Source: Ignavibacteria bacterium | GTDB taxonomy: Bacteria; Elusimicrobiota; Endomicrobiia; PHAN01 | Direction: 5' to 3' | Length of the DNA: 24,389 bases | Assembly: GCA_041694835.1 (NCBI GenBank) | Contig: JBGFRZ010000021.1 | Span: 1 to 24,389 of the forward strand | Part shown: positions 1 through 24,389 of the stretch, one piece after another | Position numbering within the stretch: the first letter of the stretch is position 1 | Layout: each line of letters starts with the position of its first letter | Made by a program: the position numbers and the translations under genes | The notes under the pieces: generated by a model | What the model was told of the DNA's origin: nothing | Seen by the model: only the letters and a program-made list of their open reading frames with translations | Databases searched by the model: none

Positions 1-502
1 ACGCTCTCATAATAATGAAATGAGAGATTTTTTTAATAAATCTTTCAGTTCTGTGTCAATGCAAGTTCAAGATAAGGCTATGAATTTATTGTGTCATTAT
101 TCAGCAGGATTTCCTAAAATTATGCACATAATAGGTGATACTGCCTTTTGGTTGGATAGGGACGGAGTTATTGAAGACCATGATGCATTCAGTAGTATTC
201 TTATTTCAACTGAAGAGATTGGCAAAAAATTTGTTGACCAGCAGGTTTATAGTGCATTAAGAAGTAAAGACTATCATTCTATTTTAGAAAAATTAGGAAA
301 AGAAAAATTTGATTTGTCTTTTAATGTTAGAAATATAGAAAAAGGACTTTCTGATACAGAAAAAAAGAAATTTAACAATTTTTTACAAAGGATGAAGAAC
401 TTAAATGTGCTGAAATCTGGTGATGAACGAGGAGAATATATTTTTAATAGCAGATTAGTCCGTCTTTATATTTTTTTGAACTCTGTTAGGAAAGAAAAAT
501 AA
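1..502 (+). CDS. C-terminal part of a probable P-loop/AAA ATP-binding protein (5' end probably outside the window)
   Basis: Frame is open from position 2 to TAA at 500-502. The 'YSAGFPKIMHIIG' segment resembles the post-ATPase GxP helical motif, followed by a winged-helix-like tail (LKSGDERGEYIFNSRLVRLYI). Visibly more AT-rich than the rest of the window. Confidence 0.45.
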   Translation, partial: RSHNNEMRDFFNKSFSSVSMQVQDKAMNLLCHYSAGFPKIMHIIGDTAFWLDRDGVIEDHDAFSSILISTEEIGKKFVDQQVYSALRSKDYHSILEKLGKEKFDLSFNVRNIEKGLSDTEKKKFNNFLQRMKNLNVLKSGDERGEYIFNSRLVRLYIFLNSVRKEK

Positions 503-628
503 AATATACTATGAAAGAATTAACCAGACAAACAGTATGCTTCTTTAAAATCAAAACTTGAAGCCAAACTTGATGAGAAAAAACCCGGCAGGAGAAATAG
601 ATTTTTTAGTTATGGTCTACTGATTTTT

Positions 629-2101
629 ATGTTAAAAAAAATCTTAGTGGCAAATCGTTCAGAAATTGCAATCCGCGTGATGCGCGCGGCACGAGAACTC
701 GGCGTTAAAACTGTCGCTATTCACTCCGATGTCGACTCAATGGCACTTCATGCAAAATACGCCGACGAGACATATCCGCTCGGCGGAAATCATCCGAAGG
801 AAAGTTATCTGAATATCAAAAAAATAATTCAAATAGCCAAAAATTGCGGTGCGGACGCAATCCATCCCGGCTACGGATTTCTTGCCGAAAATCCAAATTT
901 TGCTTACGCCTGCGAGAAGGCAAAAATAAAATTCATAGGGCCGTCAAGCAAAGTCATAGAACTAATGGGAAATAAAATCGTGGCAAGAAAAACAGTCGCC
1001 GCGGCAGGCGCACCGGTAGTTCCCGGAACCACCGACGAAGTCAGGGACATAAAAGAAGCGTCTAAAATAGCAGATAAAATTGGCTACCCCGTGATAATCA
1101 AAGCGGCCGCCGGGGGAGGCGGTATAGGAATGAAAATAGCCGCAAGTCCCCCGGAACTTGAATCCGCCATATCTCAAGCCAAAGCGACTGCCGGCTCGGC
1201 GTTCGGAGATCCGGCGGTATTTATTGAAAAATATGTCACGGAGCCGCGGCACATAGAGTTTCAGTTGCTCGCCGATGAACATGGGAATGTTGTTCACTTG
1301 TGTGAAAGAGAATGCTCGATTCAACGTCGTCATCAAAAACTCATAGAAGAGGCGCCGTCTCCCGTTGTGACTGCTCAACTTAGAAAAAAAATGGGCGGGG
1401 TCGCAGTCAAAATAGCAAAAGCCATAAATTACACCAATGCCGGAACCATTGAGTTTATTTACACACAGGGGAGTTTTTATTTTATGGAGATGAACACCCG
1501 CGTTCAGGTGGAACATCCGATAACCGAAATGATAACCGGTGTGGACATCGTCAAAAATCAAATACGCATCGCTGCGGGAGAAAAACTGGCGCTCAGACAA
1601 GAGGACATAAAAATAAATGGCCACGCTATAGAATGCCGTATAAACGCCGAGGACCCGCTCAATAATTTTGCTCCTTCTCCTGCAAAACTTAAAGGTTATC
1701 GTTCGCCTGGCGGAGTTGGCGTGCGGGTCGATTCCGGTGTTTTCACTTCTTATGCGATACCGTCTTACTATGACCCGATGATATCAAAATTAGTCGTCTG
1801 GGGGCGCGACAGAAACGAAGCGATAGCACGGATGAAGAGAGCGCTTTACGAATACATAATACTCGGGCCTAAAACAAATATTCCGTTTCACAAAGCGGTA
1901 TTGTCGAATGAAACTTTCATAAAAGGCGAACTCTCCACTCATTTTATATCCGAACAAAAGCATCTGCTCGATGAGACGATGAAAATAGCCATAGAGGAAA
2001 AATCGCTTCAGGAAAAACTCGGAAGTATTTTCAAGTCCGATGTGAAAACCGCCGCCGTCTCGGCTGCTTTAAGTGCATATTTGGCGAATAGTAAAAAGTA
2101 G
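629..2101 (+). CDS. accC: Biotin carboxylase subunit (AccC / pyruvate carboxylase subunit A type)
   Basis: KKILVANRSEIA, AIHPGYGFLAEN, GGGGIGM, ERECSIQRRHQK, EMNTRVQVEH, ECRINAEDP and YYDPMISK motifs of ATP-grasp biotin carboxylases. Confidence 0.93.
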   Translation: MLKKILVANRSEIAIRVMRAARELGVKTVAIHSDVDSMALHAKYADETYPLGGNHPKESYLNIKKIIQIAKNCGADAIHPGYGFLAENPNFAYACEKAKIKFIGPSSKVIELMGNKIVARKTVAAAGAPVVPGTTDEVRDIKEASKIADKIGYPVIIKAAAGGGGIGMKIAASPPELESAISQAKATAGSAFGDPAVFIEKYVTEPRHIEFQLLADEHGNVVHLCERECSIQRRHQKLIEEAPSPVVTAQLRKKMGGVAVKIAKAINYTNAGTIEFIYTQGSFYFMEMNTRVQVEHPITEMITGVDIVKNQIRIAAGEKLALRQEDIKINGHAIECRINAEDPLNNFAPSPAKLKGYRSPGGVGVRVDSGVFTSYAIPSYYDPMISKLVVWGRDRNEAIARMKRALYEYIILGPKTNIPFHKAVLSNETFIKGELSTHFISEQKHLLDETMKIAIEEKSLQEKLGSIFKSDVKTAAVSAALSAYLANSKK

Positions 2102-2246
2102 CAAGTAGATAATAGCGGGTAGATAAGGCAGGGAGTAGTTGCAAACGCCTGGTCTGTCAGTCAATCGGCATTGTAAGACGATGATGCTACAACAATACAA
2201 CCATGCACTCGCTATCGCATATTGTAGAGGCGTGGGCAATGCCGAG

Positions 2247-2289
2247 ATTGGGAAATTTGGAAATTGGGAAATTTTGAAGTCGGAAATTG
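2247..2289. repeat. Degenerate 8-nt tandem repeat (ATTKGGAA)
   Basis: attgggaa atttggaa attgggaa attttgaa gtcggaa attg. Confidence 0.75.
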
Positions 2290-2322
2290 ACTGGATAGCA
2301 TCGGGCTCTTGAACTTACGGTC

Positions 2323-2351
2323 TTGATTTTTTATTAAAAATTTTGTTTAAT
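2323..2351 (+). promoter_or_regulatory. Putative sigma70 promoter of the rib operon
   Basis: TTGATT (2323-2328), a 17-nt spacer, then TTTAAT (2346-2351). This places the start about 2358, just 5' of riboswitch P1. Confidence 0.45.
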
Positions 2352-2396
2352 ATATTGATGCTCTTCGGGGCGGGGTGAAAATCCCCACTGGCGGTT

Positions 2397-2468
2397 CGCC
2401 TCGTTAGAGAACGCCGCGCCTTTAGGCACGACTTCAGTCGCTTGAGGCGACTTTCCTCTAACGGGGTC
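2397..2468. mobile_element. Palindromic-end element (CCCCGTTAGA/TCTAACGGGG family), copy 1, in the riboswitch P3 loop
   Basis: Ends cgcctcgttagag ... ctctaacggggtc, flanked by TT and AA. Core 2402-2467 is identical to 2536-2601. Confidence 0.8.
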
Positions 2469-2530
2469 AAAGTCCGCGAGCTTTGACATTACGTCGGGGC
2501 CGAATCTGTGCAATTCAGATACCAACGGTT

Positions 2531-2602
2531 CATCCCGTTAGAGAACGCCGCGCCTTTAGGCACGACTTCAGTCGCTTGAGGCGACTTTCCTCTAACGGGG
2601 TT
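2531..2602. mobile_element. Palindromic-end element, copy 2, in the riboswitch P6 loop
   Basis: Ends catcccgttagag ... ctctaacggggtt, flanked by TT and AA. The 66-bp core is identical to copy 1. Confidence 0.8.
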
Positions 2603-2666
2603 AAAGTCCGGATGGAAGAAGAGAGTGCGTCCGACGTATATCTGCCGCGATTGTTGCAAAGAAATT

Positions 2667-2700
2667 ACCCCGAAGATATTTCTTCGGGGTTTTTTATTTT
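2667..2700 (+). terminator. Intrinsic terminator, expression platform of the FMN riboswitch
   Basis: ACCCCGAAGA-tatt-TCTTCGGGGT followed by a T-run. The 5' arm CCCCGAAGA is complementary to the aptamer 5' strand TCTTCGGGG (2362-2370), giving an antiterminator. Confidence 0.92.
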
Positions 2701-2786
2701 ACCCCGTCAGAAATTATGAAGCGCTTTAAGAAGAAATTAAAAGTTTCTCTGAACATCACAAACCATAGGAGATTTCTAACGGGGTT
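2700..2786. mobile_element. Palindromic-end element, copy 3 (different interior), between the terminator and the ribD start
   Basis: accccgtcagaaat (2701-2714) ... atttctaacggggt (2772-2785), a 13/14 inverted match. Confidence 0.75.
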
Positions 2787-2787
2787 T

Positions 2788-3867
2788 ATGGCAAAAGAAA
2801 ATCTTGAAAAATATATGAAAATGGCGCTCAACCTTGCAAAAAAAGGAGATGGTAAAGTTGAACCCAATCCTTATGTAGGTTGCGTCATTGTTAAAAACAA
2901 AAGAGTCGTTTCGGCGGGATATCATAAATTTTTCGGTGGTCCTCATGCGGAGGTTTTGGCGATAAAAAAATTAAAAAGAACCCCGCAACTTCTTAAAGGT
3001 TCAACTTTATTTGTAAATCTCGAGCCTTGTTGCCACACAAACAAGAAAACGCCACCATGCGTTCCGCTGATATTGCAGTCGGGCATTAGCGCGGTTGTAA
3101 TCGGAATAAAAGATCCGAACTTTGATGTTAATGGCAAAGGGATAAGACGCTTGAAAGCGGGAGGCTTAAAGTGTAAAATTGGAGTCATGGAAAACGAAGC
3201 GAAAGAATTAAATAAAGTTTATATAAAAAATATCACAAAAAAAATGCCGTATATTATAATGAAATCGGCGATGACGCTCGACGGAAAGATAGCCACAAAG
3301 ACGGGTGATTCGAAGTGGATATCGTCGGCGATGTCGCGAAAATATGTCCACAAACTGAGAACATCCGTAGATGCCATTTTGGTCGGAGTGGAAACAATAA
3401 TAAATGACGACCCGCTACTTGATTCGCATGGTTTAGGTAGAGACCCGTTGCGAATTGTTATTGACCCCGATTTCAGGATACCAAAAAATTCAAAAGTTAT
3501 GAGTGATAACGGAAGAACACTCATCGTCACGTCGAAAAAATCCGCGTCATCAAAAAAAGAAATCCTCAGTATAAACTCGAAGAATGGTATTATTGATTTT
3601 AAAATTTTGCTTGGTAAACTTTATGAAAAAGGAATAAATAATATTCTCATTGAGGGCGGCGGAACGACGAATTGGAATGCCATAAAATCAGGTGTTGTCG
3701 ACGAGGTTCTGTTTTTCATCGCTCCCAAAATCGTGGGAGGAATTGACGCAAAGACGGCTATTGAGGGTGAAGGGATTAAAGAAGTTTCGAAAGCCATAAA
3801 GATAGTGATGGCGGAGAGTTTCAATATCGGCGGCGATATAGTTATAAAGGGGAAAGTTAGTAGGTAG
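2788..3867 (+). CDS. ribD: Bifunctional diaminohydroxyphosphoribosylaminopyrimidine deaminase / reductase
   Basis: PNPYVGCVIV, HAE, LEPCCH..KTPPC zinc motifs, TLDGKIAT, LIEGGG. Start placed at ATG 2788 because the upstream 2716 extension is repeat-derived. Confidence 0.95.
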   Translation: MAKENLEKYMKMALNLAKKGDGKVEPNPYVGCVIVKNKRVVSAGYHKFFGGPHAEVLAIKKLKRTPQLLKGSTLFVNLEPCCHTNKKTPPCVPLILQSGISAVVIGIKDPNFDVNGKGIRRLKAGGLKCKIGVMENEAKELNKVYIKNITKKMPYIIMKSAMTLDGKIATKTGDSKWISSAMSRKYVHKLRTSVDAILVGVETIINDDPLLDSHGLGRDPLRIVIDPDFRIPKNSKVMSDNGRTLIVTSKKSASSKKEILSINSKNGIIDFKILLGKLYEKGINNILIEGGGTTNWNAIKSGVVDEVLFFIAPKIVGGIDAKTAIEGEGIKEVSKAIKIVMAESFNIGGDIVIKGKVSR

Positions 3868-3895
3868 TAGATAGGGGATAGCGACTGGCAACTGG
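3858..3895. repeat. Degenerate heptamer array overlapping the ribD stop
   Basis: tagtagg tagtaga tagggga tagcgac tggcaac tgg. The 16-mer gggatagcgactggca (3875-3890) recurs 15/16 at 21433-21448. Confidence 0.55.
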
Positions 3896-3918
3896 AGGAA
3901 ACGAGCCACTTTCTTTAT

Positions 3919-4551
3919 ATGTTCACTGGAATAATCGAAGACATTGGTGTTCTTGAAAAAATAGACGATTCGCGATGTGTTGTTGCGACGAAGCTAAAGG
4001 ACATCAAAATCGGCGATAGCATTTCCGTCAACGGCATTTGTCTGACGGTTTCTGTTTTTTCGCCTTTAACCCCTATCAGCCGCCTTTTAACATTCGATAT
4101 TTCGGAAGAAACATTAAACAGGACCGCTCTCAAGAATTTAAAAAAAGGCGATATGATCAATCTCGAACGGGCGATGAAATACGACGGCAGATTCGGAGGC
4201 CATATTGTTTCCGGCCACGTGGACACAACCGGCAGGATTGAATCCGTCAAAAAACACGGGAATTCGGTTTTGGTCAGCATAAAATCGCCGCTTGAACATA
4301 TAATCGAAAAGGGTTCCGTTGCGATAGACGGCATAAGTTTAACCGTTACATCGCTCGACGAAAATAATTCAACTTTCGATGTTTCTGCGATTCCTCACAC
4401 CATGGCTTGCACAAATCTCAAGCATGCCCGCGCCGGACGAATCGTGAACATAGAGTTCGATATATTGGCAAAATACATCGAAAAGTTTTCGGTTAAAAAA
4501 GAGTTCAAAAAAATAACAAAGGAGTTTTTAAAAAATGCCGGCTTCATCTGA
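3919..4551 (+). CDS. ribE: Riboflavin synthase (alpha chain; RibE/RibC)
   Basis: N-terminal MFTGII, GDSISVNGICLTV, NLERA, GGHIVSGHVD, KGSVAIDGISLTV, VNIEFD. Confidence 0.96.
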   Translation: MFTGIIEDIGVLEKIDDSRCVVATKLKDIKIGDSISVNGICLTVSVFSPLTPISRLLTFDISEETLNRTALKNLKKGDMINLERAMKYDGRFGGHIVSGHVDTTGRIESVKKHGNSVLVSIKSPLEHIIEKGSVAIDGISLTVTSLDENNSTFDVSAIPHTMACTNLKHARAGRIVNIEFDILAKYIEKFSVKKEFKKITKEFLKNAGFI

Positions 4552-5755
4552 AAAATTCAGCTCGATCAAAGAAGCGATTGCAGATATCAAAAAAGGAAAA
4601 ATCATAGTGGTAGTTGACGATCCATCGAGAGAGAACGAGGGAGATCTTGTCTGTGCCGCCTCGGCGGCGGGATTCGAAGCGATAAATTTTATGGCAAAAT
4701 TTGGCCGCGGACTCATCTGCGTTCCAATGCTCCCCGAACGTCTGGATGCCCTGGGTTTGAACCCAATGGTGGAAAGTCCCGAAGAACTTAAAGAGGCGGC
4801 GTTTACTGTTTCGGTCGATGCAAAAAAAAATGTGACGACAGGCATTTCCGCACACGACAGGGCGGTGACGATAAAAACGCTTATCGACGGAAAGACAAAA
4901 CCAGACGATATTGTTAAACCAGGACATGTTTTTCCTTTAAGATACAAAAACGGCGGTGTATTGGTGCGAGCTGGACACACGGAAGCCTCTGTCGACCTGG
5001 CGCGTCTTGCAGGCCTTTACCCCGCGGGGGTCATATGCGAGATAATGAACGAAGATGGTACAATGGCCCGCCTGCCTCAGCTTTTCAAATTTTCAAAAAA
5101 GCACAGATTGAAGTTGGTCACGATAACGGATCTTATCGAGCACAGAAGAAGACATGAAAAACTTGTAAAAAAACTCATAGTCGTCAAACTCCCTACGAAA
5201 TACGGCGAGTTTGAACTTTACCTCTACGAGGATACGGTTAAAATGGAGCATCACATCGCGCTTGTCAAAGGTGCCGTATACGGCAAGAAAGATGTTTTAG
5301 TAAGGGTTCATTCATCATGCACGACGGGCGACATTTTTCACTCTTTAAGATGCGACTGCGGCGAACAACTTGAGAAGGCGCTTTCAAAAATAGAAAAAGA
5401 GAAATCGGGTGTTTTGCTCTATATGCATCAGGAAGGTCGCGGAATCGGACTCAAAAACAAAATGTTGGCTTATCACCTTCAGGAAAAAGGCCTCGATACC
5501 GTCGACGCCAACGTCGCTCTCGGCTTCGCTGCGGATCTGCGGGACTACGGAATAGGCGCGCAAATCCTTTCCGACCTGGGACTGACGAATATCCGTCTTC
5601 TTACAAACAACCCGAGAAAGATAATAGGACTTGAGGGCTATGGTCTCACAGTGTCAAAAAGGATACCTCTTATGGTTTCAGCGAAGTCGCATTTCGCGAA
5701 AAAATATATGCATACGAAAATAAAAAAACTTGGTCACCATTTAGTGGTTGAGTGA
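4535..5755 (+). CDS. ribBA: Bifunctional DHBP synthase / GTP cyclohydrolase II
   Basis: RENEGDL, TTGISAHDRA, PGHVFPL, RAGHTEA, VRVHSSC, RCDCGEQL, QEGRGIGL, LLTNNP. AAGGAG RBS at 4519-4524. Confidence 0.97.
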   Translation: MPASSEKFSSIKEAIADIKKGKIIVVVDDPSRENEGDLVCAASAAGFEAINFMAKFGRGLICVPMLPERLDALGLNPMVESPEELKEAAFTVSVDAKKNVTTGISAHDRAVTIKTLIDGKTKPDDIVKPGHVFPLRYKNGGVLVRAGHTEASVDLARLAGLYPAGVICEIMNEDGTMARLPQLFKFSKKHRLKLVTITDLIEHRRRHEKLVKKLIVVKLPTKYGEFELYLYEDTVKMEHHIALVKGAVYGKKDVLVRVHSSCTTGDIFHSLRCDCGEQLEKALSKIEKEKSGVLLYMHQEGRGIGLKNKMLAYHLQEKGLDTVDANVALGFAADLRDYGIGAQILSDLGLTNIRLLTNNPRKIIGLEGYGLTVSKRIPLMVSAKSHFAKKYMHTKIKKLGHHLVVE

Positions 5756-5787
5756 AGACATTGAATACAATAACAAGGAGGTAAAGT

Positions 5788-6258
5788 ATGGGTAAAGTTT
5801 TTGAAGGGATGATGGACGCCAGGGGAAAGAAGTTCGGGCTCGTTGTTTCTCGTTTCAACGATTTCATCACGCGGAAGCTCCTTGACGGCGCCACGGATTC
5901 GCTGATGCGACACGGCGCCGATGATAAAAACATCGAAGTCGCTTTTGTCCCGGGCTCTTTTGAAATTCCATCGGTTGCAAAAAAAATGGCGAAAAGCAAT
6001 CGATACGACGCTGTGATATGTCTCGGGAGCGTCATAAAAGGCGACACCCCGCACTTCGACTACATCGCTTCCGAGGTCTCGAAGGGGGTGGCGCAACTTT
6101 CTCTTGAAAGTGAGGTCCCCGTAATTTTCGGCGTTATAACAGCCGATTCGCTTGAGCAGGCCATCGAGCGTGCGGGAACAAAGCAGGGCAACAAAGGAAA
6201 AGACGCCGCCGATACGGCCATAGAGATGGCGAATTTATACGAAAATTTGGTAAAATAA
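5788..6258 (+). CDS. ribH: 6,7-dimethyl-8-ribityllumazine synthase
   Basis: [40 protein letters not shown]. Strong AAGGAGG RBS. Confidence 0.97.
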
Positions 6259-6264
6259 AACATA

Positions 6265-6336
6265 GTGGCTCGTTGTTCGTGACTCGTTGCTCGTGATTTG
6301 TTTTCCTAGAGTCACCAGTCACGAGCAACCAATCAC
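6265..6336. repeat. Inverted pair of heptamer arrays (GTKRCTC)n / (GAGYMAC)n
   Basis: gtggctc gttgttc gtgactc gttgctc gtga ... gagtcac cagtcac gagcaac caatcac, between ribH and nusB. Confidence 0.75.
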
Positions 6337-6340
6337 TTCT

Positions 6341-8760
<2,420 letters not shown>

Positions 8761-8846
8761 TAACGATATTGACCGAGAACACCGATTTTTGCTATCCTCT
8801 TATATCGAAAATTTGCATCTTAAAAATCATCCAGCCAATATTGACA

Positions 8847-9260
8847 ATGTATTACGGAGTAAATCCTAAAAAAGAGGTCGCACTTGAAGAAAAGATGCGA
8901 CGTTTCGGAGTAAAAGAGAGCGACATCATTGAGAAATTCATCCGCGCCGGCGGCCCCGGAGGAGAGCATCTCAACAAGACATCAAGCTGCGTTTATCTGA
9001 AGCACTTGCCGACGGGCATTGAAGTTAAGTGTTCACAAGAACGTTCTCAGACTTTGAATCGATTTCTTGCCCGAAGAATCCTTGCGAACAAAATAGAACA
9101 ACTTATTCTTGGTATAAAAAGCGAAGAGCAAAGAAAGATAGAAAAAATAAAAAGGCAAAAGAGAAAAAGGTCGAAGAGAGCAAAAGAAAAAGTCTTGCGC
9201 GAAAAACACATCATTTCCGATAAGAAGAAGTTGAGGGGAAAAATAAAATCATATGAATAA
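8847..9260 (+). CDS. Peptide chain release factor-like protein (RF-1 domain, ArfB/YaeJ-like) with GGE in place of GGQ
   Basis: EKFIRAGGPGGEHLNKTSSCVYLKHLPTGIEVKCSQERSQTLNRFLAR plus a very basic C-terminal tail; no codon-recognition domain. Confidence 0.88.
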   Translation: MYYGVNPKKEVALEEKMRRFGVKESDIIEKFIRAGGPGGEHLNKTSSCVYLKHLPTGIEVKCSQERSQTLNRFLARRILANKIEQLILGIKSEEQRKIEKIKRQKRKRSKRAKEKVLREKHIISDKKKLRGKIKSYE

Positions 9261-10296
9261 GGTGTTTTACGCGAAAAAAATAACACCCGAAAGCGTAGCG
9301 AAGGTTTTTGATGTCGTTGGCGCCGAGACGGTCGTAAAGGAAAATCATCTGACGGCGATAAAGATTCACTTCGGCGAAGAGGGGAATCTGGGTTACATAA
9401 AGCCCCATTTTGTCAAACCTGTTTCCGAAAAAATAAAATCATTCGGAGCCAAGCCTTTTCTTACCGACGCAAACACCATATACATCGGATCGCGATCAAA
9501 CGCCATTGATCACACCACAGTCGCTCTTCGGCATGGTTTTACAGTAGAAAATACGGGCGCCCCCGTGATAATTTCAGACGGACTCAGGGGCAATGCCGGT
9601 GTCGAAGTCGAAGTAAACCTTAAACATTTCAAAAACGTTTCAGTATCTAACGCCGTCCATTATGCGGATTCGATAGTTTTTATGACGCATTTCAAGGGTC
9701 ACGAGATAACCGGCTTCGGCGGAGCTCTGAAGAATATGGGGATGGGTTGTGCGACGAGGGAGGGGAAGTATCGGCAACATAATTCCGTCGCCCCGAAACT
9801 GAATATCGATAACTGTTGCGGCTGCGGCGTGTGTGTCAGGTGGTGTCCGTCGGGAGCGTTGAATCTTAAATCTGACAGATATATAAGTTTCAGTGAAGAT
9901 AAGTGCGTTGGTTGCGGAGAGTGCATCCTCTCGTGTCCCTCGGAAGTTTTTAAGATACCGTGGAACAACGCTACAAGCGATGTACAGGAAAAGATGGTCG
10001 AATACGCCGTCGGGGCAGTCAGAAACAAGGGATGCGTTTACATAAATTTCTTGAATTTCATCACAAAGCACTGCGACTGCTGGGAGACCAGGGAGAAGCC
10101 ATATTTCGATGAGCTGGGCGTTATGGCTTCGCTGGATCCCGTCGCTATTGATGCCGCGTCGCTGGATATGGTAAACATCGCCCACGGAGGCGACTTCTTC
10201 AGATATATCTTTCCTTCGATAGATTGGAATGTTCAATTAGATTATGCTCGGGAGATTGGACTGGGCGCAAGAAAATACGAACTGGTTGCAATTTGA
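9253..10296 (+). CDS. DUF362-family Fe-S protein with 2x[4Fe-4S] ferredoxin domain
   Basis: AIKIHFGE, FLTDANT.Y.G.R, THFKGH..TGFGGALKN.GMGC, two CxxCxxCxxxCP motifs, CDC, ASLDPVAID. Confidence 0.88.
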   Translation: MNKVFYAKKITPESVAKVFDVVGAETVVKENHLTAIKIHFGEEGNLGYIKPHFVKPVSEKIKSFGAKPFLTDANTIYIGSRSNAIDHTTVALRHGFTVENTGAPVIISDGLRGNAGVEVEVNLKHFKNVSVSNAVHYADSIVFMTHFKGHEITGFGGALKNMGMGCATREGKYRQHNSVAPKLNIDNCCGCGVCVRWCPSGALNLKSDRYISFSEDKCVGCGECILSCPSEVFKIPWNNATSDVQEKMVEYAVGAVRNKGCVYINFLNFITKHCDCWETREKPYFDELGVMASLDPVAIDAASLDMVNIAHGGDFFRYIFPSIDWNVQLDYAREIGLGARKYELVAI

Positions 10297-10297
10297 T

Positions 10298-10768
10298 ATG
10301 CATCATCAGCCGCTCTTTCTGGTTGATTTTATGCTCGGACGTCTTGCAAGACGTTTGAGGGCGATAGGGTACGACGCCAAATATGTCGGCTTTTCCGACG
10401 ACAGAGAACTGTCCCTTGTAAGCCTCAGGGAGAATAGAGTCATACTTACAAGGCACAGCAAAATTAGTCCGCGGAAGTCGTGGAAACTCATATTTATAAA
10501 AAGCAACAACCCGGACGAACAGTTGAAACAGGTTGTTGAAACTTTGAAATTAGAACTGAAAAAAGATGAGCTCTTCAGCGTCTGCTCTATTTGCAACGCG
10601 GCGGTTCTGCCGGTCGGGAAGGAAAGCGTAAAATCAAAAGTCCCCGGGTATGTATATAAGACCCTTGACGAGTTTTCGGCATGTCCGTCGTGCGGGAGGA
10701 TTTACTGGAGGGGAACGCATTATGACCTTCTGCTCAAGCATCTTGGGCGAATCGGATTAAAGGTGTGA
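10298..10768 (+). CDS. Mut7-C RNase domain protein (DUF82 type)
   Basis: FLVDFMLGRLARRLRAIGYD, ENRVILTR, CxxCN and CPSCGRIYWRGTH zinc ribbon. Confidence 0.9.
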   Translation: MHHQPLFLVDFMLGRLARRLRAIGYDAKYVGFSDDRELSLVSLRENRVILTRHSKISPRKSWKLIFIKSNNPDEQLKQVVETLKLELKKDELFSVCSICNAAVLPVGKESVKSKVPGYVYKTLDEFSACPSCGRIYWRGTHYDLLLKHLGRIGLKV

Positions 10769-11247
10769 AAAAAAAATTTTTGGCTTTTGACTATGCTTTG
10801 AAGATGATTTCCATAAGGGACAGATCAGAAAAAGAGCTCAGAGAAAAACTCGGAAAGAAAAATTATCAAATGGCGGAGATCGAAAATGCGGTCGAAAAAT
10901 TAAAGATGTATAACTATATAAACGACGAGAAGTTTGCCGAACAATTTGTGAAGTCTCGCATAAGTTCAGGTAGGTCAAGAGTTCTTATTAAATCCGAACT
11001 GAAAAAATTCGGCATAGATGATGCTCTGATTTCGTCGGTGTTAGAGAAATCAATGCCCGCATATGATGAAGAGGTGAAGATGGCAATTGCTCTGGCGAAA
11101 AAAAAACTCAAAAAGGGCAGCCCGCCGGAAAAAATTTTAAGCCGAATAATCGGTTTTTTGGCAAGGAGGGGGTTTAGTTGGGATGTTATATCAGCGGTTT
11201 TAAGAAAGATAAAACCCGATATTTATTCAAACGGAGACGATATATGA
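10765..11247 (+). CDS. recX: Regulatory protein RecX
   Basis: RDRSEKELREKL, YINDEKFA, ELKKFGID, FLARRGF. Confidence 0.92.
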   Translation: MKKKFLAFDYALKMISIRDRSEKELREKLGKKNYQMAEIENAVEKLKMYNYINDEKFAEQFVKSRISSGRSRVLIKSELKKFGIDDALISSVLEKSMPAYDEEVKMAIALAKKKLKKGSPPEKILSRIIGFLARRGFSWDVISAVLRKIKPDIYSNGDDI

Positions 11248-12755
11248 AAAAAAGGGTTCTGATAAGCGTTTACGACAAAAGCGGTATAGTTGAATTAGGG
11301 AAGGGGCTATCGTCGCTTGGTTATGAGATAGTGGCCACAGGGGGGAGCTGCGATGTATTAAGAAAAGCGAGGATAAACGTTGTCGAAGTTTCCAAAATTA
11401 CCGGTTTTCCGGAGGTTTTAGATGGACGAGTGAAAACGCTCCATCCCGCCATCCACAGCGGGATATTGGCTAAAAGAAATAAGAAGCATCTATCCGAGAT
11501 AAAGAGGCAAAAAATATCGCCGATCGATATTGTGATAGTTAATCTATATCCATTTGAGGAAAAACCGTCCGTTGAAAACATAGATATCGGAGGGGTGTCG
11601 TTGCTTCGTTCAGCCGCTAAAAATCACGAGAGCGTCCTTGCCGTATGCTCGAAGGAAGATTACAAATCCGTCATTGACGGTTTGCGAAAAGGGGCAATAA
11701 CAAAAGATTTTAGAAAACATCTTGCCGCGAAAGCATTTAATCACATCTCATATTATGATGCTCTGATATCGCGTTCGCTCGGATATCTTGAGGATTTTCC
11801 GTCTAAAAAGGTAATTGTGTTGAAAAATATCGGCACATTAAGATACGGAGAGAACCCGCACCAGCGCGCCTCTATATATGTTTTGCCGAATGAGGAAGGT
11901 CGTCCTGGCGCCATGAGACAATTACAGGGGAAAGAATTGTCATATAACAATTATATAGATTTGGATGCTGCGTACAATCTTGTGTGCGAATTCAAAGAGC
12001 CGAGCTGTGCGATAATAAAACATACAAATCCTTGCGGCGTCGCTTCAGATAAAGACGCGTTTACGGCATACATAAATGCGTTTTCCTGCGACACCGTTTC
12101 TGCTTTCGGAGGAATCGTCGCTTTCAATAAAACTGTCGATAAAAAAACCGCCAAAGAGGTGACAAAAACATTTGCGGAATGTGTGATAGCGCCCGCGTAC
12201 GCTAAAGATGCCATAAGAATCTTCTCAGCGAAAGAGGACCTGCGCGTTCTCGCCACCCCGTTGTTCGAAAGCGACCGAAAATCAATGGAATTACGAACCA
12301 TAAGCGGCGGTGTTCTTCTACAAGAGCGCGATTCGATAACTTACGGTGCGCTTGAATGCGTGACATCCCAAAAACCATCGAAGGAGGCGATGAAGTCGCT
12401 GAAGTTCGCAATGACGGTCGCAAAATATGTCAAATCAAACGCGATAATCCTTGCTCTTGGGAGTAGAACAGTTGGGATTGGAGCTGGACAGATGTCCCGT
12501 ATAGATGCGTTGAAAATCGCTTCGATGAAAATGACAACGTGCGTTCAGTCGCTTCGTGGACAGATAGAAAAGCCGCTCGTCATGGCGAGCGACGCTTTTT
12601 TCCCTTTCGACGATGTCGTTCATGAGGCGTATAAAATAGGTGTGAAAGCGATAATACAGCCCGGCGGCTCTATAAGGGACGGCGACTCCAAAGAGGCATG
12701 CAACGGACTCGGCATTTCGATGATATTCACGGGCATAAGACATTTCAGACACTAG
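11244..12755 (+). CDS. purH: Bifunctional AICAR transformylase / IMP cyclohydrolase
   Basis: LISVYDK, GRVKTLHP, ENIDIGG, LRYGENPHQ, KHTNPCG, KSNAI, GAGQMSR, ASDAFFPF, IQPGGS, RHFRH C-terminus. Start ATG 11244. Confidence 0.98.
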   Translation: MKKRVLISVYDKSGIVELGKGLSSLGYEIVATGGSCDVLRKARINVVEVSKITGFPEVLDGRVKTLHPAIHSGILAKRNKKHLSEIKRQKISPIDIVIVNLYPFEEKPSVENIDIGGVSLLRSAAKNHESVLAVCSKEDYKSVIDGLRKGAITKDFRKHLAAKAFNHISYYDALISRSLGYLEDFPSKKVIVLKNIGTLRYGENPHQRASIYVLPNEEGRPGAMRQLQGKELSYNNYIDLDAAYNLVCEFKEPSCAIIKHTNPCGVASDKDAFTAYINAFSCDTVSAFGGIVAFNKTVDKKTAKEVTKTFAECVIAPAYAKDAIRIFSAKEDLRVLATPLFESDRKSMELRTISGGVLLQERDSITYGALECVTSQKPSKEAMKSLKFAMTVAKYVKSNAIILALGSRTVGIGAGQMSRIDALKIASMKMTTCVQSLRGQIEKPLVMASDAFFPFDDVVHEAYKIGVKAIIQPGGSIRDGDSKEACNGLGISMIFTGIRHFRH

Positions 12756-13092
12756 TGCTCTGTGCCATAAATAATTGACATTTTGCATGAGCGATTTTGG
12801 AGCGAAACAAAGAACGAGGAGTGAAGCATACCCTCTGTGGTATGTGAGCGACGAGTGATGAAGTTGTAGCCCAAAAGCGCCGTGCCCTTCGGGGTTCGTC
12901 ATCTTTGGGGCATTCTTAAGTCACTCCTCGCTTATGTAGCACTGCGGCTACACCGCACTCGTCGTTCCTTTCACCCCGTTAGATATTCAAAGTCGAATGG
13001 AATGAACACTGTTAGGTATCAATTATCTAACGGGGCGAACTGCCCTCAAATCTGACGAACCAAAATGCTCAACTATTTATGGCACAGAGCAC
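12755..13092. mobile_element. Non-coding MITE-like element with terminal inverted repeats and TA duplication
   Basis: TA|gtgctctgtgccataaataattga ... tcaactatttatggcacagagcac|TA (23/24 inverted match). No transposase ORF; internal hairpins. Confidence 0.85.
12972..13037. mobile_element. Palindromic-end element, copy 4, nested in the MITE
   Basis: tt|caccccgttagata ... tatctaacggggcg|aa; interior unrelated to copies 1-3. Confidence 0.8.
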
Positions 13093-13096
13093 TAAT

Positions 13097-13498
13097 ATGA
13101 AAAAATTCGATGAGCTTGTCCGGGTTTTCGATAAACTGCATTCAAAGAACGGTTGCAAGTGGGACAAATCGCAGACCCACGAAAGTCTTTTGAAATATCT
13201 GAAAGAAGAGACGAAAGAATTCATAGATGCCGTAAACTCCGGAAATTCGCATCACATGGCAGAAGAGCTCGGAGACATCCTTCTTCAGATTATGTTTCAC
13301 GCTCAGATAGCTAAAAAAAACAAAGAATTCGATGTAGAGGATGTCATCGTTCTTCTCATAAAGAAGCTAAAAAGACGACATCCGCATGTTTTTGCCGCAA
13401 AATCTCAAGAATCTCTGATTCGGGGTAAGAAAATTAAGTTAATAATAGCAAATTGGCGCAGAATAAAGAAGACGGAAAGATTGAAGCATGGCAAATAA
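13097..13498 (+). CDS. mazG: Short single-domain MazG nucleotide pyrophosphohydrolase
   Basis: GCKWDKSQTHESL, EETKE, EELGDILLQIMFHAQIA, KLKRRHPHVF. Start ATG 13097; the 13079 ATG lies in the MITE end. Confidence 0.9.
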   Translation: MKKFDELVRVFDKLHSKNGCKWDKSQTHESLLKYLKEETKEFIDAVNSGNSHHMAEELGDILLQIMFHAQIAKKNKEFDVEDVIVLLIKKLKRRHPHVFAAKSQESLIRGKKIKLIIANWRRIKKTERLKHGK

Positions 13499-13509
13499 TA
13501 AAAAGCAAA

Positions 13510-13718
13510 TAACCACAGATTACACGGATTACATGGAAAAAACAAAAAAAGAGTTCAGCGCAGTTTATCTGTGTCTATCTGTGTTAATCCCGCCAAGGCG
13601 GGACAAGTTCTGTGGTTACAAATTAAAAAATACCTAACCACGAATGACATGGATTACACGGAAAAAACCAAGAACAGAAAATATCATAATCTGTGAAAAT
13701 CTGTCTAATCCGTGGTTA
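13510..13718. repeat. Two tandem hairpin units built from 9-nt repeats (CACRGATTA / TAATCYGTG)
   Basis: Unit 1: 13510-13618, taaccacagattacacggatt ... atctgtgtctatctgtgttaatc..tgtggtta. Unit 2: 13635-13718, taaccacg..ggattacacgg ... aatctgtgaaaatctgtctaatccgtggtta. Confidence 0.8.
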
Positions 13719-13730
13719 TAAAATTAGGCA

Positions 13731-16370
13731 ATGAAATCATCCGAAGTCAGAAAATTATTTCTTGAATTTTTCCGCAAAAAAGGCCATGAGGTTCTTCCTT
13801 CGGATTCTCTTATACCGTCGAGCGACCCAACGCTTCTTTTCACATCGGCGGGAATGGTTCAGTTTAAGAATTACTTCACGGGGGTGCAGAAGGGGCTTAA
13901 AAGAGTCGCCACATCCCAGAAATGCTTCAGGACGACCGACATAGAAAAGATAGGTCATACCCCGCGGCACCTCAGCTTTTTCGAGATGCTCGGAAATTTT
14001 TCCTTCGGAGATTATTTCAAGGAAGAAGCGATAATATGGGCTTGGGAGTTCCTGATTGAAACGATGGGACTCTCCGCAAAGGATATCTATGTCACGATTT
14101 ACAAGGACGACGCCAAATCCGGGGAAATATGGAAAAAGATAGCGCCTGTCGAAAAAATTTACAAACTCGGAGAGAACACCAACTTTTGGAACATGGGCCC
14201 GACAGGTCCCTGTGGGCCTTGTTCAGAGATAATATACGACCTTGGAAAAGAATTCGGCTGTGGCAGGAAAAACTGTAATCCCGGCTGCGACTGTCCAAGA
14301 TGGCTTGAGCTCTGGAACCTTGTTTTTACGCAGTTTGATAGATCTGCCGACGGAGACATAACGCCCCTCCCTGAGAAAAACATAGACACCGGGATGGGTC
14401 TTGAGAGGCTTGTGATGGTCGCAAATTCGAAGAAAGACGTCTTTGAAACCGATCTCTTTGAGTCGACAATAAAGAGCGCCGCTGAAATCCTGAGAGTCGG
14501 AGAGATAAAAAAAGAATATCTTCCTAACCTCAAAATAATAGCCGACCACTGTCGCTCGATACTTTTTCTTATGTCCGACGGAATAACCGTCTCCAACGAG
14601 GGAAGGGGCTATGTTTTAAGGAGAATAATAAGACGCGCGCAAAGGTCTGGAAGGATTATGGGGAGCGAAAGGCCTTTCCTGTATAAGATAATTCCGAAAG
14701 TTGCAGATACGATGTCGCAGTCTTTCCCCGAGATTATGACCCACATAGACAACATAGGGCTTCTTCTCAAAAATGAAGAGGAGAAATTTCTCGAAACGCT
14801 TGATGCCGGACTCAAGGTTCTTGACGACATACTCGAGTCAAAAAATTTTTTATCGGGACAGGATGCTTTTTATCTCTACGAAACATATGGCTTTCCTTTC
14901 GATATGACCCAGGAGCTCTGCGGCGAGAAAAACATAAAAGTGGACGAAAAAGGTTTTGCCGAAGTGCAGAGAGAGGCGAAGGAACTCTCAAGGGCTTCGT
15001 GGAAGGGGGCGTCCGTCCAATCCGCGGCAATTTATGAAAATATAAAAAATGAAACTGGAAAGTCTTTGTTTTCGGGCTATGAAAAAAGCGAACTTACGGC
15101 GAAGATAATGGCCACAATCAAGGACGGAAAAGTCGTGGAGAAGCTTTCCGAAAACGACGAGGGTGAGATCATACTCGACAATACGCCTTTTTACGCAGAA
15201 AGCGGGGGACAGATGGGAGATACCGGAAGAATCGCCAAATCGAACAAAGAAGACAGATGGCTCGCTGTCGCAGAGGTTGACGCCACTCAAAAGCCCGTGG
15301 AAGATATAATAACTCACAAAGTCAAGGTAACAAAAGGGGAATTCAGGGCAGGTGACGAGGTAACCGCTTCTATAGATATCAAAAGAAGAAAAGACATAGC
15401 GAGGCATCACACTGCGACGCATCTTTTGCACAAGGCATTGAGAGAGATTTTAGGAAACAGCGTTGTTCAGTCGGGTTCGCTTGTTGCCTGGGATTATTTA
15501 AGGTTTGACTTCAGCTATCCGGTAGCGCTCAAACCCGACGAGATATTTGAAGCGGAGAAGGCGGTCAACGACTTTGTAAAAAGAAACCTTCCGGTCTGTG
15601 TTGCGGAGGAAGACATAGAAAACGCAAAAAAGAAAGGGGCGATGGCTCTTTTCGGGGAAAAATACGGCAAAAAGGTTCGCACTGTCTCAGTGAACAATTT
15701 GAACGGAGAAACACCCGTTTCGATTGAGCTTTGCGGCGGAACCCATGTGAAAAACACAGGCGAGCTCGGTTTCTTTAAGATAGTTTCGGAGTCCTCAATA
15801 GGAAGCGGAACGAGAAGGATTCATGCTGTGGCGGGCACTGCCGCGGAAAACCACGTGATTAGGTTAGAGAGGCTTCTTGAGGAAGTATCCGAGAGCATGA
15901 AAGCGTCGCCCGAAGATCTGCCTCGAAGGATTCGCAAACTTATATTGGAATATAGGGAACTTGAGAGGGAGCTCGAAAAAATCAGGATGACACGCGCTTC
16001 TGCCGACATTTCCGAAAAAATGAAAAACACAAAGGATATTAAAGGCGTGAAATTTTTCGCTGATATTCTCTATGAATACGATGAAAAGATGCTACCATCT
16101 CTCGCCGACAGCATAATGGAAAAAGTGAAATCCGGGGTGGTGATGCTTGTAAACAAACAAAAAGAGCGGTATTCTTTTATAATCAACGTTTCTCGTGATC
16201 TGGCAAAAGAGCCTGTGACGGCAAAAAATATGGCCGACGCTTTCGCCAGAGTATCGGGAGCCTCGGGCGGAGGAAAAGATAACTTCGCCAGAGGAGGCGG
16301 GAAAGACGGGGCGAAAATAGAGAACGGAATAGATGCCGTGAAAGAATTTCTGTCCAAGAATTTAGCTTAA
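13731..16370 (+). CDS. alaS: Alanine--tRNA ligase
   Basis: DPTLLFTSAGMVQFK, FFEMLGNFSFGDYFK, GPCGPCSEI, IDTGMGLER, HHTATHLLH and ELCGGTHV editing motifs, GGGK..FARGG. Confidence 0.99.
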   Translation: MKSSEVRKLFLEFFRKKGHEVLPSDSLIPSSDPTLLFTSAGMVQFKNYFTGVQKGLKRVATSQKCFRTTDIEKIGHTPRHLSFFEMLGNFSFGDYFKEEAIIWAWEFLIETMGLSAKDIYVTIYKDDAKSGEIWKKIAPVEKIYKLGENTNFWNMGPTGPCGPCSEIIYDLGKEFGCGRKNCNPGCDCPRWLELWNLVFTQFDRSADGDITPLPEKNIDTGMGLERLVMVANSKKDVFETDLFESTIKSAAEILRVGEIKKEYLPNLKIIADHCRSILFLMSDGITVSNEGRGYVLRRIIRRAQRSGRIMGSERPFLYKIIPKVADTMSQSFPEIMTHIDNIGLLLKNEEEKFLETLDAGLKVLDDILESKNFLSGQDAFYLYETYGFPFDMTQELCGEKNIKVDEKGFAEVQREAKELSRASWKGASVQSAAIYENIKNETGKSLFSGYEKSELTAKIMATIKDGKVVEKLSENDEGEIILDNTPFYAESGGQMGDTGRIAKSNKEDRWLAVAEVDATQKPVEDIITHKVKVTKGEFRAGDEVTASIDIKRRKDIARHHTATHLLHKALREILGNSVVQSGSLVAWDYLRFDFSYPVALKPDEIFEAEKAVNDFVKRNLPVCVAEEDIENAKKKGAMALFGEKYGKKVRTVSVNNLNGETPVSIELCGGTHVKNTGELGFFKIVSESSIGSGTRRIHAVAGTAAENHVIRLERLLEEVSESMKASPEDLPRRIRKLILEYRELERELEKIRMTRASADISEKMKNTKDIKGVKFFADILYEYDEKMLPSLADSIMEKVKSGVVMLVNKQKERYSFIINVSRDLAKEPVTAKNMADAFARVSGASGGGKDNFARGGGKDGAKIENGIDAVKEFLSKNLA

Positions 16371-18047
16371 ATGCTATCTTCCATTCATTTAAAAAACTAC
16401 ATTCTAATCGACAACCTTAATATAGAATTCGCCGACGGGCTGAACATATTTACGGGAGAAACCGGCGCCGGTAAGTCCATAATATTTGACGCCGTCGGCA
16501 TACTTCTTGGCGACAAAATCACACAAGGGATAATAAGAAAGGGCGCGAACCACTGCTCGGTATCCGGGGTGTTTTTGGTTGAAAAAAATCCGGATGCCTT
16601 GAAGCTTTTGAGTGAAAGAGGGATAGATGCCTCTGAAGGCCAGATCATAATAAGGCGCGAGACTGACTCGGGCGGGAAAAGCCGATGCTTCATAAACGAC
16701 GAAATCGTTTCGGTTAACTTTCTTTCCGAGCTCGGCTATTTTCTGCTCGACATACACGGGCAAAATCAGCATCAGAGCCTGCTTAAACTTTCATATCAGA
16801 GGGATTTTCTCGACGGTTACGCCGGTCTTGAAGATGAATTGACGTCTTACAGGAAAATATACGATGCCTGGCAGGGTTTGAAATCGAAACTCGAATCTCT
16901 GAATATCAGCGTCCAGGAAAGAGAACGGCTCATAGACCTCTATAAGTTTCAGGTTGACGAAATAAAGTCGGCAAATCTTGCATCAGGAGACGAGGAATCG
17001 ATAAGGGAAAAACTGCCGCAAATGAAAAATCAGGGCAAACTAAAGGAAGTTGTCTCGGCGATGTGGGGTCGCGTGTATGAAGACGACGACTCGCTAACGG
17101 CAACACTCGGTAAAATCAGGGAGCTTATGGAGAAAGCGTCAACATACGGCGCTCCTTTCGAGAAGTACATTGATGTATTAAACGAGACGTTCTTGAAAAT
17201 CGACGAATTAAAGGACGGCATATCAGGATATCTTGACACAGTGGAAGGATTTGACGACAGAATGATAGACGAACTTATAACGAAGCTAGACAAAATAGAA
17301 AAGCTCAGGAAAAAATACGGTTCAACAATTGAAGAGATAAACGCGTATATGCATAAAGCGGAAACCAATCTGGAAAATCTTTGCATGAGCGACGATATAA
17401 GGAAAGACGTGGAGGGGGAACTTAAAAATTCGGAAAAAAAACTAAATGAAGCCGCCTCAAAAATTTCAAAGGAAAGAATCTCCGCCGCCGAAAAGCTTTC
17501 GAGCTCCGTCTTAAAAGAATTGAAAGATCTCGGCATGCCGAAGTCAAAGTTTATAGTCGGGATTGAGAAAGAGCAGACACCCGGGCCTTGTGGAAGGGAC
17601 AAGGTTGAGTTTTTTTTCTCGGCGAATCCGGGCGAAGACCCGAGGCCGCTCAAAGAGATAATTTCGGGCGGCGAAATGTCCCGCTTTATGCTCGCTTTGA
17701 AAACCGTCGAGTCGGGAAGTATCCCATCGCTTATGTTCGATGAGCTCGACGCTGGTTTGAGCGGCCCGATGGGGCAGACGGTCGGGAAAAAACTTCTTTG
17801 TCTTTCGGAAAAATCACAGGTGATATCGATTACGCATCTTCCTCAGATAGCGGCTTTCGCACGGAGGCATTTCGTCGTCGAGAAATCCGCCGAGAAAGAC
17901 AAAACAACGACTCGAATAAGATATCTCAAAAATGAAGAATCCGTGGATGAGATAGCCAGGATGCTCTCTGGTAGAAAAATCACGGATTCGGCGAAGCAAC
18001 ACGCCGAGGAGCTTGTAGAACAAGCACGCAGGGCTTCACCCCGTTAG
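16371..18047 (+). CDS. recN: DNA repair protein RecN
   Basis: Walker A TGETGAGKS, DIHGQ, coiled coil, SANPGE, SGGEMSR signature, FDELDAG Walker B, ITHLPQIAA. Confidence 0.97.
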   Translation: MLSSIHLKNYILIDNLNIEFADGLNIFTGETGAGKSIIFDAVGILLGDKITQGIIRKGANHCSVSGVFLVEKNPDALKLLSERGIDASEGQIIIRRETDSGGKSRCFINDEIVSVNFLSELGYFLLDIHGQNQHQSLLKLSYQRDFLDGYAGLEDELTSYRKIYDAWQGLKSKLESLNISVQERERLIDLYKFQVDEIKSANLASGDEESIREKLPQMKNQGKLKEVVSAMWGRVYEDDDSLTATLGKIRELMEKASTYGAPFEKYIDVLNETFLKIDELKDGISGYLDTVEGFDDRMIDELITKLDKIEKLRKKYGSTIEEINAYMHKAETNLENLCMSDDIRKDVEGELKNSEKKLNEAASKISKERISAAEKLSSSVLKELKDLGMPKSKFIVGIEKEQTPGPCGRDKVEFFFSANPGEDPRPLKEIISGGEMSRFMLALKTVESGSIPSLMFDELDAGLSGPMGQTVGKKLLCLSEKSQVISITHLPQIAAFARRHFVVEKSAEKDKTTTRIRYLKNEESVDEIARMLSGRKITDSAKQHAEELVEQARRASPR

Positions 18048-18427
18048 TGTGGTGTCACTAAGAGTTCTTTACATTTGAATCCCCGATAAAAGGGTTTTTT
18101 AACAATTTTTACTGACGAACAATCAAATGTTTCGCGAGATAATAAAAATGTATCTTTAACGGGTTGATTTTGTCTGCCAAAAGAGTTAAAATAAGGTAAT
18201 AGCCAAACAATTCGCACCAAACTAAAGAGAACCAAAAATGTTTGTGAAGCGGGATTTCGTGGAGCCACGCCTTAATAAACTAAAGTTGTAAGTAAAAATT
18301 TTGCGTGGCGAAACGTTAAGCGAACTTTAAGATATAAATTCATATATGTTCTCGTCGTGTGAGCGGTCCCGCAAACAAATATTTTTGGTGTGTTTTCATT
18401 GGCTATTACCTAAAATAAAAGTATCCG

Positions 18428-18640
18428 ATGGATAAACAATCAAAGGTCGTAATAGATAAAAACAGGTGCAAGGGCTGTGCGCTCTGCATTGTCTACTGCC
18501 CCCAAAGCTCCCTCTCGCTTTCAAGGGAGCTCAACAAACTTGGAGTATATCCTGTTGAATTTACTGACGATAAATCCTGCACTTCTTGCGGATTTTGCTA
18601 TATGGTCTGTCCCGAGGTATGCATAGAGGTCTATAAATAA
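18428..18640 (+). CDS. 2x[4Fe-4S] ferredoxin, delta subunit of 2-oxoacid:ferredoxin oxidoreductase
   Basis: CKGCALCIVYCP and CTSCGFCYMVCP; first gene of the oxidoreductase cluster. Confidence 0.92.
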   Translation: MDKQSKVVIDKNRCKGCALCIVYCPQSSLSLSRELNKLGVYPVEFTDDKSCTSCGFCYMVCPEVCIEVYK

Positions 18641-18642
18641 TA

Positions 18643-19701
18643 ATGGAAAAGAAAACCTTGATGAAGGGCAACATCGCCATCGCGCAGGGCGCAATAGATG
18701 GCGGTCTTGACGCATACTTTGGTTATCCCATTACGCCCCAGAACGAAATCCCGGAGTTTATGTCGAAAAAACTGCCTGAAATTAACAAGGTCTTTATTCA
18801 GGCCGAATCTGAGCTCGCATCCATAAATATGGTTATGGGAAGCGCTGTTGCAGGTTTTCGTTCTATGACTTCATCTTCTTCTCCTGGAATAAGTCTTATG
18901 CAGGAAGGGCTCTCGTATCTTTGTGGGTGCGAACTTCCGTGTCTTATCGTGAACGTCCAACGCGGTGGGCCTGGGTTGGGGAATATATCGGGCAGCCAGG
19001 CAGATTATTTCCAGACCGTCAAAGGAGGCGGCCATGGCGATTACCGTCTTATCGCGTTCGCACCTGATTCAGTTCAAGAGATGTATGATTTCAGTTTATT
19101 ATCATTTGAGCTATCGGAAAAATATAGAAACCCCGTCATGATTTTGACAGACGGAGTTCTCGGTCAGATGATGGAGCCGATAGTTGTTGCAATCCACGAG
19201 CCACGAGCCACGAGTCACGAGCCACGAGCCACCAAAAATTGGGCGTTGGATGGCTGCGCCGGAAGAAAACCGAGATTGATACGTTCGCTCCTGATGGTGG
19301 AAGGGGAGCTAGAGAAACACAACTGGCATCTGAATCGAAAATACGACGATATAACCAAATCCGAGGTCAAGTATGAAATCGTCGGACACAAAGATGCCGA
19401 TGTATTCATAGTCGCTTACGGAATTGTTGCGCGAATATGTAAATCTGTAATCAAGGACGCAGGCTCTAAAGTCGGACTCATCCGCCCTATAACTCTCTGG
19501 CCTTTTCCGTCGGAAATTATATCTGAAATCGCTTCGCCCGGAAAAAAGAAATTCCTGACAGTTGAAATGAATCTTGGGCAGATGGTCGAAGACGTTAAAC
19601 TTTCAGTAAATGGAAAATCGCCCGTTGAATTTCTCGGTCGTCCCGGAGGAGGCCTCGTTACGGCGGAAGAGATATTACAAAAATTAAAGGGAATGTTATA
19701 A
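18643..19701 (+). CDS. vorB: 2-oxoacid:ferredoxin oxidoreductase alpha subunit (VorB / 2-ketoisovalerate type)
   Basis: LMKGN.AIA, YFGYPITPQ, FIQAESE, TSSSSPGISL, QRGGPGLG, KGGGHGDY, RPITLWPFP, EMNLGQMVEDV. Confidence 0.9.
   Translation: MEKKTLMKGNIAIAQGAIDGGLDAYFGYPITPQNEIPEFMSKKLPEINKVFIQAESELASINMVMGSAVAGFRSMTSSSSPGISLMQEGLSYLCGCELPCLIVNVQRGGPGLGNISGSQADYFQTVKGGGHGDYRLIAFAPDSVQEMYDFSLLSFELSEKYRNPVMILTDGVLGQMMEPIVVAIHEPRATSHEPRATKNWALDGCAGRKPRLIRSLLMVEGELEKHNWHLNRKYDDITKSEVKYEIVGHKDADVFIVAYGIVARICKSVIKDAGSKVGLIRPITLWPFPSEIISEIASPGKKKFLTVEMNLGQMVEDVKLSVNGKSPVEFLGRPGGGLVTAEEILQKLKGML
19194..19232 (+). repeat. Intragenic heptamer tandem repeat (CCACGAG)x5.5
   Basis: ccacgag ccacgag ccacgag tcacgag ccacgag ccac, translated HEPRATSHEPRAT. 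Confidence 0.92.
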
Positions 19702-19704
19702 GTG

Positions 19705-20436
19705 ATGAAAAAAATATTTTCAAGACCAGAAAGCCTCAAAGATACTCCGCATCTTTATTGTCCCGGTTGTGGCCACGGCATAATACACCGTCTCATAGCC
19801 GAGGTTATAGATGAATTGGGTGTCAGGGAAAAAACAATAGGAGTTGCCCCTGTTGGCTGTGCGGTGTTTGCTTACGACTACTTCAACTTCGATGTCACCG
19901 AAGCTCCTCACGGCAGACCCCCTGCGGTTGCGACCGGAATCAAAAGGGTTCTTCCCGACAGAGTAGTCTTCACCTATCAGGGCGACGGGGATCTCGCCGC
20001 TATAGGGACAGCCGAGATAATACATGCCGCCGCACGAAGCGAGAATATAACCGTCATTTTCGTCAACAACGCCAACTACGGCATGACGGGCGGTCAGATG
20101 GCACCCACGACGCTTATAGGTCAGAAAACATCAACTACTCCCGAAGGAAGGATTGAAAACTGCCACGGATTGCCTATAAAGGTATCTGAGCTTATGGCCA
20201 TTTTCGACGGAGTATCATACATCGAAAGGACGGCAGTCAACACACCTAAAAATATATTGAGAACCAGGAAAGCTATAAAGATGGCGTTTGAAGCACAGAT
20301 AGAAAACAAAGGACTTTCTCTCGTTGAAATTTTGTCGCAGTGCCCCGTTGAGTGGCATATGAACCCGGTGGTATCTGCAAAATGGCTCGACGAGGAGATG
20401 CTCAAATTTTATCCCTTAGGTGTTATCAAAGGTTAA
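19705..20436 (+). CDS. 2-oxoacid:ferredoxin oxidoreductase beta (TPP-binding) subunit
   Basis: [17 protein letters not shown] motif GDGD...[14 protein letters not shown]. Confidence 0.93.
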
Positions 20437-20437
20437 T

Positions 20438-20989
20438 GTGGAGAAAAAAATAATAGTGTGTGGCAGCGGCGGGCAAGGCGTTCTTTTTTCAGGGGTTGTG
20501 CTTGCTTGGGGTGCGATAGAGGCGGGGAAACATACTACATGTTTTCCTTCATACGGAGCCGAAATAAGAGGTGGCTCTTCCATGTCCACCGTCATAATTT
20601 CCGACGAGCCTATAGGCTCCCCCGTGGCGGAATCCCTCGACGGACTTATAGCCTTAAATGAGCTTGGTTATCATAGATACATAAAAAAACTTTTACCCGG
20701 GGGCATCGTGGTTGTAAACAGCTCAATAGCAAAAGTAAAAGCGGATGACAGGAATTTTTTTGAAATACCCGCATCGGAACTTGCGGACAGGGAACTCGGC
20801 AATATACTGTCGGCAAATATGGTCATGATCGGCTATTATATCAAAAAAAGCGGAGCGCTGTCTCTGGATGCCGTCAAGAGCGCTTGCGAGAAACTCAAGT
20901 ACAAAAAATCGGCAATTGAACTCAACAAGAATGCCCTCGAGGTTGGATATAACTATGAAAATAAGACAAGCAAAGGTAAGCGACGTTAA
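20438..20989 (+). CDS. 2-oxoacid:ferredoxin oxidoreductase gamma subunit
   Basis: GSGGQGV, PSYGAEIRGG, SDEPIGSP, ANMVMIG. GTG start inferred just after the beta stop. Confidence 0.92.
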   Translation: MEKKIIVCGSGGQGVLFSGVVLAWGAIEAGKHTTCFPSYGAEIRGGSSMSTVIISDEPIGSPVAESLDGLIALNELGYHRYIKKLLPGGIVVVNSSIAKVKADDRNFFEIPASELADRELGNILSANMVMIGYYIKKSGALSLDAVKSACEKLKYKKSAIELNKNALEVGYNYENKTSKGKRR

Positions 20990-21407
20990 AAAGATGCAAT
21001 CAATGATAAATTATTACGCCGAGAAAAAGGAGATGCTCCCGCGTTCGCTTAACGATATATACGAAAATATACAGGAGTATTTTGTCATTAAAGACGATGC
21101 GAAGATATTGGGCTGCGCCGCTTTACATGTGTCGTGGGAGGATCTCGCTGAGATTAAGTCTCTTGCCGTTTTGCCCGAAAATCAGAATAAGGGGATTGGG
21201 AAAAATCTTGTCGCCGCATGCGAGCGAAAAGCCCGCGAACTCGGAGTAAAAAAAGTTTTTGCCCTCACATTCAAACCCGCCTTTTTCGAGAAGTTAAACT
21301 ATAAAAGAATAATGAGAGAGAGCCTTCCGCATAAAATATGGGGGGAGTGTATAAAATGCCCGCTTTTCCCTGACTGCGGCGAAGAGGCCGTTTTGAAAGA
21401 ACTATGA
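20955..21407 (+). CDS. GNAT N-acetyltransferase, short ArgA-like (amino-acid N-acetyltransferase)
   Basis: MLPRSL..IYENI, LHVSWEDLAEIKSLAV, QNKGIG acetyl-CoA motif, VFALT, LPHKIWGECIKCP.FPDC.E. Confidence 0.85.
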   Translation: MKIRQAKVSDVKKMQSMINYYAEKKEMLPRSLNDIYENIQEYFVIKDDAKILGCAALHVSWEDLAEIKSLAVLPENQNKGIGKNLVAACERKARELGVKKVFALTFKPAFFEKLNYKRIMRESLPHKIWGECIKCPLFPDCGEEAVLKEL

Positions 21408-21474
21408 GATTAGTGATAGTATACGAGGATTAGGGATAGCGGCTGGCATCTGACGACAGGCAACTGAAATCTCA

Positions 21475-22155
21475 CTAAAACTTCTGATTTATGTCGAGTT
21501 TTAATCCGGGTCCCATCGTGGATGAAAGCGTTATGCTTTTTATGTACTGACCTTTTGATGTGGCGGGTTTTGACTTGATAATCGTCTCAATAAAGACTTT
21601 TATATTTTCAATCAATTTATCTTCGGCGAAGGATAATTTCCCCACGGCGCTGTGGATTATTCCGAAAGAATCATTTTTAAACTCTACGCGTCCAGCCTTA
21701 AGTTCTTTTACAGCATGTCCTACCTCGAAAGTCACGGTCCCAGATTTAGGGTTTGGCATAAGTCCTTTCGGCCCAAGTATTTTTCCGAGTTTTGCGAGAT
21801 CCTTCATAACGTCCGGCGTGGCGACCAGCACATCAAAGTCCATAGAGCCTTTTGATATCTTTTCTATCAGATCGTCCGAACCAGTCGCATCAGCGCCGGC
21901 AGTTTCGGCTTCTTTGAGTTTTTCGCCCTTCGCCACCACCGCGACTTTTCTCGATTTACCTATTCCGTGCGGCAAAACTATACTCCCTCTGACCATCTGC
22001 TCGCCTTGTTTCGGATCGATTCCAAGTTTAAGATGAACCTCTACGGTTTCGTCGAATTTTGCCTTCGGAAGAGTTTTTAAAAGAGCAACTGCTTCCTCAA
22101 GTTTATAGAATTTTGCTTCGACCATCTTTCCCAACGACTTTGCTTTTTTTGTCAT
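21475..22155 (-). CDS. rplA: 50S ribosomal protein L1
   Basis: KFDETVE, LGIDP, VRG...LPHG, LGKILGPKGLMPNPKSGTVT, SSTMGPG. Confidence 0.99.
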   Translation of the reverse strand: MTKKAKSLGKMVEAKFYKLEEAVALLKTLPKAKFDETVEVHLKLGIDPKQGEQMVRGSIVLPHGIGKSRKVAVVAKGEKLKEAETAGADATGSDDLIEKISKGSMDFDVLVATPDVMKDLAKLGKILGPKGLMPNPKSGTVTFEVGHAVKELKAGRVEFKNDSFGIIHSAVGKLSFAEDKLIENIKVFIETIIKSKPATSKGQYIKSITLSSTMGPGLKLDINQKF

Positions 22156-22284
22156 TCTTTCTCCTATGATAAAAACTAAGTTTTAATTAGGGTTCGCTGA
22201 CGCTTCGCTAAAATTCACTACGGAGGCGCAGAGAAAAAACACAGACGAGGTAGTGAGGCCTTAATGCCGCACTACTACTCCTTT

Positions 22285-22353
22285 ACCACGAAAACACGAA
22301 AGTTAGAAATCACGAAAAAAGTCCCCAATTTCGCGTTTTCGTGTCTTCGTGGT
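22285..22353. repeat. Inverted repeat built from 8-nt units (CACGAAAA)
   Basis: accacgaaaacacgaaa (22285-22301) ... tttcgtgtcttcgtggt (22337-22353), 16/17 match. Confidence 0.8.
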
Positions 22354-22473
22354 TTAGAGTTTTAATAACACATAACTCACATCTCCGTCGGTAATTTTCC
22401 CGATGTATCGGGATGAACCCTGCGCTCAATGGCTTTTATTTTATCATCGCTTTGTGGAGATACCGCCTTTCCT

Positions 22474-22911
22474 TCATTCCGCCACTTCAACGCCCATACT
22501 TCTTGCGGTTCCCATCACCATTTGTTTTGCCGATGCCAATTTTTTGGTGTTCAGATCCGGAAGTTTTTGCCTGGCTATCTCTTCGACCTGTTTTAGGGTC
22601 AGTTTTCCGACTTTGTCTTTGTTCGGGACACCAGATGCTTTTGCGAGCCCAACGGCTTTTTTGATGAGAGCGGATATTGGCGGCATCTTCAGTATAAACG
22701 CAAAAGTTCTGTCCTCATAGACGGTGATGACTACGGGTATGGTCATACCGGCTTCCATGGATTTCGTTTTTTCATTGAACTGTTTGCAGAAATCCATTAT
22801 GTTTACGCCATGCTGTCCCAAGGCGGGGCCTACGGGTGGCGCCGGGTTGGCGGCTCCGGCCGGAATCTGAAGTTTGATAAACGTTTTTACTTTTTTCGTC
22901 GGTTTTGCCAT
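22474..22911 (-). CDS. rplK: 50S ribosomal protein L11
   Basis: [41 protein letters not shown]. Confidence 0.99.
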
Positions 22912-23000
22912 ATATGTCTCCTATGAAATCCTTCGGATTTCTATTCGCTTTGCTCACCCCGCCTGAAATCGGGGCATTGCGCCAAATTCATTCTCTAAAA

Positions 23001-23531
23001 TTACATTTTTTCAATCTGCGTGAAATCAAGCTCGACCGGTGTTGGCCTGCCGAATATAGTGACCATGAGTTTTAGACGGGCTTTTTCCTGAAAGACGTCC
23101 TCGACAGTGCCTACAAGAAGCTTGAAAGGTCCGTCTATTATTCTGAGGCTTTCGCCTTTTTCGAAAGTTATAACCGGTTTAGGTTTCAACTGAGGGGCTT
23201 CCAGTATCGTCTTTATGTTTGCGACTTCCTCGTCTTTAAGAGGGATAGGTTTCTTTTTATCGCTTAAGAATGACTTTACGCCGTTTATTTTTCTTACGGC
23301 CCAGTAGGTGTCCTCGTCAAGAAGCATTTTTACCATCACATAGCCGGGAAAAAATTTTCTTTTCTTCACAACCTTTTTGCTTTTCTGTATTTTTATTACA
23401 TCTTCCGTCGGAACTATAACCTCGGATATTTTATCCTTGTATGCAGTCATATATTTTAATTTTTCGATTTCCGAACTCACCTTGTCTTCGAAGTTCGTCT
23501 GTGTTTGAACCACATACCAATGTTCTTTCAT
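23001..23531 (-). CDS. nusG: Transcription termination/antitermination factor NusG
   Basis: WYVVQT, FFPGYV, KOW motif IIDGPF, IFGRPTPVELDFTQIEK. Start ATG 23531 behind a GAGGAG RBS. Confidence 0.97.
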   Translation of the reverse strand: MKEHWYVVQTQTNFEDKVSSEIEKLKYMTAYKDKISEVIVPTEDVIKIQKSKKVVKKRKFFPGYVMVKMLLDEDTYWAVRKINGVKSFLSDKKKPIPLKDEEVANIKTILEAPQLKPKPVITFEKGESLRIIDGPFKLLVGTVEDVFQEKARLKLMVTIFGRPTPVELDFTQIEKM

Positions 23532-23619
23532 CTTATTCCGCTCCTCTTGGCGCAACCCGAAGTTGTATCGGAATTGGTGAACTGTAATTCCTTTGAGTTA
23601 AGCGCTATTTAATGCCGCG

Positions 23620-23820
23620 TTATCTTCCTATAAAAACCCCGAAAGTTTTTGATAGAATCAAATCCACCAAGCCTATGTAAAGAGACGCCACTATAACTAT
23701 GATTATTATCGCTATGGTGGACGCCACCACTTCCTTTTTTGAAAGCCAATTTACCTTTCTCAATTCCTCGTAAGATTCTGTCAGAAAAGTTTTTACAGCG
23801 AATATCGGGCTTTTATTCAT
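23620..23820 (-). CDS. secE: Preprotein translocase subunit SecE
   Basis: FL..S..ELRKVNW.SKKE plus one transmembrane helix; conserved tRNA-Trp-secE-nusG order. Confidence 0.93.
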   Translation of the reverse strand: MNKSPIFAVKTFLTESYEELRKVNWLSKKEVVASTIAIIIIVIVASLYIGLVDLILSKTFGVFIGR

Positions 23821-23931
23821 CTAATAGCACCTCGTTGAATCTAATTTACTCCCGTCGGCGCAATCACTATAGCCAGCGGAGGGACTTGCCCCACACCAAA
23901 CGGGAACAAAAGGATTTGTTCCGCACCAGGG

Positions 23932-24002
23932 CGGGAGTGGAGGGATTTGAACCCCCAGTCCTGGTTTTGGAGACCAGTGGTTTGCCATTAACCGACACTC
24001 CC
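23932..24002 (-). tRNA. trnW: tRNA-Trp (CCA), 3' CCA not encoded
   Basis: Minus strand: GGGAGTG TC GGTT AATGGC AAACC A CTGGT CTCCAAA ACCAG GACT GGGGG TTCAAAT CCCTC CACTCCC G. Complete cloverleaf with G73. Confidence 0.96.
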
Positions 24003-24078
24003 AAAATAAAATTTGGTGCGGGTTTGGAGACCATCGCCGCCCTGTCGGGATTAACCAACGCTCCCGTTATAGCAGTGG

Positions 24079-24234
24079 TTATTTTGTTTCTTTATGCAGA
24101 GTGTGCTTGCCACAGTTGGAGCAGAATTTCTTCAGCTCTATCTTTTTTTCTCTCTTTTTCCCTACCGCATTATGGTAATTCCTGTTTTTGCAAACGGTAC
24201 ATGCAAACGTTATTATATGCCTGTTTTCTGTCAT
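24079..24234 (-). CDS. rpmG: 50S ribosomal protein L33, zinc-binding (C+) form; not in the ORF track
   Basis: Manual translation [51 protein letters not shown] (51 aa), two CxxC motifs, GGAG RBS, canonical position before tRNA-Trp/secE. Confidence 0.95.
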
Positions 24235-24253
24235 TTTATATTCACTCCGTAAT

Positions 24254-24369
24254 AGAAGGTAAAAGGTAAAAGGTTAAAGGTTAAAAGGTCGGCGGTGAAA
24301 AAACCATTTGCCGTCTCTCGCCTCTGCCCTCTGCTCTTGTGCCCTTGTGCTCTTGTGCCCTTGTGCTCT
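24254..24369. repeat. Heptamer/octamer tandem arrays upstream of rpmG
   Basis: agaaggt aaaaggt aaaaggt taaaggt taaaaggt (24254-24289); cctctgc cctctgc tcttgtgc ccttgtgc tcttgtgc ccttgtgc (24321-24366). Confidence 0.85.
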
Positions 24370-24389
24370 AATTTCTGTCCTCTCCCCTC

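Follow-up and report, generated by a model that had tools for sequence, protein, structure and literature searches.

Riboswitch aptamers are usually viewed as tightly constrained RNAs. Among bacterial MITEs, Correia/NEMIS and RUP are named examples. The FMN riboswitch (RF00050, the RFN element, including its P3a forms) lies upstream of riboflavin genes and combines a six-helix junction and its junction blocks with a terminator/antiterminator platform. Passages of Vicens et al. (PMC3201879) describe the P3a/L3a extension and the peripheral L2-L6 and L3-L5 contacts, and a passage of PMC2258182 states that the T-loops are "sometimes interrupted by an intervening helix". As to mobile DNA, bacterial MITEs are described as short, non-coding, many-copy elements with terminal inverted repeats and target-site duplication that form stable hairpins in transcripts (PMC10969869). 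Rickettsia palindromic elements (RPE) are small mobile palindromes that enter functional genes without destroying them, one being reported inside the R. bellii tmRNA gene (PMC1458961). A dispersed BOX repeat is co-transcribed in the riboswitch-controlled trp leader of pneumococcus, which still appears to regulate (passages of PMC3049150). In the freely readable literature on repeats and mobile elements, none was found inside a riboswitch aptamer.

The locus described here lies in a window of 24,389 nt (the whole stretch of DNA that was analysed, contig JBGFRZ010000021.1). In our judgement it is probably a functional, transcription-terminating FMN riboswitch in which L3 and L6 each hold the same mobile palindromic element. 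It shares junction, platform and gene context with RF00050, and differs from it in length (268 nt, compared to 119-209 nt for 77 matches in 76 other genomes; 77 of 122 class genomes have an FMN match), in the 68-nt element present in both L3 and L6, and in scoring below the Rfam gathering threshold. The insertion points are equivalent in the two loops, and the arm positions agree with the P3a/L3a, L2-L6 and L3-L5 contacts in the passages of PMC3201879. Unlike RPE, the element belongs to another family and host, and two symmetry-related copies occupy one aptamer; the passages of PMC1458961 contain no riboswitch case. The BOX repeat, in contrast, sits between two complete T-box elements, outside any aptamer (PMC3049150). 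What is new, as judged from sequence, is the assignment of each arm to a dispersed, MITE-like family of palindromes. The relevant features of the window are as follows.

2322-2355, plus strand: promoter-like block (CTTGATTT...TTTAATATA), conserved with two genomes of the same family (G001, G002); putative promoter
2359-2626, plus strand: FMN riboswitch aptamer with two inserted arms, 268 nt (RF00050 match, helices parsed by hand)
2399-2466, plus strand: arm 1, palindromic element in L3, ends CCTCGTTAGA...TCTAACGGGG, 86.5 bits to subfamily model R1
2533-2600, plus strand: arm 2, the same element in L6, ends TCCCGTTAGA...TCTAACGGGG, 84.5 bits to R1
2667-2700, plus strand: intrinsic terminator, stem 2667-2690 followed by a U tract (terminator scan: 10 pairs, tail TTTTTATTTT)
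2702-2784, plus strand: third element, of another subfamily, between terminator and ribD start, with TTTA duplicated
2788-3867, plus strand: ribD, first gene of the operon (NCBIfam TIGR00326, 1.6e-100)
3919-4551, plus strand: ribE (NCBIfam match)
4535-5755, plus strand: ribBA (NCBIfam match)
5788-6258, plus strand: ribH (NCBIfam match)
6287-6766, plus strand: nusB (NCBIfam match)
23932-24002, minus strand: tRNA gene, 63.1 bits

The operon order is thus ribD-ribE-ribBA-ribH-nusB, the NCBIfam matches other than that of ribD being NF006767, NF006803, TIGR00114 and TIGR01951. A consensus promoter scan made no call at the 2322-2355 block.

The two loops lie in an 85-nt direct repeat (2392-2476 and 2526-2610) with 81 of 85 positions identical (95%), as found by a repeat search of the window. 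BLAST within the genome delimited a core of 100% identity, 2402-2467 and 2536-2601 (66 nt). The four mismatches (2398/2532, 2399/2533, 2401/2535 and 2468/2602) are all located toward the outer ends. The first-pass annotation, made from the sequence alone, had reported this repeat with the same values. It had also stated that excision of 2397-2468 and 2531-2602 restores CGGTT^AAAGTCCG at both sites and leaves an aptamer of normal size; the sequence bears this out, and the insert-free aptamer of ~124 nt falls within the 107-197 nt of 49 other class aptamers. The longest internal direct repeat in those 49 FMN aptamers is at most 12 nt, and the 66-nt exact repeat in the window aptamer is therefore far beyond chance. 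Identical paired insertions in other aptamers, named at first pass as counter-evidence, were found in none of the 49. That annotation had further proposed looking for reads that bridge both copies. A single 151-nt Logan contig from one public sequencing run maps to 2402-2552 with 0 differences, passing from the copy 1 core through the 3' strand of P3, P4, P5 and the 5' strand of P6 into the copy 2 core. Both copies are therefore on one molecule, and the twin repeat is not an assembly artefact. Note that the run (labelled groundwater metagenome, 0.42 share of sampled words) is the sole public run holding the stretch and may be the genome's own source sample, making the support read-level and non-independent; the twin-arm leader is known from one genome and one run.

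To place the arms, the aptamer was parsed by hand against the Rfam consensus, giving the following elements.

2361-2366 with 2618-2623, plus strand: P1
J1/2, plus strand: GGGGC
2372-2375 with 2383-2386, plus strand: P2 (hairpin 2372-2386)
2387-2391, plus strand: J2/3, ACUGG
2392-2394 with 2474-2476, plus strand: P3, CGG with CCG
J3/4, plus strand: CGA
2480-2487 with 2493-2500, plus strand: P4
J4/5, plus strand: CGA
2504-2508 with 2516-2520, plus strand: P5
2521-2525, plus strand: J5/6, ACCAA
2526-2528 with 2608-2610, plus strand: P6, CGG with CCG
J6/1, plus strand: GAUGGAA

P1 to P6 surround the junction in canonical order, and all 29 of the 29 pairs are standard or G.U. At the gathering score, a standard Rfam scan of the window returned a tRNA only and no RF00050. 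Below this score (66.2 bits), RF00050 matched with 25.2 bits in a permissive scan of the window and with 61.1 bits for 2357-2552 in a whole-genome search, the leader being the sole FMN match in the 1.9-Mb genome. Both sub-threshold alignments take a truncated or spurious route around one or both of the inserts. The threshold was missed only because of the inserts, as the model cannot span two of 72 nt; the missed score is a matter of a software threshold and no biological feature. Downstream of the aptamer, the 5' arm of the terminator (2668-2676) can pair with 2362-2370, in the 5' strand of P1 and J1/2; this antiterminator complementarity was read from the sequence. The same design occurs in four relatives (G001, G002, G009 and G006), and the distance from the 3' strand of P1 to the terminator is unaltered by the inserts. 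Judged by structure, core sequence, platform and context, the leader RNA is an FMN riboswitch. The initial identification is thus upheld by the six helices and junction blocks, the intrinsic terminator and the riboflavin operon downstream, and the view that terminator and antiterminator are intact by the terminator scan and the 2362-2370/2668-2676 complementarity.

For comparison of core and loops, 50 distinct aptamers, window included, were parsed with an anchor regex; the set comprised the 30 best-scoring class matches and 20 picked for length plus early relatives, and is enriched for long aptamers. The 49 other class aptamers share 63 columns with a conservation of at least 90%, and the window keeps 58 of these. 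The earlier statement that all conserved blocks are intact therefore stands for the helices and junction blocks and has to be qualified for five columns that differ, four of them compensated. These four form two tertiary or junction pairs. At J2/3 position 3 and J5/6 position 4, the 50 aptamers have C-G in 47, U-A in three (window, G012 and G010) and no mismatch. Between the 3' bulge of L3 and the base 3' of P5, C-G occurs in 44, U-A in three (window, G012 and G025), U.G in two and C.A in one; a passage of PMC2258182 predicts this tertiary pair from mutual information. On sequence comparison, the odd core bases are compensated variants and not damage. Since the insert-free G012 has them too, they predate the insertions and are mute on later selection.

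Relatives provide the empty sites. When their rib leaders were aligned, as had been suggested at first pass, L3 and L6 were found empty in two genomes of the same family (G001 and G002), in G012 and in others, with an L6 of 6-7 nt and a short L3. The L6 of G094 is exactly the empty-site L6 that the first-pass annotation had deduced. A scan of metagenomes for near relatives by RibD gave identities of at most 51%; of 80 metagenome ribD loci, none passed the anchor regex, and the comparison does not draw on them. The 50 parsed aptamers, a set enriched for long members, include 35 with an L6 of 6-7 nt and 14 with one of 21-45 nt; that of the window has 79 nt. Hairpin extensions are common in L2, L3 and L5 of the class as well, and they exit the loops at the same positions as the arms. 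In naturally extended class members (G053, G040, G060, G011 and G010), both loops can be extended in one aptamer, as here, with a helix that starts 4-5 nt past the 5' strand of P6 or P3 and is followed by 6-7 nt up to the 3' strand. These natural arms are short (19-45 nt of loop) and unlike between L3 and L6, whereas the window arms are identical. The natural L6/L3 extensions of G010 and G009 were considered as worn-down repeats and rejected: they have no other copy in their own genomes, whereas the window arms belong to a repeat family. Two smaller observations concern other loops. In G001 and G002 a GC-rich hairpin of ~25 nt lies inside L5 of the FMN riboswitch (L015 and L016), and the P4 loop of G012 (L043) has a ATCCCGAT...ATCGGGAT hairpin like the small palindromes within host elements.

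The arms are 68 nt long (72 nt with flank bases) and identical at 66 of 68 positions. Both copies form long hairpins, with folding energies of -34.6 and -34.7 kcal/mol (z -2.9 and -4.2). Three of the differences fall in the stem, G.U/A-U, C-G/U.G and U.G/C-G, and all of them preserve pairing, which is weak evidence of selection because they are transitions opposite G or U. The arm ends, bounded by CC(T/C)CGTTAGA...TCTAACGGGG, fit a family in which the ends CCCCGTTAGA...TCTAACGGGG are conserved while the interiors vary and are rich in hairpins; each arm departs from these ends by one C-to-T change. In the host genome, the exact arm 10-mer and its complement occur 100 times in 1.9 Mb (~2.4 expected), and 43 inward-facing paired elements of 53-123 nt were found on 30 contigs. 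These are small and dispersed, have terminal inverted repeats and contain no ORF; their flanks differ from copy to copy and they therefore represent separate loci. The interiors fall into several subfamilies, and minimal hairpins of 29 nt exist too. The arm interior has no third copy in the host genome.

Identical 4-nt direct flanks (such as TAAA, TGAA, CTCG, CGGA, TTGA and TTCA) were present at 18 of 41 non-duplicate elements, whereas shuffling the partners 5000 times gave 4.2 on average and 12 at most; palindromic flanks were present at none (4.4 expected). Paralogous copies on five contigs have a single CTCG where C54:3951 shows CTCG-element-CTCG. In a second filled/empty set, the 66 nt at 12971-13036 of the window have counterparts in C49 and C52 and are absent from C39, C28 and C64, with a junction at which the duplication is not clean. 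Direct flanks and filled/empty sites thus indicate a family that is, or once was, mobile and duplicates a 4-nt target. Of the origins offered at first pass, a palindromic element accordingly gains support from the dispersed family with its terminal inverted repeats and target duplications. A preference for hairpin loops as targets, taken as 4-mers unpaired under at least three spanning pairs, found no support: they account for 14 of 41 rebuilt empty sites, within the range of 40 control sets (mean 10.0, maximum 16). At the Rfam gathering score, the 36 loci around 39 other elements showed no other invaded structured RNA, only three tRNAs beside elements, with the reservation that an invaded RNA may score below gathering, as the FMN riboswitch does here.

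No Rfam family matched the elements in the window or in the loci around other elements, and no transposase lay between distant arm pairs in the host genome or in 80 foreign loci. Distant arm pairs, examined for an autonomous parent, enclose only Nuo51-like, ferredoxin, QueH and RuvB genes in the host and only isocitrate dehydrogenase, S3, TPR, POR and ComF-like genes in foreign loci. A link to the host's single Y1 (IS200/IS605/RAYT-type) transposase gene was discarded, as the nearest 3.3 kb around it are free of arm motifs. We therefore call the family MITE-like and not a proven MITE, no transposase with these ends having been found. Integron attC sites, whose core sites the arm hexamers resemble, were rejected by reading on account of the reversed stem polarity. 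A hammerhead-like core in the ~80-nt subfamily was likewise dismissed by reading, with one box in some copies and no consistent core.

The exact element pattern occurs 17 times in the host genome, in neither of two same-family genomes and in one of 38 other genomes of the class (G010). In a scan with one genome per species, at least 120 stretches had the family pattern; by record title, those listed belong to Patescibacteria groups, Saccharibacteria, Pirellulales and other Planctomycetes, Omnitrophota, Cloacimonadota, Deltaproteobacteria, Nitrospirota, Bacteroidales and others. Among the 83 matches in 80 of these loci, direct flank repeats of 4-5 nt and nested copies recur. Viral contigs hold two further stretches. 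The family differs from described bacterial MITEs in 10-nt ends that are invariant over many phyla while the interiors diverge widely, and in that no parent transposase was found. The closest relatives of the arms in other genomes are in G127, of the same phylum and another class (90% over 71 nt), and in L227, a Saccharibacteria record (~82%; 56 of 68 aligned columns, 37 of 48 in the interior); L154 and L221 also hold the arm subfamily. A covariance model of this subfamily gave 83-92 bits for six members and at most 40.7 bits for the rest in 620 kb. Its consensus fold has 27 pairs, four with compensatory changes, from five sequences only. Openly readable papers nowhere describe the end sequence as belonging to a repeat family, and the string matches listed were all unrelated uses. 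Nested copies are frequent in foreign loci (L150-L229, e.g., L151, L153 and L155), and in L182 (4971-5060) two arms directly enclose a whole tRNA gene, lengthening its acceptor stem.

The third element is flanked by TTTA at 2698-2701 and 2785-2788, where A2788 is the A of the ribD ATG. Its closest copy is C84:95837-95921 (86% over 87 nt). With it, three family members lie within 386 nt, compared to 0.009 expected by arithmetic from 43 elements in 1.9 Mb; this expectation uses the whole genome and should stay small when intergenic DNA alone is counted. Two side observations touch the start of ribD. An ATG at 2716, inside the third element, shares the ribD reading frame and would lengthen the protein by 24 residues. 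The family-type start at 2788 lies 3 nt past a 13-bp stem of that element, and initiation of translation might be influenced by this stem. Elsewhere, a 23-nt stretch at C60:542-564 matches window 2694-2716 (terminator tail and start of the third element) exactly. It lies at the 3' end of a histidine-kinase-like ORF, is followed by a diverged partner arm, and the element there seems to supply the end of that gene.

A mobile hairpin would have entered one loop first, and would then have reached the near-identical loop site CGGTT^AAAGTCCG 134 nt away, whether it transposed locally a second time or was copied from a template. Each element would fold on itself once transcribed and protrude as a P3a-like or P6a-like arm, leaving the loop where natural FMN riboswitches of the class have their optional helices. 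Neither the FMN pocket nor the six-helix junction would change, nor would the competition of P1, antiterminator and terminator, and the FMN-bound switch would probably still turn the rib operon off, like ordinary transcriptional OFF switches. Folding calculations bear on this proposal. The hand-parsed structure with two local arms has -100.8 kcal/mol. With P1-P6 enforced the energy is -109.0 kcal/mol, compared to -109.2 kcal/mol for the unconstrained minimum, a strand-swapped fold in which the 5' half of either arm pairs with the 3' half of the other, excluding P3 and P6. That fold is isoenergetic because the arms are identical. In co-transcriptional snapshots, the native fold prevails up to 2545 and the strand-swapped one from 2560 on. 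Function is plausible because hairpin extensions of L6 and L3 are natural in the class, and the compensated core pairs strengthen the case; we place the chance that the twin-arm switch works somewhat above even.

Several alternatives concern how two copies came to be present. That an assembler doubled a single real copy is highly improbable. The genome is a fragmented draft of 89 contigs, and depth was low (3) in the one run found, with the leader partly uncovered there; yet the Logan contig links both cores over P4-P5 with 0 differences, the copies have distinct flanks that fit their context (P3 or P6), and with one copy the aptamer would miss either the 3' strand of P3, P4, P5 and the 5' strand of P6, or a loop closure. 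A serious possibility, if one somewhat short of even, is that transposition hit one loop only and that gene conversion or template switching through the CGGTT and AAAGTCCG flanks then copied the arm into the other, possibly with continuing conversion that keeps the arm cores identical. The lack of a third genomic copy of the arm interior would fit, as would the distribution of the four differences, all in the outer 19 of 85 positions (chance ~0.0025 by arithmetic if evenly spread). The 4-nt flanks are TTCG (2395-2398) and TCAA (2467-2470) for arm 1, matching at 1 of 4 positions, and TTCA (2529-2532) and TTAA (2601-2604) for arm 2, matching at 3 of 4; between copies they agree at 6 of 8. As neither arm has a clean target duplication, simple double transposition is no more than a candidate, and flank likeness and end-located differences lean to copying with flanks or continuing conversion. 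Against copying, the shared flanks are merely 5 and 8 nt, short for homologous recombination, the family is demonstrably mobile, and three members within 386 nt fit local hopping or a hot spot. Family mobility and the third insertion nearby thus lean to local transposition into two near-identical targets.

Other alternatives concern function. The riboswitch may be disabled, with the antiterminator always winning and the rib operon constitutive, a recent and as yet undecayed wreck; this main rival reading we think unlikely but far from negligible. The cause would be that the arms, the strand-swapped misfold or both block the L3-L5 and L2-L6 contacts or the formation of P3 and P6. The strand-swapped fold is indeed the minimum, the Rfam score is under the cut-off, the third element beside the start codon shows a leader gathering insertions, and a constitutive biosynthetic operon might be tolerable. 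The 66-nt identity suggests that the event was recent, and core conservation can for that reason not prove function with the arms in place. A disabled switch is harder to reconcile with insertion points that are natural hairpin sites in 14 of 49 other aptamers (L6) and in many (L3), with arms that each fold locally ahead of the synthesis of the competing partner, and with the intact platform and 58 of 63 conserved columns. Pairing kept at 3 of 3 stem differences points the same way, though chance suffices for transitions opposite G or U. A very improbable further reading takes the arms as exapted modules, a conserved structured RNA that gives the leader a further role, such as a protein or RNase III stability site or pairing of an arm 5' half with the 3' half of the third element near the ribD RBS. 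The subfamily is 77-90% conserved in distant hosts with some compensatory pairs, and 2534-2549 is 81% complementary to 2768-2783; this complementarity, however, follows automatically from the shared terminal repeats, other copies lie at unrelated loci, the arm subfamily has no riboswitch context elsewhere, and nothing ties the element to flavin biology.

One aptamer here contains a mobile hairpin twice, at symmetry-related loops, and its ligand-binding core is apparently untouched; the locus illustrates how jumping hairpins can add arms to structured RNA. If the twin-arm switch is functional, as we favour, the leader would be a natural experiment on the modularity of the FMN fold, on the tolerance of the L2-L6 and L3-L5 contacts for large arms, and on the folding hazard of identical arms through strand swapping. 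More tentatively, and rather doubtfully at this stage, the locus may be a case of optional riboswitch helices caught being born, together with a new structured repeat family with invariant 10-nt ends. Such a reading would cover P3a and the extensions of L2, L5 and L6 that are common in the class: palindromes would land at helix-tolerant loop positions and later erode into lineage-specific arms, supplied by a repeat family of many bacterial phyla. A repeat family with invariant ends is in any case revealed in many uncultured phyla. For annotation, covariance models miss riboswitches with repeat insertions, here the genome's only FMN match.

Further family members and repeats were noted in passing. 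Two members lie in tRNA gene spacers (C79:21882-21962 and C84:95838-95919), the former stopping exactly one base short of a tRNA gene. The filled/empty set at 12971-13036 is part of a larger repeat (~350 nt, window 12753-13103) in the intergenic region that separates purH from mazG, in which the element occupies 12974-13035; the larger repeat matched neither Pfam nor Rfam. It recurs on at least six other contigs (C52, C49, C28, C39 and C64, and in diverged form C54 and C66), and its copies bear the palindromic element at two different positions, giving filled and empty sites. A solitary element arm is present at 18039. Other dispersed repeats in the window are located at 22281-22405, 18180-18420, 18068-18130 and 24222-24389; they include a unit of ~117-125 nt with eight other copies, and single matches to C76, C63 and C35.
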